This document shows, piece by piece, positions 1 to 64,000 of a DNA stretch of 64,000 nt. Each line of letters begins with the position of its first letter. Position 1 is the first letter of the stretch. The notes beneath the pieces were generated by a model. It ran no database searches, was not told the DNA's origin, and saw only the letters and a list, made by a program, of their open reading frames with translations. The DNA is from a virus (Duplodnaviria; Caudoviricetes). Where the stretch lies: IMG/VR virus record IMGVR_UViG_2651870089_000025, positions 43,521 through 107,520 of that record. One strand, given 5' to 3'. Made by a program: the position numbers and the translations under genes.

Positions 1-3000
1 CTTAGATGGATAGAAAAGCCAGAGCTTCCTAAACCGGGAGTTTGGCCAAAGTTACCAATTGGTTATAGAGACAGTAGTTGGCTTCCGACTGCCGGGTACG
101 TGCACAATAATGATGTTGATACAAGAGCATTCGATGTTAACATCTTGGCAAGTTTAAATACATCACTAGAAGCAGACGTTGAACCAACTATTGGCAATTT
201 GGCTCACATAGCAAAAACATATAATGATGAGTTTGCTATATTTAAATTAGTTGAGACAGATTTAACAGTTAAAAATATTGAATTACTGGGTACAGGAAAG
301 ACGCGCGTCAGTGTTATCGGGGAAGTTGTTCCGCAAATAGTAGGAAATACTAAAGACATAACACCCAAAGTTGGTGATACTATTAGAATAACACTCGACG
401 ACATCGACGATGTCGTCGAGCTCGACGACATCGAATCTTATGAAATTGAGTTGTCATCGTTTGATTTTGAAGACGAATATCCAGTAATGAATGTAACAGT
501 TACAAATGCTGGACTAGTAAAACAAAATGATAGTATTTTTATAACAACAGCCGCAAGTTACGAAAATACAGTTGAAGTAGTATTTGATCAAATACCCGAA
601 GGCCCAGTAACTATAATTGGGCAAGTGTATAATCCAACAATAACTTTAACCGGCGAAATTCAAATTGACAATGTTACGCTAACTGTTACCAAAGGCGATA
701 CGTTATTTCATTCTGCACCAACTGCGCCATATACCGGAGGTATTATTGGTAACATTACACAAAATGTTCCAAACGTAAGTGCGTATAGTAATAACGGCTA
801 TTTACAAATTACAACAACAAATAAGTCCATATCAATTGACTCGCAGGTGAACTTGTTTGATAGTGACGTGGGTATTGTAAGCGATACATACTATAATGAA
901 TTAACATTAGATGAAATTTATAACGGATTTATTGAAGCCAAGGTACCAGATTTATTCATTACAAAAGATGAAACAAGAAAAGAATTACAATTAACAGGGC
1001 AATATGCAAACAAAATACAAGTAAAGAAAGGTGTAGGCGGAGCATTTAGTGCGCTATTCTTTACAGACACATCTAATAACGAAGTATCTAAAATTGATAA
1101 TCGTATTGTAACGATGGAAAATGTTTTAAAGGATATAAATGCTATAGTAGCAAATGAGGATTTTCTTGCTACAACCGATATCAATGGTAATTTAAAACTT
1201 GAGTACAACGGTTCTAAGTTGTCTGTTTCCGGCGAGGGTTTATCCACGTTGGGACTTATTGCACAAACTAGCACATTACAAGTAGACTCAGTTATTTCTC
1301 ATCCTTTTTATAAAGATAGTGTTATTGTTTTGAGTAATGTTTTAACAGAAGACAAGAAAAGCACAGGTTTAGCAGGCGGATATGTTGTTGAAGAAGAAGT
1401 ACTTTATATTAATAAAGAAGTTAATATTACCGCTGGCGTTGTTACTATAAAAGACTTAGATACAGATGAAATAGAAACTTTAGTAAATGTTAATAAAATA
1501 CCACTATACGATATAGTTGGCGCCGACCGTGATTATATAAAAGAAATAGAAATTGATATTCAGTTTCCTATGTTGCCAAATAGAATTTTAGTCGGCGATA
1601 CCGATAACCTAAGTAGAATATCAACCGGTATGTCCGGCGAAGTACAAACAGTTTTATTCGGCAAAATAGGACCGTATACAGGATTAGTAGGAAACAATGG
1701 CAATGTTGTTGTTTCAACCGAAGGTGGTTCAACATTTACCACTGGAAAATTTACTGTGTCCATAACAGTAGAAAAGCGTGGAGTATTTGTAATCGATGAA
1801 TTCTTCAATGGCGAAGGTAATAATACTTCATCTAATAAGATAAAACTGTGGCATCCTAGACGGTTTAAAACAAAAGAAGATGCATTTAGCGACACTAAAA
1901 CTAATAAAAGTTTTTATTCGTTGCAAGATTTAGTATGGGTTGATAATGAACCAAATGGTTGGTTAGTAAGTAAGTTAATTGATACAGACACACATTATGG
2001 TTTATCTGGTGTTAGTTTAGCACAAGGCGGTAGAGGTTATACACCTGCTGATATTGGTAAACATTTTACGTTTGAAACGCTAATCGAAGGAACAAAAGTT
2101 CAGCCGGTTTGTAAAATTGATGATATATTATATGGCGTTGGTAGTATTACTGTTACGGCCGGCGGGTTAGGATATACAAGTCCTCCGGCGGTGGCTTTTT
2201 CTGGAGGAGACGAGCAAGAACCAGCATTTGCTAGAGCATATTTAGATTCGGTACTTTCTAGTATTACTATTACTGACCCTGGCGCTGGCTATCAGTACTT
2301 ACCGGGTGTTGAGTTATACGAATCTCCACTATACGAAGGAAAAATATGGTACGTAGAGCACAACTTAAATCAGAAATACGTTAATTTAGAGTTATTTGAT
2401 GATAATCATATAGCAGTTGGTCCAGAGTACGTTTCGCCAGTAATTACATATGTTGATGAAAATAATTTAACAGTTGATTGGAATGGCGTAATAACTAGAG
2501 GTTATATTGATGTTATTAGATCCGAATACGTAAGCCCGTTAAATGCATCGTCTCGTTTCTGGTCAATAGCTCATAATTTAGGACAGCAGTTAGTTAATGT
2601 TGATATTATATATGATAACGACATAGGAGCAGCCGGACATTTTGATCATCCTCTAATTGAGTATTCGGATACAAATACTCTTACAGTAGTTTTCCCAAAA
2701 GGCATAGAAAAGTCAGGGTATGTTGCTGTAACTTATAGTGATAATTATGCACCAGGGGCTGCATCTGGACCAGGCTACACGCACGATCAAAGTTCTGCTT
2801 CGCAGACGTGGTCTGTAACACACAATTTAGGTAAGAGACACGTTAATGTGGATGTGGCTCTTCCTGGAAGTAGTGTAGATTTAACCGACTTAGGTAACTG
2901 GGCAACAGTATCACATAACTTAAATTCACAGTATGTTAATATAGCATTAGTTGATGCTGATGACAATGCAGTTGGCACTATATACGATCAGGTTGTTGTT

Positions 3001-6000
3001 ACGTATTTTAGCACCACTGCATTCAGGTTAGAACGAGGGTCTACTGTTATTGATAAAGCAGTTGTTGTTAAACCTCGATTTGTTAGTACTGTACAGCCAA
3101 CAGCAAATACATGGACAATTACGCATGGTTTAAATGAAGATATTGTTAACGTTGAAATCATCTACACAGATAATACATCCGCTATTGGAAAATATGACTA
3201 TCCGTTGATCGAATATACAGACGCAAATACTATTAAAGTTTTATTTCCGCCTGGTGTTGCTAGAGCCGGCTATGTTGCAGTAGCGCATAACAACGATAAT
3301 AATATCGCATCGGGCTCTGGATATGAACACACACAAAGTTCTGCTTCGTCGACATGGACTATTAATCATAATTTAGGACAAAAATATGTTGTTGTTGATG
3401 TAGCAATGTTAGGTAGTGACATCGATTGGACCGGCTACAGTACACAATTTGTTATATTGCATAGTCTAGCGCAAAAATATATTAATGTTGAATTTGTTGG
3501 CAGCAATGATAATGTTATACATAACACATATAATGAGGCAATTCTTTCACACACTGATAGCAATAACATAACACTTACATATAATAATTCGGCTGACGTA
3601 AATAAAATTGTAGCAGTACCATCAAACTATACAAGTGCGTTGCAAGGAACTGCAAATATTTGGACAATTACCCACGGACTAGGAGTAGATTTTGCAAATG
3701 TGGACGTTATTTACAGCGACGATACATCTGCAAAATCTTTATTAGATCAGCCATTGATTGAATATACAGATTCAAACAATATTAGAGTAATATTCCCAAC
3801 TGGTATAACAAAATCAGGGTATGTAGCAATTAATAGTGCTGGCGCGTATCAGCATACACAAGCATCTGCAACAACCACATGGACGGTTACACACAATCTA
3901 GGTAGTCAGTATGTAAATGTTGATATTGCAGTATTAGGCGCTAGTATACAAGACAGCGATGTTAGCGCATCAATTAATGACACTTTGTATTATAATATTA
4001 GCGGGATGTATGATTACCCAGAGATTATTTTTGTTGATGCAAATACATTAACTGTTACTTTTGCTACAGCAATTGCAGGTAAAGCAGTTATTTCTACTGG
4101 TACAGTAATTAATGGTGCTAGTGGACTGTATTATAATACTAGAGGATTATACGATAATCCTGAAATAAAGTATATTGATAACAATAACTTAACTCTTACT
4201 TTTCCTGGATCTATAGCAGGTAAAGCAGTTGTTTCTGCTGGCGCTGTGTTTAATACTGATGTAGGAAGTAGGTATTATAATATTAAAGGAAACTATGATT
4301 TCCCAACAATTGTACATACATCGAGTAATACGTTGTTTGCTAAATTCCTAATGCCACAAGAAGGCAAGTTAATGGTTTCTGCTGGTAAAGGTATATTAGA
4401 TGATGATGCTGTAGTAACAGCACACATGGAGGTTGGCGACGACGGCGGTTGTCTAGGCATGACAATTAATACAGCCGGTACCGGTTATCAGATTGGAGAT
4501 ACTATTATAGTAACCGGTGGTGTTGGAACACCTGCAACGGGAACTATTACTTCGGCAACAATAGGCGAAGTTGATACTATAACTATAAGTGACCCCGGCT
4601 CGGGATACTTGACTGCGCCTAACGTTACAATTGACCCACCAACAAGCGGCACAACAGCAACCGCTACAGTAACAATTGACGGTACAGCCGGAGAAATTAT
4701 TACAGTTGATACTTTTAGTGCCGCAGATCCGTTACGAGCAACAGGGACATACACGGGCGTAACAGGTACAACATCGGGCTCGGGCACACTAGGTACGTTT
4801 GATATTACAGTTGACGGTACTGGCGCAGTTACAAGTGTTACTGTAGTAGATGGCGGTAATAGCAATGCAGTAAATGACACAATTACAATTGCTGATGCAG
4901 ATTTAGGCGCCGGGGGCGCCGCAGACTTTACAATGGATGTTGCTACAGTTTATGCTGGTTCTCTGGCTACCATTACACTTACAGATGGCGGTGATGGTTA
5001 TACAGCTGCACCAACCGTTACTATAGATTCTCCGCCAGCGGGCGTTACTGCATTAGCAACAGCTACAGTAACCTCAATTGGTATACCTACTGCAATATCT
5101 GTATTAAACGGGGGCGATTACACAGAATTACCTAATCATACAAATGTAGCAACAACAGCATCTCCTTCTGGAGGGAGATCCGGATTAACATTAGACTTGC
5201 TGTTTAAAGTTAAGTCTATATCTATTGAAACAACAGAGTCATTCCAATCACCGCCCGATATAAAAATTGCCGCCCCAATAAATCCAGGCGGCGGGGGATG
5301 TACACCTAGACAAGCTACTGCGGTTGCGGCAATATCAGGAACAATAGATAGAGTAGAAGTATTAGATAACGGTCAGTATTTGTCAACACCAATTATTAGT
5401 TTTGTTGGCGGTGGCGGTGCCGGCGCGGCCGCTACTGCTAATTTAGCAGGTCCGGTGTCGGCTATTTCGGTAGTTAATCCCGGGGACATAACTAAACTGC
5501 CCGACCCTGCTACTAATTTACCAACAATAGAAGTTGATAAAATTGTCGGAACGGACATGAAAGTAAATGCTACTTTTGAGGATATTACAAGTTTTGACAC
5601 ATGGTACGAAACAGTTAGAAGAGAAGAAGAACGAGTAAATACAAAACTTTTTGATGTTGCTTCTCTTTATGATATTGCGGAAGATATAATTGATACTAAA
5701 CCGTTATTATTAGATTTTACAAAAGGACTTATTCCTGGACTGGCAAGCACTGAAATTTCTTACAGAGTTAATAATGATCCTGCTAGATACAATGTGTCTA
5801 GCAACGAAAATGCGTTAGTAAACGAAGATTTACTATGGGGCAGTAAGCAAGAAGGCGTGTTATGGTGGGATACATCAACCGTTAGGTTTTATGATGCTGA
5901 ACAAGGCGATAATAGGTATCGTAGACGTTATTGGAATAAAATGTTCCCAGGATCAAGCATAGACGTTTACGAATGGGTTAAAAGTTCAGTAGCACCGTTA

Positions 6001-9000
6001 AGTTATAAAGGAAATGGGGTTGTAAGAAGCACAACTGAATATTGTCAAGTAGAAGAATGGAATTCATCAACTAACAAATTTGTAACATCATATTACTTTT
6101 GGGTAAAAGATAAATCTACTGTACCTGCTATTAGTAGTCGTTCTCGAAGTGCCGCTACTGTTGCGTCGTATCTTTCCGATACGTCCTTGTCGGAATGGTA
6201 TGCTCCGGTTAGCAATCAGTATGAAATAGCTGTACCGATAGTTATTACAAGTTCTTCGACTACGCAAGAAATATCTGCAGAAGGTGTAAATCCGTTAGAT
6301 ATAACTAAAGTTTTAATTAACGGTAATACACAAGCATATGAGAATGGTATTGTTGATAGTGATGGGTTGATTAAAACAATTATATTATCTATTACACCTA
6401 ACGTAAATGATTTTATGGAAGTATTCTATAAGAAACCCGGCGGTGCAATAATTATTAACGGCATTGATAGATTTATTACACCAGAAAGTTCGCATTTACA
6501 ACTAAAATATAAAATTAAGGAAACAGAAGGTAACGTACATAAACAATGGGTATTACTAAGAAAAAGCGATCCACGTAGCGTAATCCCGAATTATTTTATC
6601 AATAAGATGATCGATAGTTTAGTTGGATATGACAAGACAGGATTAGCAGTTCCTGATACTGAAATGTTGCATCCAACACGACGATACGGTACATTATATC
6701 GACCAAGACAAACATGGTTTAAGGATGTGAATCTTGCAAGAAAGAATTTTGTTTATTTAATGAATAAAACGTTGATCGAGCTGCCAATTAACGACGATAA
6801 AACAGGGTGGGATGCAAATGTTTATAACAATGAGTTTATAACTTATATTGACTGGTGGGCAACTGGTTATTCGGCTAGCACCGCAGTTAATCATACTGTT
6901 AATACAACATTAGAAAGAGATCGGTTAACTAACCTAGCAAACGGCGATGTTGTAAAAGTATTAAACGATGGTGCAAACAGATGGCGTGTTTTTGAGTATA
7001 ATAATACTACAAATAAATTCTTAAAAATAGGTGCAGAAAAGCAGACAGTAAACTTTACTACAGCAACATATACTGATACTCTTACCGTTGATCAAAGCAA
7101 TAGTTTGCGTAATATTATTGAGGCTATTTTTAATAATGTATTTACAACCACGTGGCATGTGAAGTTAAATGAAATATTCTTTGGCATGTCGGCTTATGTT
7201 CTTGCTGAGCAGCCTGATGTGAATTGGATATTTAAGAGTTCGTATTTAAATGTATCGTCAGAAGAAGAAGATCTAGGACAAAGGTTACAATATAAAGTTG
7301 ACTTATTGCCGCATTTGCAAGAGTACATAAGTGAAGTTAAGCCTTATACTACAAAAGTTAGAGAATATAGGGGCGTTAAAAGTTTATCTTTGGATATTGC
7401 ACAATCTCATATAACTGACTTTGATAACCCGCCGTATTATAATCCAGAGACCGCCGCGGTAGTTCCTTTACAGGCAGGAGTTAATCCTGCGTATGATTTA
7501 ATTCTACAAACAGGAATTTATAAAGATTATTTAGAAAATTATACCGATAACAATCTAGTTAGAGCATTAACTGTTACTGTATTATTTGACAGAGTAGATA
7601 GAAATATTTTACCAGCAAAGACATATATAACTGCTGGTAATGCAGGCGCAGACTCAAGATCGGTGCATTATAAAACCGAGTATACTGATGCAGAGAGATT
7701 GCGTAATGCGATACGAGATTTAGCAACAAGGGACTCTGTAGGAGACTTAACAACAGGAAGTATATGGGATCATGCTTCACAGCGTATAGCAAAATACTCT
7801 AGTAATATTGGCTATAATTTAGAAGCATTAGCAAATATGTCATTGATCTCTAATCAAAATATAATGGATCATCCTGTTATTGTTAGTAATTCGTTAGACG
7901 CATTAGAGACTATTACATATGATCAGTTAGTAGGTAATGATACTTATTACACTATCACCGGTGGTTACCATAGAGATTTATCGTTGAAAGTATTTGAGGC
8001 GGTTCTCTATTATGACTTTGTTAGAAGTGGCATTGACTTAACTGGCCAAAGTTCTGCATTTGATAATTTAGTCGACGGCGTAAACTTAGATGTTTCAGGA
8101 ATATCTGACGCTGGACTTGATATGGTTACTTTTATAAGACAATATAATAGTATACAATCCATGTTTATCAGAGGGTTACAAGATGCTTTTTATGATCTCC
8201 GTAAAGTTCAAATTGAGAACGGCAATCGTTTTGATATCACAACATTTGAAAATGACGATCCATTGCCAAAAGAATGGGGTTGGGATAGTCAACCGTGGGA
8301 TTATACGTATACAGAAAACCCTGAAAACTTTAGAAGAATTAAATGGGATCAAGGACAGGACTTACCAGTACTTTACGCAGAATTTCCAAATACATCATTA
8401 GTTGGCAATGCGTTCAAAGATTTTAGTGGTAAGTTTGCAGATAGAGTAGGCTGGCACATATTTAATAGAGAAACAAAGTCAGGCGTTGAGTTTGTAGATT
8501 ATAGACGAGATTTAATTTATATTACAGCAAGTGGTATTCCTGATCATCCAACAAATTGGAATGATCCGTTGCGTCCGGATTTAAGAACATCATCTCCGCG
8601 TATAACACATCAAAACATGTCTTGGAACATTCCAAATACTGTTTTTGTGCCAATTGCAACAGAAAAAGAAAGTGTCCCACATGGACCTGTTGGTGTATTT
8701 AGAAATGGCGTAGCATTATACAGTAGTAAAGCAATTGCTAGTTACTCTGATCAAGATGTTTGGCATTATAATACTATGCATATTGATTCTGCCCGAACTG
8801 ATACAGGATACGGACCAAGTGGTACTTCTGCTACATTAAATAGATTCTTCTGGTCCTTTAGAGACGAACACGGTGCTGGTGTTAGCCCATCGGGACAATA
8901 TCATTATTATACTAATCCTACGTCAATTTATAATGATAACTTACAGCAACATAGTCCGTTGTTAGGTTATGCATTTGATGGAGTGCCAATTTATGGACCT

Positions 9001-10182
9001 CGGGTATATGCAAGTAAGCATTATATAGGTGACGGAACAACAACGGCATTTGCTGGACCAGTAGAACCTGATTATAGTTTAATTGACGACTCCTTTATAA
9101 AAGTTACAATAGATGGCGTTGTACAGGAAGAAACAACTAACTTTACATTTACAGGCGCTACAGACGCAAAATCAGAAATAACATTTGTGTCAGCACCTGC
9201 CGCAGACAGCGAAATTCTGTTTACAGTTACAATTACTGTTCATAGAGTTCAATCAAGTTATAGATTAAAGACTGGAACTAGAACTGCTATAGGCAGCGAA
9301 ACAAATCCTGGAGGCACATACGACGGCACATTCTACGAAGACTACGAATACGTTGCAGGCCTAGGCCATCTAGACGAGTATAACGGCCGTTTTGCACATA
9401 CGCCAGAGTATCCTGAAGGTGTGTATGCATATTATGTTACAGTTGATGATGTAAATAATCCTGTTTTCCCTTATGTATTAGGAACAAAATACTATGGAAA
9501 ACCAGAAACAGCAAACTACATCTTTACTCCTGATCCTGTAGCGTTAAACTTTAGGACTTATACAAAAGGGTATCCTAACGTATCAACTGATAGACAAGAA
9601 AGAGACAGTAAAGGATTTGTTCGCCCAACATATGAACAATGGCCCGAGGAGTTAATTCCAATTAGTCCTAAGGAAGGATTACAAATTACAGTACAAACTA
9701 ACGACAGTGATGACTTGTCAACAGTAACAGATTCGATTAGTTTTAGAGTATATTATGATGCAGATGGCGAAACAAAATATTATGCATTACCAAACGCTAC
9801 AAAAACAACAGTTTCTACTGCAATTGGCAAAGATGATATTGAAATAGCGGTTGCTGATGTAACAGTATTGCCTGAACCGTATATGAATTCATTAGGCACT
9901 GGTTATACAACACCGGGTGTTGTGTTTATCGGAAACGAGCGTGTTGAATATTTCGACATTGATAGAACAAATAATAAGTTATTACATTGCCGTAGAGGAA
10001 CCGGCACTACAAGTGCACAATCGCATGCAATAAGCACCTCTGTGTTTAGTGCCGATGTAAATAATATTTTAACATATGAGACAGAAACTACCTGGAGCCC
10101 AGATAGCATCAACGGGTTATATGCCTCTACAAGTGAGCAAGCAATATTCTTCAAAGATAGACCAGGAAATGCATTAGCATAA
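1..10182 (+). CDS. Giant virion structural protein (baseplate/fibre-like) with beta-rich repeats and a YHYH domain; 5'-truncated by the window edge
   Basis: Frame 1 is open from base 1 (LRWIEKPELPKPG...LPTAGYV), so the GTG at 100 is not the true start. Repeats WxV/IxHNLGxxxVNV and ITxTxxGxGYxxxPxVxI. YHYH-family motifs near the C-terminus (GVFRNGVALY, GQYHYY, HSPLLGYAFDGVPIYGP, HLDEYNGRF..TPEYPEGVYAYYVT). Confidence 0.75.
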   Translation, partial: LRWIEKPELPKPGVWPKLPIGYRDSSWLPTAGYVHNNDVDTRAFDVNILASLNTSLEADVEPTIGNLAHIAKTYNDEFAIFKLVETDLTVKNIELLGTGKTRVSVIGEVVPQIVGNTKDITPKVGDTIRITLDDIDDVVELDDIESYEIELSSFDFEDEYPVMNVTVTNAGLVKQNDSIFITTAASYENTVEVVFDQIPEGPVTIIGQVYNPTITLTGEIQIDNVTLTVTKGDTLFHSAPTAPYTGGIIGNITQNVPNVSAYSNNGYLQITTTNKSISIDSQVNLFDSDVGIVSDTYYNELTLDEIYNGFIEAKVPDLFITKDETRKELQLTGQYANKIQVKKGVGGAFSALFFTDTSNNEVSKIDNRIVTMENVLKDINAIVANEDFLATTDINGNLKLEYNGSKLSVSGEGLSTLGLIAQTSTLQVDSVISHPFYKDSVIVLSNVLTEDKKSTGLAGGYVVEEEVLYINKEVNITAGVVTIKDLDTDEIETLVNVNKIPLYDIVGADRDYIKEIEIDIQFPMLPNRILVGDTDNLSRISTGMSGEVQTVLFGKIGPYTGLVGNNGNVVVSTEGGSTFTTGKFTVSITVEKRGVFVIDEFFNGEGNNTSSNKIKLWHPRRFKTKEDAFSDTKTNKSFYSLQDLVWVDNEPNGWLVSKLIDTDTHYGLSGVSLAQGGRGYTPADIGKHFTFETLIEGTKVQPVCKIDDILYGVGSITVTAGGLGYTSPPAVAFSGGDEQEPAFARAYLDSVLSSITITDPGAGYQYLPGVELYESPLYEGKIWYVEHNLNQKYVNLELFDDNHIAVGPEYVSPVITYVDENNLTVDWNGVITRGYIDVIRSEYVSPLNASSRFWSIAHNLGQQLVNVDIIYDNDIGAAGHFDHPLIEYSDTNTLTVVFPKGIEKSGYVAVTYSDNYAPGAASGPGYTHDQSSASQTWSVTHNLGKRHVNVDVALPGSSVDLTDLGNWATVSHNLNSQYVNIALVDADDNAVGTIYDQVVVTYFSTTAFRLERGSTVIDKAVVVKPRFVSTVQPTANTWTITHGLNEDIVNVEIIYTDNTSAIGKYDYPLIEYTDANTIKVLFPPGVARAGYVAVAHNNDNNIASGSGYEHTQSSASSTWTINHNLGQKYVVVDVAMLGSDIDWTGYSTQFVILHSLAQKYINVEFVGSNDNVIHNTYNEAILSHTDSNNITLTYNNSADVNKIVAVPSNYTSALQGTANIWTITHGLGVDFANVDVIYSDDTSAKSLLDQPLIEYTDSNNIRVIFPTGITKSGYVAINSAGAYQHTQASATTTWTVTHNLGSQYVNVDIAVLGASIQDSDVSASINDTLYYNISGMYDYPEIIFVDANTLTVTFATAIAGKAVISTGTVINGASGLYYNTRGLYDNPEIKYIDNNNLTLTFPGSIAGKAVVSAGAVFNTDVGSRYYNIKGNYDFPTIVHTSSNTLFAKFLMPQEGKLMVSAGKGILDDDAVVTAHMEVGDDGGCLGMTINTAGTGYQIGDTIIVTGGVGTPATGTITSATIGEVDTITISDPGSGYLTAPNVTIDPPTSGTTATATVTIDGTAGEIITVDTFSAADPLRATGTYTGVTGTTSGSGTLGTFDITVDGTGAVTSVTVVDGGNSNAVNDTITIADADLGAGGAADFTMDVATVYAGSLATITLTDGGDGYTAAPTVTIDSPPAGVTALATATVTSIGIPTAISVLNGGDYTELPNHTNVATTASPSGGRSGLTLDLLFKVKSISIETTESFQSPPDIKIAAPINPGGGGCTPRQATAVAAISGTIDRVEVLDNGQYLSTPIISFVGGGGAGAAATANLAGPVSAISVVNPGDITKLPDPATNLPTIEVDKIVGTDMKVNATFEDITSFDTWYETVRREEERVNTKLFDVASLYDIAEDIIDTKPLLLDFTKGLIPGLASTEISYRVNNDPARYNVSSNENALVNEDLLWGSKQEGVLWWDTSTVRFYDAEQGDNRYRRRYWNKMFPGSSIDVYEWVKSSVAPLSYKGNGVVRSTTEYCQVEEWNSSTNKFVTSYYFWVKDKSTVPAISSRSRSAATVASYLSDTSLSEWYAPVSNQYEIAVPIVITSSSTTQEISAEGVNPLDITKVLINGNTQAYENGIVDSDGLIKTIILSITPNVNDFMEVFYKKPGGAIIINGIDRFITPESSHLQLKYKIKETEGNVHKQWVLLRKSDPRSVIPNYFINKMIDSLVGYDKTGLAVPDTEMLHPTRRYGTLYRPRQTWFKDVNLARKNFVYLMNKTLIELPINDDKTGWDANVYNNEFITYIDWWATGYSASTAVNHTVNTTLERDRLTNLANGDVVKVLNDGANRWRVFEYNNTTNKFLKIGAEKQTVNFTTATYTDTLTVDQSNSLRNIIEAIFNNVFTTTWHVKLNEIFFGMSAYVLAEQPDVNWIFKSSYLNVSSEEEDLGQRLQYKVDLLPHLQEYISEVKPYTTKVREYRGVKSLSLDIAQSHITDFDNPPYYNPETAAVVPLQAGVNPAYDLILQTGIYKDYLENYTDNNLVRALTVTVLFDRVDRNILPAKTYITAGNAGADSRSVHYKTEYTDAERLRNAIRDLATRDSVGDLTTGSIWDHASQRIAKYSSNIGYNLEALANMSLISNQNIMDHPVIVSNSLDALETITYDQLVGNDTYYTITGGYHRDLSLKVFEAVLYYDFVRSGIDLTGQSSAFDNLVDGVNLDVSGISDAGLDMVTFIRQYNSIQSMFIRGLQDAFYDLRKVQIENGNRFDITTFENDDPLPKEWGWDSQPWDYTYTENPENFRRIKWDQGQDLPVLYAEFPNTSLVGNAFKDFSGKFADRVGWHIFNRETKSGVEFVDYRRDLIYITASGIPDHPTNWNDPLRPDLRTSSPRITHQNMSWNIPNTVFVPIATEKESVPHGPVGVFRNGVALYSSKAIASYSDQDVWHYNTMHIDSARTDTGYGPSGTSATLNRFFWSFRDEHGAGVSPSGQYHYYTNPTSIYNDNLQQHSPLLGYAFDGVPIYGPRVYASKHYIGDGTTTAFAGPVEPDYSLIDDSFIKVTIDGVVQEETTNFTFTGATDAKSEITFVSAPAADSEILFTVTITVHRVQSSYRLKTGTRTAIGSETNPGGTYDGTFYEDYEYVAGLGHLDEYNGRFAHTPEYPEGVYAYYVTVDDVNNPVFPYVLGTKYYGKPETANYIFTPDPVALNFRTYTKGYPNVSTDRQERDSKGFVRPTYEQWPEELIPISPKEGLQITVQTNDSDDLSTVTDSISFRVYYDADGETKYYALPNATKTTVSTAIGKDDIEIAVADVTVLPEPYMNSLGTGYTTPGVVFIGNERVEYFDIDRTNNKLLHCRRGTGTTSAQSHAISTSVFSADVNNILTYETETTWSPDSINGLYASTSEQAIFFKDRPGNALA

Positions 10183-10203
10183 TATACCAATATAATAAGA
10201 ATA

Positions 10204-10211
10204 GATAAATA
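10204..10211 (+). promoter_or_regulatory. T4-late-type promoter GATAAATA
   Basis: Matches the T4 gp55-dependent TATAAATA consensus, upstream of the 10232 gene. Confidence 0.6.
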
Positions 10212-10231
10212 AGTAATAATGAGTTTTTATA

Positions 10232-10942
10232 ATGGAAAATAAAAATACACAAGACGAATTAAAAACTGAAAAACCGGATGAAACCGGCGGTGTTAGAATG
10301 GAAGGACATATTCTAATTCGTGATGTTACGGATGAAGAAAAACCAGTTGAATTAGTTAATAAAAGAAACGCAATTCATTACGGTAATATGGCTAAACATC
10401 TTGCACAATCATTAGCAGGTAAGCCTAACTATGATATTCATTACATGGCTTTTGGTAATGGCGGTTCTAATGTTAATACATTGGGAAAAATTACTTATAA
10501 AACTGCTAATGTTAGCGAAGCACCAGATGATTCATCCCCAACTTCTAATTTATATTCGATAAAATATTTTAAAGTTGTCGACGACTTGGCTGCATCAAAC
10601 GCGGCACCTTCAAAAAACAAACTAGAAGTGCTTTCAAGTTCAACAAGTTACACAGACATTAAAGTAACTTGTACATTAGAATTTGGAGAGCCGTCAGGTG
10701 CACAGCAAAATTTTGATAATAGTACAGATTTTACAGATGATTTTGTGTTTGACGAACTAGGACTTTTTAGTCTGGATGTTGCAACAGGTAACGAGATTAC
10801 AGGAACGGCAACAGATGCCGCAACATTACTTGACTTTAACTCAAAATGTTATATGCTAACACACGTTATTTTCCATCCTATACAGAAATCATTAAATAGA
10901 ATTATCGAGGTTGTGTATACAATCCGAATACAGATGCAATAA
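10232..10942 (+). CDS. Putative virion structural (baseplate-associated) protein
   Basis: 236 aa between the giant structural gene and the tail fibre gene; late promoter; motifs YMAFGNGG, FVFDELGL, HVIFHPIQKSLNR. Confidence 0.55.
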   Translation: MENKNTQDELKTEKPDETGGVRMEGHILIRDVTDEEKPVELVNKRNAIHYGNMAKHLAQSLAGKPNYDIHYMAFGNGGSNVNTLGKITYKTANVSEAPDDSSPTSNLYSIKYFKVVDDLAASNAAPSKNKLEVLSSSTSYTDIKVTCTLEFGEPSGAQQNFDNSTDFTDDFVFDELGLFSLDVATGNEITGTATDAATLLDFNSKCYMLTHVIFHPIQKSLNRIIEVVYTIRIQMQ

Positions 10943-10957
10943 TAAAGAGAGAGAAAT

Positions 10958-12829
10958 ATGACATATACAATTAATACATTCGACGGTAATTTTTTAACGA
11001 ATGTAGCTCCAGGTACAGTGGATACAAATACTTCTCTATCATTACTAGGCAAGAACTATAGTGGATACGGTCAGATTATTGCAAGTAATTTTGTTTACTT
11101 GCTTGAAAATTTTGCAAAAACATCTCCGCCGTCAAGCCCATTAAAAGGCCAGTTATGGTACGATAAGAGCGAAGATGTACTTAAAGTTTGTTCTATAACT
11201 GGCGATACAAATTCATTTGAAAGATTACAAGTTTACGTTGGTACATCCGAGCCGGCAACTGCCCGCGACGGTGATTTGTTTTATGATACTGACGATTTAC
11301 AATTAAAAATTCGTTCTTCGGCATCTTGGAAAAACGCAAGCATCCCAGGTGCAAATGGAACAGAGTTAGGATTTGTTAAAGTAACATCAACTACTGATAT
11401 TAACAGTACAAACAATGCAGGTGAGAAAACAGTTGCAGTAATGTTTATACGTGATCCTGCAACCCCAACATCTGCTCTTACAGCAGATAACATTGTTGCT
11501 GTTTTTGCCCAAGAAACATTTTGGTTTTTGGCAACCGAACCAACAGGGCAAGGACAACAAACACTAGTTACAGCAGTATTTGGTGCTATGGATACCGATG
11601 CTAATCTTACTAATAACAGTAAAGTTACACGTGGTATGAATATTAATACTGCATATACAGATGCTACAGTTAATAACGCCTCTGATTCTAATAGACTCGG
11701 CGGACAACTACCATCGTTTTATTTAGATTATGCAAACTTTACAAACAGCGCCGGCGCACCATTTGTTGCATTAAATGCGGATACTGTACCAACCTCTGAT
11801 AATGCTTTTGTTGTAGGTTCCGGTATTGCAAGATTTGCTAATATTTTTAGTACAACATTTACTGGGGATTTAGCAGGCAACGCTACTACGGCAACAAGCA
11901 CATCACAACTTAATGGCCAAACAGCTTCTTATTATACTAATGCAAGTAATTTATCAACTGGAACTGTACCTTCTGGAAGATTAACAGGCTCATATACAAT
12001 TAATATTAATGGTAACGCTGATACTGCTACAAATGCTTCTCAAATAGGTGGTGTTTCGTTATCGGGTATTGTATTAACTACAGGAAACCAGAATATTGCT
12101 GGCATTAAGACATTTGATAACGATGTAGTTATTACGGGCGACTTGACTATTAATGGTACAACAACAACTGTTAGCACAACAAATTTAGAAATTGAAGATG
12201 CAATAATACAGTTAGCACGAAATAATACAACTGCCGCAGTACCTTACATTGGTTTGCAAGCAGAACGCGGCGCAACTGATGCGTATCTAGTATGGGATGA
12301 GGCATCCGATCGATGGAGATCTACAACATCCGCCGACGGCACTACACACTCAGATGCAGACATGCAATGTGCAGTATTGCACGGCCAAGCAACTTCGGCA
12401 CAATACGCTGACTTGGCAGAAAGATATCATGCAGACGAAACATTGAGTCCCGGTACAGTTGTTCAATTGGGCGGTACTAATGAAATAACAAAAGCAGTTG
12501 GCTATTGCTCAACAGAAGTATTTGGCGTTATTTCAACTGAACCTGCTTATAGAATGAATGCCGATGCTGGTACATCAAACACACACCCTTATGTTACATT
12601 AACTGGTCGCGCACCTGTAACAGTAGTTGGTAAAGTTAAGAAGGGAGATCGCTTAATTAGTAGTGAAATTTCTGGTGTTGCACAAGCACTACCTCGAGAC
12701 TTTATTAAGTATTGCACAGAGAAAGGTGATCAACTAACTCTTCTTTGGGGCGTTATTGGACGCGCTTTAGAAGATAAAGACACTGACGAAATTGGTTCTG
12801 TTGAGGCATTTATACAAGTTAACTCATAA
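10958..12829 (+). CDS. Tail fibre/spike protein with C-terminal intramolecular-chaperone (autocleavage) domain
   Basis: N-terminal LLGKNYSGYG..NFVYLLENFA..GQLWYD; Gly/Asn/Thr-rich shaft; C-terminal AQYADLAERY, GVISTEPAYRMN, GRAPVTVVGKVKKGDRLISS. Confidence 0.75.
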   Translation: MTYTINTFDGNFLTNVAPGTVDTNTSLSLLGKNYSGYGQIIASNFVYLLENFAKTSPPSSPLKGQLWYDKSEDVLKVCSITGDTNSFERLQVYVGTSEPATARDGDLFYDTDDLQLKIRSSASWKNASIPGANGTELGFVKVTSTTDINSTNNAGEKTVAVMFIRDPATPTSALTADNIVAVFAQETFWFLATEPTGQGQQTLVTAVFGAMDTDANLTNNSKVTRGMNINTAYTDATVNNASDSNRLGGQLPSFYLDYANFTNSAGAPFVALNADTVPTSDNAFVVGSGIARFANIFSTTFTGDLAGNATTATSTSQLNGQTASYYTNASNLSTGTVPSGRLTGSYTININGNADTATNASQIGGVSLSGIVLTTGNQNIAGIKTFDNDVVITGDLTINGTTTTVSTTNLEIEDAIIQLARNNTTAAVPYIGLQAERGATDAYLVWDEASDRWRSTTSADGTTHSDADMQCAVLHGQATSAQYADLAERYHADETLSPGTVVQLGGTNEITKAVGYCSTEVFGVISTEPAYRMNADAGTSNTHPYVTLTGRAPVTVVGKVKKGDRLISSEISGVAQALPRDFIKYCTEKGDQLTLLWGVIGRALEDKDTDEIGSVEAFIQVNS

Positions 12830-12852
12830 TAGAACATATAATGTCGATAATT

Positions 12853-12883
12853 AAAGCCAACACCGCGGTGTTGGCTTTTTTTT
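12853..12883 (+). terminator. Rho-independent terminator
   Basis: AAAGCCAACACC-GC-GGTGTTGGCTTT followed by a T run. Confidence 0.85.
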
Positions 12884-13035
12884 GATAAATATATAAAGTG
12901 ACACTATATTGTTATTTGTACCTAGTGTGGAGCCTCAGACACTATAATAAACGTGGGTAATCGTGCCAGTCACGGGCGCGTAATCGAGTGACGGTTATCC
13001 CCACGTTAGAATGGGGGTAGATTTAGGAGAAAAAT
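12884..13035 (+). promoter_or_regulatory. Late promoter GATAAATA plus ~139-nt structured 5' leader
   Basis: GATAAATA at 12884-12891; several GC-rich complementary segments in the leader; SD AGGAG before the ATG at 13036. Confidence 0.6.
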
Positions 13036-13944
13036 ATGACGTACTCTGCCGGTAATACGATTCTAGCTAGTGATCTCAACTCATTTATTGCTGATGTTGA
13101 AGATATTTTTGGAGATAACAACTCTGGAAGCACAGCCGCAGGATCGTTAATTTTTGGTTACGGCGAGACTATGCTTCAAGCAGATGTCTCCGCAGGTAAC
13201 ACAATTACAGCTGCACAATGGAATAATCTTTATATGATGATTCACAGATGTGCAGGACACCAAGGTTCTACTGTTAACATTTCAGGAAGTGCATCCGCAG
13301 GTCCTTTCAGTGCAGGTGGAACAATTTCAATTGATTCAAATCTAGCAACTGATATTGCTACAATTCGTACTAACAAATTAGTATTCTCAGCTGGTAACAT
13401 GACAACAGGCACAGCCAACTCAAAATCAGGTACAGCTTCGTGGTCATCATCTACACAGCACAGTTTTACACAAACATTTGCTAGTTACGATGCCGCTAGA
13501 TATTTCTTTAATCAAGGCGGTGGTATGCTCTTTACTGCTTCACTTTCGGGCGGTACGGGCACACAAACAACTAACTGGGCAACACTTTTAAGTACTATGG
13601 GTACTATTACTGTTGGCGTTAACACAACAACACAAAGTGGCACAGGTGGTACAACAGGCGATAGTTTTGATGACATTGTTGGTAATGCTACAACCACTCG
13701 CACAATCTTTACACAAGCAAGCTCTGGTGCGTATGCAAGTAACAACTACAAGATTCAATGTTCTTGTGATACAAATAAGACAGTATTTACGTGGACTGTT
13801 ACATTTACAGACGGCCACACAAATGCTTTTTATGACACTGTAAACGGTACACTAACAAGTACTGCACAAGAAAGACGTGCAACTGGCACATATGTCAATA
13901 GCGCGGCACCTTCTTATAGTGCAGGAACATTTACTCAATCGTAA
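13036..13944 (+). CDS. Putative virion structural/fibre-associated protein
   Basis: 302 aa, Ser/Thr/Gly-rich; strong SD; late promoter; ARYFFNQGG motif. Confidence 0.6.
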   Translation: MTYSAGNTILASDLNSFIADVEDIFGDNNSGSTAAGSLIFGYGETMLQADVSAGNTITAAQWNNLYMMIHRCAGHQGSTVNISGSASAGPFSAGGTISIDSNLATDIATIRTNKLVFSAGNMTTGTANSKSGTASWSSSTQHSFTQTFASYDAARYFFNQGGGMLFTASLSGGTGTQTTNWATLLSTMGTITVGVNTTTQSGTGGTTGDSFDDIVGNATTTRTIFTQASSGAYASNNYKIQCSCDTNKTVFTWTVTFTDGHTNAFYDTVNGTLTSTAQERRATGTYVNSAAPSYSAGTFTQS

Positions 13945-13974
13945 TAGCTAGTAAATTTTAAAATTTACCTTTTG

Positions 13975-14009
13975 ACCCTCTGTATAAGTAATTGTACAGA
14001 GGGTTTTTA
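13975..14009 (+). terminator. Terminator hairpin containing an embedded late promoter (TATAAGTA) and the SD of the next gene
   Basis: ACCCTCTGTATA (13975-13986) pairs with TGTACAGAGGGT (13993-14004), followed by TTTT; TATAAGTA at 13983-13990. Confidence 0.6.
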
Positions 14010-14010
14010 T

Positions 14011-14355
14011 ATGTCTGATATAGAAAAAGCATACGAGTTTATTAATTTTAGAACAACAATAGTTAATCAGAAGCACTTGCTTTTAGCGCAAGTTGAAGAA
14101 AGGCTAACATGTTATTTGAACGGAGGCGTTTTCCGCGCCGAACCGGGGTTTATTGCGTTTATAGGTGATATAATTAACTCTGGATATGAGTCCGCACCCA
14201 TACTAGATGTTAATAATAATCCAATATTAATCAAAGACTTAGCAGAATTTAAGAATACATTGCTATCTTCTTACATGGAAGTGGTGTATGATTACTGGAA
14301 AGATTGGGAAGATATTAGGGTTGAACGAGATTTAAAGAAAATAGCAGATGTCTAA
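14011..14355 (+). CDS. Hypothetical protein (first gene of the modification operon)
   Basis: ATG at 14011, preceded by GAGGG, is preferred over the TTG at 13972. Confidence 0.65.
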   Translation: MSDIEKAYEFINFRTTIVNQKHLLLAQVEERLTCYLNGGVFRAEPGFIAFIGDIINSGYESAPILDVNNNPILIKDLAEFKNTLLSSYMEVVYDYWKDWEDIRVERDLKKIADV

Positions 14356-15142
14356 GGGTATAGTAATATTTGCTTTTAACAACGAGCAAATAGATTATGA
14401 AAAAATTGCTCGGCTCAACGCAGCCATGATAGAGTATAACATGAATGTTCCTGTACATATTATTACAGATATAGGAGCAGTAGCACCGAGTAAACGGCAC
14501 TATAAAGATTACAATCAAATTTTATCTTTTAATAATAGTTTACGATGGAATGCGTTTGAGTTGTCACCGTTTGACGAAACATTAGTATTAGATGCTGATT
14601 ACTTAATAATGAATGATCGGTTTAACGCAGTGTGGGGAAGCAAAAACGAACTAATGCTCAACACGGATATTGTGCCATTGTTTAAAGATGAGTTTATTGA
14701 AGAGAAAAGGCTTAACGACTTTGGCATTACAATGGCGTGGGCTACAGCGATATATTTTAAGAAAACAACGTTAGTAGAACATTTTTTTAATATTATGAAA
14801 CATGTTCACAGTAACTACGGGTATTATAGGCAAGTGTACGAATTTCATGGCGACTTATATCGCAACGACTTTGCGGCAAGTATAGCAAGGCATATGTTAA
14901 GCAGTTTCACAGAACACACAATGACAAGCATCCCGTTTTTGCCAGTTAGCAAAATGGTGGTTGCCAAGCCTGAGGATGAGATTGTAGACTTTAAAGATGT
15001 AAATCATGTAAAAGTTAAAATAACTTTACCAAATAAACCCAATGAATGTATAGTCAATTCTATAAAGCATACTAATGTACATTTCTTAAACAAGAAAACA
15101 ATTTTAGACAACAGCGATCGTATAGAGGAGTTGTATAAGTGA
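14348..15142 (+). CDS. GT-A fold glycosyltransferase-like protein
   Basis: SPFDETLVLDADY DxD motif; paralogous to the next gene. Confidence 0.65.
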   Translation: MSKGIVIFAFNNEQIDYEKIARLNAAMIEYNMNVPVHIITDIGAVAPSKRHYKDYNQILSFNNSLRWNAFELSPFDETLVLDADYLIMNDRFNAVWGSKNELMLNTDIVPLFKDEFIEEKRLNDFGITMAWATAIYFKKTTLVEHFFNIMKHVHSNYGYYRQVYEFHGDLYRNDFAASIARHMLSSFTEHTMTSIPFLPVSKMVVAKPEDEIVDFKDVNHVKVKITLPNKPNECIVNSIKHTNVHFLNKKTILDNSDRIEELYK

Positions 15143-15999
15143 ACGAACGAGGGTATCTTATTATAGCCCAGAATAATCAAACGCACGATTATACACGCAT
15201 GGCTTATGCTCTTGCGTTAAGCATAAAGAACACACAATCAAAAGTCAAAGGCGTAAGCATAGCGTTGCCAGGATCAGAATCGCATTTGTTATCGGAAAAG
15301 CAAAGTTGGATATTTGACAATGTGATAGAATTTCCATGGGGAGATGCCGCCGCATTAGCAGATTGGAAGATTAACAATAAATGGAAGTATGCTCACTTTA
15401 CACCGTATAAAGAAACTGTTATACTTGATGCTGACATGTTGTTTTTAAGTGACTACAGTCACTGGTGGGATACAATGTCTAGACAAGATATTATGGCTAC
15501 AACAAATGTACTAACTTATCGTAACGAAGTTGCCAAAAGTACATATTATAGAAGAACATTTGTTAGTAATCAGTTGCCAAACATTTATACAGCGTTTATG
15601 TATTTTAGAAAAAACAGTAAGATTATTTGGGAAGTGACTAAGTTAACACAAATAATTATGGAAAACTGGGAAGACTTTTATTTAAAATATTTAGATGCTA
15701 CTCGTCCTACTTGGCTAAGTGCCGATGTTGCGTATGCATTGGCAATAAAATTATTAGGAGTAGAGGATGAGTGTACAAGTAAAATTTTAACACCAACCTT
15801 TGTACATATGAAAACTCGCATGCAAGATACAGGAAATTTAGCTGACGAAGATTGGACAAAATACATACCAACTTATTTTACTAACGATTGTAAGTTAAAA
15901 ATTGGCAATTATCAACAGTATTATCCGTTTCATTATCATGTGAAAGAATGGCTTACAGATGATATAATTAAAAAATTAGAGGATGCGTCTGATGGGTGA
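15139..15999 (+). CDS. GT-A fold glycosyltransferase-like protein
   Basis: TPYKETVILDADML DxD motif, SADVAYALA, FVHMK, FHYH. Confidence 0.7.
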   Translation: MNERGYLIIAQNNQTHDYTRMAYALALSIKNTQSKVKGVSIALPGSESHLLSEKQSWIFDNVIEFPWGDAAALADWKINNKWKYAHFTPYKETVILDADMLFLSDYSHWWDTMSRQDIMATTNVLTYRNEVAKSTYYRRTFVSNQLPNIYTAFMYFRKNSKIIWEVTKLTQIIMENWEDFYLKYLDATRPTWLSADVAYALAIKLLGVEDECTSKILTPTFVHMKTRMQDTGNLADEDWTKYIPTYFTNDCKLKIGNYQQYYPFHYHVKEWLTDDIIKKLEDASDG

Positions 16000-16552
16000 T
16001 CTATACGTTTATTTTAATGATAGCAACCAAATAGTTTCTGTATCTGGAAATAAAGATGTTACCTCGCCTAATCGTTATGCCGCATTTCCTGAAGATGAAG
16101 TTGCTGGCTTTATATTAGGTACAATGAATATGATGGAATATGTTGTACGAGAAAATCGGCAAACGGGTAAAGTAGTAATTGAAAAGAAAGTAACACAAGA
16201 AATATCAGTACGCACAGTTGATAATACGTTGTATGAAATACCAAAAAGCAATAACCAGTTTCAAATTAAAGTATTAAATAGTTTAAGCAACAATACTTTA
16301 ACTTTTATTTTAGACAGCGGATTAAGAAATAGTTTAACACAAGCAGGGGACAGTATAACCATCAACGGTGTTAATACTTTACATTTCTTTTTCACTGAAC
16401 TTAATGATCCGCATTTTTTAAAGAAGCATGTTAGTTTTAGTGTTGAAGAATTTCTTAGCAAAGATATTGAAGTAGTATATACAGAAAATTTAACAAACGC
16501 AAGTGTATACACAAGAAGAATTTATGATGATTATATATATGAGGAAGTATAA
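15992..16552 (+). CDS. Hypothetical protein
   Basis: ORF coupled to both neighbours; the start could be 15983 or 15992. Confidence 0.6.
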   Translation: MGDLYVYFNDSNQIVSVSGNKDVTSPNRYAAFPEDEVAGFILGTMNMMEYVVRENRQTGKVVIEKKVTQEISVRTVDNTLYEIPKSNNQFQIKVLNSLSNNTLTFILDSGLRNSLTQAGDSITINGVNTLHFFFTELNDPHFLKKHVSFSVEEFLSKDIEVVYTENLTNASVYTRRIYDDYIYEEV

Positions 16553-17494
16553 ATGGCAAAACATAGTTTAAATGAGTTTGATGTTTTTTATATTAGTTTT
16601 GATGAACCAAACTGCGAAAAGAACTACGCAGATTTAGTTAACAAAATACCATGGGCACAACGCATACACGGTGTTAAAGGATTTGATAGTGCCCATAAAG
16701 CAGCCGCCGAAGCAAGTCGAACAGATAGGTTTATTACAGTAGATGGTGATAACATTGTTGACGAGAGTTTTTGGAACGGCGAATTGGAAATAGATCCAGA
16801 GAGACATGAAAAATCAATCTGGAGTTGGAGTAGCAAAAATATTATTAATGGATTAGTATACGGTAACGGCGGCATTAAACTATGGCCAAAAGAACCTACG
16901 CTTGCTATGAAAACACACGAGCATGCCGAAAACGAATCTGCCGCAATTGACTTTTGTTGGGACTTAGACTATCAGCAGATGAACGACATTTATTGCATGA
17001 ATCATCCTAACGGTAGTCCTTATCAAGCCTTCCGTGCAGGTTTTCGCGAAGGCGTTAAAATGTCGTTAGCAGACGGCAAAAAAGTAAACCCAGCGCCGGG
17101 AGAATTTGAAAAAGCAATATGGCATAAAAATTATACAAGACTTCTCATATGGGCAACAATAGGAGCAGATGTTGAAAATGGCAAGTGGGCAATATACGGA
17201 ACCCGGCTTGGATGCGAGTTATGTAACTTAGACCCGGAGTTTAACCATCATAATGTAAGAGATTATGAATGGTTTAGAGAGTTTTATGATAGCCGCGTAG
17301 CATCGGTTGTTAATGATGATAATATAGATAGACACACCGTCAACGTTGGCGACACTTTACGTACTCGTTTGGGTATGCAGTTGGGCGAAGTGGATGCAAA
17401 TGCAAGCAAGTTTTTTAAACGAGTATATGTAAATCCTCCACGTGTTGGGGTTAATGTTACAGAAAAATGGATGGAAAAAAATAATTTAGCATGA
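16553..17494 (+). CDS. GT2-like glycosyltransferase
   Basis: FYISFDEP, HGVKGFDSAHKAAA, FITVDGDN (DxD), NGLVYGNGGIKLW, AFRAGFREGVK. Confidence 0.65.
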   Translation: MAKHSLNEFDVFYISFDEPNCEKNYADLVNKIPWAQRIHGVKGFDSAHKAAAEASRTDRFITVDGDNIVDESFWNGELEIDPERHEKSIWSWSSKNIINGLVYGNGGIKLWPKEPTLAMKTHEHAENESAAIDFCWDLDYQQMNDIYCMNHPNGSPYQAFRAGFREGVKMSLADGKKVNPAPGEFEKAIWHKNYTRLLIWATIGADVENGKWAIYGTRLGCELCNLDPEFNHHNVRDYEWFREFYDSRVASVVNDDNIDRHTVNVGDTLRTRLGMQLGEVDANASKFFKRVYVNPPRVGVNVTEKWMEKNNLA

Positions 17495-18870
17495 CAGATT
17501 TTTTTCTCGAAGATGTAAAAAATATTAAGAAAAAACTGGACTCTGTTAGCAGTAGTTTCTGCTTGGCTAAATGGTATCAAGTAACAATACATTTACAAAA
17601 TGGGCATACACATAGTTGCCACCACCCCGGAACACACAAAGTTCCTGTTGATGAATTAACTAATAATCCAACCGCATTGCATAATACGCAGTACAAGAAA
17701 GAACGCAGGAAAGAAATGCTCGAAGGTAAAAGGCCGGCAGAGTGTCAATATTGCTGGAATGTCGAAGATAGCTCTGGCGAAAATTATAGTGATAGACACA
17801 TTAAAAGTGCCGCTATGTGGTCAGCACCATGGTTCAACGATGCAGTAAAAAATCCATGGGACGACAATCCAAATCCGCGTTATTTGGAAGTTAGTTTTGG
17901 TAATGTTTGTAATTTTAAATGTATGTATTGCTATCCTAACATTAGTAGTCAGTGGTATGAAGAAGCAAAGCAGTATGGACCGTATCCTACAAGCCAGAAC
18001 TTTGGAAGTTTACAACATTTGGAATATAAAGGCACAACACCGATCCTCGAACGAGAATATAATCCATATGTGGAAGCATTTTGGAAATGGTGGCCGGACT
18101 TATATAAATCTTTACATACATTTAGAATTACCGGCGGCGAGCCGTTGTTAAACAAGAACACCTTTAGGGTGCTTGAGGAAATTAATAAAAACCCCAGGCA
18201 CGAATTAGAGTTAGCAATAAACACAAATATGTGTGTGCCTGATAAAAACTTTGATGAATTTATTTCTTTAATAAAACCAGTAACAGAAAAACTTAACAAT
18301 GTAAGTGTTTTTACAAGTGTAGAAGCAACACATAACAAAGCAGAATGGATAAGATATGGATTAGATTATAATAAGTTCTGGCAAAATATTTCTAAACTTC
18401 GTGCAGAAGTTCCAAAGTTACATATTGATTTTATGTGCACTTACAATGCGTTAAGTGTTACTAGCTTCGCTGATCTCTTAAAAAAAATATATGAAGTACG
18501 TTGTAGTTCTCCGCACAACGATCCATGGCATCCGCCGCTGATGGTGAGCGTACCGTACTTGCGTAATCCTCCGTTTTTAACAGTTAAAATTTTAGACAGT
18601 AGTTTTGAGGGATATATTATTGAAAGTATTGAGTTTATGGAGTCTCATCGCGGCAACGATGACACGCCAGGATTTATAAGTCATGAGATAGAAATGATGA
18701 AGAGAATTTTAAGTTGGTTTAGAACATCAATTGATGTTGCGCAATTAAATGTAAATCGTGCAGATTTTGTTAAGTACGCAGACGAATACGATAAAAGACG
18801 AGGAACTAACTTTTTAGAAACGTTCCCAGAATACACAGATTTTTATAACACGAGTAAAACATTATGCTAG
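17491..18870 (+). CDS. Radical SAM protein with N-terminal auxiliary Fe-S (Twitch/SPASM-like) region
   Basis: CNFKCMYC (CX3CX2C), ITGGEPLL; N-terminal FCLAKW..HSCHH..CQYC. Confidence 0.85.
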   Translation: MTDFFLEDVKNIKKKLDSVSSSFCLAKWYQVTIHLQNGHTHSCHHPGTHKVPVDELTNNPTALHNTQYKKERRKEMLEGKRPAECQYCWNVEDSSGENYSDRHIKSAAMWSAPWFNDAVKNPWDDNPNPRYLEVSFGNVCNFKCMYCYPNISSQWYEEAKQYGPYPTSQNFGSLQHLEYKGTTPILEREYNPYVEAFWKWWPDLYKSLHTFRITGGEPLLNKNTFRVLEEINKNPRHELELAINTNMCVPDKNFDEFISLIKPVTEKLNNVSVFTSVEATHNKAEWIRYGLDYNKFWQNISKLRAEVPKLHIDFMCTYNALSVTSFADLLKKIYEVRCSSPHNDPWHPPLMVSVPYLRNPPFLTVKILDSSFEGYIIESIEFMESHRGNDDTPGFISHEIEMMKRILSWFRTSIDVAQLNVNRADFVKYADEYDKRRGTNFLETFPEYTDFYNTSKTLC

Positions 18871-19592
18871 AAGTTTTTCATTTAAGTTATTACGAACCGT
18901 TCGCTGACGAGACATACGAAAAGTTAAAACAGCGTGTGCCGTGGGCAAAGCGAGTGCAAAACATTAAAGGTATATTTTATGGGCACAAAGAATGTGCAAG
19001 GCAATCTCTTACTACAATGTTTTATGTTGTTGATGCTGATGCAATATTAGAAGATAATTTTGATTTTACATATAGACCAAGTAGCGAGTTAGAGTATTGG
19101 GACGGTGTAAAACAAAACGAATGTATTCATGTATGGCGTTGTAAAAATTCTGTAAATGACTTAGTATATGGATACGGTGGTATAAAATTATTTCCTCGAG
19201 AACCAGTCAGGCGCGCAAAGGATTGGCATATTGATTTTACAACAAGTGTATCTGGTAAGTTTAAAGCAATGCCAGAGTTAAGTAATTCGACATATATTAA
19301 CGCAGATCCGTTAACAGCATTTCAAAGTGGCTTTAGAGAATGTACAAAGTTAGCGGCACAAGTAATTAAAGATCCAGAAGGGCATTACGATAGTAGTAAC
19401 GATCCTCGTATATTAGAGTGGATCAACATATGGTGCAGTAAAGGTGCAGATCGTCCCAACGGCGAATGGGCGATACTTGGTGCACAGAAAGGTCGCGAGT
19501 ACGGCGAAGCAAACAAAGGCAATACCAACGCCTTGGATAAAATAAATGACAGAGACTGGATACGAGAACAGTTTGACAGTTTAAACAATTAG
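18864..19592 (+). CDS. GT2-like glycosyltransferase (paralog of 16553)
   Basis: FYVVDADA (DxD), NDLVYGYGGIKLF, AFQSGFRECTKL. Confidence 0.65.
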   Translation: MLEVFHLSYYEPFADETYEKLKQRVPWAKRVQNIKGIFYGHKECARQSLTTMFYVVDADAILEDNFDFTYRPSSELEYWDGVKQNECIHVWRCKNSVNDLVYGYGGIKLFPREPVRRAKDWHIDFTTSVSGKFKAMPELSNSTYINADPLTAFQSGFRECTKLAAQVIKDPEGHYDSSNDPRILEWINIWCSKGADRPNGEWAILGAQKGREYGEANKGNTNALDKINDRDWIREQFDSLNN

Positions 19593-19601
19593 TGTTATAA
19601 T
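19573..19601 (+). promoter_or_regulatory. sigma70-type promoter
   Basis: TTGACA-17-TATAAT; ATG 8 nt downstream. Confidence 0.7.
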
Positions 19602-19609
19602 AACTTACT

Positions 19610-21364
19610 ATGGAAGCACATGAAATATTAGACAGATACGAACTACTATACAGTAGCCAAGCACCTATTCTAAGCGACATTCGTCGTGTTGTAGTAGACG
19701 AAGATTTAAGCAGTATTTTTAGAATTGCATCAGATATAACACAACATAAAGAGTTAGTCGATGAGTTTCGTAAGTCCGTTATTGAAAAAAACCCACATGC
19801 AATATTTCGTGTTGTTTCTCTTTTGTCCGCTGGAAACGAACCACATGAACAGATTGTAGAAGATTTACGAAAAGCAGTAGTAGAAGAAAATCATCGATCA
19901 ATATTTAGAGTGTTCGAGCATGCCGGTGTTGGTATAGATGATTTGCGTAAAGCAATGACAGAAAAAAATCATCGAGCGATATTTAGAGTTTTTGATTATT
20001 TCGATTCTTCGGATAAATTAGATGATCTGCGTAAAGCAATTATTGAGAAGAATCATAGATCGATATTTAGAGTTTTCGCTCAATACGGACTTACTACTGA
20101 ATTAGAAGATTTACGAAAAGCCATGACAGAAAAAAATCTAAACGCAGTATTTAGAATTTTTGAGGAGCACAAGAATGCAGACATTGACGATATTCGTAAA
20201 ACTATCATAGAAGAAAATTTACATGCATTATTTAGATTATTAGAGCATTATGAGTTAGATATACCGTTAGATGATTTGCGCCGTGCAATAATTGAAGACA
20301 ATTTACATTCATTATTTAGATTAATCAAAAACGAAGAAACGTTGCCTGCTGAAGATATACGTAAAGCAATAATAGAAGATAACCTACATTCGTTATTTAG
20401 GTTAGTTGATACTTTAAATACAGGCGAAACGGCTGTGCTAATAGATGATGTACGCCGCAGTATTGCTGAAAAGAATTGGCACTCAGTTTTTAGAACGTTA
20501 GATTATTTTCAACAAACGGATTTGTTACCACTTTCGATGCCAATTGAGGATTTACGCAAGGCTATAATAGAAGAGAATATGCATTCAATTTTTAGAGTGT
20601 TGTCTCGTCTCGACGCTGAAAATAGAGAAATGAACAATTTGCGCCAAGCAGTAGTATTGAATTTCAATACTACAGTAGTATTGAAAAAAATAGAGTCGTT
20701 GGTGGCAATGTTTATTGATAATCCACCTGCTTTATTTGATACTCTCCCTAGAGCAATACGCAATTTTCCTGAAGCAGAATTGCGAGATGCATTTTCTAGA
20801 GGACAAGTTGCTAGTAAAAAATGGCTAGTTGAGGAGTTAGTAAAATTAGATTTGGACCTTGGTACGGTATTTTTGTGTGCTGGGTGGTACAGTTCCTTGG
20901 CATTATTATTATTTGAGTCAGGCCTGAAACTAGAAAAGATTAGATCGTTTGACATAGACCCAACTTGCTATAAAATTGCTGACACAATTAATAGACCATA
21001 TGTTATGGACGCTTGGAAGTTTAAAGCACAAACCGGCGATATAACAGAAATTAATTACAGAGACGGTCATACATATGATACAATAAAAAGCAACGGCGAG
21101 CCGCAAGAGTTGTATGATAAACCTGATACTGTAATTAATACAAGTTGCGAACACATTACAAATTTTTCCAAGTGGCACAGTTTAATACCAGTTGGAACTT
21201 TAGTTATTTTACAAACAAACGATTATTTTGAAATTGAAGATCACGTGAATTGCGTAAATGATATTGACGAGTTTAAACGAATGGCTCCGCTTACTAATGT
21301 TTTATATGAGGGTGTATTAAATCTCGAAAAATATAATAGATATATGTTAATAGGATATCGTTAA
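19610..21364 (+). CDS. Tandem helical-repeat protein fused to a class I SAM-dependent methyltransferase
   Basis: Eleven or more repeats of DDLRKAIIExNxHSIFR; C-terminal AFSRGQVASKKWL, FLCAGWY, SFDIDP, INTSCEH. Confidence 0.7.
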   Translation: MEAHEILDRYELLYSSQAPILSDIRRVVVDEDLSSIFRIASDITQHKELVDEFRKSVIEKNPHAIFRVVSLLSAGNEPHEQIVEDLRKAVVEENHRSIFRVFEHAGVGIDDLRKAMTEKNHRAIFRVFDYFDSSDKLDDLRKAIIEKNHRSIFRVFAQYGLTTELEDLRKAMTEKNLNAVFRIFEEHKNADIDDIRKTIIEENLHALFRLLEHYELDIPLDDLRRAIIEDNLHSLFRLIKNEETLPAEDIRKAIIEDNLHSLFRLVDTLNTGETAVLIDDVRRSIAEKNWHSVFRTLDYFQQTDLLPLSMPIEDLRKAIIEENMHSIFRVLSRLDAENREMNNLRQAVVLNFNTTVVLKKIESLVAMFIDNPPALFDTLPRAIRNFPEAELRDAFSRGQVASKKWLVEELVKLDLDLGTVFLCAGWYSSLALLLFESGLKLEKIRSFDIDPTCYKIADTINRPYVMDAWKFKAQTGDITEINYRDGHTYDTIKSNGEPQELYDKPDTVINTSCEHITNFSKWHSLIPVGTLVILQTNDYFEIEDHVNCVNDIDEFKRMAPLTNVLYEGVLNLEKYNRYMLIGYR

Positions 21365-22455
21365 TGTATACTTATGATGAGATTAGAACAGTACATTTAG
21401 AAATTACACAACGTTGCCAAGCAGCTTGCCCTATGTGTGATCGTAACATGAACGGCGGAGCCGACAACCCCCATATGACAGATGCAGAACTATCAATTGG
21501 AGATGTGCAGAAGATTTTTAGTGTCCCGTTTGTACAGCAATTAAAAACCATGTATATGTGCGGTAACTTAGGCGATCCTATTGTTGCTAAAGATACACTT
21601 GAAGTATTTGAGTATTTTAGAAAACACAACCCGGATATGTGGTTAAGTATGAACACTAACGCAGGTGCTAGAGAACCAGAATGGTGGGAGCGTCTTGCCA
21701 AAATATACGGACGCATGGGCACAGTTATTTTTAGTGTCGACGGGTTACGAGATACAAACCATTTATATAGACAAAATGTAAATTGGGACATAGTTGAACG
21801 TAGTATGCGAGCATTTGTAGGAGCCGGTGGTAGAGCACGATGGGACTTTTTAATATTTGAACACAATGAACATCAAGTAGAAGAAGCAGAGGCACTTGCT
21901 AACGAAATAGGTTTTGAGAAGTTTACCAAAAAGAAAACAGGAAGATTTATTAGTAGTGCTACAAGTCAAGCAAAGGAAGAACATCAATCGGTAAATCGCA
22001 AAGGGCAGGAAACACAAAACTTAACAAAACCTACTAAAGAAGAATATAAAAATAGAGCATTACTAAAGCAAGAAGAAATAATCAAAACTTATGGTAGTAT
22101 GTTGGAGTATTATAATACTTGTCAAATAAAATGTAAAGTTGCCAACGAGGATAAGAGTATTTTTATAACAGCCGAAGGACTTCTTATGCCGTGTTGCTGG
22201 ACTGCCGGACGCATGTACAAATGGTGGCATAAAGATTTTAGGGTTGAGCAGATATGGGATTTTATTGATCATGCAGGCGGTAAAGAAGGTATTGATGTAA
22301 TTAACAACAATTTAGGGGATGTTATTAATAACAGCGGCTTGCTACAGGATATTACAAACAGTTGGTCTTTGAACAGTTTAGAGAAAGGTAAATTGGGGGT
22401 TTGTGCACAGAAGTGCGGAATAGAATTTGACCCATTTGGTGAGCAGTTTACTTAG
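21364..22455 (+). CDS. Radical SAM protein with C-terminal Cys-rich (SPASM-like) region
   Basis: CQAACPMC, MCGNLGDP, FSVDG, C-terminal PCCW..CAQKC. Confidence 0.85.
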   Translation: MYTYDEIRTVHLEITQRCQAACPMCDRNMNGGADNPHMTDAELSIGDVQKIFSVPFVQQLKTMYMCGNLGDPIVAKDTLEVFEYFRKHNPDMWLSMNTNAGAREPEWWERLAKIYGRMGTVIFSVDGLRDTNHLYRQNVNWDIVERSMRAFVGAGGRARWDFLIFEHNEHQVEEAEALANEIGFEKFTKKKTGRFISSATSQAKEEHQSVNRKGQETQNLTKPTKEEYKNRALLKQEEIIKTYGSMLEYYNTCQIKCKVANEDKSIFITAEGLLMPCCWTAGRMYKWWHKDFRVEQIWDFIDHAGGKEGIDVINNNLGDVINNSGLLQDITNSWSLNSLEKGKLGVCAQKCGIEFDPFGEQFT

Positions 22456-22876
22456 TATTTCTTCTATTGATAATTAAATCAAGTTTCTTTATATTATTCT
22501 TATTTTGCAAGATCAATTTAGTGCCAGCATGCAAAGGTTTTGGCCATGCACCGATATTAACCCACGCATAACCCACGTGCTCATCATTTAATTCTGGGTG
22601 AAATTCATTATTAATAGTACTTACAAAACTAGCATAGTTAAAACCGTCATCGTTGCTAACAAAGTTATCTAAAGGAACAGTTTTAATAATTTTAGGAAAA
22701 TTTATTAATTCTTCTTTGAGTTCTCGTTCTAACGCACTACCTAGGGTTTCTCCCTCTTCAACTTTTCCACCAAAGAAACTCCACGTTAGTGGGTGAGAAC
22801 TGTCTTCGGATCGTAAGCCTAAGAGTATACGATTAGTTTTTAGGCTTAAAAAAATAGTGCCTACTGCTTTTATCAT
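22448..22876 (-). CDS. NUDIX hydrolase
   Basis: Nudix box GGKVEEGETLGSALERELKEEL. Confidence 0.9.
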   Translation of the reverse strand: MIKAVGTIFLSLKTNRILLGLRSEDSSHPLTWSFFGGKVEEGETLGSALERELKEELINFPKIIKTVPLDNFVSNDDGFNYASFVSTINNEFHPELNDEHVGYAWVNIGAWPKPLHAGTKLILQNKNNIKKLDLIINRRNTK

Positions 22877-22885
22877 TATAATATA

Positions 22886-23059
22886 CTATACTTTTTTAGG
22901 TGTATATGTATATTTACATGATTTACAAAACCATTTGCCGCTTTTATTTGTAAACATCTCTTTACCGCACAAGCATTGTACAAGCGTTTGTACGTCTTTT
23001 TTTACATCACTATCCGCCAGAACCCCGGGTAATACCTCCCCTGGTACGAGTCTAGCCAT
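22886..23059 (-). CDS. Possible small zinc-ribbon protein overlapping the gp15 3' end
   Basis: CLCG..WFCKSC fills the gap between gp15 and NUDIX; start uncertain. Confidence 0.35.
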   Translation of the reverse strand: MARLVPGEVLPGVLADSDVKKDVQTLVQCLCGKEMFTNKSGKWFCKSCKYTYTPKKV

Positions 23060-24390
23060 TGTGTTCCGTTCCATTTAAATTGGTCTCCGGTGTAGTTATT
23101 TTGTATGTAAGTGATTTCCTCTGTTGCTGATGAATCAAAAAATACCACCCAACTACTTCCATTAAATTGAATAATGTCATTTGTGTTTGCTACTAAGTTA
23201 CCCCATGCTTGCGTTTCGTTTTCAACACCGGGTGCGCCAATGTCGTCTAGGATTAAATATCTTTGATTTGTTGTAGCAGCCGGTAATGTGCCATCGCCAG
23301 GATAACTTGCGTGTGGGTTAATAATTGCATTAACTGTAAAATCTGTTCCTGGCAATGTATCGGTGTCAACGGTGTAGTCTACAACATTTCCAGTTCCTGT
23401 TGTTGTAATAGTTCCAATAATATCGTCTGGGTTTGTCTGAAGTTCTGGATCCTGATTAAGACGTAATCTAACTTGCGTTACGCCTTCTTTTAAACCACCA
23501 TATGGTTCTAAATAATCTACCCAACTTAATTCTTTACCGTCGCCGCGGTCATTTATACCAGCATGATTTAGTAATTTTATTTGCCCATTGGAAACATTAA
23601 TTGAGGCATTGCTCGGTGTAATAATATCGCGTGTTAGGAAGTCTTGTGTACCAAAGAAATCATAAGCATCCGGATCAAAGTCTTCGGGATAGTCGTTAAT
23701 TTTATTTGTAATCTGATTAATAACACGTTGTTGATATACTTTTGCAGGAGGACTGATCCAAACCGGCATAGTAAATGTCATAGATGCGATATCAATTGTA
23801 GAATCGATACCTTGTGGTACACCTCGAGAACTCCAACTAATGTCTGTTAGTTCAACAACAACAAGCGAAGTCCAGTCGAGTATATTTGTGCTACTTTGTA
23901 GTTCAATCGATGGATTAAACAAGACCATTATTTGTTCCATTAGTTGTAATTTTTGATCAGCATTGCTTGTCCATACATCTACTTGCATAGTTAACGTATA
24001 CGGAGTAGGCATTATTCTTTCTACACTATATCTATTGCCTACTTTGTTAGTATATTTTCCAGTTTCCTGGTCAAACTCTCGTTCTATAATCTGTTGTTTG
24101 TCAACGTACAAGGGATCTAATGTTCTAGATCTGTCAGGTTGTACTGTTAAAATATGTGAAGTAATAAACGGGCAAGAATTAACAACATTCTCGCTGTTGT
24201 TTCTTAAAATATGTCCTACCATACGTTGCATGTCTGCATATCTGCAAGGAACTTTAATAAACTTTTCTACACCATCTTTGCCTTTACCAGTTTTAACTAG
24301 TAAGCCACCAAACAACCGCATGAATTGTAGAATATATCTACGAAACTGTTCGTCGTAAAAATAACCTGCTTCTCTATATCTACTTGTCAT
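23002..24390 (-). CDS. gp15: Tail completion/sheath terminator protein (T4 gp15-like) with C-terminal extension
   Basis: YFYDEQFRRYILQF, KVPCRYA, MPTPYTLTMQVDVWT..QKLQLMEQIMVLFNP; adjacent to the neck gene. Confidence 0.7.
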   Translation of the reverse strand: MTSRYREAGYFYDEQFRRYILQFMRLFGGLLVKTGKGKDGVEKFIKVPCRYADMQRMVGHILRNNSENVVNSCPFITSHILTVQPDRSRTLDPLYVDKQQIIEREFDQETGKYTNKVGNRYSVERIMPTPYTLTMQVDVWTSNADQKLQLMEQIMVLFNPSIELQSSTNILDWTSLVVVELTDISWSSRGVPQGIDSTIDIASMTFTMPVWISPPAKVYQQRVINQITNKINDYPEDFDPDAYDFFGTQDFLTRDIITPSNASINVSNGQIKLLNHAGINDRGDGKELSWVDYLEPYGGLKEGVTQVRLRLNQDPELQTNPDDIIGTITTTGTGNVVDYTVDTDTLPGTDFTVNAIINPHASYPGDGTLPAATTNQRYLILDDIGAPGVENETQAWGNLVANTNDIIQFNGSSWVVFFDSSATEEITYIQNNYTGDQFKWNGTQWLDSYQGRYYPGFWRIVM

Positions 24391-24401
24391 ATTTTATCTC
24401 T

Positions 24402-25493
24402 TTAAAAATCCGTTTTAGGTTTTATTGTTCTACTTAAACCTTGTTTTGAAGATACAGTTGTATTTGTATTTCTATCAACAGTTGAATCGGCATTTTCAAT
24501 AAAGGTTGTAAGTATTGTGTTAGCGGCTCTCCATACATGTCGTGTGTCATCCTCAACTTTGATCCATAGTTCGCTTTTTCTAATAAACAGTCTATGTGGG
24601 TTAAAATCTGTTCTTAAGAAATATGCACCTTCTGATGGATTTTGTGGAAATGTTTCGCCGCTTCCTACTACTGATGCACCGTTAGGGGGGGTTGCATCTG
24701 ATGTCCACACAGATGGTTTGTGTGTTTCCTCGTCAATGAAAATATGTCCGCCTTCAAAGCCATGTTTGGGAACTTCGTTTTCGCCCTGTTCTAATATCGC
24801 CTCACTAATTTCAAGTTCGTTATTGTATGTACTTAGGATATGTTTTAGATCGTTTGCTTCGTCTCCGTCACCGAGTATGTCTCGATATTCCATTGTGTCA
24901 ACTAGTGCATTACATTTTACACGAACAAGATGAGGCCACCAATTTGCATCGAATCCGGCTGCTTCTCTTATTACATCTTCGACTACATAAAATTTTCTTA
25001 TCGGTCCTGCTGAATTATCTAAACCGGTGTCGTCGAGTAAGTGTGGCAATTCTAACACATCACCCGCCATAATTTTGCGACCTAATATTGCCATAGTATC
25101 ATTTAAGTGAAATGTCATGAAGATATTATCTTGTGCAAGAAATAGTCCAAACTGTGTTAAGTCAAAATCATTGTCAGCAGGAGAATATACACCGCGTAAA
25201 TCGTAAACATTCTCGTCGTACTTGCGATCTCTGTTTTCTAAAAACAGCAGGTCTTGTATTTTTGTTTCAGCAACAATATTTTCTGTAGACTTTCTTTTAC
25301 CATAATTAGGTTGTGTAACATCTTCTTGTTCTACAGTACCGTCTTCTAAAATTGTTTCGCCTTGATCGTAAACACCTACATATTTGTGTACAAATACGCC
25401 TGTGCCACCTGCGTAGATATGCTCACCAACAATTCGGTCAATAAACTTATAATCATTTCCTTTAACAGGCTTCCAGAGTGATAATCTAGGCAT
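24402..25493 (-). CDS. gp14: Neck/head-closure protein (T4 gp14-like)
   Basis: FDLTQFGLFL, GDVLELP, FYVVEDV; adjacent to gp15; late promoter on the minus strand at 25512-25519. Confidence 0.6.
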   Translation of the reverse strand: MPRLSLWKPVKGNDYKFIDRIVGEHIYAGGTGVFVHKYVGVYDQGETILEDGTVEQEDVTQPNYGKRKSTENIVAETKIQDLLFLENRDRKYDENVYDLRGVYSPADNDFDLTQFGLFLAQDNIFMTFHLNDTMAILGRKIMAGDVLELPHLLDDTGLDNSAGPIRKFYVVEDVIREAAGFDANWWPHLVRVKCNALVDTMEYRDILGDGDEANDLKHILSTYNNELEISEAILEQGENEVPKHGFEGGHIFIDEETHKPSVWTSDATPPNGASVVGSGETFPQNPSEGAYFLRTDFNPHRLFIRKSELWIKVEDDTRHVWRAANTILTTFIENADSTVDRNTNTTVSSKQGLSRTIKPKTDF

Positions 25494-25511
25494 AGTTAAA
25501 TCCCTTTATTG

Positions 25512-25519
25512 TATTTATC
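25512..25519 (-). promoter_or_regulatory. T4-late-type promoter GATAAATA (minus strand)
   Basis: TATTTATC on the plus strand, upstream of gp14. Confidence 0.6.
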
Positions 25520-25532
25520 GCTTTGGTTAAGG

Positions 25533-25560
25533 TTGACAGTTATTCGCTGTGTAGTATAAT
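25533..25560 (+). promoter_or_regulatory. sigma70-type early promoter
   Basis: TTGACA-16-TATAAT. Confidence 0.75.
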
Positions 25561-25584
25561 GTAGTTAATAATAGAGGAATTGTA

Positions 25585-26367
25585 TTGAAACACCTAATCA
25601 GCATCACAGACGCAGATATCCCTTTATTACTAGAAAAATCACAGCAAATTGAGGCACACGGCCCTCCGCAATACCGTCATCCTAAGGTATTATGTAATTT
25701 ATTTTACGAACCTAGTACAAGAACAAGCAGTAGTTTTGCTAGTGCTATGTTTCGCATGGGAGGGCAAGTAATATCAATTAATGATGTTAACTATAGTTCT
25801 GTTAGTAAAGGCGAAAACTTAGAGGATACTGTTAGAACTGTAGGCACTTATGCTGATGTTATTGTATTGCGTTCCAAAATAGCAGGGGAAGCGCACAGGG
25901 CAAGTTTAGTTAGTGATGTACCAGTTATTAATGCTGGTGACGGAAACGGCGAACATCCTACGCAGACATTATTGGATCTTTATACAATATATAAACATTT
26001 CGGGCGTGTAGAAGACTTAACTGTGACATTTGTAGGTGATATTGAAAACGGTAGAACAGTTCATAGTTTAGATAAAGCACTGACAAATTGCGAAAAGTAT
26101 TTTTGCGAAACATATGATAAAAGTATATGGCCTACTAGTGATGTTTATTATCTAACAAGGGTTCAGCGCGAGCGCGGAAGCGAAGGCAGTTATAGCATGC
26201 GAAAGGAACATATACACCATATTCCGGAGACCTCTATTGTTATGCATCCATTTCCTCGCAATGAGGAGATACCAACTTGGTTTGACAGCGACCCTAGGGC
26301 AAAATACTTTGAACAAATGCATAACGGATTAATTATGAGACAAGCAATTTTAGCAGAATTTTTGTAA
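25585..26367 (+). CDS. pyrB: Aspartate carbamoyltransferase catalytic subunit (shortened)
   Basis: FYEPSTRT, SKGENLEDT, INAGDGNGEHPTQTLLD, VGD..GRTVHS, TRVQRER, MHPFPR; TTG start with AGAGGA SD. Confidence 0.92.
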   Translation: MKHLISITDADIPLLLEKSQQIEAHGPPQYRHPKVLCNLFYEPSTRTSSSFASAMFRMGGQVISINDVNYSSVSKGENLEDTVRTVGTYADVIVLRSKIAGEAHRASLVSDVPVINAGDGNGEHPTQTLLDLYTIYKHFGRVEDLTVTFVGDIENGRTVHSLDKALTNCEKYFCETYDKSIWPTSDVYYLTRVQRERGSEGSYSMRKEHIHHIPETSIVMHPFPRNEEIPTWFDSDPRAKYFEQMHNGLIMRQAILAEFL

Positions 26368-26379
26368 AATTCGTTAAGG

Positions 26380-26407
26380 TTGACAATTATTCAACGTATA
26401 GTATAAT
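26380..26407 (+). promoter_or_regulatory. sigma70-type early promoter
   Basis: TTGACA-16-TATAAT; shares GTTAAGGTTGACAnTTATTC with the 25533 promoter. Confidence 0.75.
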
Positions 26408-26438
26408 GTTTAAATAGCAATAAAACAAGGAAAAAACT

Positions 26439-27698
26439 GTGGCCGCTAAAAAGAAAGCAAAAAAACGTGTAGCAAAAAAGAATGATGGTGCGTTTGGAGC
26501 ACCAGACTGGGACGACTTACAATATACTGCTGACGAGTTGCTAGATCTTGATGATGAGAAAAAATTAGAAATAAAATTGCGTGTTATGCAAGGATTAAAT
26601 TTTTATAACTATCATCATTCATCTAAGGACAGCAAGCAACCACTTATTGAGTGGATGAAGAAGCAGAAGGTTGTAGATAAGAACGCAATTAACATAATTA
26701 AAGCCGCTCCGGACACACAGATAGGTATTACCGCTGGATCTGTTGCTCGTATGCTACTTAAAGGTGCGCCGCCTACGGATAACCTTGTTGCTGGACTTAA
26801 AAAGAGGATTCGAGAAATTGTCGAATCGGTGGAGAATCCACAAAATTGGGGTGGCAGTTTAAATGATGAGCCAAAACCAAAAGCAGACAAACCAAAAACA
26901 GCACAAGTTATTTCTATTCAAGATCGTATGGTAGAGAAAGCAAATAACTTCGCTGGCGAATATATCGAGGGGGCGGTTGACGATATGATTGCCAACGGCT
27001 TTAAGACCGATTTTAGCCTAGCAACTTTGTTACAAGTGCATGATGTATCCGGAAAAGCGGCAAATTTAATTGCACGAATGTATGACAGCGATGTAGAGGA
27101 CTTGACGAAAGTGCTCGCAGGCGTCGACAATGTCGACGTCGACAAAGAGGATGAATACGAAGCACAACTGCTTGAAGGCTACGGCCATTACACAAAATCA
27201 CAACTTAAAAAACTGTTACAGTTTTACACATCTGTAATTGCGGATGCAGAACATCACGGCAATCTACAAAAAGCAACTCGTAAGGTGCGTAAGAAGAAAG
27301 CACCAAACAAAGAGAAGTTAGTTGGCAAGATCAAGTATAAACTACAGGATGAAGCATTAAAACTTGTCTCTATCGATCCAAAAGACATACTTGGTGCTAA
27401 CGAATTGTGGGTTTATAACACAAAGAATCGCAAACTTGGCAAGTATGTTGCCTCTAACATTGATCCAAAGGGTATGGCTAGGGATGGCACAGGACTAAGC
27501 ATTAAAGGCACTACGATTATAGGCTTTGATGAGAAGTTGAGCATACAAAAGACTTTGCGTAAGCCAGCGGACTCGCTTAAAGCATTTAAGAGTGCTGGCA
27601 AGGTTGCGTTGCGTAAGTTTATGGATGAATTGACTACTACAGATATAAAGTTAACCGGTAGGATAAACAACGAGATCATACTTTTAAAAGTGCAATAA
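26439..27698 (+). CDS. Conserved T4-like phage hypothetical protein
   Basis: 419 aa with AAGGA SD; C-terminal ELWVYNTKNRKLGKY..GLSIKGTTIIGFD..QKTLRKP. Confidence 0.6.
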   Translation: MAAKKKAKKRVAKKNDGAFGAPDWDDLQYTADELLDLDDEKKLEIKLRVMQGLNFYNYHHSSKDSKQPLIEWMKKQKVVDKNAINIIKAAPDTQIGITAGSVARMLLKGAPPTDNLVAGLKKRIREIVESVENPQNWGGSLNDEPKPKADKPKTAQVISIQDRMVEKANNFAGEYIEGAVDDMIANGFKTDFSLATLLQVHDVSGKAANLIARMYDSDVEDLTKVLAGVDNVDVDKEDEYEAQLLEGYGHYTKSQLKKLLQFYTSVIADAEHHGNLQKATRKVRKKKAPNKEKLVGKIKYKLQDEALKLVSIDPKDILGANELWVYNTKNRKLGKYVASNIDPKGMARDGTGLSIKGTTIIGFDEKLSIQKTLRKPADSLKAFKSAGKVALRKFMDELTTTDIKLTGRINNEIILLKVQ

Positions 27699-27724
27699 TA
27701 GGAGAATATGTACTAAATATTTTA

Positions 27725-28144
27725 GTGCATATCCTTAAAAAATTATTATTCATACTTTTATTGTTGCTTCCATTAAACAGTTTTGGTTTACAATTGTTTT
27801 ATGTGGGCGCAACATGGTGTCCTGCATGCTTGGTAATAAAGAACGAGATTCTTCCTTTCTATAATGACGTAGATTTACCAATAGTACAAATAGATATCAC
27901 AACGGGTGTTATTGCTAACGAGGAATATCGTACATATTATGGCAATGGCACTATTGCTAGGTTATACGGGATTCCTGCGTTTATAATTTGGGACGAAGTT
28001 AACAAACGAGAATTAGTCAGATGGGTAGGCTATGCGTCTGAAGAACATTTTTACGATATGCTTAACCGTGCCAAAATAGTAGCAGAAAGAAATATAGAAA
28101 GATGTAGAATTTTTAACATCTGTCAGCCAAATAATATACAATAA
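27725..28144 (+). CDS. Thioredoxin-fold protein with N-terminal signal peptide
   Basis: WCPAC active-site motif, GIPAF cis-Pro motif, hydrophobic N-terminus KKLLFILLLLLPL. Confidence 0.75.
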   Translation: MHILKKLLFILLLLLPLNSFGLQLFYVGATWCPACLVIKNEILPFYNDVDLPIVQIDITTGVIANEEYRTYYGNGTIARLYGIPAFIIWDEVNKRELVRWVGYASEEHFYDMLNRAKIVAERNIERCRIFNICQPNNIQ

Positions 28145-28620
28145 TGTACAATGATCTTAATTTAAAAACAGTTAACTGGCTAGACATAGACATTTCAGAT
28201 TGGAAGGAAACATCTAAATTAGAGTTAGTTTTTAATAAAAATAACACTATTTCTTTTAAATTTGCAGATGCTGGTAAATGGCCAACAGTAGAAATGGTTC
28301 ATTATACCAACAGTGAAAACGATCATTGCACTTATATACCGGATGGTACTGCATTACAAGTAGATGCTAATTGCTGGGTGTTTGTATTTAAAGATAACAG
28401 ATGGCATGCAGGTACCTGGGGTAGTTTTCATAATTCGTATACAAAGCCTTTTGTAAATTTAGGCGGACATCGCATTAAGCAAGATCCGTTAACAGATTGG
28501 TATCCTGTGGTTGGCGAGACTCTTTATTTTATGGTATCTGCATATGCAAGATTTGGCGAAAATATTAATGTAAAAGAACGCACCAATGCTGTAAAAGTGC
28601 AATGGCCTGCTTTATTATAA
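28144..28620 (+). CDS. Hypothetical protein
   Basis: 158-aa Trp-rich ORF coupled to the thioredoxin gene. Confidence 0.6.
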   Translation: MYNDLNLKTVNWLDIDISDWKETSKLELVFNKNNTISFKFADAGKWPTVEMVHYTNSENDHCTYIPDGTALQVDANCWVFVFKDNRWHAGTWGSFHNSYTKPFVNLGGHRIKQDPLTDWYPVVGETLYFMVSAYARFGENINVKERTNAVKVQWPALL

Positions 28621-28674
28621 CGAGTTATTAAACTACGTAGTTTTCTTCTTAAATAATACATTAAGGAGACAACT

Positions 28675-28914
28675 ATGAAATTTGTAGATTTTACACACCT
28701 TAAAACTGTAGGCGAAACATACTGGCAACATTTCTCATGGTGTGCGTATGCTGTGGCAACTTTTATATACATGATTGTTTTGTCAGCAATTCATGGCATA
28801 TTCCCTTTTCTAATCCCTAACTATCCAGATAGAGTAATGATTCGTTTCTTAGAAAAGTTTAGATCACGCAGAGTAAGAACAGGCCAGGCAGATCGCTTAC
28901 CAGAATCATCTTAG
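28675..28914 (+). CDS. Small membrane protein (DUF6356-like)
   Basis: HLKTVGETYWQHF..IHGIFPF; AGGAG SD. Confidence 0.55.
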   Translation: MKFVDFTHLKTVGETYWQHFSWCAYAVATFIYMIVLSAIHGIFPFLIPNYPDRVMIRFLEKFRSRRVRTGQADRLPESS

Positions 28915-28931
28915 ACTACATAAGTAGTAGT

Positions 28932-29924
28932 ATGGATAAAAATCAATACGGAACTCTTGTATTTGACGGTATTCTGTTGGATATCGAAGAAGAAGTACCG
29001 CACTTGCTAAACTCTTTAAACAATAGTGTAGAGAATTGCATAGAAGCAATTAAAGAACTGGACGGCCAGTTTTCTTTAGTATGGAAAACACCCAACTTCT
29101 CAATCACAGCTACTGATTTTAGTTTAACGCATTTTTTATATAATGAAAAGACTTTTGAATTGCTTGAACCTAACACTATCTATATATTTGATAATGAGTA
29201 CAATGTAGTTAATAAAATGGCATTTTTTGAGGGATACAGTAGCATCTCAAGTATTACTAGTTACGAGTCCTTATACGATGCTTTTGAGAAAAATGTTTAT
29301 AGGATACTAAAAAAAGATCCCAAACCGTCATTGTTTGTGTCTGATGGTATAGACAGCGGAGCAATACATTGTGCTTTTATAAAAACAAACAAGTCAGTTG
29401 ATATCTTTTCTGGGTATCAGCAAGATGCTCCGTTATTAAAAGAAGATATGATAAAAAGGAGACAAGGTATACACAGACAATACTTTAACTCTCCGTTTCT
29501 TATTAATAAGTTTTTAAATGTTGAAACTGATGATTTTAAACAGTTTAGAAGTGCTATTGAAATTTCTCCTAGCGATCGATTGGCGATAGTTGGATGTAAT
29601 GCTGATCGGATATTTGTAAACAGTAAAGATTATGAAAATTACTGGATGCCCCAAGAAGAAATAACAATGATGCAAAATATTAAGGATGTATTTGATGAAT
29701 ACAACCAAAGATACTTTGATTTTTTTGCAACAAAAAACATTGTCAAAGAATGGTTCAAGATTGCAATTGACAAGAGAAATTTAAAATATAAAGAATGGAT
29801 GATAATGTACTGTAATATGCTTAACTATCCTAATTTTGAAAATTTAAAAAACGGAAAGGAAGTTATATTAACCAATAATGTGTTTACGATAAGTACTGAC
29901 GACATGCATTATTATGATAAATAG
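28932..29924 (+). CDS. Degenerate asparagine-synthetase-like (Ntn + PP-loop) protein
   Basis: ELDGQFSLV, FVSDGIDSGAIHCAF, IVGCNADRIF resemble the LDGEFAF, LSxGxDS and GxGADE motifs. Confidence 0.5.
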   Translation: MDKNQYGTLVFDGILLDIEEEVPHLLNSLNNSVENCIEAIKELDGQFSLVWKTPNFSITATDFSLTHFLYNEKTFELLEPNTIYIFDNEYNVVNKMAFFEGYSSISSITSYESLYDAFEKNVYRILKKDPKPSLFVSDGIDSGAIHCAFIKTNKSVDIFSGYQQDAPLLKEDMIKRRQGIHRQYFNSPFLINKFLNVETDDFKQFRSAIEISPSDRLAIVGCNADRIFVNSKDYENYWMPQEEITMMQNIKDVFDEYNQRYFDFFATKNIVKEWFKIAIDKRNLKYKEWMIMYCNMLNYPNFENLKNGKEVILTNNVFTISTDDMHYYDK

Positions 29925-29943
29925 TATATTATAGGATAACAAA

Positions 29944-30693
29944 ATGGCAAGAAAACCCACATCTGCTCGCAATGAAATTATTAAAAACTTGCAAACACGT
30001 CTAGGCGGCGGTATGGTTGATGTTGAATTAGATCCTGAACACTATAATCTAGCAATTGATAGAGCAATTGCACGTTATAGACAGCGATCATCAAATGCCA
30101 CAGAAGAAAGTGGTATGTTTTTAACAACACAAACAGATGTTGACGAATATTACTTGCCAGCAGAAGTTTTAGAGGTCCGTAAAATTTATAGACGAGCAAT
30201 CGGCAGTTCAAGTACAGGTATTGGTTTAGATCCATTTGATTTAGCATTCACTAACTTGTACATTTTACAAGCAGGTAGAGTAGGCGGTGTTGGACTATTT
30301 GATGCTTTCAGTCAGTATCAAGAAGTTGTTGGTCGTGTGTTTGGATCTGATATTAACTTTACTTGGCATCCTAATACACATAAGTTAAATCTAATTCGTC
30401 GTATTAAAAACGAAGAAAGTATTCTTTTACATGTTTACAACGAAAAACCCGAAAATGAAATACTACGAGATCGTCGGGGTCGTTTATGGTTAGAAGATTA
30501 CGCTTTGGCTACTTGTAAGATTATGCTAGGCGAAGCAAGAGGCAAATATGCTACGCTACCGGGTGCAGCCGGCGGTGTATCGTTAAATGGTGATGCACTT
30601 AAAGCAGAAGGAAGTGCCGAGTTAGATAGACTTGAAATTGAACTGCAACGCTACGGAGACGGTAGCGAACCTCCGACATTTATCATCGGATAA
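29944..30693 (+). CDS. gp13: Neck protein (T4 gp13-like)
   Basis: RLGGGMVDVEL, WLEDYALATCKIMLGEARGKY..LPG..GGVSLNG; late promoter at 29916-29923. Confidence 0.85.
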   Translation: MARKPTSARNEIIKNLQTRLGGGMVDVELDPEHYNLAIDRAIARYRQRSSNATEESGMFLTTQTDVDEYYLPAEVLEVRKIYRRAIGSSSTGIGLDPFDLAFTNLYILQAGRVGGVGLFDAFSQYQEVVGRVFGSDINFTWHPNTHKLNLIRRIKNEESILLHVYNEKPENEILRDRRGRLWLEDYALATCKIMLGEARGKYATLPGAAGGVSLNGDALKAEGSAELDRLEIELQRYGDGSEPPTFIIG

Positions 30694-30722
30694 TTGACAT
30701 TTTTCTTTAAATCACGTATAAT
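30694..30722 (+). promoter_or_regulatory. sigma70-type promoter (leaderless transcript)
   Basis: TTGACA-17-TATAAT; ATG 6 nt downstream. Confidence 0.75.
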
Positions 30723-30728
30723 ACTTTT

Positions 30729-31400
30729 ATGATTATTGGGTTAGTGGGTTTCAAAGCGGCTGGCAAAGACACAGTCGCAAATTATCTTATTGAAAATAGC
30801 GGCGAAAAATGGACTAGGGAAAGTTTTGCTAGTTCATTAAAAGACTCGCTTGCATCTGTATTCCAATGGGATCGTGCTATGCTAGAAGGCGACACTGAGG
30901 AAAGCAGAGAATGGCGTGAAACAGTAGATGAATGGTGGGCAAATAAACTAGATATGCCCGACTTTACTCCACGCATTGCTTTACAAAGATGTGGCACAGA
31001 CTTATGGCGCAACAAGTTTCACGATGATATATGGCTGTTAAGTGTAGAAAAGAAACTAACTACTGCTAAACACAACGTTATTATTACAGATACACGCTTT
31101 CCCAACGAAATTAAACTTATTAAGGAGTTGGGTGGTAAAATAGTGCGTGTAAGGCGCGGACCGGAACCCGAATGGTGGAATACAGCAGTGGCAGATAACG
31201 CAGAACGTGAAGATCCAATGCATGAACTAATGATGCCGATGGTATATCCTAATGTGCATGAATCCGAATATGCTTGGGTAGGGTGTAATGTTGATTATGT
31301 TGTTGATAATGGCGGAACATTAGAACAGTTAAGAGAGCGTGTTAAAAATCTGGAACAAGGTCCCCTTGCTTCCATGGTATACCGAGATCCGAAATCATGA
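30729..31400 (+). CDS. gp1: Deoxynucleoside monophosphate kinase (T4 gp1-like)
   Basis: IIGLVGFKAAGKDTVA, TPRIALQRCGTD, ITDTRFPNE, HESE. Confidence 0.9.
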   Translation: MIIGLVGFKAAGKDTVANYLIENSGEKWTRESFASSLKDSLASVFQWDRAMLEGDTEESREWRETVDEWWANKLDMPDFTPRIALQRCGTDLWRNKFHDDIWLLSVEKKLTTAKHNVIITDTRFPNEIKLIKELGGKIVRVRRGPEPEWWNTAVADNAEREDPMHELMMPMVYPNVHESEYAWVGCNVDYVVDNGGTLEQLRERVKNLEQGPLASMVYRDPKS

Positions 31401-31695
31401 CATAACAGTTAGAGCAAACTGTTTTTAAATTCTTCCAGTTGTTGTTATTTCTATTTCCGTCTATGTGATATACATTTAATTGTATAGGATGCTCGGCAAC
31501 AAAGTTGCATCTTTCGCAGTGCTTCTTTTTCTTGTACCCACTCTTGCCCCAATTGCTATAAGGCGTGGCAGTTAACCCTCGATCGAGGCGTAAACATTTG
31601 TCGCATTTTTTGCGGTAATATGTTTTGTTATCTTTTATATAGTTAATTGCAACAGGGCGTTTTTTACAGCTACAAAGAGGTCTTTTGTTGTTCAT
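31342..31695 (-). CDS. Zinc-binding HNH-endonuclease-like protein
   Basis: CSC, CDKC, CERC, VYHIDGNRNNN..NLKTVCSNC; ATG at 31695 lies 5 nt after TTAAATA. Confidence 0.7.
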   Translation of the reverse strand: MNNKRPLCSCKKRPVAINYIKDNKTYYRKKCDKCLRLDRGLTATPYSNWGKSGYKKKKHCERCNFVAEHPIQLNVYHIDGNRNNNNWKNLKTVCSNCYVMISDLGIPWKQGDLVPDF

Positions 31696-31817
31696 ATTAC
31701 TATTTAACATCGTGCCCTTTAAAGGTATTTTATTATCTGTGTTTTTTGCCCACATACAAATAAATATGTGTATATCAATTTTAGTTTTTAACACTAAAAA
31801 ACATAGGGGAAAGAAGT

Positions 31818-34535
31818 ATGGCAACATTAGTTTCACCAGGCGTATCGGTTAGCGTAATCGATGAGTCTTTTTATGGTTCTGCTGGTACTGGTACTGTTCC
31901 GCTAATTATTCTTGCTACAGGCAAAGATAAGGCACATCCAAGCGGTACAGGTACAGCATCCGGCACAACTAGTAGCCTAGCAACATTAAGTTTAATTACC
32001 TCACAGAGGGAATTACTACAAACATTCGGCAATCCTTTCTTCCGTAAAGTTGGTGGTACAATGATTCACGGTGATAACCAAAACGAGTATGGCCTACTAG
32101 CCGCTCACAGTTATCTTGGTCTTGCCAACCGTGTATACGTTCTTCGTGCAGGTATTAACTTATCTGAACTAGAAGCATCAGGTACTGCGCCAACTGGCGA
32201 AGCCGTTAATGGTACATATTGGTTAGATCTAACAGCATCAAATATGGGTGTGTTTACTTATAATTTAGCAACTGCTACATGGGTAGCAGGTACTGTTCAT
32301 AAGATAAACAGCGCAGATGACTATGATGCAGGCACCGGTGCACCACTTAACAGTATAGGCTTAGACGGAGATTTTGCATGGGTAGCCGTAGCAGGCGGTA
32401 ACGCACACAACAGAGTGTGGCAAAAAGTAAGTGGTGTTTGGTACCATTTAGGTACAAATACATGGGCAGCTGCATCAAGTAAAGATTTCCAATTTGCCGC
32501 GCACAATGCTGTACCAACAACACAATCTGATGGCTCAACACCATTAGCAACAGGTGATGTTTGGATTAAAACAACACAGTATAACAATGGTACAGACTTT
32601 AAGGTAAAACTTTACAATTCTACAGCAAACACATGGACAACAATTACCAGTCCTGTATTAGCAAGCACTGATGCAGCCTGGGCAAATTATGGTACACCAG
32701 TAACAGGTAACTTGTTTGTTAAATATAACCACGAGCAAGGTTCCCATTCTTTAGAAGTTGCTTCACACCAACTTTTAAGATTTAATGGTAGTGCAACACT
32801 AGCAGTAACAGGTAGTACAGCAAACCCAACATTGACAGGTTCGCATTCAATTGTGGTTAACGGTACAACAGTAACATATACTGCAACATCAGATACTGCT
32901 GTTATTAGAACAGCGGCATTGATTAACTCAGCAGGCATTACAAACATTCAAGCAAGTGTTTCAAGTAACAAACTTGTTATTACAAACACAGCAGGTAAAG
33001 ATATTGTTCTTGCCGCAGGTACTGGTACAATGTTAGCAGATTTAGGTTTAACAGCAGGTACATCAAGTAACTGGGAATCACTAAGTTACGAGCCAAACAC
33101 AGTAGAACCGGCTGGTACACCAGTAGATGGTACACTATGGTACGATAGCCGTAACACAACAGTTGATTTACTAGAAACATATGATAACTCAGGTTCAACA
33201 GAATGGCGTACATTCTCTGGTACATTTACTGCATCTGCTTCAGCACCAACAGCGCCTTCAGCAGGTGATGTATGGTTAGATACAGTACAGGTAGAAGCAT
33301 ATCCAGCATTATATAAGTACAATGGTACAACATCTGTTTGGGATGCAATTGATAATGCAGATCAAACAACAAACCAAGGTATTGTATTTGGTAACTTCCG
33401 TGCTACAAGTGCTTCATCACTTGAGGGTTCTGACATTATTCCAAATCCATCAACATATCCTGTTGGTATTTTGGGTTGGAACTTTATGGCATCAGGTTAC
33501 GATGTTAAGAAGTATAATGCAACAGCTGCAAAATGGTATAACGAATCAGGACTGCAACTAGACGGTTCACCTTACATGGGTCGTCATGCACAAAAGAAAG
33601 TTATTACAGTTTCAATGGCAGCTGCTATTTCTGCAAGTGAAGATGTACGTGCAGAAACACGCTTCTTTAACTTAATTTCAGCTCCTGGTTTCCCAGAGTT
33701 GCTAGATGAAATGAAGACACTTAACGTTGATCGTAAGGAAACAGCATTTATTATTGGTGATTCCCCAATGCGATTAGCATCAGATGCTACATCTATTAAG
33801 AATTGGGCATCCAATTTCAATGTAGCCGCCGAAAATGGCGAGAAAGGTCTTGTATCATCTGGCTTTGATATGGGTATTTGGTATCCGGGCGGATGTTATA
33901 CAACAAACGTTACAGGCGACAATGTTGTACAACCACCATCACACATTGTATTACGTGTAATGGGTTACAACGACCAAGTAGCATTTGAATGGTTCGCTCC
34001 TGCAGGTTATAATCGCGGTCTTGTAAACAACGCAACAAGTGTTGGTTACATTGATAGCGAAGGCGAATACAATGCAGTAGTACTAAACCAAGGTCAACGT
34101 GATGTATTGTATGTTAATAAAATGAACCCAATTGCACAAATGCCTAATAGAGGCTTAGTTGTTTGGGGGCAAAAAACATTGCATACACTAACAAGTGCAT
34201 TAGATCGTGTTAATGTTTCACGTTTGGTTGCTTACTTACGTAGACGTTTTGACGATATGTCACAACCGTTCTTGTTTGAGCCAAACGATGAATTTACAAG
34301 AGGACAAGTAGTAGCAGTATTTGACCAATTCTTGGGCGATATGGTTACAAAACGAGCACTATACGACTTCTTGGTACTGTGTGATACAAGTAACAACACA
34401 CCAACACGTATTGACCGAAACGAATTATGGATTGACGTAGCAATTCAACCTGTAAAAGCAGTTGAATTTATCTACATTCCGGTTCGTGTGAGAAATACAG
34501 GTGAGGATCTAACAATTGCACCAACATATACATAG
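31818..34535 (+). CDS. gp18: Tail sheath protein
   Basis: LVSPGVSVSVIDES, WFAPAGYNRG, VWGQKT, SALDRVNVSRL, FEPNDEFTR, IQPVKAVEFIYIP. Confidence 0.95.
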   Translation: MATLVSPGVSVSVIDESFYGSAGTGTVPLIILATGKDKAHPSGTGTASGTTSSLATLSLITSQRELLQTFGNPFFRKVGGTMIHGDNQNEYGLLAAHSYLGLANRVYVLRAGINLSELEASGTAPTGEAVNGTYWLDLTASNMGVFTYNLATATWVAGTVHKINSADDYDAGTGAPLNSIGLDGDFAWVAVAGGNAHNRVWQKVSGVWYHLGTNTWAAASSKDFQFAAHNAVPTTQSDGSTPLATGDVWIKTTQYNNGTDFKVKLYNSTANTWTTITSPVLASTDAAWANYGTPVTGNLFVKYNHEQGSHSLEVASHQLLRFNGSATLAVTGSTANPTLTGSHSIVVNGTTVTYTATSDTAVIRTAALINSAGITNIQASVSSNKLVITNTAGKDIVLAAGTGTMLADLGLTAGTSSNWESLSYEPNTVEPAGTPVDGTLWYDSRNTTVDLLETYDNSGSTEWRTFSGTFTASASAPTAPSAGDVWLDTVQVEAYPALYKYNGTTSVWDAIDNADQTTNQGIVFGNFRATSASSLEGSDIIPNPSTYPVGILGWNFMASGYDVKKYNATAAKWYNESGLQLDGSPYMGRHAQKKVITVSMAAAISASEDVRAETRFFNLISAPGFPELLDEMKTLNVDRKETAFIIGDSPMRLASDATSIKNWASNFNVAAENGEKGLVSSGFDMGIWYPGGCYTTNVTGDNVVQPPSHIVLRVMGYNDQVAFEWFAPAGYNRGLVNNATSVGYIDSEGEYNAVVLNQGQRDVLYVNKMNPIAQMPNRGLVVWGQKTLHTLTSALDRVNVSRLVAYLRRRFDDMSQPFLFEPNDEFTRGQVVAVFDQFLGDMVTKRALYDFLVLCDTSNNTPTRIDRNELWIDVAIQPVKAVEFIYIPVRVRNTGEDLTIAPTYT

Positions 34536-34555
34536 TGCATAGGATTTTCATAAAA

Positions 34556-34599
34556 ACCCGAGTGAATGGGGGTCACAAGCCCCCAGTCATTCAGGGGGT
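34556..34599 (+). other. Stem-loop between the sheath and tube genes
   Basis: TGAATG-GGGG..CCCC-AGT-CATTCA with outer ACCC/GGGT; followed by late promoter GATAAATA at 34606-34613. Confidence 0.55.
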
Positions 34600-34637
34600 A
34601 AAGTAGATAAATATTATAAGCAAGCAGGAGACGCAAA

Positions 34638-35216
34638 ATGGCAACAAAATTCGGTATTGACGTAGCAGGCGATAATGCCAGAGGTATTCTACAACCTAAG
34701 TTAAAATATAAGTATAGAGTACAATTCAACGGTATTGGCGCAGGTGAAGAACGCGAGTTTACACGTAATGTTGTTACATGCGATCGACCAAAAGTAGCAT
34801 ACGAAGAAGTTCCAGTACATTCATATAACTCACGTGTTTACTTGCAAGGTAAACATGAATGGCAAGCCATTTCAGTGACTTTCCGCGACGATGTACAGAA
34901 CAATATTTCGGGTTTAGTAGGTAGACAAATTCAACGCCAAGTAGATCATCATAATCAGGTTTCAGCACTAAGCGGAGCCGATTATAAATTCCAAATGACT
35001 GTTGCTATTCTAACTGGTACACACGGTGGTACAGAAACAGAATTGGATAAATGGTTACTTGAGGGTTGTTTTATCGTTAACAGTGATTATGACGCAGGTG
35101 ATTATGCCGCAAGTGATCCTGTAACTGTTACTTTATCGATTCGTTATGATAACGCACTACACTTTGATAAGGGTGCAAACTTGATGCCAACCGGGGTAAC
35201 AGTACAAACTACATAA
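34638..35216 (+). CDS. gp19: Tail tube protein
   Basis: Follows the sheath gene; PKLKYKYRV, YLQGKHEWQAISVTFRDD, WLLEGCF, TLSIRYDNA. Confidence 0.85.
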   Translation: MATKFGIDVAGDNARGILQPKLKYKYRVQFNGIGAGEEREFTRNVVTCDRPKVAYEEVPVHSYNSRVYLQGKHEWQAISVTFRDDVQNNISGLVGRQIQRQVDHHNQVSALSGADYKFQMTVAILTGTHGGTETELDKWLLEGCFIVNSDYDAGDYAASDPVTVTLSIRYDNALHFDKGANLMPTGVTVQTT

Positions 35217-35234
35217 TTATAGCGTAATAATTAT

Positions 35235-36695
35235 ATGGCAAAGTATACCCGAGCAACACCAGGCGGAAGCGCAAGTGGAGAAAGTTGGATAGGCATGAGG
35301 AATGTGGTACGCGGGGCGTCAGAGGCGCCCCGTGTACACGGATTAACAGGACAAAAGCATACAAAAACCCCTCGGTTTAAAAACCATTATCTTGTAAAAT
35401 TCCAATACACCGAAGAGTTAAAGCCTCTTTTTTACGGCAGAGACGCAAAGCAGTTAATAGATGTAACACATAGAGTTAGATCTATTGATGCTCCACGAGT
35501 AGAAATTGAAACCGAAACTTTAAATCAGTATAATAAGCCTCGTATTACCCCAACTAAGATTAATTATCAACCAGTCACTATAGCATTTTGGGATGACAGG
35601 TCTGATATATCTACAAATTTCTGGGTACAAACATATTCTTATTACTTTTCTAATGGTAGACGTCAAGGTACAACCCAGTATAGTTATCGAGACAGCGATT
35701 TAACACATACTGAGACAAATGGTATATCGGCGATGTTAGGATACGATCATTACGGTTACAATCTAAAAGGAAAAGTAAATAAAAAGAATTTGTTTCAGTA
35801 CATTTCTTTGTATTTTTTACAAAATGGTTTTGCATCACGAATTGATTTAATTAATCCTTATATGCAGTCGGTACAGCATGATCAGTTTTCTCAAGAAGCA
35901 ACTAGCGAGTTGGCAAACATTAATGTAACGTGGGGTTATGAAAATCTTGTTTATTATCCGCAAAGAAATATAAAAGGGGATAATAATTTATTTTCAATTT
36001 TAGACGGAGACGCAACTATTTTTGACTGGGTAGGAGAAGAAGTATCCGTGCCTAGTAGTCCCTTTTCCACCGATTTTGACAGACCAAAAGATTCAGTACC
36101 TAACCCAGGCGAAGCTGGTGGAGCAACATCCGATGCTGCCAATGCCGCATCTTTTGCTGAACTAGGACAAATTTCCGCTAATGCAGTTGCTCGTCCTAGA
36201 GGACCGTTGAGCGGTTATGTTTCGGTTGAAACTAACGCCGACTGGTTGCCAGCCTCTGGCGTGTCTAAAAGTAACGTTAGCGGCTGGGTGAATCCAAATA
36301 CCGGAGAACTTGTAGTGCCAACCGGAGATTTTACAGCGAATCCAACCGACGGAGCCGCTATAGATGCAATTGCATCTAAAACAGGAGGCTCTTTTCCTTT
36401 ACCCGGCTTAAACAACCAAACAGCATATCCGGTTACTGGATCTTCTGTTGCTGATAGAATTGCAAAGAGTCCTTATGGGAACGCAGTTTTCCCTCAAGGT
36501 GGGCAAATTAGCACTTGGGTAAATCCAAATACCGGACAACGTGTAGTTCCATCGAGAGTAAATAGCACAATCCAGTTGCCTACTTTGCAAACTTTAACTA
36601 ATCAATGGAATGCTTTAACGCCATCGCAACAACAAGCAGAACTAAAAGCAAGAGCACAACGGTTAGAAAAAGCACAAAACGACCGAAACTCATAG
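35235..36695 (+). CDS. Tail-tube-like baseplate/tube initiator protein (gp48/gp54-like) with low-complexity C-terminus
   Basis: IDAPRVEIETETLNQYN..KINYQPVTIAFWDD is homologous in pattern to the tube protein. Confidence 0.6.
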   Translation: MAKYTRATPGGSASGESWIGMRNVVRGASEAPRVHGLTGQKHTKTPRFKNHYLVKFQYTEELKPLFYGRDAKQLIDVTHRVRSIDAPRVEIETETLNQYNKPRITPTKINYQPVTIAFWDDRSDISTNFWVQTYSYYFSNGRRQGTTQYSYRDSDLTHTETNGISAMLGYDHYGYNLKGKVNKKNLFQYISLYFLQNGFASRIDLINPYMQSVQHDQFSQEATSELANINVTWGYENLVYYPQRNIKGDNNLFSILDGDATIFDWVGEEVSVPSSPFSTDFDRPKDSVPNPGEAGGATSDAANAASFAELGQISANAVARPRGPLSGYVSVETNADWLPASGVSKSNVSGWVNPNTGELVVPTGDFTANPTDGAAIDAIASKTGGSFPLPGLNNQTAYPVTGSSVADRIAKSPYGNAVFPQGGQISTWVNPNTGQRVVPSRVNSTIQLPTLQTLTNQWNALTPSQQQAELKARAQRLEKAQNDRNS

Positions 36696-36721
36696 GTTAA
36701 CTTGTTGTCATAAATATTATT

Positions 36722-37156
36722 ATGGCTAGTAATAATTACACAGAAACAACCAGTGCTATAACAACCGACGCAACTAAATTAATAAAAACGTTCGGAAAAG
36801 TAAAAGATCCTTCACCTGATAGTACTGCAATTGCAACTGCATACACTCCTCCGTTGTCTGTTAACGGTGCAGATTTTGATATTTGTTATGCAATGTTTGA
36901 TCAAGATGGTGTTATTGCAAGCAAAGAAGTAAAACAAACATTGGCAGTTCTTGTTCTAGAAGCAGCTAAAGCATTAAATATCGAGCCACAAGAAATTATA
37001 AATTATAAAATACCTACTTCAAGTACACTTTCGATGACTGCAATAGGATTAAGCATGATTAATCAGTTACGTCCTATAACAAGTCAGCTTGGTGTAAAGA
37101 GTGTTTCTACAACGTCGGCTAAAACTGCATTGGTTAATAGAAACATACTCGCGTAA
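36722..37156 (+). CDS. Hypothetical (late) protein
   Basis: CATAAATA 5 nt upstream of the ATG. Confidence 0.6.
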   Translation: MASNNYTETTSAITTDATKLIKTFGKVKDPSPDSTAIATAYTPPLSVNGADFDICYAMFDQDGVIASKEVKQTLAVLVLEAAKALNIEPQEIINYKIPTSSTLSMTAIGLSMINQLRPITSQLGVKSVSTTSAKTALVNRNILA

Positions 37157-37605
37157 TGGCTAAGTATTCACAGGGGTTGTTTACCCCAAAAAATGTTAAA
37201 AAGTATTTAGGAACAAAGCAACCTCGTTTTAGATCAGGTTGGGAGTTAGCATTTATGCGTATGTGCGATGCACATCCTAATATAACCGGTTGGGCAAGCG
37301 AAGCAGTAAAAATTCCATATATTCATCCGTTAACAGGACGTAGTACACAATACGTGCCTGATTTTATTATACAGTATACAGACAAAAACGGTAGAAATCA
37401 CACAGAAGTTATTGAGATTAAGCCGTATAATCAAACAACAGAAGAACGTGCTACACATATTGGTGAAAAAGCACAAGCACAAATAAACAAAGCAAAGTGG
37501 ATAGCCGCATCTGATTGGTGTAGCAAGAAGGGCATGACATTTCGTGTGCTAACAGAAAACGAAATATTTACCAACCCTAGTATGCGTAAATCACGCAGAC
37601 GGTAA
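37156..37605 (+). CDS. gp4: Head completion nuclease (T4 gp4-like, TnsA-type PD-(D/E)xK)
   Basis: FRSGWELAFM, WASEAVKIPY, YVPDF, IEIKP, NKAKWIAA. Confidence 0.85.
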   Translation: MAKYSQGLFTPKNVKKYLGTKQPRFRSGWELAFMRMCDAHPNITGWASEAVKIPYIHPLTGRSTQYVPDFIIQYTDKNGRNHTEVIEIKPYNQTTEERATHIGEKAQAQINKAKWIAASDWCSKKGMTFRVLTENEIFTNPSMRKSRRR

Positions 37606-37648
37606 TAATTTACTGAAAAATAAATAATAATTAAGTAGGTACTTATCT

Positions 37649-38164
37649 ATGACTAAAAAACTTGAAGAAGAATTTAATTTACCGCCGTTAAAAGAGGTAT
37701 TAGACGCAGTAGAGGAAGAAGAGGAAGAAGTAGAAGAGGTGATGACAAAGTCTGAAACCTTGGCGTTAGAGCGAGACGAGATTTTTACAGCCTTAAAAGC
37801 CGCTGATAAAATAGATCAAGCATTACCTGTTGTGCAAGGATTAGAAGCAAATGATACTGAAATGGACACATATGCTAATCAAGCAGAGCAAGCGTTTAAA
37901 GACTTAATGGATTTAGGTATGAATGTTGAGGCAAGGCATGCAGGTGATATCTTTGCTGCCGCACAACGCATGTTAAAAAACGCAATAGAAGCAAAAACAA
38001 GCAAAACAGACAAAAAATTAAAAATGATTGAACTACAATTAAAGAAAATGAAGTTAGATCAGACGCAAAAGAAAGACGATGGCATGATTGAGGGAGAAGG
38101 GTACGTAATTGCAGACAGGAACGACATTCTCAAAAGTTTCATAGACAAGAAAAACGATAAATAG
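37649..38164 (+). CDS. Helical protein, possibly terminase small subunit
   Basis: Late promoter; coiled-coil character; in the head/packaging region upstream of gp17; assignment is contextual only. Confidence 0.35.
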   Translation: MTKKLEEEFNLPPLKEVLDAVEEEEEEVEEVMTKSETLALERDEIFTALKAADKIDQALPVVQGLEANDTEMDTYANQAEQAFKDLMDLGMNVEARHAGDIFAAAQRMLKNAIEAKTSKTDKKLKMIELQLKKMKLDQTQKKDDGMIEGEGYVIADRNDILKSFIDKKNDK

Positions 38165-38196
38165 TTAAAGTTAAAAATTCCATACGAGGAAGAGAG

Positions 38197-38733
38197 ATGA
38201 AAACATTAAAACAATACTTAGCTGAATCCACAAAGGAGTACAAGTATAAAGTAAAGATTTTAGGTGAAGTTACCGATGATATGATGGTAACTATTGAGAA
38301 TGAGCTAAAAAAGTTCGATCTTAAAACAATTAGTGCACCTACAAAAACAATATTTCAAAAGCAACCGTTAGATTTTGACGAAGGTGTGTCCGGAGAAGTA
38401 AACATTGCTAGTTTTACAACAGGATTACCACTTTCGATTGATACAGTACGTGATAGAATCGCTCACAACTTGGGCATGCCAGAGCGTTATCTTAAAATTC
38501 GTACCGAAAATGATCCACTAGAACACGACTTGGTTGATAACAATATTGATACAGAACTTGTAATTGGCGAAAGCAACCCTGAGGATGCAGCCTTAAACAA
38601 TGAATATCCAGCAGATGAGCACGATGTAAGTGATTATCATGGCAACGAGTTTAATACAAAGTTCATTGAGGAACTAATGAAACTTGTTAAAGATCGAGAC
38701 ACACATGTAAGTAATTACATGAAAGGTGAATAA
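38197..38733 (+). CDS. Putative internal head protein
   Basis: N-terminus MKTLKQYLAES resembles the T4 capsid-targeting sequence; late promoter at 38156-38163. Confidence 0.55.
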   Translation: MKTLKQYLAESTKEYKYKVKILGEVTDDMMVTIENELKKFDLKTISAPTKTIFQKQPLDFDEGVSGEVNIASFTTGLPLSIDTVRDRIAHNLGMPERYLKIRTENDPLEHDLVDNNIDTELVIGESNPEDAALNNEYPADEHDVSDYHGNEFNTKFIEELMKLVKDRDTHVSNYMKGE

Positions 38734-39331
38734 AATGACCAACGATACAAAATATAACGCTGATGTACATAAGTCATTGCGTATTATAAAAGAATATAAT
38801 GCTGGCCAGGAAAAATTAGACGAAGCACCATATGGTGCATGGGCAAGTGCCAAAGATGCACTTAGAAGCAAAGTATCTGGTCCTTTGGGTCTAGGTAGAG
38901 ACGGTGCTGACAGAGCAGCTGGCCGAAGAGAGGCAGGGCAGCTTGCAAATACTATAAATCGTCAGTGGCAGAAGTATCTAGGAAGCCAGGGTACAGAGCC
39001 AAAAGATGCTAAACCACAGCAATTGAAAGATTTTGTCGCCCAGTATTATTCAAACGCAGATTTTGATGCAATAGTTAAACAGTTATCGCCGGCCGGCGCA
39101 ATACTAAAGCAATTTCAGGATAATCCAAGTACTCCTGTATCAACAGATCAGCAGAATCAGATTTTAATGGGGATTGCACAAGCAACTTATAAAGCACCAT
39201 CGGCTGCATCTCCAGGATCCAAGCCGTTATCTAAAGCAGAAGTTGATGCTGTGCAGAAAGCAGCTCAAGCAGGCAATTTTACTGATGTGCTAAATCAATT
39301 AACACAGTGGAAAAAAGACGGTCGTTTTTAG
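38726..39331 (+). CDS. Hypothetical (putative internal head) protein
   Basis: IIKE and LDE motifs near the N-terminus. Confidence 0.5.
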   Translation: MNKMTNDTKYNADVHKSLRIIKEYNAGQEKLDEAPYGAWASAKDALRSKVSGPLGLGRDGADRAAGRREAGQLANTINRQWQKYLGSQGTEPKDAKPQQLKDFVAQYYSNADFDAIVKQLSPAGAILKQFQDNPSTPVSTDQQNQILMGIAQATYKAPSAASPGSKPLSKAEVDAVQKAAQAGNFTDVLNQLTQWKKDGRF

Positions 39332-39340
39332 GATAATAAC

Positions 39341-39862
39341 ATGAAAAAAGAACACAATGAGGAGAATACAATGAGAGTAGATGAGATGTGCGGTGCATGT
39401 CAAGATGAAATGGAAGCACCAAAAACAAACTACAATCTAACAATTACAACTGATAAAGATGATACTCATACAACAACAACGGTTAGCAGTGATAAGCCAG
39501 AAGAGTTAATGAGAATGCTTCAACTTTCAGGTATGCCAGCTGCACATGCAGAGCCAGACGGCGACGAAGGTATGGGTATGGATCATAGTTATGAGAAGCC
39601 AAGTTCGATTTCTTCAATGAAAGATTTGATTGCAAAAGTGTCAAAGCCGGCATTACCAAAAGAAGAAGCAATTGAAGTTGAGCAAGACCCTACAAATGAT
39701 GCAAAAGTATTTGGTTTAAAAGATTTGGTTATTGGCCAAAGTAAAAAGCAACCAAAGCAACGCACAGTATCAGCAAGACATGGCGACAACCCGTATAAAG
39801 ATGCAGGACAGTTAGAAGAAGAATTTACTTCCGCATACAATGAGTTTAAAAGCCAAGAGTAA
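39341..39862 (+). CDS. Hypothetical acidic (prohead-core-like) protein
   Basis: ELMRMLQLSGM motif; C-terminal LEEEFTSAYNEFK. Confidence 0.5.
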   Translation: MKKEHNEENTMRVDEMCGACQDEMEAPKTNYNLTITTDKDDTHTTTTVSSDKPEELMRMLQLSGMPAAHAEPDGDEGMGMDHSYEKPSSISSMKDLIAKVSKPALPKEEAIEVEQDPTNDAKVFGLKDLVIGQSKKQPKQRTVSARHGDNPYKDAGQLEEEFTSAYNEFKSQE

Positions 39863-39864
39863 AA

Positions 39865-40182
39865 ATGTTAGTAACTGAAGTGCTTATAGAAAGATCAGAA
39901 GATCAAGCCGCGTATCGTGCAAGTCATGACGATGCAACTATGCGGCATCGTCCATTGGATAGACGTCCTACAGTAGGTAGCCGTCGTATCTGGACTGGTA
40001 TGAGCGGTGCTTTAGTTAAGCAAGCAATTCGTATGGAACATATTGTTGATGAAATTGCCGAGTTTGACCCAAACAAAGCAGATCCGGAAATTATCAAGCG
40101 TTTCCAAAAAGCATTTGATCAACTAAATGCTTTTGCAAGTAAAATTAAAAAAGATTATCGCAACTATAAGGGAGACGAGTAA
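39865..40182 (+). CDS. Hypothetical (putative internal head) protein
   Basis: N-terminus MLVTEVLIE. Confidence 0.5.
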   Translation: MLVTEVLIERSEDQAAYRASHDDATMRHRPLDRRPTVGSRRIWTGMSGALVKQAIRMEHIVDEIAEFDPNKADPEIIKRFQKAFDQLNAFASKIKKDYRNYKGDE

Positions 40183-40184
40183 GC

Positions 40185-41225
40185 ATGAGAGCATACGAGT
40201 TTTTAACAGAAAAACTATCTCGTGATCAACGAGTAAAGATGCAACGCATCTACTCCAAGATGGAAAATAATCCGGTCGTTATCGATGAACTTTGGAAAAT
40301 TATTAGTCTAAAAGTGCAGGATAATGAAGGAAATTTGCAAGATAGAATTTTAACAGCATTGCAGCCGGATAAAACAAAGCCAGAATATGATCAAACGTTT
40401 GCAGATGGATTTGTTGAAGCATTTGCAACAGCAATTGAAGGCACACAAGGTACAGTTGAAGAAAAGATAGAGTTTGCTAATACTTTGGGTAAAGTAAATC
40501 ATGTTGATACAAAAGCATTACTCCAAACATTATCTGGATGGAGCGACTGGTTAGTAGGAACTCCTTTTTCGCAGAGATTGTTTGATACTATGTTTAATTT
40601 ACCAGCATTTAGAACTGATAACAAGGGTCCTGGTGAAGTTGCATTAGCACTACTAAGCCCTGACATTGTATTATCAAAAACAAAAGGCGATATCATTGTT
40701 GACGGAACACCTATAGAACTTAAAGGCGGTAAAACAGCCGCCGGCGGCAGACTTTCTCCAACAACAGGTACAATAGGAATGTTATATGGTAATAAAGATT
40801 TTTGGAGCAAGTTATTACCTGATGATCCTATTAAAGCAGCCGAGTTAGGAAAAGTTAATAAAATTAACGCAAATAATTATAGTTCTTTCTTAGAAAAGAA
40901 TGGATTAAATCAAAATCACTCCCGGGCAATTTTGAGTGCTATTTTTAAAGCAGATGGTTTAGATGATTTAGTTTTAAAAGCCGCAAAAAAAGGAGCCGGA
41001 GTCACAGCAGCCGATCTTATTGGAATAGCGGTTAAAAATTATGGTTTATCGCAAGGCGACGAACATTTTTTAATTTTGCAAGCAGACATTAGAATGTCCT
41101 TATACTTTAATGTAAATGATTTAACACCGGTGTTAAACCGTTTGTCTTTTAATTTACCGCTAATTGATAGCGATGCCCGTAGTCAAGGCAAAGCACAAAT
41201 TGGTATATTGAAAAAATCTCGTTAA
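40185..41225 (+). CDS. Putative PD-(D/E)xK nuclease-fold internal head protein
   Basis: N-terminus MRAYEFLTE; GPGEVALALL..KGDIIVDGTPIELKG. Confidence 0.55.
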   Translation: MRAYEFLTEKLSRDQRVKMQRIYSKMENNPVVIDELWKIISLKVQDNEGNLQDRILTALQPDKTKPEYDQTFADGFVEAFATAIEGTQGTVEEKIEFANTLGKVNHVDTKALLQTLSGWSDWLVGTPFSQRLFDTMFNLPAFRTDNKGPGEVALALLSPDIVLSKTKGDIIVDGTPIELKGGKTAAGGRLSPTTGTIGMLYGNKDFWSKLLPDDPIKAAELGKVNKINANNYSSFLEKNGLNQNHSRAILSAIFKADGLDDLVLKAAKKGAGVTAADLIGIAVKNYGLSQGDEHFLILQADIRMSLYFNVNDLTPVLNRLSFNLPLIDSDARSQGKAQIGILKKSR

Positions 41226-41242
41226 AAAGAAACTTTCCACCC

Positions 41243-41250
41243 TATAAATA
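41243..41250 (+). promoter_or_regulatory. Perfect T4 late promoter TATAAATA (leaderless terminase mRNA)
   Basis: Exact consensus; 5 nt to the ATG at 41256. Confidence 0.75.
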
Positions 41251-41255
41251 CTTGT

Positions 41256-42851
41256 ATGCCAGGTACCGACAGTCAATTAGTCAAATCTGCTCATAAAAAA
41301 ACCAAATATACCAAAGAGCAAACAGAGCATTTACAAAAATGTTTAGACCCAGAGACGGGTCCTTTGCATTTTATGCGTAATTTTGTGTATATACAACATC
41401 CTGTAAAAGGACGGTTACAATTTGAGCCGTATAATTTTCAATTGGAGTTGATAGAAAACTATCATAATTATCGCTTTTCTATTAATATGTGTGCTCGGCA
41501 AATGGGTAAAACTACTGTTGCCGCTGGATATTTGTTATGGTATGCAATGTTTAAACCAGACAGCACAATAATGATTGCCGCACACAAGTACCAAGGCGCC
41601 GCAGAAATTATGCAACGTGTTCGTTATGCATATGAAAGTGTGCCGGATTTTGTAAGAGCAGGTGTAGTTAATTATAATAGAAACAGTATTGACTTTGATA
41701 ATGGATCTCGTATTATAGCGGCTACTACAACAGAAACTACTGGACGTGGTATGTCCTTGTCACTAATTTACATGGACGAGTTTGCGTTCGTACAACCGCG
41801 TGTAGCGAAAGAATTCTGGACAGCACTATCTCCTACACTTGCTACAGGTGGTAAATGTATTATTACGTCGACGCCTAATAGCGATGACGACCAATTTGCT
41901 ACAATTTGGCGAGAAGCAAATGCTACGCATGATGAGTTTGGTGAAGATCAGAAGTTAGGTAAAAACGGATTTTCAGCAGTAAAAGTAGTATGGAGTGAAC
42001 ATCCAGACAGAGATGAGAAATGGGCAAAGGAAGAACGATCTCGAGTTGGCGAGGAGCGTTTTAGACGCGAGCACTTATGCGAATTTATTATATATGATGA
42101 AACACTTATTGACGCATTAAAGTTAGTAGGACTTACAGGACGGGAGCCTATTTTAAGAACCGGTGAGGTAAGATGGTATCATAAACCAAAGAAAGGTGGT
42201 ATCTACTTGGTAGGACTCGATCCAAGTTTAGGAACAGGCGGTGACTACGCGGCAATACAAGTATTTGATGGTATAACAATGCAACAGGTTGCTGAATGGC
42301 AACACAATAAGTCTCCTGTAAAACGCCAAATAAAAATAATGCAAGAAATACTTGAGCATATTGCAAAAGAAACCGGTTATAAAGAAACAGCACATACCGA
42401 AACAGAGATTTACTGGAGTGTCGAAAACAATACTTTGGGCGAAGCATGTTTAACTGTTATAGAACACACAGGCGAGGAGAACTTTGCTGGAATGATGGTG
42501 AATCAGCCTAAAACCGGAAGCGGGCAAAGACGTTATCGTAAAGGGTTTACAACAACTGCTAAAACTAAACTGTCAGTTTGTGCTACATTAAAAAATCTTG
42601 TTGAAGGCGGTAAAATGGAAGTTAACAGTAAGCGGCTAGTTAGAGAGTTAAAAAACTATGTTGCTAACGGCTTAAAGTTTGAGGCAAAAGTAGGCGAAAC
42701 AGACGATTTAATATCTGCAACTTTATTAGTTTTAAGAGTAAGCAATCATTTAGCAAAGTATGATGATAGAATCCACGATAGATTAGCACAAAATACTGAT
42801 GATGACGACGAATTTGGTTTTTCAGACCCAATGCCATTGGGCATAATTTAA
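41256..42851 (+). CDS. gp17: Terminase large subunit
   Basis: ARQMGKTT Walker A, IYMDEFAF Walker B, ITSTPN, GLDPSLGTGGDY, DDLI. Confidence 0.95.
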   Translation: MPGTDSQLVKSAHKKTKYTKEQTEHLQKCLDPETGPLHFMRNFVYIQHPVKGRLQFEPYNFQLELIENYHNYRFSINMCARQMGKTTVAAGYLLWYAMFKPDSTIMIAAHKYQGAAEIMQRVRYAYESVPDFVRAGVVNYNRNSIDFDNGSRIIAATTTETTGRGMSLSLIYMDEFAFVQPRVAKEFWTALSPTLATGGKCIITSTPNSDDDQFATIWREANATHDEFGEDQKLGKNGFSAVKVVWSEHPDRDEKWAKEERSRVGEERFRREHLCEFIIYDETLIDALKLVGLTGREPILRTGEVRWYHKPKKGGIYLVGLDPSLGTGGDYAAIQVFDGITMQQVAEWQHNKSPVKRQIKIMQEILEHIAKETGYKETAHTETEIYWSVENNTLGEACLTVIEHTGEENFAGMMVNQPKTGSGQRRYRKGFTTTAKTKLSVCATLKNLVEGGKMEVNSKRLVRELKNYVANGLKFEAKVGETDDLISATLLVLRVSNHLAKYDDRIHDRLAQNTDDDDEFGFSDPMPLGII

Positions 42852-42872
42852 TAGAATAGATAAATACTAATT

Positions 42873-45050
42873 ATGGGTATAAGCATAGAAACAGTGGCCA
42901 CAGAGGTCCGTAAAGTTATAAAAGGTTCTGGTTATCGCTTAGAAATGTTCACTGAAGATGGTGATCAAACACTTGACGATAGAACTGCTCGTAGATTTTT
43001 CTTAAAACCATCAAACATAATGGTTACTATTGACGAGGATGATAAAACTTTAAAATTACATAAACCGGATACTGTTGAGTTAGATCAAATTGAAGGTTTA
43101 CACGGAACTCTAAAAAATTTAGCCAGTAAGTATAGACTAAATTTTGATTATAAATCATTTGGCCACGCATTAAAACCAAAAGACTATGTTCACCAAGCAA
43201 TTAAAGCATTAAATGATGAGGAATTAGATATGAAACCAATGGCAGAAGGTATGTCTCCAATGTCGGGTAGTACAAAGTCAAGTTATCAATTAGTTGACGA
43301 TAAAGTAAAACTAATCGCGAGACATTCAAAACCAGTAGACGAAGCGGTGCGTGGATCCCGCAGTAGAAACATTAAGGCTTTGTTTATCGAAAACGGAGCA
43401 GGCGAAAGATTTCAATATCCACATATACACTTAGCAGGTGCTCGTGCAATGGCACGTCATGTTAGCATGGGTGGTACACCATACGACACAGTAGGTACGC
43501 ATATTGCAAAGTTGTCAGAAGATTACAAAAAACTTCAACGCTTTGTAAGATATGCAAAATCTAACCATGTAGTAACTGAAGAAAACGCAAGTATTGTTGA
43601 TGCAGTTAGAGAACGCTACGATGGTATTAAACGAGATTTGTCTCGCTTAACAAGTGTCAAAGGATATGCTCAACAAGTTGAGGCTATCCAAGAGGAAGTA
43701 TTTGAAGCTTCCGAAGACAAGATTGCAGAACTTCGAGACATGTTCACTGCCAGAACATTTGATGAGTCTCTTAACGAAGTTCTTCCACTAATTTCTCAAA
43801 TTGTTGAATACAGATTATCAAAAGATGCTAAAAAAGCAACAGGTGACAAGTTAAAAGATATGGATTTGCTTGTACAAAAATCAGAAGATGTGTCATTTTA
43901 TAAACCATCTGAGTCACAAGAAAAATATGCAAGTGCAAAAATCCTAAAGTTCTCAGAACCAAAATATGAATATGGTTACAAAGTTAGAGAACTTGCAGGT
44001 TTAATCGAAGATGATTTATTATCGTCATTTTTAAGTTCAGTTGCAAACAACGACAAGGCAATGGAAGTGCTTGCTTCTCTTGAGCAAAAAGGCGTTAGAA
44101 CAACTTCACCAGCAGGTGTTGTAGTACAAAATGTTATGGATGCCGCCAACGAAAAAGGTATTTTTGATAAAATAGAAAATGCAGATGATGCAAATGATGC
44201 AGATGATGAATTCGCAAAACAGGATGCAGAAGATATGCCAGATGATTTTAACCCGCCAAAAGTAGAAAGCAAAAAATTCAAAGACTGGGTGGAGTCTGTT
44301 ACAAGCGACGATGTACTATTTGAACAAGTAGTAGTCGCAGAAGATGAATTTGTAGATTTCAACCGTGCTTTAGCAGTTGCTAAAGAGCGTATGAATACAT
44401 TACCTCGCATGGGGGATGGTTCACCATTGGTACGCAAGATTAAAGGTATGTGCGAAGAAATAGCAGTTGAGTATGATGTTAAAGCAGAAGACCTTTATGC
44501 GGCACTAAGCGGCGACGACGTAATCAACGAAGGTGAACCAGCACAGCCAGATCATAGCGATATTGCACATGCAATTCAAATGGCAAAAGATATGGCCGGC
44601 GATATGACGGGCGCATATAACAAGATTGTTGATATGTATGGCCAAGAAGTTGCCGATAGCGACGAAGTGCAAGACGCATTACGTCAAGCCAACGAAGCAA
44701 TTGAATATGTTGGAGAAGAATTTCCAGCAATATACGATGACGAAGGCGAAATAGTAGCAAACTCAGCAAGAGATGCAATGCGATTACTGTATGATTCAGA
44801 TGACTACGATGCAATTCTTGGCGATGTAGAAGATGGTGACTACGATAGTCTATTGTCTGCACTCGACCGCAGTGGTTACATGCACGAAGGCAAAAAGAAA
44901 GATCACGACAACGATGGCGACATTGATAGTGATGACTACTTAGCCGCTCGTGACAAAGCAATTAAAAAAACAATGAAAAAAGAATCTGTAAATTTAACTA
45001 TTGCAAGATTAGCAGAGTTATCCCGTATTAAACGTTTAGCAGGCTTATAA
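42873..45050 (+). CDS. Large acidic putative head/prohead-associated protein
   Basis: Late promoter at 42859-42866; RSRNIKALFIENGAGERF..ARAMARHV; C-terminal LSRIKRLAGL. Confidence 0.55.
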   Translation: MGISIETVATEVRKVIKGSGYRLEMFTEDGDQTLDDRTARRFFLKPSNIMVTIDEDDKTLKLHKPDTVELDQIEGLHGTLKNLASKYRLNFDYKSFGHALKPKDYVHQAIKALNDEELDMKPMAEGMSPMSGSTKSSYQLVDDKVKLIARHSKPVDEAVRGSRSRNIKALFIENGAGERFQYPHIHLAGARAMARHVSMGGTPYDTVGTHIAKLSEDYKKLQRFVRYAKSNHVVTEENASIVDAVRERYDGIKRDLSRLTSVKGYAQQVEAIQEEVFEASEDKIAELRDMFTARTFDESLNEVLPLISQIVEYRLSKDAKKATGDKLKDMDLLVQKSEDVSFYKPSESQEKYASAKILKFSEPKYEYGYKVRELAGLIEDDLLSSFLSSVANNDKAMEVLASLEQKGVRTTSPAGVVVQNVMDAANEKGIFDKIENADDANDADDEFAKQDAEDMPDDFNPPKVESKKFKDWVESVTSDDVLFEQVVVAEDEFVDFNRALAVAKERMNTLPRMGDGSPLVRKIKGMCEEIAVEYDVKAEDLYAALSGDDVINEGEPAQPDHSDIAHAIQMAKDMAGDMTGAYNKIVDMYGQEVADSDEVQDALRQANEAIEYVGEEFPAIYDDEGEIVANSARDAMRLLYDSDDYDAILGDVEDGDYDSLLSALDRSGYMHEGKKKDHDNDGDIDSDDYLAARDKAIKKTMKKESVNLTIARLAELSRIKRLAGL

Positions 45051-45394
45051 TGAGATTTTACGATTTACTGAACGAAACACTAGATGGTGACTTTGCTCAG
45101 TACATCGTAATTGATCATTCCAGACCTGGACACCAGTGGTCTGCTGATACTAAAAAAGATGTTGTTGATGTAATATTAACAAATTCTATTAAAGAATGGC
45201 AAGTAGTTGAAGCAGACACACAGGATATTCTTGCAGATTGGCGTAACGATTCTATACTGCATGGCAAGATTACCCCAAAAGATCCAACATACGATCGTAT
45301 ATCAGAATTAATGTTTAGCGTTGATGACGATTTACCTGATCACTCTTCCTTCCCAAAAGTTAAAGCGGATATGGAAATAGTAGACGAAGAATAG
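45050..45394 (+). CDS. Hypothetical (putative internal head) protein
   Basis: N-terminus MRFYDLLNE. Confidence 0.5.
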   Translation: MRFYDLLNETLDGDFAQYIVIDHSRPGHQWSADTKKDVVDVILTNSIKEWQVVEADTQDILADWRNDSILHGKITPKDPTYDRISELMFSVDDDLPDHSSFPKVKADMEIVDEE

Positions 45395-46576
45395 TTAAAT
45401 TATATCTTTAATATAGTTATGCTCGTCTTGTATATTAAATTTACGAATACCATTCATCCACGTAGTAAATTCTTTAAAAGTAGAGTAACTATCTAGCGGT
45501 ACCGGGACATTGAATATTATGTTCTCAATGCTTTGTATTTCGGTTGAGTTTATTGCAAATGCACTTTCTTGTATTTCTGTAATTATGTTTTTAAATGCAT
45601 TATTTTTGTGCTCGTCTAATAGTAGATTTGCTGATAGATACGGTTGAACAGCAGGATATACATTTATACTATGTTCGTCGAACTTGTTATTTTGATACTG
45701 TGAAAAATGCGTTAACGTATTAATTATATTGCCTACATTATAAATGCTTAGTACAAAATTAATTCCAAGCACGGATATATTTGGATGTGCTAACAATGTT
45801 TGAAAGTTTTTTTCAACAGGAGCAAAGTTTGTTCCTCGTATCCAATTATAAGTATTTCCTATTCCGTCTATACTAGCAAAGATTTCTAAGTTTTTTAGTT
45901 TATTAAATGTTTCTATTGTTTGTTTAGGCAAGGATGTTATGTTACTAACTATTTTAATTTTTATGCTTGGTTTTATGTTACTAATTTTGTCTAAGAATAC
46001 TAAACAATTTTTATCGTATAAAGGTTCGCCACCTTTTATGGTAATCAGTTCTAAATCATTGATGTTGTCAAAAATAGATTCCAAGACTTCTTTTTGTAAT
46101 ACAACATGCTGAAATTTATCGTAATGTTTTCTAAAGTTGTTAGCAACAGACAGCGGCATTGATTTTTCTAAATGATGCCAATGCGAACTGTGTGTGCTGT
46201 TGCACATTGAACATGCTAAATTACATTTGTTACTAAAACTAATATCTAAATACCTAATTTTTGGATCAATATCATCCTTTGCCCAGTTTCGTTCGTTGGC
46301 ATATTTTAATCTTTTGCTTTCTAACTTTTCTCCTTCCCTGCTGTAGCATTGACTACACAAGTCGATATATTCATCGTTTAGCATTTTTTGTCTTACTTTA
46401 GTTAAGTCATCTCCGTTAAATATTTTTTCTAGTGTTGTGCTAGATTGCGTAAAATCATGCAAACTGTGTTTTTTGTTTTCACGCCATACGGGACATAGTT
46501 GTGCAAGTCCTCGAGGGTCAATTGTTAAGCCGTCAAATGGGATATAACAGAAATGCTTTTTTTCGTAAATTGACAT
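45395..46576 (-). CDS. Radical SAM protein with N-terminal Twitch/SPASM-like region
   Basis: FCYIPF..LCP..CSQCY; CNLACSMC; KGGEPL; SIDG. Confidence 0.85.
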   Translation of the reverse strand: MSIYEKKHFCYIPFDGLTIDPRGLAQLCPVWRENKKHSLHDFTQSSTTLEKIFNGDDLTKVRQKMLNDEYIDLCSQCYSREGEKLESKRLKYANERNWAKDDIDPKIRYLDISFSNKCNLACSMCNSTHSSHWHHLEKSMPLSVANNFRKHYDKFQHVVLQKEVLESIFDNINDLELITIKGGEPLYDKNCLVFLDKISNIKPSIKIKIVSNITSLPKQTIETFNKLKNLEIFASIDGIGNTYNWIRGTNFAPVEKNFQTLLAHPNISVLGINFVLSIYNVGNIINTLTHFSQYQNNKFDEHSINVYPAVQPYLSANLLLDEHKNNAFKNIITEIQESAFAINSTEIQSIENIIFNVPVPLDSYSTFKEFTTWMNGIRKFNIQDEHNYIKDII

Positions 46577-46627
46577 ATTGGATAAATACCTATATAATAT
46601 TTATTGTTGATTTTGTTATTATTGTAC

Positions 46628-46656
46628 TTGACTTCTGTTCAATTAGATATTATAAT
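46628..46656 (+). promoter_or_regulatory. sigma70-type promoter for gp32
   Basis: TTGACT-17-TATAAT. Confidence 0.7.
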
Positions 46657-46716
46657 ATATCTAATTAAGTAATACTTAATTTTAATACTAATACAAGGCT
46701 AATAAAGGAGAAAAAA

Positions 46717-47700
46717 ATGGCTACATTGGCAGAACTAAGAGCAAAACTCGCGGCACAGGAACAGCAATCGTCTGGACCACGCGAAACAGACAACGCAATT
46801 TATGCGTTCTGGAATATCCCTAACGATACTACAGCAACAATTCGATTCCTTCCAGACGGAGATCAAAGCAATACCTTTTTCTGGGTAGAGCGTCAAATGA
46901 TCCGTATCCCGTTTCCGGGTGTGAAAGGGCAGGACGAAGCAAAGGCTGTAACGGTTAATGTACCGTGTGTTGAAATGTGGGGAGAAACTTGTCCAATTCA
47001 CGCAGAAATTCGTCCGTGGTTTAAAGACCCGGCTCTAGAAGATATCGGACGCAAATATTGGAAAAAGCGTTCTTACATCTTTCAAGGATTTGTCGTAAAT
47101 AATCCACTTGATTCTGATGCAACGTCAGATAACCCTATTAGACGTTTTGTTATTAATCCGTCTATATTCAAGATCATCAAAGCGGCATTAATGGACCCGG
47201 AAATGGATAATCTACCAACTGATTATGAGAATGGTACAGATTTCCGTTTAACTAAAACACAAAAAGGTCAATATGCTGATTATTCCACTTCAAACTGGGC
47301 ACGACGTGAACGAGGCTTAACCGAAGAGGAGATGAGCGCAGTTGAAACACACGGGTTGTTCACATTAAGTGATTATCTTCCAAAGAGGCCATCGGCTGAC
47401 GAAGTTAAAGTAATCTACGATATGTTTCAAGCATCTGTAGATGGCGAGTTGTATGACTTGGAGAAATGGGGAGACTATTATCGTCCATACGGTATTGGTG
47501 CACCATCCAACTCTGGAACAGCACAACCTGTTAACAACGACAACAAGGAAAACACAACGACTACTGCTGAGTCAAGTGTTACACCTGCTAAGGAAACTGT
47601 TGCGGAAGAAGATAGTGAAGAAGGATCCAGCAATAAAAGTGCTGATGAAATCTTAGCAATGATTCGCAGTCGCAAAAAGACCGAAACAGCGTCGGCTTAA
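46717..47700 (+). CDS. gp32: Single-stranded DNA-binding protein
   Basis: TIRFLPDGD, CPI, KYWKKRSY, GTDFRLTK..YADYSTS; acidic tail. Confidence 0.9.
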   Translation: MATLAELRAKLAAQEQQSSGPRETDNAIYAFWNIPNDTTATIRFLPDGDQSNTFFWVERQMIRIPFPGVKGQDEAKAVTVNVPCVEMWGETCPIHAEIRPWFKDPALEDIGRKYWKKRSYIFQGFVVNNPLDSDATSDNPIRRFVINPSIFKIIKAALMDPEMDNLPTDYENGTDFRLTKTQKGQYADYSTSNWARRERGLTEEEMSAVETHGLFTLSDYLPKRPSADEVKVIYDMFQASVDGELYDLEKWGDYYRPYGIGAPSNSGTAQPVNNDNKENTTTTAESSVTPAKETVAEEDSEEGSSNKSADEILAMIRSRKKTETASA

Positions 47701-47707
47701 ACGAGTG

Positions 47708-47730
47708 TGAGGGGGGGTTCTCCCCCCTCA
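47708..47730 (+). terminator. Strong hairpin after gp32 (terminator or stabiliser)
   Basis: TGAGGGGGG-TTCT-CCCCCCTCA; weak U-tail. Confidence 0.6.
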
Positions 47731-47749
47731 AGTTTATGGAGGATAAGAA

Positions 47750-48859
47750 ATGGTAAAACCTTATGATTTTTCTAAATTAAGAAAAAGTTTAACAAAGAAT
47801 ATTGATGGCTTGAGTTTAGGATTCAATGATCCTAAAGACTGGATCGATACTGGCAGTTATGCATTGAACTATCTTATCAGCGGTGACTTTTATAAAGGCG
47901 TGCCGTTAGGTAAAGTAACAATGTTTGCTGGCGAATCCGGCTCTGGTAAAAGTTTAATTGTAAGTGGTAACTTGGCTCGTAATGCACAAAAAGCAGGATG
48001 CTTTGTGGTTATGATGGACAGCGAAAATGCATTAGATACAGAATGGCTAGAAGCACTTGGTGTAGATATAAGTGAAGATAAACTTTTAAAAATTAACGTA
48101 TCAATGATCGATAGCGTAGCAAAAACCCTATCAGAGTTGCTTAAAGGATACCGCGAAGAAAATGAGGGCAACGAATATGAAGATTGCCCAAAAGTAGTAA
48201 TTATTATCGATAGTTTAGGTATGTTGCTATCTCCTACAGACATTCAACAGTTTGAGAAAGGAGATCTAAAGGGTGACTTGGGTCGAAAGCCTAAAGCACT
48301 TACAGCATTAATTCGCAATACAGTTAATACTATTGCACCATACCCAATTGGATTCATAGTTACAAACCACACGTATGCATCGCAAGATATGTTTGATCCG
48401 GATGACAAAATCTCAGGTGGACAGGGTTTTGTATATGCAAGTTCAATTGTAGTTGCAATGCGTAAACTAAAACTTAAAACTGATGCAGATGGAAACAAAG
48501 TTACAGATGTACTTGGTATCAGGGCGGCGTGTAAAGTAATGAAAAGTCGCTTTTCAAAACCGTTTGAATCAGTACAAGTGGAGATTCCATATGAAACTGG
48601 AATGAGCCCATTTAGTGGTTTAGTTGACATGTTTGAAAAATCTGGTATTCTTGTTAAGCAAGGTAACAAGTTAAAATATGTTGATAAAACAGGAAACGAG
48701 CACAGTTACTTTAGAAAAGGATGGAATGCGGATACAATTCCAATTATCTTACAGGAACAACGCGAAGGTTTGATTTTAGAGCCTGTTATAGACGATGAAC
48801 ATAGTTATAATGAAGAGGATTTTGAAGAACCGGTCTTGGAAGAAATTGAGGAAGAATAG
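47750..48859 (+). CDS. uvsX: RecA-like recombinase
   Basis: AGESGSGKS, DSENALD, IIDSLG, TNHTY, ISGGQG. Confidence 0.95.
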   Translation: MVKPYDFSKLRKSLTKNIDGLSLGFNDPKDWIDTGSYALNYLISGDFYKGVPLGKVTMFAGESGSGKSLIVSGNLARNAQKAGCFVVMMDSENALDTEWLEALGVDISEDKLLKINVSMIDSVAKTLSELLKGYREENEGNEYEDCPKVVIIIDSLGMLLSPTDIQQFEKGDLKGDLGRKPKALTALIRNTVNTIAPYPIGFIVTNHTYASQDMFDPDDKISGGQGFVYASSIVVAMRKLKLKTDADGNKVTDVLGIRAACKVMKSRFSKPFESVQVEIPYETGMSPFSGLVDMFEKSGILVKQGNKLKYVDKTGNEHSYFRKGWNADTIPIILQEQREGLILEPVIDDEHSYNEEDFEEPVLEEIEEE

Positions 48860-48889
48860 GTAAATATCCGTAGAACATGGAGACACTCA

Positions 48890-49123
48890 ATGGATATTAG
48901 TCCCGAAGTATTTGTAGAAATGTGGAATGTACTAAAACCGTACATCCCACAAAAAGAAAGATTTGATGCCGCTTATAGTATGATAGATTTTTATGATACA
49001 AATGGTGACATTGAAGAATTAAGAGAAAGCGATATTTTGGATTCCTATCTTGCTAAAGCGTTAAATGAATACCTAGACGAAGAATTAGATGACGATGACG
49101 AAGATGAGGATGACGACTATTAA
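48890..49123 (+). CDS. Small acidic hypothetical protein
   Basis: GGAG SD; lies between uvsX and uvsY. Confidence 0.6.
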   Translation: MDISPEVFVEMWNVLKPYIPQKERFDAAYSMIDFYDTNGDIEELRESDILDSYLAKALNEYLDEELDDDDEDEDDDY

Positions 49124-49608
49124 TGGCTAGTTGGTATCAACGTGTAGTTGAAGATATAACTGTCCTTCCAGATTGCATAGACTATTTTGAAGGACAGTTA
49201 GCCGAAGCACGAAACGAAGTTAGATTTAACGGAAGTATTGAAAAAGCCTCAAGTGCTATTCCGGCTATTGTGCAAACAAGGTTTTCCGAGTTGCAAGAAA
49301 TTGAAGCAATTTTGGAGCATTTAAATATACATTTACGAAAGTTGCGAGCACAAACTTTTAGAATGTATTTAGAAAAATACAACAGGCAGTTAAGTTCGCG
49401 CGATGCAACGGCATTTGTTGACGGCGAACAAGTAGTTGTAGATCAATCAGAACTTATTAATGAATTTGGTTTATTACGCAACCAGTTTCTTGGGGTGTTG
49501 AAAGCACTAGAAGCAAAGCAGTTTCAAATCAACAACATTGTAAAATTACGTGTGGCCGGCCTCGAAGATTCTGAAATCAATATGTTTTACGGTAATCCTA
49601 ATAAGTAG
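49123..49608 (+). CDS. uvsY: Recombination mediator
   Basis: Helical; C-terminal KQFQINNIVKLRVAG; downstream of uvsX. Confidence 0.75.
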   Translation: MASWYQRVVEDITVLPDCIDYFEGQLAEARNEVRFNGSIEKASSAIPAIVQTRFSELQEIEAILEHLNIHLRKLRAQTFRMYLEKYNRQLSSRDATAFVDGEQVVVDQSELINEFGLLRNQFLGVLKALEAKQFQINNIVKLRVAGLEDSEINMFYGNPNK

Positions 49609-49628
49609 TAATAGATGTAGATAATTTG

Positions 49629-49658
49629 TTGACAAGCAAGTTGTCTATAGTGTATAAT
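49629..49658 (+). promoter_or_regulatory. sigma70-type promoter
   Basis: TTGACA-18-TATAAT. Confidence 0.65.
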
Positions 49659-49691
49659 AGTTACATTAATTTATTGTAAAGGAGAATTGTA

Positions 49692-50093
49692 ATGAGTATT
49701 AATCTACGTAAAGCCGCCACTTTACAAGAGCAAATTCGTCAAACTATCAGTGACATAAATCTTGACAGCGTACCAAACGGCGAGTTACCAGATCGTTTAA
49801 ATCGTGTAGAAGAACTTGAGTCAGTACTTTTTAGTTTGCGAGATAAAGTAGGCAAAGCAAATGTTGAATCTGGTGTTAGTACTTTGTTAACTAAGAGAGT
49901 TCAACTTAACACACTTATTAGCAGATACGAAAAATTAGTTCGCAATGGACACGAAGAATATAAATCCAAGTTATCTGACTTCCGTCGCGAGAGAGTAACA
50001 ATAAGTGAACAAATTTTAGAGTTGAATGTTAGTTCTATGGTTAATTTAACAGAAACAGACATGAATGTGCTTGCTAAAGAAGAGATAGTATAA
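49692..50093 (+). CDS. Coiled-coil hypothetical protein
   Basis: 133 aa; AAGGAG SD; heptad-like pattern. Confidence 0.7.
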   Translation: MSINLRKAATLQEQIRQTISDINLDSVPNGELPDRLNRVEELESVLFSLRDKVGKANVESGVSTLLTKRVQLNTLISRYEKLVRNGHEEYKSKLSDFRRERVTISEQILELNVSSMVNLTETDMNVLAKEEIV

Positions 50094-50101
50094 ATACAGT
50101 C

Positions 50102-50242
50102 GTAACCGGGTGTTGTAGGGTAAACAAGCGAAGACGAAAACAATACTTGCTAATATTGTTCTAGAGATAAAGATAAGATAAGATAAGGTATACCTGGTTA
50201 TTTGCTGGAAGGGCGTCAGAAATGGCGCCTTTCTTTTTTTTT
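50102..50242 (+). ncRNA. Putative ~140-nt structured late ncRNA with GAUAA repeats
   Basis: TATAAATA at 50089-50096; 11-bp closing stem 50103-50113/50190-50200; inner stem 50139-50145/50154-50160; terminator at 50208-50242; no plausible ORF. Confidence 0.6.
50208..50242 (+). terminator. Rho-independent terminator
   Basis: GAAGGGCGTCA-GAAA-TGGCGCCTTTC followed by a T run. Confidence 0.85.
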
Positions 50243-50284
50243 GTTTATAATTGACAAATGCGGTTTATCTGTTATTATAATAGT

Positions 50285-50491
50285 ATGAATAAAATAGAAA
50301 AAATGGTCAAAGAATGCGTAGACGCCATAGGCGACATTGCTATGAAGAATGACATAAATATTATTGATGAGGATTTTGTTAAAGACATAGCACTTTCGTC
50401 AAAGTTTTTAAACGCAGCCTTTGATCGACAATTTTGTCAAGAAAACGTTTTACACGAGCATATGTCTAAATTAACAAATTCTCTATCTTAA
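50285..50491 (+). CDS. Hypothetical protein (leaderless, early)
   Basis: TTGACA (50251)-16-TATTAT (50273-50278); ATG 6 nt downstream. Confidence 0.55.
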   Translation: MNKIEKMVKECVDAIGDIAMKNDINIIDEDFVKDIALSSKFLNAAFDRQFCQENVLHEHMSKLTNSLS

Positions 50492-50509
50492 CGATAGGGG
50501 CGTTCGTAA

Positions 50510-50839
50510 GTGAGATACAAGTTATATCTAGATAATGCTGGTCTTCCGGTGCATATCGGGTCAGGATTTAAAGGCACCGCTGGCTGGACAATAAAACAGG
50601 ATTATGATGATGTAATTGATCATATAGAGAAACATGGTTGTCCTGTGTTTATCAGTTTTGGTAATCAAATAAGTGGTGGTTTAGGTAAAACAATGTACGA
50701 TTTAGCCAACTGGCTTATTGCACAAGATCTAAAAGGACAGTTTTTTCCCGATGATTTTGATTTTACTGTACACTCAGACAACCCTATGGATGTTGCAAAT
50801 ATTTCTAATCTATTGAACGCTTATTTAAGGTCTCGCTAG
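50510..50839 (+). CDS. Cyclic-phosphate-processing receiver (cREC)-like domain protein, degenerate
   Basis: KLYLDN, ISFGN, TVHSDNP resemble the LFLDD, ISFDHDLG and VHSxNP motifs. Confidence 0.6.
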   Translation: MRYKLYLDNAGLPVHIGSGFKGTAGWTIKQDYDDVIDHIEKHGCPVFISFGNQISGGLGKTMYDLANWLIAQDLKGQFFPDDFDFTVHSDNPMDVANISNLLNAYLRSR

Positions 50840-51823
50840 GCCTCGATTAATTAACTCTTTAATCTTGCCCATTTGCAATACATCGTGTATAGTCATAGTT
50901 GACGAATTCCACCATGGGTCTAAGTCTAGTTCTATAATTATTTTTATTGTAGTTTCGTGTGCATATTGTAGTTCGGCTTTTTTTGCCTTGGTAAACTTAA
51001 AGTTTGGTTCTATGTTGTAAATGTCGCTTACATTTTGATCTATGATTAATTTATCCATATCGATTAATTTTTCGTTGCTATCGAGATCAAACAAAAGATT
51101 TTCGGTGTAATCTTCGATAAAGTAATTAATATATTGTTTAAGTTCTATACCTGTGATTAGGTGTTTATTGTGCTTTGTCTTAACTTTTTCAAAGTGAGTA
51201 ATATATTTGTATAACCCTAACACCATTGGCAACCATGTTCTGTTTTTACTAAATCTAGCGTATACTTTGTTTTGAAATTTTAGATCTATTGGTGTCTTTG
51301 TATTTTGTGTAGGCAATCGATATGGGTAGTGATGAAACTTTAAATATTTAAAAGACGATAATAATATATTATCAGGAATTTGCAATGGCCGTGACAATGG
51401 AATTGTTATAATCTCGTTAAGTTTTTTAGTTTCGTTTATGTTATTTAAAACAAACTCCTCGTTATTAAAATACTTTTCCCAGGAGATACTAGGCAAGTTG
51501 AAAGTGTACTTTAATAGTAAAATAGTTCTAATGTATATTTTAAGTATAGTTTCTTCTGATTCGTTTGTATAATGTTTTTTAATTTTTTTGTAAATAGGAG
51601 TTTCTTGATAGCCAGCAGTACCAAATATACATTCAACAACATCATTTGAAAGCCACTCGTAGTTAGTCTTTAATGGATTGGTACTTTTTGCAGACACATT
51701 GATTAAATTAGGATTTTCTGTTTTGTGATGATCCTCAAGCAAAAAATGCATTAAAAAATGTCCCATAGATCCCGGAGGATAAATGAGAGGAGTAAAATGG
51801 TTAAAAAATGTTTCGCCGAGCAT
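50825..51823 (-). CDS. Hypothetical protein
   Basis: 332 aa; YPPGSMGHFL N-terminal motif; TATAAATA at 51828-51835 (minus), 4 nt upstream of the ATG. Confidence 0.6.
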   Translation of the reverse strand: MLGETFFNHFTPLIYPPGSMGHFLMHFLLEDHHKTENPNLINVSAKSTNPLKTNYEWLSNDVVECIFGTAGYQETPIYKKIKKHYTNESEETILKIYIRTILLLKYTFNLPSISWEKYFNNEEFVLNNINETKKLNEIITIPLSRPLQIPDNILLSSFKYLKFHHYPYRLPTQNTKTPIDLKFQNKVYARFSKNRTWLPMVLGLYKYITHFEKVKTKHNKHLITGIELKQYINYFIEDYTENLLFDLDSNEKLIDMDKLIIDQNVSDIYNIEPNFKFTKAKKAELQYAHETTIKIIIELDLDPWWNSSTMTIHDVLQMGKIKELINRGLARP

Positions 51824-51937
51824 CAGTTATTTATAGCACGTTTCAATGCTGGATGTTGTATAGATAAGAACTATTCTTATTTAAAAACCTATAAAAACAA
51901 GCGGTTTTTTGTTGTAAAAATCCCACACTTTTTAAGA

Positions 51938-51965
51938 TTGACATATTTGGGTTATCAGGTATAAT
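51938..51965 (+). promoter_or_regulatory. sigma70-type promoter
   Basis: TTGACA-16-TATAAT. Confidence 0.7.
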
Positions 51966-51972
51966 GTATATA

Positions 51973-52113
51973 ATGATTGAGATACTTCTGTTTTTAATCC
52001 TGCTAGTGCTGGTAGTTAAATGGCTACCGGGTATAGCAACTTTTGTAGTCAGTGCTATTTTAGCCATTTGTGCGTTAATTGGCGCTCTTGTGCTATTAGT
52101 AGCATTTCTTTAA
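51973..52113 (+). CDS. 46-aa two-helix membrane microprotein (absent from the ORF track)
   Basis: MIEILLFLILLVLVVKWLPGIATFVVSAILAICALIGALVLLVAFL; ATG 7 nt after the -10 box. Confidence 0.6.
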   Translation: MIEILLFLILLVLVVKWLPGIATFVVSAILAICALIGALVLLVAFL

Positions 52114-52133
52114 CCTTTAACAAGGAAATATTT

Positions 52134-53216
52134 ATGTCCGCTCGTGTAAAGATTATTTCCGGTACTTACCGGAAACACCCTGTTTGCAATATGGTTTTTG
52201 ATATAGCGTCTGATCTTTTGCCGAAAGAAAAATCCACATCAATCACGGTTGATTGCTCGCACCTATTAGGCCCGGACGCACCGTTTCCGTGGAACAAGGT
52301 TGGTGCAAACGGCAAAGCCAAGATTAAAGTAGCCAACTCAGAGGATTACGAGATAGTGTCCTCTGATGTGCCCGTTGGCTCTGCTGACCCTGCCGCTCCA
52401 AAAACACCAGTTGAAACAGATGAGGAAGCGATTGCACGAATTCGCGAACGCTTTAAGATTCTCGAAGACATGACCGAGGCCGCAATGGAAGGCACGGTGC
52501 GTGGCATGATTGTCTCAGGCCCTCCGGGTGTTGGTAAGTCCTACGGTGTTGAAGAAACACTTGAGCGACATCACACCTTTCAGAAACTTGCCGGCAAAGC
52601 ACCTAAATACATGGTCATTAAAGGTGCAATGACCGCCCTCGGTTTATACGCTCTGCTTTACAACTGGAGTGACCCGGGTCGAGTGTTAGTGCTTGACGAC
52701 TGTGACACAATCCTCTGGGATGAGTTGGCTCTTAACATTCTCAAAGGCGCGCTCGACTCCGGCAAGCATCGTAGGATTCATTGGAACGCAGATTCCTCAA
52801 AACTTCGTAACGAAGGTATCCCGGACCAGTTTGATTTTCAGGGCTCTATCATCTTTATTTCAAACTTAAAGTTTGATGCTATTACGCAAGGCAACAGACT
52901 TGGCAAGATTCGAGATCACTTGGAGGCTATTATCTCCCGATGTCACTACTTGGATCTCACCCTGGACACGATGCGCGATCGTATGATGCGTATTAAACAA
53001 CTGGTCGGCGACGGTATGCTGAATGAGCATACGCTTGCAGACGGCGACGAAGAGATGCTAATCAACTATGTTGATGAGAACAAAGACCGGTTGCGAGAAG
53101 TGTCCCTTCGAATGGTACTTAAGATTGCCGACTTGTACAAAATGGCTCCCCAAGACGACAAGTGGAAGCGACTGGTTGAGACTACTTGTATGAAGCGGGA
53201 GTTGATTGCCGCGTAA
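52134..53216 (+). CDS. AAA+/P-loop ATPase
   Basis: SGPPGVGKS, LVLDDCD, IFISN, AIISRC; AAGGA SD before the ATG at 52134. Confidence 0.8.
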   Translation: MSARVKIISGTYRKHPVCNMVFDIASDLLPKEKSTSITVDCSHLLGPDAPFPWNKVGANGKAKIKVANSEDYEIVSSDVPVGSADPAAPKTPVETDEEAIARIRERFKILEDMTEAAMEGTVRGMIVSGPPGVGKSYGVEETLERHHTFQKLAGKAPKYMVIKGAMTALGLYALLYNWSDPGRVLVLDDCDTILWDELALNILKGALDSGKHRRIHWNADSSKLRNEGIPDQFDFQGSIIFISNLKFDAITQGNRLGKIRDHLEAIISRCHYLDLTLDTMRDRMMRIKQLVGDGMLNEHTLADGDEEMLINYVDENKDRLREVSLRMVLKIADLYKMAPQDDKWKRLVETTCMKRELIAA

Positions 53217-53222
53217 AGTTTA

Positions 53223-53268
53223 CATTGTCCGAGCGGACAATGGCCGGGGGGAGACCCCCGGTTTTTTT
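53223..53268 (+). terminator. Tandem hairpins ending in a rho-independent terminator
   Basis: CATTGTCC-GAGC-GGACAATG, then CCGGGGG-GAGA-CCCCCGG-TTTTTTT. Confidence 0.8.
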
Positions 53269-53271
53269 ATG

Positions 53272-53300
53272 TTGACTTTTCTAACATTTTACTATAAAAT
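53272..53300 (+). promoter_or_regulatory. sigma70-type promoter (leaderless uvsW)
   Basis: TTGACT-17-TAAAAT; ATG 6 nt downstream. Confidence 0.65.
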
Positions 53301-53306
53301 ATTACA

Positions 53307-54761
53307 ATGGCAAAAGCAAGATTAATTATTCGCGACGAAGTTAATATCAAGTTGGACCAAATTGATCCATCTACTCGTCGTAAAATGTCTGCGGCTTTAA
53401 AGTATATGTTGCCGTATGCTTATCACATGCCAGCGTACAAGTTAGGAAGATGGGACGGTTCTATTAGATTTTGCGATATAGGCGGTAGAACATATTTAAA
53501 TTTATTGGATACGCTACTACCAATAATACAAGATGCTGGATATGATATTGAAATTGAAGACCATAGGCAGACGTGGAACTTGCATTTTGACGAAATAGAT
53601 GACACGTATTTAAGTGATACACTATGGCCAGACGGGCATATGCTTGCAGGACAACCTATTGTATTACGTGATTATCAAGTAGAGGCTATTAATAACTTTT
53701 TACAGCATCTACAGAGTTTACAGGAAATAGCAACTGCCGCCGGTAAAACAATAATAACTGCTACATTGAGTAAGTTATGTGAACAGTATGGACGAACTAT
53801 TGTTATTGTGCCAAACAAAAGTCTTGTAACTCAAACGGAAGAAGACTATCGTAACATAGGATTAGATGTTGGAGTATTTTATGGAGACAGAAAGGAATAT
53901 GGTCACCAGCATACCATTTGTACTTGGCAGTCTTTAAATGTATTGTTAAAAAAGAGTAAGAGACAAGAAGCAGACATAGACATAGAACAGTTTATTGACG
54001 ATGTCATTTGTATAATGGTCGATGAGGTACATCAGGCAAAAGCAGATGTATTAAAGGAACTGCTTACTGGCGTCTTTGCTAATATACCTATCCGTTGGGG
54101 TCTTACAGGTACAATACCCAAAGAGGAGTATGAGTTTGTAAGCCTTAAAGCAAGTTTAGGAGAGGTTATAAATCGTATAAGTGCCCATTCATTACAGCAG
54201 AAGGGTGTACTTAGTAACTGCGAAGTTAAAGTGCTACAGTTAAAGGATGATGTTGAGTATCCAAACTACCCTGCTGAGTTAAAATACTTGTCTACTGACG
54301 CTAATAGAATAGACTACTTGTCTAGCGTAATACAAGACATAGCAACAACAGGAAACACACTTGTATTAATTGATAGAATTAAAACAGGTGAGATGTTAAT
54401 GGAGCGTTTACCTGATGCTATGTTTGTAAGGGGTGCTACAAAAAACGAGGATCGTAAAGAGACATACGACGAAGTAGCAACTAGCAATGACAGTTTAATT
54501 GTAGCAACATACGGCGTTGCGGCAGTAGGTATCAACATACCACGCATCTTTAATCTCGTATTAATAGAGCCTGGTAAAAGTTTTGTAAGAGTTATACAAA
54601 GCATTGGACGAGGAATTAGAAAAGCACACGACAAAGACTTTGTTCAAATTTGGGATGTAACTAGCAATTGTAAATACAGTAAACGACATTTAACAACAAG
54701 AAAGAAGTATTATCGCGAAGCAAATTATCCTTTCAATGTCGAAAAGATTTCGTATAAATAA
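53307..54761 (+). CDS. uvsW: SF2 DNA helicase
   Basis: LRDYQ, ATAAGKT, VDEVH, GLTGT, IQSIGRGIR. Confidence 0.9.
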   Translation: MAKARLIIRDEVNIKLDQIDPSTRRKMSAALKYMLPYAYHMPAYKLGRWDGSIRFCDIGGRTYLNLLDTLLPIIQDAGYDIEIEDHRQTWNLHFDEIDDTYLSDTLWPDGHMLAGQPIVLRDYQVEAINNFLQHLQSLQEIATAAGKTIITATLSKLCEQYGRTIVIVPNKSLVTQTEEDYRNIGLDVGVFYGDRKEYGHQHTICTWQSLNVLLKKSKRQEADIDIEQFIDDVICIMVDEVHQAKADVLKELLTGVFANIPIRWGLTGTIPKEEYEFVSLKASLGEVINRISAHSLQQKGVLSNCEVKVLQLKDDVEYPNYPAELKYLSTDANRIDYLSSVIQDIATTGNTLVLIDRIKTGEMLMERLPDAMFVRGATKNEDRKETYDEVATSNDSLIVATYGVAAVGINIPRIFNLVLIEPGKSFVRVIQSIGRGIRKAHDKDFVQIWDVTSNCKYSKRHLTTRKKYYREANYPFNVEKISYK

Positions 54762-54798
54762 CTTGCAAATAAGTTTGTAATGTCATATAATAATAAAA

Positions 54799-55302
54799 AT
54801 GCAGATATTAACAATAGATAACAACGCATATAGTTTAAATAGTTTACCTGATGTAATTGACGACGTACGATATTGTGTATTAGATACAACAGATCCTTCA
54901 TTTATTGACTATTACTTTTTACCACTAATATTTTTAGAAAGTTTCAGTACACCCGCAGTTGTACTGCAAGTTGGTAACTATCAAATACAAATGCCATTAG
55001 ATTGGAGTGTATTAGTAGGAGATCCAAGTCAGGGTGATATGGAAATTATTCCTCTTGCTAATTTAAACGACAGGGGATTTGAAACACTATTATATAATCC
55101 GTTAGATGGCTTTATGCCAACTTGGGCACCAATACAAATAATAAATGTATTTGTTGAGGTAAAATGGTTCTTCCCAAAGTTAAAGTTTGGTCATATATTA
55201 ACAATGCCTATTGAAAATAAAAAGGGCCCGTTGTGTGGATACTTTGTAAAGGAAACAAACAAGATACCCGATGTCATTGACATTGGCGATATTATCTTAT
55301 GA
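54799..55302 (+). CDS. Conserved hypothetical protein
   Basis: TTGCAA-17-TATAAT upstream; DYYFLPLIFLESF motif. Confidence 0.6.
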   Translation: MQILTIDNNAYSLNSLPDVIDDVRYCVLDTTDPSFIDYYFLPLIFLESFSTPAVVLQVGNYQIQMPLDWSVLVGDPSQGDMEIIPLANLNDRGFETLLYNPLDGFMPTWAPIQIINVFVEVKWFFPKLKFGHILTMPIENKKGPLCGYFVKETNKIPDVIDIGDIIL

Positions 55303-55784
55303 AAGTTGATATGTTTAAAGAAATTCTTCCTGCTATAGGCAGAAAGAATAGAAACTTTTATAAAAATCTTCCACTTGAAGCACAAAAGAGTTCTGTTGTA
55401 AATTTTTGGATGGTGCATCGGTGGGCAACTTGTCCAATTAAAAACAAAGAGCACTATATTTTATTTGTTAATGAATTATGTAATCGTAACTACAGCGAAA
55501 TAAGCAAACACCCAGAGTTGCAATGGCTACTGTTAAGTGCCATCGGGATAGGGCCCGAACAGTATCGAGGACAATGGGTTGGCACACCTAGTAGTAGAAC
55601 AAAGGAAAGCAAAATAGATAAATTTTTGTTAGAAGTATACCCAACTATCAGCGATGATGAATTAACTTTATTAAAGGAAACAAATACACAAGATGACTTC
55701 AAAGACCTTGCAAAAGACATGGGATACAACGACAAACAAATTCTTGATATCTTTGATGGAAAATCTAGAAATAAAAAAGACTGA
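55299..55784 (+). CDS. Putative clamp-loader small subunit (T4 gp62-like)
   Basis: FWMVHRW..ILFVNE..KHPELQWLLL pattern; replication context. Confidence 0.45.
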   Translation: MKVDMFKEILPAIGRKNRNFYKNLPLEAQKSSVVNFWMVHRWATCPIKNKEHYILFVNELCNRNYSEISKHPELQWLLLSAIGIGPEQYRGQWVGTPSSRTKESKIDKFLLEVYPTISDDELTLLKETNTQDDFKDLAKDMGYNDKQILDIFDGKSRNKKD

Positions 55785-56463
55785 AGGGTTTAAATGTAAA
55801 TTTTGTAATAGAGACTACAAGAGCGTTAAAACATTAGGAGCCCATATGTGTGAGCAGAAGCGTAGGCATACTGCTCAAGGAGAAAAGCATGTTCAACTTG
55901 GTTTTCGTGCATTCCAGCGATTTTATGAATTAAACTCTACTGCAATAAAGCCCAAGCCTAAAACATTTGATGAATTCAGGCAGTCGCAGTTTTATCTTTC
56001 TTTTGTAAAGTTTGGTAGGTTTGCAAAAGATGTAAATTGCTTACAGCATGAAGATTTTGTCGAATGGCTAGTAAAGAACAATTTAAAATTAGATGACTGG
56101 GCCAAAGATGGTGCTTATGAGTTGTTTGTTAGAGATTATACAAATAATGAGTCAGCAGAAGAAGCACTTGAGCGAAGCGTTAAGTTTATGCGTAAGTGGG
56201 AAGAAAAAGAAAAGAAAAATTGGTCATCGTTTTTTAATACAGTTAGTTCGAACATATTTACATACTGGGTTAGAACAGGGCGTGTGTCGCCATGGGTAGT
56301 ATTTAATTGCCAGACTGGGCAAGGTGCACTAAACAATTTAAGCGACGAGCAAATGGCGTTAGTAGCGGATGCACTAGATCCTAGTTTTTGGTTTAGAAAG
56401 TTTGAGAACAACCAAGACGAAGTTGCGTTTGTTAAAGCAGTTTTATCTGAAGCAGGATTATGA
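55756..56463 (+). CDS. Zinc-finger-containing hypothetical protein
   Basis: FKCKFCNRDY..HMCEQKRR; start chosen at the internal ATG 55756. Confidence 0.6.
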   Translation: MENLEIKKTEGFKCKFCNRDYKSVKTLGAHMCEQKRRHTAQGEKHVQLGFRAFQRFYELNSTAIKPKPKTFDEFRQSQFYLSFVKFGRFAKDVNCLQHEDFVEWLVKNNLKLDDWAKDGAYELFVRDYTNNESAEEALERSVKFMRKWEEKEKKNWSSFFNTVSSNIFTYWVRTGRVSPWVVFNCQTGQGALNNLSDEQMALVADALDPSFWFRKFENNQDEVAFVKAVLSEAGL

Positions 56464-57020
56464 AATTACCTGATATTGATATTGATTTAAAAAATAGAGA
56501 TGATGTTTTGAGCATCTTAAAGCATATTCCTGCGAGCATTGACGGAGAAAAAAAGCATAACACTGGGGTATATTTTAATAGCATCCCTGTTAATCCATTT
56601 ACTGGAACGTCTAGCATTGATTATAAAGAAGCAGAGTCTCGCAATTATTTTAAATTAGATCTTTTAAATGTAAGTGTGTACGAGTATGTTACAAGCAATG
56701 ATCATATGGAAGAATTGGTTAAACAAGAACCAGTATGGGAGTTACTGGAATATGAGGACATTGTAGAGCAGTTGTTTCATATAAACAATCATTTTGATGT
56801 TGTAAAACAATTGAAACCTCGTAGTATAGAGCAGTTAGCGGCAGTATTAGCAGTTATTCGTCCTGCAAAACGGTATTTGGTTAATAAAGATTGGGATACA
56901 ATCAATAAAGAAGTATGGCTCAAGGTGGAAGATGCATATTCCTTTAAAAAATCTCACGCAATAGCGTATGCACTGGCTATTGTAGTTCAATTAAATTCAA
57001 TTATAGAAGAGGCTAGTTAG
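56460..57020 (+). CDS. Miniature family-C DNA polymerase (DnaE-like) catalytic core
   Basis: PDIDID, KHNTGVY, FKLDLLN, LAVIRP and YSFKKSHAIAYA in 186 aa. Confidence 0.75.
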   Translation: MKLPDIDIDLKNRDDVLSILKHIPASIDGEKKHNTGVYFNSIPVNPFTGTSSIDYKEAESRNYFKLDLLNVSVYEYVTSNDHMEELVKQEPVWELLEYEDIVEQLFHINNHFDVVKQLKPRSIEQLAAVLAVIRPAKRYLVNKDWDTINKEVWLKVEDAYSFKKSHAIAYALAIVVQLNSIIEEAS

Positions 57021-57393
57021 TTTTTTCGATTTTGCGAACTAGTTGTACAGTTCTGCGTTTAACTCTTTTGCGTATAATATTATGAAGGCTTGTAATTGGG
57101 CCAAATAAAAATTCAACGTCTTTGCTGACAAGATTTTTTAAGCAATAGCGAAATGGTTCTATTTCTTGCGGTAAAAATAAGTTTATAGGCGTAATGCGGT
57201 TACTTTCCCACCACCATGTCTCTCCTAGTGCAATAAATTTTTCTTTATCTGTTGTTCTAACTTTATTATAGCAATATATACTCGTTATTTGGGCATTGTG
57301 ATTTTGTATAATGCCGATAATCTCCTGGTCTGCATACTTAATACCAGTTAAAAAGGGATATTTATCGGTAATATGTTGAATGTCGTCGAGCAT
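57013..57393 (-). CDS. Conserved hypothetical protein
   Basis: GETWWWESNRITPINLF; late-type ATAAGTA 6 nt upstream. Confidence 0.6.
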   Translation of the reverse strand: MLDDIQHITDKYPFLTGIKYADQEIIGIIQNHNAQITSIYCYNKVRTTDKEKFIALGETWWWESNRITPINLFLPQEIEPFRYCLKNLVSKDVEFLFGPITSLHNIIRKRVKRRTVQLVRKIEKTN

Positions 57394-57439
57394 ATATTGT
57401 ACTTATTCTAATAAATATATTTAAGAGTGAAAACAAACA

Positions 57440-58228
57440 ATGGCCACAAGTAATCTTTATATTTATAACACAATTTATGAATTGACAATACTTGACAATG
57501 GCCTAAGAATGGAAGGGCCTATGTACAACAATACAATTAAAATTCATAAAGGCATTGATGACAAAATTACATTTAATGTATACGATGAGCATCGCCGCCT
57601 TGCATCTCTTGCACATTTAACAATGGCATTTAACCTTATTGACGCAAATACAGGTGTTCTTGTTTTAACAAAGACCCCTGTTATACGAGATAATGCTAAA
57701 GGCACGCTAGATGTAACATTTAGTTGGGGAGATACTGCTAATCTTGACGCAGGATTATATGAATTCAGTATAACAACAACTACTGCAACAGGTGAAACAA
57801 GTGCATTATATACTGATTTGTCACAGAAAGCAATAGGCACCGTTGAATTACTTGACAATATTTTACCAAGCCCAACCGAAACAATATCCGTAGTGTCGTT
57901 TACAGCAAATGGCTCCCGCTATGAAAGTCAAGCCGTAAGTGCTTCGCCAAATAGAAGTTATCAGAGTTCATTGCATACTTGCGCTGTTTACGCAACATCT
58001 TATACAGGAACTTTTTATGTTGAAGGTAGCCACGATATAACTGCACCAACAAATTGGTTTATTTGTGACTTACACCCTCAAAATGACATAATAGATGCAA
58101 ACACATATACAGCAAAAACCGGTATTGATCCCTTTAATTTTTATATGACGACAAATTGGTTTAGATTTGTGCATGTCCCAGACGGATCAAACACAGGAAC
58201 ACTTGACAAAGTACTACTTAGAAGTTAA
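57440..58228 (+). CDS. Putative virion structural protein
   Basis: Beta-rich; late promoter AATAAATA at 57410-57417. Confidence 0.5.
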   Translation: MATSNLYIYNTIYELTILDNGLRMEGPMYNNTIKIHKGIDDKITFNVYDEHRRLASLAHLTMAFNLIDANTGVLVLTKTPVIRDNAKGTLDVTFSWGDTANLDAGLYEFSITTTTATGETSALYTDLSQKAIGTVELLDNILPSPTETISVVSFTANGSRYESQAVSASPNRSYQSSLHTCAVYATSYTGTFYVEGSHDITAPTNWFICDLHPQNDIIDANTYTAKTGIDPFNFYMTTNWFRFVHVPDGSNTGTLDKVLLRS

Positions 58229-58231
58229 AAT
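58203..58231 (+). promoter_or_regulatory. sigma70-type promoter (leaderless primase)
   Basis: TTGACA-17-TAAAAT; GTG 6 nt downstream. Confidence 0.7.
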
Positions 58232-58237
58232 ATAGTA

Positions 58238-59227
58238 GTGCTTATTGATAAATTAAAGTCGTTAATTCTGTCGCGTCTGTCTGGCCAGAAAGCAAATCCA
58301 AGTGGATGGATGACATTAAACTGCCCAATGTGTATTAGCATGGGAGAAACAAGACCAGATACACGCAAGCGAGGCGGGTTTAACTTTTCTAAACCAACTG
58401 CAATCTCCTATCATTGCTTTAACTGTGGATATACAACAGGATGGTGGGTAGGAAGTGTATTGGGACTCAAGTTTATTAATTTATTAACAGGGCTTAATGT
58501 TGAAGATAGTACTATTAATAAACTAAAGATTGAAAGTTTAAAAGAAAAAGACCAAGACGTAGAGTTTGAACCGGTTAGGAAAATTAATTTAGATTGGAAG
58601 GGTGTTGAGTTACCAAAGAACGCAAAGCCAATATCCGGCGATGTAGACAAGGATGTGCTGGCATACCTACAATCTCGAGGAAAAGGAATTTACGAAAACT
58701 GGGATTACTATTGGTCACCTGAAACATATATGGAACTAAACAAGCGTATTATTATACCTTGTTATTTTAAAGACAAAGTAGTTGGATGGGTTTCGAGACA
58801 TATTAAGCCTGGAAAAGAAACAACGCCAAAGTACTATGTTGATATTCAGCGTGATTATTTGTTTAACATAAATCAGTTATATACAAAAGACAGGAAGTAT
58901 GTTATACTTGTAGAAGGACCGTTTGATGCAATAGGCATAGATGGAGTCGGATTGTTAGGTTCAAATATTACAGAAACACAAGCAGATTTCTTAAACAGTT
59001 TTGGTAAAAAAGTTGTATTAGTACCTGATAGAGATAAAGCAGGAAAAAAACTTATACCAACAGCAATACAGCATGGCTGGTCTATTAGTTTCCCCGAATG
59101 GGATAAAGGCGTCAAGGATGTAGCCGATGCTGTAAAGAAGTATGGCAGACTGTTTACATTGAGAAGTATAATAGATGCAATCGAAGATAATCCAATAAAA
59201 ATAAATGTGTTAAAGAGACAGATATAA
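58238..59227 (+). CDS. gp61: DNA primase (T4 gp61-like)
   Basis: Zn motif CPMC..HCFNC; TOPRIM VEGPFDA, PDRDKAG, KDVAD. Confidence 0.9.
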   Translation: MLIDKLKSLILSRLSGQKANPSGWMTLNCPMCISMGETRPDTRKRGGFNFSKPTAISYHCFNCGYTTGWWVGSVLGLKFINLLTGLNVEDSTINKLKIESLKEKDQDVEFEPVRKINLDWKGVELPKNAKPISGDVDKDVLAYLQSRGKGIYENWDYYWSPETYMELNKRIIIPCYFKDKVVGWVSRHIKPGKETTPKYYVDIQRDYLFNINQLYTKDRKYVILVEGPFDAIGIDGVGLLGSNITETQADFLNSFGKKVVLVPDRDKAGKKLIPTAIQHGWSISFPEWDKGVKDVADAVKKYGRLFTLRSIIDAIEDNPIKINVLKRQI

Positions 59228-60609
59228 TGCCCAAAGAGTTTACTGAAGATTTACAAAAGTTGTTTTTAGGCTTTTTAATAAGCGATAAAGATTTGTATGT
59301 TCGTGTACAAAGTTTAGTAGTACCAACTTATTTCAACAACAAATTTCGCCCTGCAGTTGCATTAATTAATGAGCACAGTGAAAAATATAGTAGTTTGCCT
59401 ACAGTTGAGCAAATTAAAGCAAAAACTGGTATAGAAGTTGAATTAGATACCAACATAACAGCAAGGCACAAGGAATGGTTCTTAGATGAGTTTCAAGATT
59501 TTGTAAAGTTTAAAGCATTAGAACAAGCAATATTAGCAAGTGCTGATGATATTGAGCGCGGTGAGTATTATTCAGTTGAGAAAAGAGTTAAGGAAGCAAG
59601 CGAAGTTGGATTAACAAAAAGTTTAGGCACAGATTATTTTGAGGATCCGCTTAAAAGATTACAAATATTAAAAGACAACAACGGTCAAATAAGCACAGGC
59701 TGGACAGCAATTGATAAAAAGTTGTTTGGTGGATTCAACAAAGGCGAACTTAATATCTTTGCTGGTGGTAGCGGAACAGGTAAAAGTTTGTTTTTACAAA
59801 ATCTTGCATTGAACTGGGCATTGATTGGTGTTAATGTAATATACTTTACGTTAGAACTTAGTGAGGAGTTGGTTGCCATGAGAATTGACAGCATGGCAAC
59901 TGGTATGAGCAGTAAAAGTCTCTTTAAAAACTTAGAAGATGTTGAGTTAAAGATAAAAATGCTTGCCAAGCAAGCAGGAGCAGTACAAATAGCATACTTG
60001 CCAAGTGGTGTAACTGCGGCACAACTCAAGTCGTACTTGAAAGAATATGAAATTCAAAGCGGATTACAACCGCAGGCTATTATTGTTGACTATCTCGACT
60101 TAATGATGCCTAATGACAAGCGGGTTAGTCCTAGTGATTTGTTTGTTAAAGACAAGTATGTTGCTGAGGAGTTGCGTAACTTAGCAGTAGAGTTAGATAC
60201 ATTGCTAGTAACAGCATCGCAGTTAAACAGAACAGCAGTAGAAGAGATAGAATTTGACCATAGCCATATTGCTGGCGGTTTAAGTAAGGTACAAACAGCA
60301 GATAATGTGCTGGGTATTTTTACAAGTGCACCAATGCGTGAACGAGGTAGATATCAAATACAGTTTATGAAAACTAGAAGCAGTAGCGGTGTAGGACAAA
60401 GAGTTGATTTGCAGTTTGATATCGATAGTTTAAAGATCAGCGATTTACCTGAAGGAGAAGAGGAACAGCCATCAGAAGTGTTGTATAGTAATGTTGTTAG
60501 AAAAAGTTCAGTAACTGATGACAGAGAAAACGAAAATGGAAAAACTACTGAGGCTAAAGCAACTAATTTGCGTAAAATGATCGCAAATATGAACAAGTTG
60601 GATCGTTAA
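59227..60609 (+). CDS. gp41: Replicative DnaB-like helicase (T4 gp41-like)
   Basis: GGSGTGKS, TLELSE, IVDYLDL, TASQLNR, MKTR. Confidence 0.92.
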   Translation: MPKEFTEDLQKLFLGFLISDKDLYVRVQSLVVPTYFNNKFRPAVALINEHSEKYSSLPTVEQIKAKTGIEVELDTNITARHKEWFLDEFQDFVKFKALEQAILASADDIERGEYYSVEKRVKEASEVGLTKSLGTDYFEDPLKRLQILKDNNGQISTGWTAIDKKLFGGFNKGELNIFAGGSGTGKSLFLQNLALNWALIGVNVIYFTLELSEELVAMRIDSMATGMSSKSLFKNLEDVELKIKMLAKQAGAVQIAYLPSGVTAAQLKSYLKEYEIQSGLQPQAIIVDYLDLMMPNDKRVSPSDLFVKDKYVAEELRNLAVELDTLLVTASQLNRTAVEEIEFDHSHIAGGLSKVQTADNVLGIFTSAPMRERGRYQIQFMKTRSSSGVGQRVDLQFDIDSLKISDLPEGEEEQPSEVLYSNVVRKSSVTDDRENENGKTTEAKATNLRKMIANMNKLDR

Positions 60610-60652
60610 AAAGAACTTTAGATAGATAAATACACAAAGTACGGAAATTGTT

Positions 60653-60928
60653 ATGAAAATAAAAAGCATTTTGAGTGAAATTGATAATATTTTGCCTGAA
60701 AAAGACAAAGAATTAATTGTTGAGAATAGAGCTAGTCACGTTATTACTAGTGCTAATAATATTATGACGTTATTGGAGCGTAATTACGACGACGAGACAG
60801 CAGAAAGATTACAAAAGAAATTTTTAAATGCTATTCGTACTGGAAAAATTGAAAAATTTAGTAATGCACTAAGGCGAATTAACGATGCAGATCAACGAAC
60901 TAATCCTGAATACGAAACAGAAACGTAA
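60653..60928 (+). CDS. Hypothetical late protein
   Basis: Late promoter at 60625-60632; N-terminus MKIKSILSE. Confidence 0.6.
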   Translation: MKIKSILSEIDNILPEKDKELIVENRASHVITSANNIMTLLERNYDDETAERLQKKFLNAIRTGKIEKFSNALRRINDADQRTNPEYETET

Positions 60929-62231
60929 ATTTAGAGGTCCGCGTATCACACGCAAACGACAAGTAGGTTTTCATAAATTGGCGGCTGTTCGTAAAGCAAT
61001 ACAAGATGATATTGAACTAGACGAAGGTGCTAATACACATTTAACGCACTTTGAAGATAGTGTTTTTCACGGCGGTTATGAAGGTGCCGAAGTTGCTTTA
61101 AATATTGCTACATCTCTTTTAGATTTGCTCGAAGGACATACAAAGTCTCCAGTAAACGTAACTACTAAATGGGACGGCTCTCCTGCATTGTTTGTAGGTC
61201 GAGACGCAAAAGGTAAGTTCATAATGGGGGATAAGGGCATTTTTGCAAAAACTCCGCGTATTATGAATACGCCAGATGCAATTGATTCTAACAAAGCAGA
61301 TGTTGGCGACGTTGATAAGTCAAATTTACGTAAAAAATTAAAACATGCTCTTGCAGAACTGCCTAAAATATTTCCAAAAAACTTTAAAGGATTACTTCAG
61401 GGCGATTTGCTTTTTACACCAGAACTCAAAGATAGAGCAATTTTAGATGGCGAAGAAGCAATATTCTTTAAACCAAATACATTAACATATGCTGTTCCAG
61501 TTAATAGTGATTTAGGTAGAGCAATAGACAAAGCAACAATAGGAATAGTGTTTCATACTGCATATCCTAATTGGCCAGAAAGTAACGAGCCAGAATTTGG
61601 CGCTGGTGTTGAAGATTTAACTAAAACAGACGGCGTATGGTTTAGCGATGCTAGTATTAAAGATGTTAGCGGGCAGGTAACGTTAACAGCAGAAGAAACA
61701 GCAGAAATTAGAAAAGCAATCAACGATGCAAGAAAAGATTTAATAGCAACAGGGAAAAAGTTTTTTAGTATTTTAGAAACTGCGGATATGGGAAAAGACT
61801 TTAAGAAGGATTTGGAGTCAACAATTAATGCAAGTGTGCGTCAGGGAACTGTTCCAAGTAGTGCTGAACAGTTTGCGTCTGCTTACATTAATCGTTATGA
61901 AGATCGGCTAGAGAAGCAAATAGCAAACTTAAAGAAACAAGATTCTATTGACAAACGACTACAAGAACTAGAAACAGGATTAGCATTTTTTGATGCAAAT
62001 AAAGATAAGTTTTTGCATTTATATGAGTTATGGTTTAGGTTGTATAGTGTAAAAACTATGTTTGCGGTAAAGTTACACGGTATTAGAGCAATGGACACCT
62101 TTGAAGAAATGCCCGATGGTTCATTTGAAGTTCGTGATCCAGAAGGCTTTGTAGCAGTTGACCATGTCGGTAATGCGTTAAAAATTGTTGATAGATTAGG
62201 GTTTAGTGCCCTTAATTTTAAGAATGGATAG
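60885..62231 (+). CDS. DUF6267-like protein with ligase/nucleotidyltransferase-type motifs
   Basis: HLTHFED, TTKWDGSPA, QGDLLF, FKPNTLTY, PEGFV, KIVDR. Confidence 0.55.
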   Translation: MQINELILNTKQKRKFRGPRITRKRQVGFHKLAAVRKAIQDDIELDEGANTHLTHFEDSVFHGGYEGAEVALNIATSLLDLLEGHTKSPVNVTTKWDGSPALFVGRDAKGKFIMGDKGIFAKTPRIMNTPDAIDSNKADVGDVDKSNLRKKLKHALAELPKIFPKNFKGLLQGDLLFTPELKDRAILDGEEAIFFKPNTLTYAVPVNSDLGRAIDKATIGIVFHTAYPNWPESNEPEFGAGVEDLTKTDGVWFSDASIKDVSGQVTLTAEETAEIRKAINDARKDLIATGKKFFSILETADMGKDFKKDLESTINASVRQGTVPSSAEQFASAYINRYEDRLEKQIANLKKQDSIDKRLQELETGLAFFDANKDKFLHLYELWFRLYSVKTMFAVKLHGIRAMDTFEEMPDGSFEVRDPEGFVAVDHVGNALKIVDRLGFSALNFKNG

Positions 62232-62245
62232 CAATAAATAATATT

Positions 62246-63025
62246 ATGGAATTAGAATTTATTAATGAGTTATGCGAAAGCAGGCTAGTTAGGCAGAAAA
62301 AGCAAGTTGGTAAGTTTACTGCTAAAGATGCCGCCGATTTGGTATTTCTGTATGCATGTTGCTTGAATATACTTAAGAATGAATTTAAATATGCTCCTGT
62401 TGCAGCCGCTTATGCTAAAAAAACAGTTATGTATAATAATTTTGATGTATTCCGCATAAACGGTACTGACATGTATGTATTCCTAGTTGGTTTACTTGGC
62501 ACAGATGATACAAGCAATTTGTTTTCTGATAAGCAAGCAAGTGATATGTTTATTTCTGGGTTACGTGTAAATCAGCCACAATTAAAAGAATGGTTACGTT
62601 TAACGGCAAGAGGTAAAACAGGTAGTGTCGATGCACAGTATTTGTTTAGACTTGAACGCCAGTTAAAAATTGATAATTCTCAGTATAAATCCATTCGTCG
62701 TTTAGCATCTGACTGGGTTAATTTAAATCACGGACAAAAAACTTTAGTTATAACAAGAATTTTACAGGCGTTCCGCTCTAGAGCAATTCGCTCAGAACTT
62801 ATGCCAGTTATGACTAGTCTAGCAAAAGAAAAGAAATACGTACCGAAAGAGCCTGTGAAAGATATGGAAAAAGCACGACCTGCTAGTACAAAAGGCGGTA
62901 TGTCTACTCGTTCTAAGATAGCATTAGGTATAGGACTAACAGGCGCCGCGGCGTACGGTGCATATCGACTAGGCAAATCTCTAACAGGAAAGAAATACAC
63001 AAAACCCTCATACACTACAAAGTAA
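62246..63025 (+). CDS. Hypothetical (putative internal head) protein with a C-terminal hydrophobic segment
   Basis: MELEFINELCES; C-terminal IALGIGLTGAAAYGAY. Confidence 0.55.
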   Translation: MELEFINELCESRLVRQKKQVGKFTAKDAADLVFLYACCLNILKNEFKYAPVAAAYAKKTVMYNNFDVFRINGTDMYVFLVGLLGTDDTSNLFSDKQASDMFISGLRVNQPQLKEWLRLTARGKTGSVDAQYLFRLERQLKIDNSQYKSIRRLASDWVNLNHGQKTLVITRILQAFRSRAIRSELMPVMTSLAKEKKYVPKEPVKDMEKARPASTKGGMSTRSKIALGIGLTGAAAYGAYRLGKSLTGKKYTKPSYTTK

Positions 63026-63118
63026 TCGGTTAAACATTGTGTTTAAAATTTACTTCAATTGATAAATAAATGTAAGCATCGGTAATACTGGTGCACATGA
63101 TAAAAAGGAGAAATTCCA

Positions 63119-63385
63119 ATGGTAGCAAAAGTAAACGGCGCAATCGCAGCTGGTAGTGTAGTAGGTCATGACTTGGCTCACTTCACAATCGCAGGCGATG
63201 ACATGTCAGATGCCGCAAAGGCAACACACGTTATTGAAACAATCGAGCAAAAAGCAACAGTTGTACTAATTGGTACACTAGGCACAAGTACACGAGTAGC
63301 AGTTGAAACACCAAATGGTTGGTCAGCATCCGACCTACAAACAGCACTAGGTGGTTCATGGACAGCTGCTGATTTCACATACTAA
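63119..63385 (+). CDS. Small, probably abundant virion protein (decoration-like)
   Basis: Own late promoter at 63061-63068, 5' hairpin, AAGGAG SD and own terminator. Confidence 0.5.
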   Translation: MVAKVNGAIAAGSVVGHDLAHFTIAGDDMSDAAKATHVIETIEQKATVVLIGTLGTSTRVAVETPNGWSASDLQTALGGSWTAADFTY

Positions 63386-63406
63386 GATTGTTTTAAACAA
63401 CTTACA

Positions 63407-63434
63407 AAGAACCCCCTCAATGAGGGGGTTTTTT
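63407..63434 (+). terminator. Rho-independent terminator
   Basis: AACCCCCTC-AAT-GAGGGGGTT followed by TTTT. Confidence 0.85.
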
Positions 63435-63453
63435 ATTAGCAATAAATATTTTT

Positions 63454-63840
63454 ATGCATGAGTTTAATCCAGATACTACAACCTGGTTTACTGTTTATAC
63501 TTTAATTGATATTACACATTCTTTAAGGCGTAAAGATTTCTCTCAAAAAAACTGGGATATGATTATTAATTGTTTAAGCATGAAATGCCAACCTTTAGGT
63601 TCACATATACCAGTAAAGAAAAAGAGAAAACTTGAAAACTTTCAATTTGGTTCTATATATAAAAATAAATTAAGGAATGTTTGGACATGGTCTTTTGCTG
63701 TAGAGCACGGCGGTATAGTTACATTAGAGTCTCTTGTAGAAGATTTAAATGGCGTTCCAGTATCAGATCCACTAGAGTTTATTGAAACAAAGAACTCTAA
63801 AATAAAAAACACATATTTCTTACCAAAGGTTTTGGAATAA
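63454..63840 (+). CDS. Hypothetical late protein
   Basis: AATAAATA 5 nt upstream of the ATG. Confidence 0.6.
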   Translation: MHEFNPDTTTWFTVYTLIDITHSLRRKDFSQKNWDMIINCLSMKCQPLGSHIPVKKKRKLENFQFGSIYKNKLRNVWTWSFAVEHGGIVTLESLVEDLNGVPVSDPLEFIETKNSKIKNTYFLPKVLE

Positions 63841-63848
63841 ATAACATT

Positions 63849-64000
63849 ATGGTAGGAAGAATATCATCGGACGTAAAATCATTACATAGTATTCCGGGCG
63901 AAAACCCAACTTATCCAATTGAGTCGGAGAGCCTAGAAGCCCACGTGGCCATTTGTAGCGAACGTTATCTACAAATACACCAACATTTGCAAGAAACTGA
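63849..64000 (+). CDS. Hypothetical protein, 3'-truncated by the window edge
   Basis: MVGRISS..IESESLEAHVAICSERY; ATAAATA 5 nt upstream. Confidence 0.55.
   Translation, partial: MVGRISSDVKSLHSIPGENPTYPIESESLEAHVAICSERYLQIHQHLQET

What the first reader, a model, noticed from the sequence alone, without database searches (positions are those of the whole stretch)
49629..50242. Candidate protein + structured small RNA module: early coiled-coil gene followed by a late ~140-nt ncRNA with GAUAA repeats
Seen: a perfect TATAAATA (50089-96) overlaps the stop codon of the 133-aa coiled-coil gene, predicting +1 at ~50102. The RNA begins immediately with TAACCGGGTGT, which pairs (11 bp, two G-U) with ATACCTGGTTA (50190-200). 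It encloses an inner AACAATA/TATTGTT stem and a purine-rich single-stranded tract of four GATAA repeats (50166-50186), and ends in a strong terminator. It has no coding capacity. The protein gene has its own sigma70 promoter, so the RNA would exist early as a 3' UTR and late as a free species. Inference: an undescribed RNA-protein system, for example a sponge or decoy for an RNA-binding protein (A-rich repeats resemble Hfq distal-face sites), an RNA antitoxin or antitoxin mimic, or a scaffold bound by the coiled-coil oligomer.
Basis: partly seen in the sequence, partly recalled or inferred. Interest (0 to 1): 0.8.

Follow-up and report, generated by a model that had tools for sequence, protein, structure and literature searches.

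The report
Conserved phage RNA beside helical-protein gene
A folded RNA of about 140 bases, matching no catalogued RNA family, sits directly behind a conserved gene of unknown function in giant aquatic phages; the two are always inherited together, so they probably work as a pair, but what they do is unknown.

Summary
At 50102-50242 lies a non-coding unit. It has a TATAAATA box, a 12-bp closing stem (50102-13 with 50190-201), an A/purine-rich loop of about 75 nt with an invariant motif ATACTTGCTAAnATTGT, and a strong terminator.

Thirty further distinct versions from aquatic metagenomes keep this layout. In 21 distinct type-A sequences, 9 of 11 counted stem pairs show compensatory changes and 95.7% of cells pair, against 32-40% in slid controls. 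G-U occurs but never A-C, so the + strand RNA folds. No Rfam family matches.

The RNA always follows the same 133-aa helical gene in a gp32-UvsX-UvsY block of an uncultured jumbo T4-like phage (record about 29% complete). Genes further downstream vary. Remote homologues of 185-195 aa (hhalign 99.9%) in other jumbo phages are followed by a different, roughly 300-nt structured RNA.

The inner stem and the GATAA repeats are lineage-specific (4 copies here, 3 in near-identical strains, none elsewhere). The Hfq-sponge reading therefore has no comparative support, and the antitoxin reading was tested and not met.

Best reading: a new gene-linked phage RNA, made early as a 3' UTR and probably late on its own, most likely the RNA partner of the upstream protein. 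No transcript ends could be mapped. The function is inferred, not shown.

The parts
49629..49658 (+). sigma70-type promoter of the 133-aa gene (TTGACA-18-TATAAT)
   Evidence: 12 of 12 consensus matches. A TTGACA / TATAAT pair is kept in all 20 leaders printed, the window and 19 homologous loci.
49672..49691 (+). mRNA leader TATTGTAAAGGAGAATTGTA, nearly invariant in type-A phages: Shine-Dalgarno flanked by two ATTGTA words, a possible operator
   Evidence: Of the 14 type-A leaders printed, 11 are identical over these 20 bases; L015 has one change and L020/L094 differ at 3-4 bases. The promoter spacer varies more. Type B keeps cATTGTAA before AAGGAG. The role as an operator is inference.
49692..50093 (+). 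Gene for a 133-aa helical protein of unknown function; short form of a jumbo-phage family mostly 185-195 aa long
   Evidence: 114 homologues at 65-100% identity. AF2 model pLDDT 93.4. Best solved fold is 3kdq_A, Z 11.5, function unknown. Atlas neighbours are DUF6847-like. 385 remote homologues. hhalign 99.9% to the long family. No Pfam or PHROG match; only a marginal PADLOC match.
50089..50096 (+). TATAAATA, T4-type late-promoter box; predicted +1 near 50101-50103
   Evidence: Perfect in 24 of 31 distinct homologous loci, 2-5 nt before the first helix. The same box lies 5 nt before the ATG of the large-terminase gene at 41256. No transcript start has been mapped.
50102..50242 (+). The RNA unit as a whole, about 135-141 nt, from predicted start to the end of the terminator U run
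   Evidence: Fold z = -3.35. Covariance model R1 scores 103 bits here, finds one copy per related locus and none elsewhere in the window. No Rfam match.
50102..50113 (+). P1, 5' strand of the closing stem
   Evidence: Pairs with 50190-50201. 9 of 11 counted pairs show changes on both sides across 21 distinct sequences; 95.7% of cells pair against 32-40% when the partner is slid.
50143..50159 (+). Most conserved motif, ATACTTGCTAATATTGT, in the large loop
   Evidence: Columns invariant or nearly so in alignment A3. An exact search of IMG/VR for the motif gave RNA-like hits only behind the 133-aa gene.
50166..50186 (+). Purine tract, here four GATAA units (lineage-specific, copy number varies)
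   Evidence: 3 units in L001 and L030, whose proteins are 99-100% identical. Other lineages have non-periodic A/G tracts at this place.
50190..50201 (+). P1, 3' strand of the closing stem
   Evidence: See the P1 5' strand. G-U pairs are present and A-C never occurs, so the + strand is the one that folds.
50207..50242 (+). Intrinsic terminator (12-bp stem, loop of 4, U run)
   Evidence: The stem covaries across the homologues.
50251..50281 (+). Next sigma70-type promoter, for the 68-aa gene and the cREC_REC gene. It marks the end of the unit.
   Evidence: 11 of 12 matches. Kept in type-A loci. Type-B loci show no obvious TTGACA-type promoter at this place.

Best explanation
This is a gene-linked small RNA of a family that matches nothing in Rfam. 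It belongs to uncultured aquatic jumbo T4-like phages.

Shown:
- A unit of about 140 nt has a 5' end that pairs with a 3' segment in a covarying 12-bp stem.
- The stem closes a loop of about 75 nt, A/purine-rich and mostly unstructured, that displays an invariant CUUGCUAA...AUUGU motif.
- An intrinsic terminator follows within 6 nt.
- The unit is present once per genome, always directly behind the same conserved 133-aa helical-protein gene, in the block gp32-like SSB, UvsX, a 73-81-aa gene, UvsY-like, this gene, RNA.
- Genes further downstream change between lineages.

Inferred:
- The RNA is made early as the 3' UTR of the protein's sigma70-driven mRNA.
- It is made again late as a free, end-protected RNA from its own TATAAATA promoter.
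- Its most likely job is to be the RNA partner of the protein encoded just upstream, either as a ribonucleoprotein or as a titrating ligand.
- The near-invariant UAUUGUAAAGGAG leader of the protein's own mRNA would act as a look-alike site for feedback, in the manner of ribosomal-protein and T4 gp32 autoregulation.

My odds: a real, conserved RNA structure 0.9. A separate late transcript 0.6. Partnership with the protein 0.35-0.4. The confidence figure given for this explanation is for the whole statement, mechanism included.
For: Structure:
- One search used a MAFFT alignment that was not fitted to the structure. 95.7% of cells pair, 9 of 11 pairs have compensatory changes, and slid controls give 32-40%.
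- Searches show G-U but no A-C.

Homology of the variants: model R1, built from type A, finds the type-B RNAs at full length with E 0.002-0.03.

Linkage:
- All 28 IMG/VR loci and all loci from 10 protein look-ups carry the RNA behind the gene.
- A DNA-only search for the RNA motif returned RNA-like hits only next to the gene.
- Upstream synteny is constant and downstream synteny varies.

Deep linkage:
- Homologues of 185-195 aa in other jumbo phages are followed by gaps of 260-390 nt.
- A DNA-only search for the 5' hairpin of that long RNA gave 5 distinct lineages, each with the homologue directly upstream.
- The long RNA has a closing helix of about 25 bp with compensatory changes.

Promoter:
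- TATAAATA is perfect in 24 of 31 loci at a fixed distance from the first helix.
- Where the stop codon does not supply the box, a second perfect copy follows.
- The same box precedes the terminase gene.

Leader: near-invariant, with 11 of 14 type-A leaders identical.

Transcription: an RNA-library contig runs from the gene into the RNA, 49774-50182.
Against: - No transcript end is mapped. All RNA runs were available only as contigs.
- No test of RNA-protein binding was possible.
- The protein is near neutral in charge (by my count from its sequence) and has no recognised RNA-binding fold.
- The long-form RNAs show no evident promoter of their own. The ancestral state may therefore be a plain 3' UTR element acting in cis.
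- Likeness between the leader and the RNA rests on short AT-rich words. ATTGTAA is not enriched in the genome: 14 and 28 found against 20 and 18 expected. A 9-10-nt identity is seen only in one clade.
- Three of 31 loci lack a recognisable TATAAATA.
- Model R1 does not detect the long-form RNAs, so homology between the short and long RNA is not shown.
Confidence: 0.4

Rival explanations
1. Cis-acting 3' UTR element of the 133-aa gene. The stem, loop and terminator stabilise the mRNA, set its 3' end, or carry a site that controls its decay or translation. The RNA has no life of its own.
For: - The only constant neighbour is the upstream gene.
- The long-form RNAs start right after the stop codon with no promoter box.
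- An RNA-library contig joins the gene and the RNA.
Against: - A dedicated TATAAATA is kept, and even duplicated, just before the first helix in 24 of 31 loci, with the stem starting at the predicted +1.
- An invariant 17-nt loop motif is more than a stabiliser needs.
Confidence: 0.25
2. Trans-acting base-pairing small RNA. The conserved loop motif is a seed that pairs with a phage or host mRNA. One candidate is the DnaB/gp41-like helicase mRNA at 59530-59546.
For: - The motif has a perfect 14-nt complement inside the + strand helicase gene. It is the best non-self duplex in the 107.5-kb record.
- The L009 lineage keeps 14 of 14 through a change on both partners.
Against: - The duplex energy is not an outlier: -23.9 against -23.4, -23.1 and -22.1 kcal/mol for unrelated sites.
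- The match is 13 of 14 in the L004 lineage.
- The match is lost in the L015/L017 lineage, where the helicase codon changed but the RNA did not (-8.3 kcal/mol, ranked 196th of 223 sites).
- It is also lost in type B.
- About 71% of the genome and the host are unknown, so other targets cannot be judged.
Confidence: 0.15
3. Leader that controls read-through of the terminator: a nut/put-like antitermination signal, or a protein- or ligand-dependent attenuator. It would let late transcription run into the downstream genes.
For: - The layout promoter, small gene, RNA element, terminator, further genes resembles lambda PR-cro-nutR-tR1 (from my own knowledge).
- The P1 stem ends 5-6 nt before the terminator.
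- Type-B loci show no promoter between the terminator and the next gene.
Against: - Downstream genes are not conserved.
- There are no conserved inner helices as in an aptamer.
- The gamma-proteobacterial boxA consensus GYTCTTTAANA (PMC5725501) is absent from the RNA even with two mismatches.
- Type-A loci have their own promoter after the terminator.
Confidence: 0.1
4. One reading: an Hfq sponge acting through the A-rich GATAA repeats, or an RNA antitoxin (or antitoxin mimic) for the upstream protein.
For: - A purine-rich tract is kept at this place in all lineages.
- A U-tailed terminator is present.
Against: - The GATAA periodicity is confined to one lineage and varies in copy number.
- A 5-nt period does not fit the triplet A-R-N pattern (from my own knowledge).
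- There are no ToxI-like tandem repeats.
- The RNA lies behind the gene, not before it.
- The protein has only a marginal defence-family match, LmuB at E 0.0058.
Confidence: 0.05

Closest known systems
Orphan gene-associated structured RNA motifs found by comparative genomics (Weinberg/Breaker-type candidates; PMC2864571)
   Same: - Defined by covarying helices and conserved loop nucleotides.
- Fixed genomic association.
- Drawn largely from aquatic metagenomes and phages.
- Function unknown at discovery.
   Different: - No Rfam 15 family matches, at E up to 10 on the window and up to 0.1 on the related long-form loci.
- The association is with the upstream gene, not the downstream one.
- The unit has its own late promoter box.
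Autoregulated RNA-binding proteins whose mRNA mimics their main RNA ligand (ribosomal proteins; T4 gp32, gp43 and RegA; PMC3014915)
   Same: - A strongly conserved mRNA leader around the Shine-Dalgarno site.
- Related short words (AUUGUA) occur in the leader and in the RNA.
- The RegA SELEX site aaAAUUGUUAUGUAA resembles CUAAAAUUGUAUUAA of some lineages.
   Different: - No binding has been shown.
- The protein has no known RNA-binding fold.
- No RegA family gene (PF01818) was found in the 107.5 kb held (that search also found nothing in its 14 control genomes, so it shows nothing either way).
- The words are short and AT-rich.
Ro60 with Y RNA (YrlA)
   Same: - An RNA whose 5' and 3' ends form a long stem closing a large loop.
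- Encoded next to its protein.
- Found in phages beside RNA-repair genes. A cREC_REC gene lies at 50510-50839, and a weak YrlA hit with a DUF2828 gene lies near a homologue in L115.
   Different: - No match to the YrlA or Y_RNA models on the RNA itself.
- The protein is a small helical bundle, not a TROVE ring.
- There is no tRNA-like module.
Lambda nutR / HK022 put antitermination RNAs
   Same: Position between a small early gene and a terminator, on the same transcript.
   Different: - No boxA.
- No N-like partner was identified.
- The terminator here is a strong intrinsic one.
- Downstream genes are not conserved.
T4 stable RNAs rnaC and rnaD (species 1 and 2)
   Same: - Phage-encoded stable RNAs of 120-140 nt and unknown function in a T4-type phage.
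- Homologues of the protein in other jumbo phages lie beside tRNA arrays, as rnaC and rnaD do.
   Different: - Model R1 finds nothing at rnaC or rnaD.
- rnaC carries a tRNA-like T arm.
- No tRNA genes are in this window.
Type III toxin-antitoxin RNAs (ToxI/ToxN)
   Same: A small RNA and a protein gene separated only by short signals, in a phage-host conflict setting.
   Different: - ToxI is a tandem array before the toxin gene, whereas this is a single-copy RNA behind the gene.
- The protein has only a marginal PADLOC match and is all-helical.

Membership tests
Any Rfam 15 family | Match to a curated covariance model | tested here: not met
   Permissive E-value scan of 49000-51000. The best match was the L20 leader at 21.9 bits against a gathering score of 58.7, and it covered only the terminator. 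Related loci gave no hit on the downstream RNAs.
Independent sRNA gene (promoter, structured body, intrinsic terminator) | Own promoter at a fixed distance from the RNA body | tested here: met
   TATAAATA is perfect in 24 of 31 distinct loci, 2-5 nt before the first helix. The same box lies 5 nt before the large-terminase ATG. This is sequence evidence only.
Independent sRNA gene (promoter, structured body, intrinsic terminator) | Discrete transcript with mapped 5' and 3' ends | not testable with these tools
   All 18 runs offered are kept as contigs, which cannot show ends.
Structured RNA (conserved secondary structure) | Helices supported by compensatory changes beyond controls | tested here: met
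   For P1, 9 of 11 pairs have changes on both sides and 95.7% of cells pair against 32-40% when slid; 0 of 500 shuffles reach the covariation score. The terminator stem also covaries. No conserved inner helix was found.
Hfq-dependent sRNA or Hfq sponge | Conserved (A-R-N)n or comparable repeat tract | tested here: not met
   The GATAA repeats occur in one lineage only, with 4 or 3 copies. Other lineages have non-periodic purine tracts.
Hfq-dependent sRNA or Hfq sponge | Binding to Hfq | not testable with these tools
Type III toxin-antitoxin (ToxIN-like) | Tandem repeats of about 34-36 nt before an endoribonuclease toxin gene | tested here: not met
   The RNA is a single copy behind the gene. 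The protein has no significant PADLOC match (best: LmuB, E 0.0058) and is all-helical.
Riboswitch or attenuator | Conserved multi-helix core and a conserved regulated downstream gene | tested here: not met
   There are no conserved inner helices. Downstream genes differ between lineages. Only the adjacency of P1 to the terminator fits.
nut-type antitermination site | boxA (GYTCTTTAANA in gamma-proteobacteria, PMC5725501) | tested here: not met
   No + strand match with up to 2 mismatches inside 50097-50242. The host's own boxA is unknown, so a divergent boxA is not excluded.
T4 RegA operator | A RegA (PF01818) protein in the phage, and an A/U-rich unstructured site at a start codon | tested here: inconclusive
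   No PF01818 match in the 107.5-kb record, which is about 29% of the genome; the same search found nothing in its 14 control genomes. The resemblance to the SELEX site is short.
T4 rnaC / rnaD | Sequence and structure likeness to the T4 stable RNAs | tested here: not met
   Model R1, with filters off, has no match at rnaC or rnaD of NC_000866.
Pfam DUF6847 (for the protein) | Match to the PF20935 profile | tested here: not met
   No match in hmmscan at E up to 1, nor in a six-frame search of the record at E up to 10. Only language-model and predicted-structure neighbours carry it, and in just 13-19% of members.
Jumbo-phage 185-195-aa helical protein family (unnamed) | Profile-level homology over the full length | tested here: met
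   hmmsearch found 385 proteins at E up to 1e-3. hhalign gives probability 99.9% and E 3.9e-36 over residues 1-133. The window's protein lacks two insertions.

The most novel reading that the evidence does not exclude
The window holds the short form of a widespread ribonucleoprotein of jumbo phages that has not been recognised before. It would consist of a helical protein family (133 to about 195 aa, DUF6847-like fold) and a dedicated structured RNA encoded directly behind it. The RNA is about 140 nt here and about 300 nt, with a 25-bp closing helix and repeated UUGCACUUUG words, in other lineages, possibly including the 284-nt gap behind the CcrColossus gp272 homologue. The long-form members sit beside tRNA arrays, a GOLLD RNA, a Y-RNA-like hit and RNA-repair genes. 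The pair could therefore act in RNA-level conflict with the host, as a decoy, sponge or guard for some RNA-targeting or translation factor.
Probability: 0.3. Interest if true: 0.8.

Novelty: new member of a known kind. Interest (0 to 1): 0.55.

Why it matters
Phage-encoded regulatory or structural RNAs are few, and almost none are known from jumbo or T4-type phages outside the tRNA region.

This one has clear comparative support. It has a defined promoter box and terminator, and a fixed protein partner gene that is itself of unknown function yet very conserved (65-100% identity across more than 100 clusters). If the pair is a ribonucleoprotein, it gives a handle on a protein family present in hundreds of uncultured jumbo phages and in Caulobacter phages that can be grown.

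It is also a clean case for testing whether T4-type late promoters drive non-coding RNAs.

Tried and rejected
- Rfam: nothing real.
- BLASTN and TBLASTN of the region and the protein against 50,697 phage records: no match.
- Helicase mRNA as target: attractive in the window (14 of 14) but not conserved and not an energetic outlier. Kept only as a weak rival.
- A search for the helicase region in the L008 record found nothing, so that lineage could not be scored.
- boxA: absent.
- RegA gene: not found in the partial record, and the search found nothing in its control genomes.
- T4 rnaC and rnaD: unrelated by model R1.
- Conserved inner helices or a pseudoknot: none found by RNAalifold. The small hairpins I saw by eye are invariant or lineage-specific.
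- A promoter hidden in the motif (TTGCTA as a -35 box, or a MotA-box likeness): the spacing to a -10 box is inconsistent between lineages, so I dropped it. This rests on my reading.
- TRAP-like NAG triplets in the GATAA tract: present in this lineage only, so dropped.
- Mini-ORF ATGAAAGG... across the terminator: absent in the window, L015 and L020, so not coding.
- Protein annotation: Pfam, PHROGs, PADLOC and PDB by sequence gave nothing significant. Foldseek against PDB had no hit at E up to 0.001.
- Metatranscriptome contigs: four runs laid. No contig covers 50183-50328. Contigs cannot show ends or levels, so nothing follows from that gap.
- Alignment A4 was too diverse for a locus scan. 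The P0160 scan found nothing.
- Model R1 does not reach the long-form RNAs. UUGY enrichment is strong there but not significant in the window RNA, p = 0.08.
- Complex prediction was not used. My report claims no protein-protein contact.
Full report
**1. What is in the window**

- A perfect sigma70-type promoter, TTGACA-18-TATAAT, lies at 49629-49658.
- It drives a 133-codon ORF at 49692-50093.
- The stop codon is embedded in TATAAATA at 50089-50096.
- From 50102 the sequence GTAACCGGGTGT pairs with ATACCTGGTTAT at 50190-50201. That makes 12 pairs, three of them G-U.
- A 12-bp terminator hairpin and a U run follow at 50207-50242.
- Another sigma70-type promoter follows at 50251-50278.
- As single-stranded RNA, the 141 nt fold with z = -3.35 against dinucleotide shuffles.
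- No Rfam family matches, even at E up to 10.

**2. Setting**

The window is part of a 107.5-kb virus record that CheckV rates about 29% complete, which implies a jumbo phage.

The genes just upstream are these:

- a gp32-like single-strand-binding protein at 46717-47700;
- UvsX at 47750-48859;
- a 77-aa gene;
- a UvsY-like mediator at 49123-49608.

The UvsX is closest to those of Atu_ph07, Phosso, XaC1 and Rak2-like jumbo phages. The only other intergenic + strand TATAAATA in the window lies 5 nt before the ATG of the large-terminase gene at 41256. This supports reading the box as a late promoter in this phage.

**3. Relatives**

The 133-aa protein has 114 cluster-level homologues at 65-100% identity, all from marine, estuarine or freshwater metagenomes. 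I fetched loci from IMG/VR, JGI and assembly look-ups. They gave 31 distinct versions of the region behind the gene, counting the window's own.

Every one has the same plan. After the stop codon come a late-type box, a closing stem, an A/purine-rich interior, the 3' strand of the stem, a short linker and a terminator.

- Type A (22 sequences, 21 distinct) carries the motif ATACTTGCTAAnATTGT, or a close variant of it, in the interior.
- Type B adds a covarying 5' hairpin and has GTATGATTGTTAATTGT instead.
- A covariance model built from type A alone finds the type-B RNAs at full length with E 0.002-0.03. It finds one copy per locus and no second copy in the window.

**4. Is the structure real?**

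I counted pairs on a plain MAFFT alignment of the 22 type-A sequences, 21 of them distinct.

- The closing stem pairs in 95.7% of cells, against 32-40% when the partner strand is slid by 1-3 columns.
- Nine of 11 pairs show changes on both sides.
- None of 500 shuffles reaches the observed covariation score.
- G-U pairs are common and A-C never occurs, so the + strand, as RNA, is what folds.
- The terminator stem covaries too.
- RNAalifold finds no conserved helix inside the loop.

The GATAA repeats are likewise local. Strains whose protein is 99-100% identical have three units instead of four, and other lineages have irregular purine tracts.

**5. Linkage to the gene**

- Upstream synteny is constant: UvsX, a 73-81-aa gene, the UvsY-like gene, then the 133-aa gene.
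- The genes after the RNA differ. Most type-A loci have a 61-71-aa gene plus a cREC_REC gene. Type-B loci have a PHO4-like gene, a class II tRNA-synthetase-like gene and a CCA-adding-enzyme-like gene.
- An exact search of IMG/VR for the 17-nt motif gave 51 hits. Every hit with the RNA's layout lay behind the gene, and the rest were coding-sequence coincidences.

**6. The late box**

A perfect TATAAATA lies 2-5 nt before the first helix in 24 of 31 distinct loci. Four more have AATAAATA and three have none. Where the stop-codon context gives only TATAAATT, a second, perfect box follows three bases later. In L104 a duplicated segment keeps the perfect copy next to the RNA. This looks like selection on the box itself, not a by-product of the stop codon.

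**7. Expression**

Sixteen RNA-library runs hold part of the stretch. In the four I laid, contigs cover the gene and run into the RNA as far as 50134 or 50182. One of them, 49774-50182, bridges the predicted start. That fits the 3' UTR form. Contigs cannot show ends or levels, so the free late RNA is not demonstrated.

**8. The protein**

- AlphaFold2 gives a confident helical bundle with short terminal strands, pLDDT 93.4.
- The only solved structure that stands out is 3kdq_A, of unknown function: Z 11.5, 117 residues aligned.
- Atlas neighbours are phage proteins of 146-191 aa, some labelled DUF6847. The Pfam profile itself does not match.
- A profile search of 1.8 billion representatives found 385 remote homologues, mostly 185-195 aa.
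- hhalign confirms homology over the whole length, probability 99.9%.
- Cultured carriers are Caulobacter phages CcrColossus (gp272) and CcrPW.

**9. The long-form loci**

The homologue is again followed by an unusually long non-coding stretch:

- 264 nt in L119;
- 266 nt in L115;
- 284 nt in CcrColossus, which folds with z = -4.97;
- about 300-390 nt in L130-L137.

One lineage, L128, has no gap.

A DNA-only pattern for the 5' hairpin of this long RNA returned five distinct RNA lineages. Each has the homologue directly upstream on the same strand. RNAalifold on six sequences gives three features:

- a closing helix of about 25 bp with many compensatory changes;
- an inner helix CCAGUU/AACUGG whose loop ends in UUGCACUUUGCUA;
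- a terminal U run.

UUGY words are enriched on this strand, with p from 1e-3 to 1e-10. The window's CUUGCUAA resembles CUUUGCUAAC of the long forms. However, model R1 does not detect the long forms, and UUGY enrichment in the window RNA is not significant (p = 0.08). Homology of the two RNAs is therefore possible but not shown. What is shown is that two distant branches of the protein family each carry a structured RNA directly behind the gene.

Around the long-form genes, Rfam finds tRNA arrays, a GOLLD RNA in L130 and a weak YrlA-like hit beside a DUF2828 gene in L115.

**10. Mechanism**

The anatomy suits a stable RNA that presents a single-stranded motif. The 5' end is buried in a stem, a terminator hairpin protects the 3' end, and a large open loop holds an invariant 17-nt word.

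Co-inheritance with one protein gene holds across deep divergence while all other neighbours change. That points either to a partnership with the protein or to a cis role for that gene's mRNA. The dedicated late box favours a role beyond the mRNA.

The mRNA leader TATTGTAAAGGAGAATTGTA is nearly invariant: 11 of the 14 type-A leaders printed are identical. Related AUUGUA words recur in the RNA. One clade shares 9-10 nt with the leader. This suggests feedback by mimicry, as in ribosomal-protein and T4 gp32 or RegA control (PMC3014915). It is inference from short AT-rich words, and ATTGTAA is not enriched genome-wide.

I put the partner model at 0.35-0.4, a purely cis 3' UTR role at 0.25, a base-pairing sRNA at 0.15 and terminator control at 0.1.

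**11. Rivals tested**

- Helicase target: The motif has a perfect 14-nt complement in the DnaB/gp41-like helicase gene at 59530-59546, and the L009 lineage keeps it by a change on both sides. The duplex is no energetic outlier. It has one mismatch in the L004 lineage and is lost in the L015/L017 lineage and in type B.
- boxA: absent.
- RegA: none in the part of the genome held, though that search also found nothing in its control genomes.
- T4 rnaC and rnaD: unrelated.
- Defence families: only a marginal PADLOC match for the protein, LmuB at E 0.0058.

**12. Verdict**

The emphasis on the GATAA repeats, Hfq and antitoxins is not.

The element is a well-supported new RNA family of unknown function, and the protein family it accompanies is also uncharacterised. 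I found no description of either in Rfam or in the papers I searched. The scan had noted this same stretch once before from an overlapping window (e1-5928722), and not on other DNA.

Noticed in passing
window 41243-41258; 51823-51835 (- strand); 50273-50287: Promoter boxes sit almost on start codons. TATAAATA lies 5 nt before the large-terminase ATG at 41256 and 4 nt before the ATG of the 332-aa gene on the - strand. A TATAAT-like -10 box lies 3 nt before the ATG at 50285, and likewise in related loci. This suggests leaderless or nearly leaderless mRNAs in this phage group.
   Followed up: partly
window 50510-50839: A 109-aa protein matches PF20274 cREC_REC (cyclic-phosphate processing receiver domain, E 3e-10). 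This domain has been proposed to clear 2',3'-cyclic RNA ends in jumbo-phage RNA repair (PMC7824862). It follows the RNA unit in most type-A loci.
   Followed up: partly
window 59530-59546 (helicase gene 59227-60609): A perfect 14-nt complement to the RNA's conserved motif lies inside the DnaB/gp41-like helicase coding sequence. It is kept in one other lineage by a change on both sides, imperfect in a third and lost in others.
   Followed up: yes
window 50166-50186 compared with L001 and L030: The GATAA unit number differs (4 against 3) between strains whose neighbouring protein is 99-100% identical. RNA-library contigs in two runs end inside this tract at 50182. This looks like slippage polymorphism.
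   Followed up: partly
L139:10127-10402(-), L140:969-1271, L142:535-828, L144:3103-3383, L146:756-1035(-), L132:1767-2020: A second structured RNA of about 250-300 nt lies behind the 185-195-aa homologues. It has a 5' hairpin GGTGGTT.../...AATCACC, a covarying closing helix of about 25 bp (purine strand with pyrimidine strand), repeated UUGCACUUUG words and a terminal U run. It has no Rfam match.
   Followed up: partly
L130:155-617; L121, L127, L129 and L134 (many places); L115:5314-5431: Homologues of the protein in other jumbo-phage contigs lie inside RNA-gene islands. There is a GOLLD RNA (184.6 bits, above the gathering score) and arrays of up to ten tRNA genes. A YrlA-like hit (36 bits, below the gathering score) lies next to a DUF2828 gene.
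   Followed up: no
L118:4095-4378 (Caulobacter phage CcrColossus, behind gp272): A 284-nt gap in an otherwise tightly packed region folds with z = -4.97. It has a closing stem of about 12 bp (5' strand GGTGGAAGCGG) and holds CTCTTTGCTAACC plus UUGU-rich tracts. This is a cultured system in which the protein-RNA pair could be tested.
   Followed up: partly
L087:6580-6680 and L091 (after the terminator): Two tandem copies of a unit of about 45 nt, each with a GCCAGACTCCTGGC hairpin, lie between the RNA's terminator and the next gene. They are absent from sister loci L088 and L090.
   Followed up: no
genome C1:37983-53702 (window up to about 10182): My simple ORF caller finds a single open frame of 5,239 codons that runs into the start of the window. 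I did not examine it.
   Followed up: no
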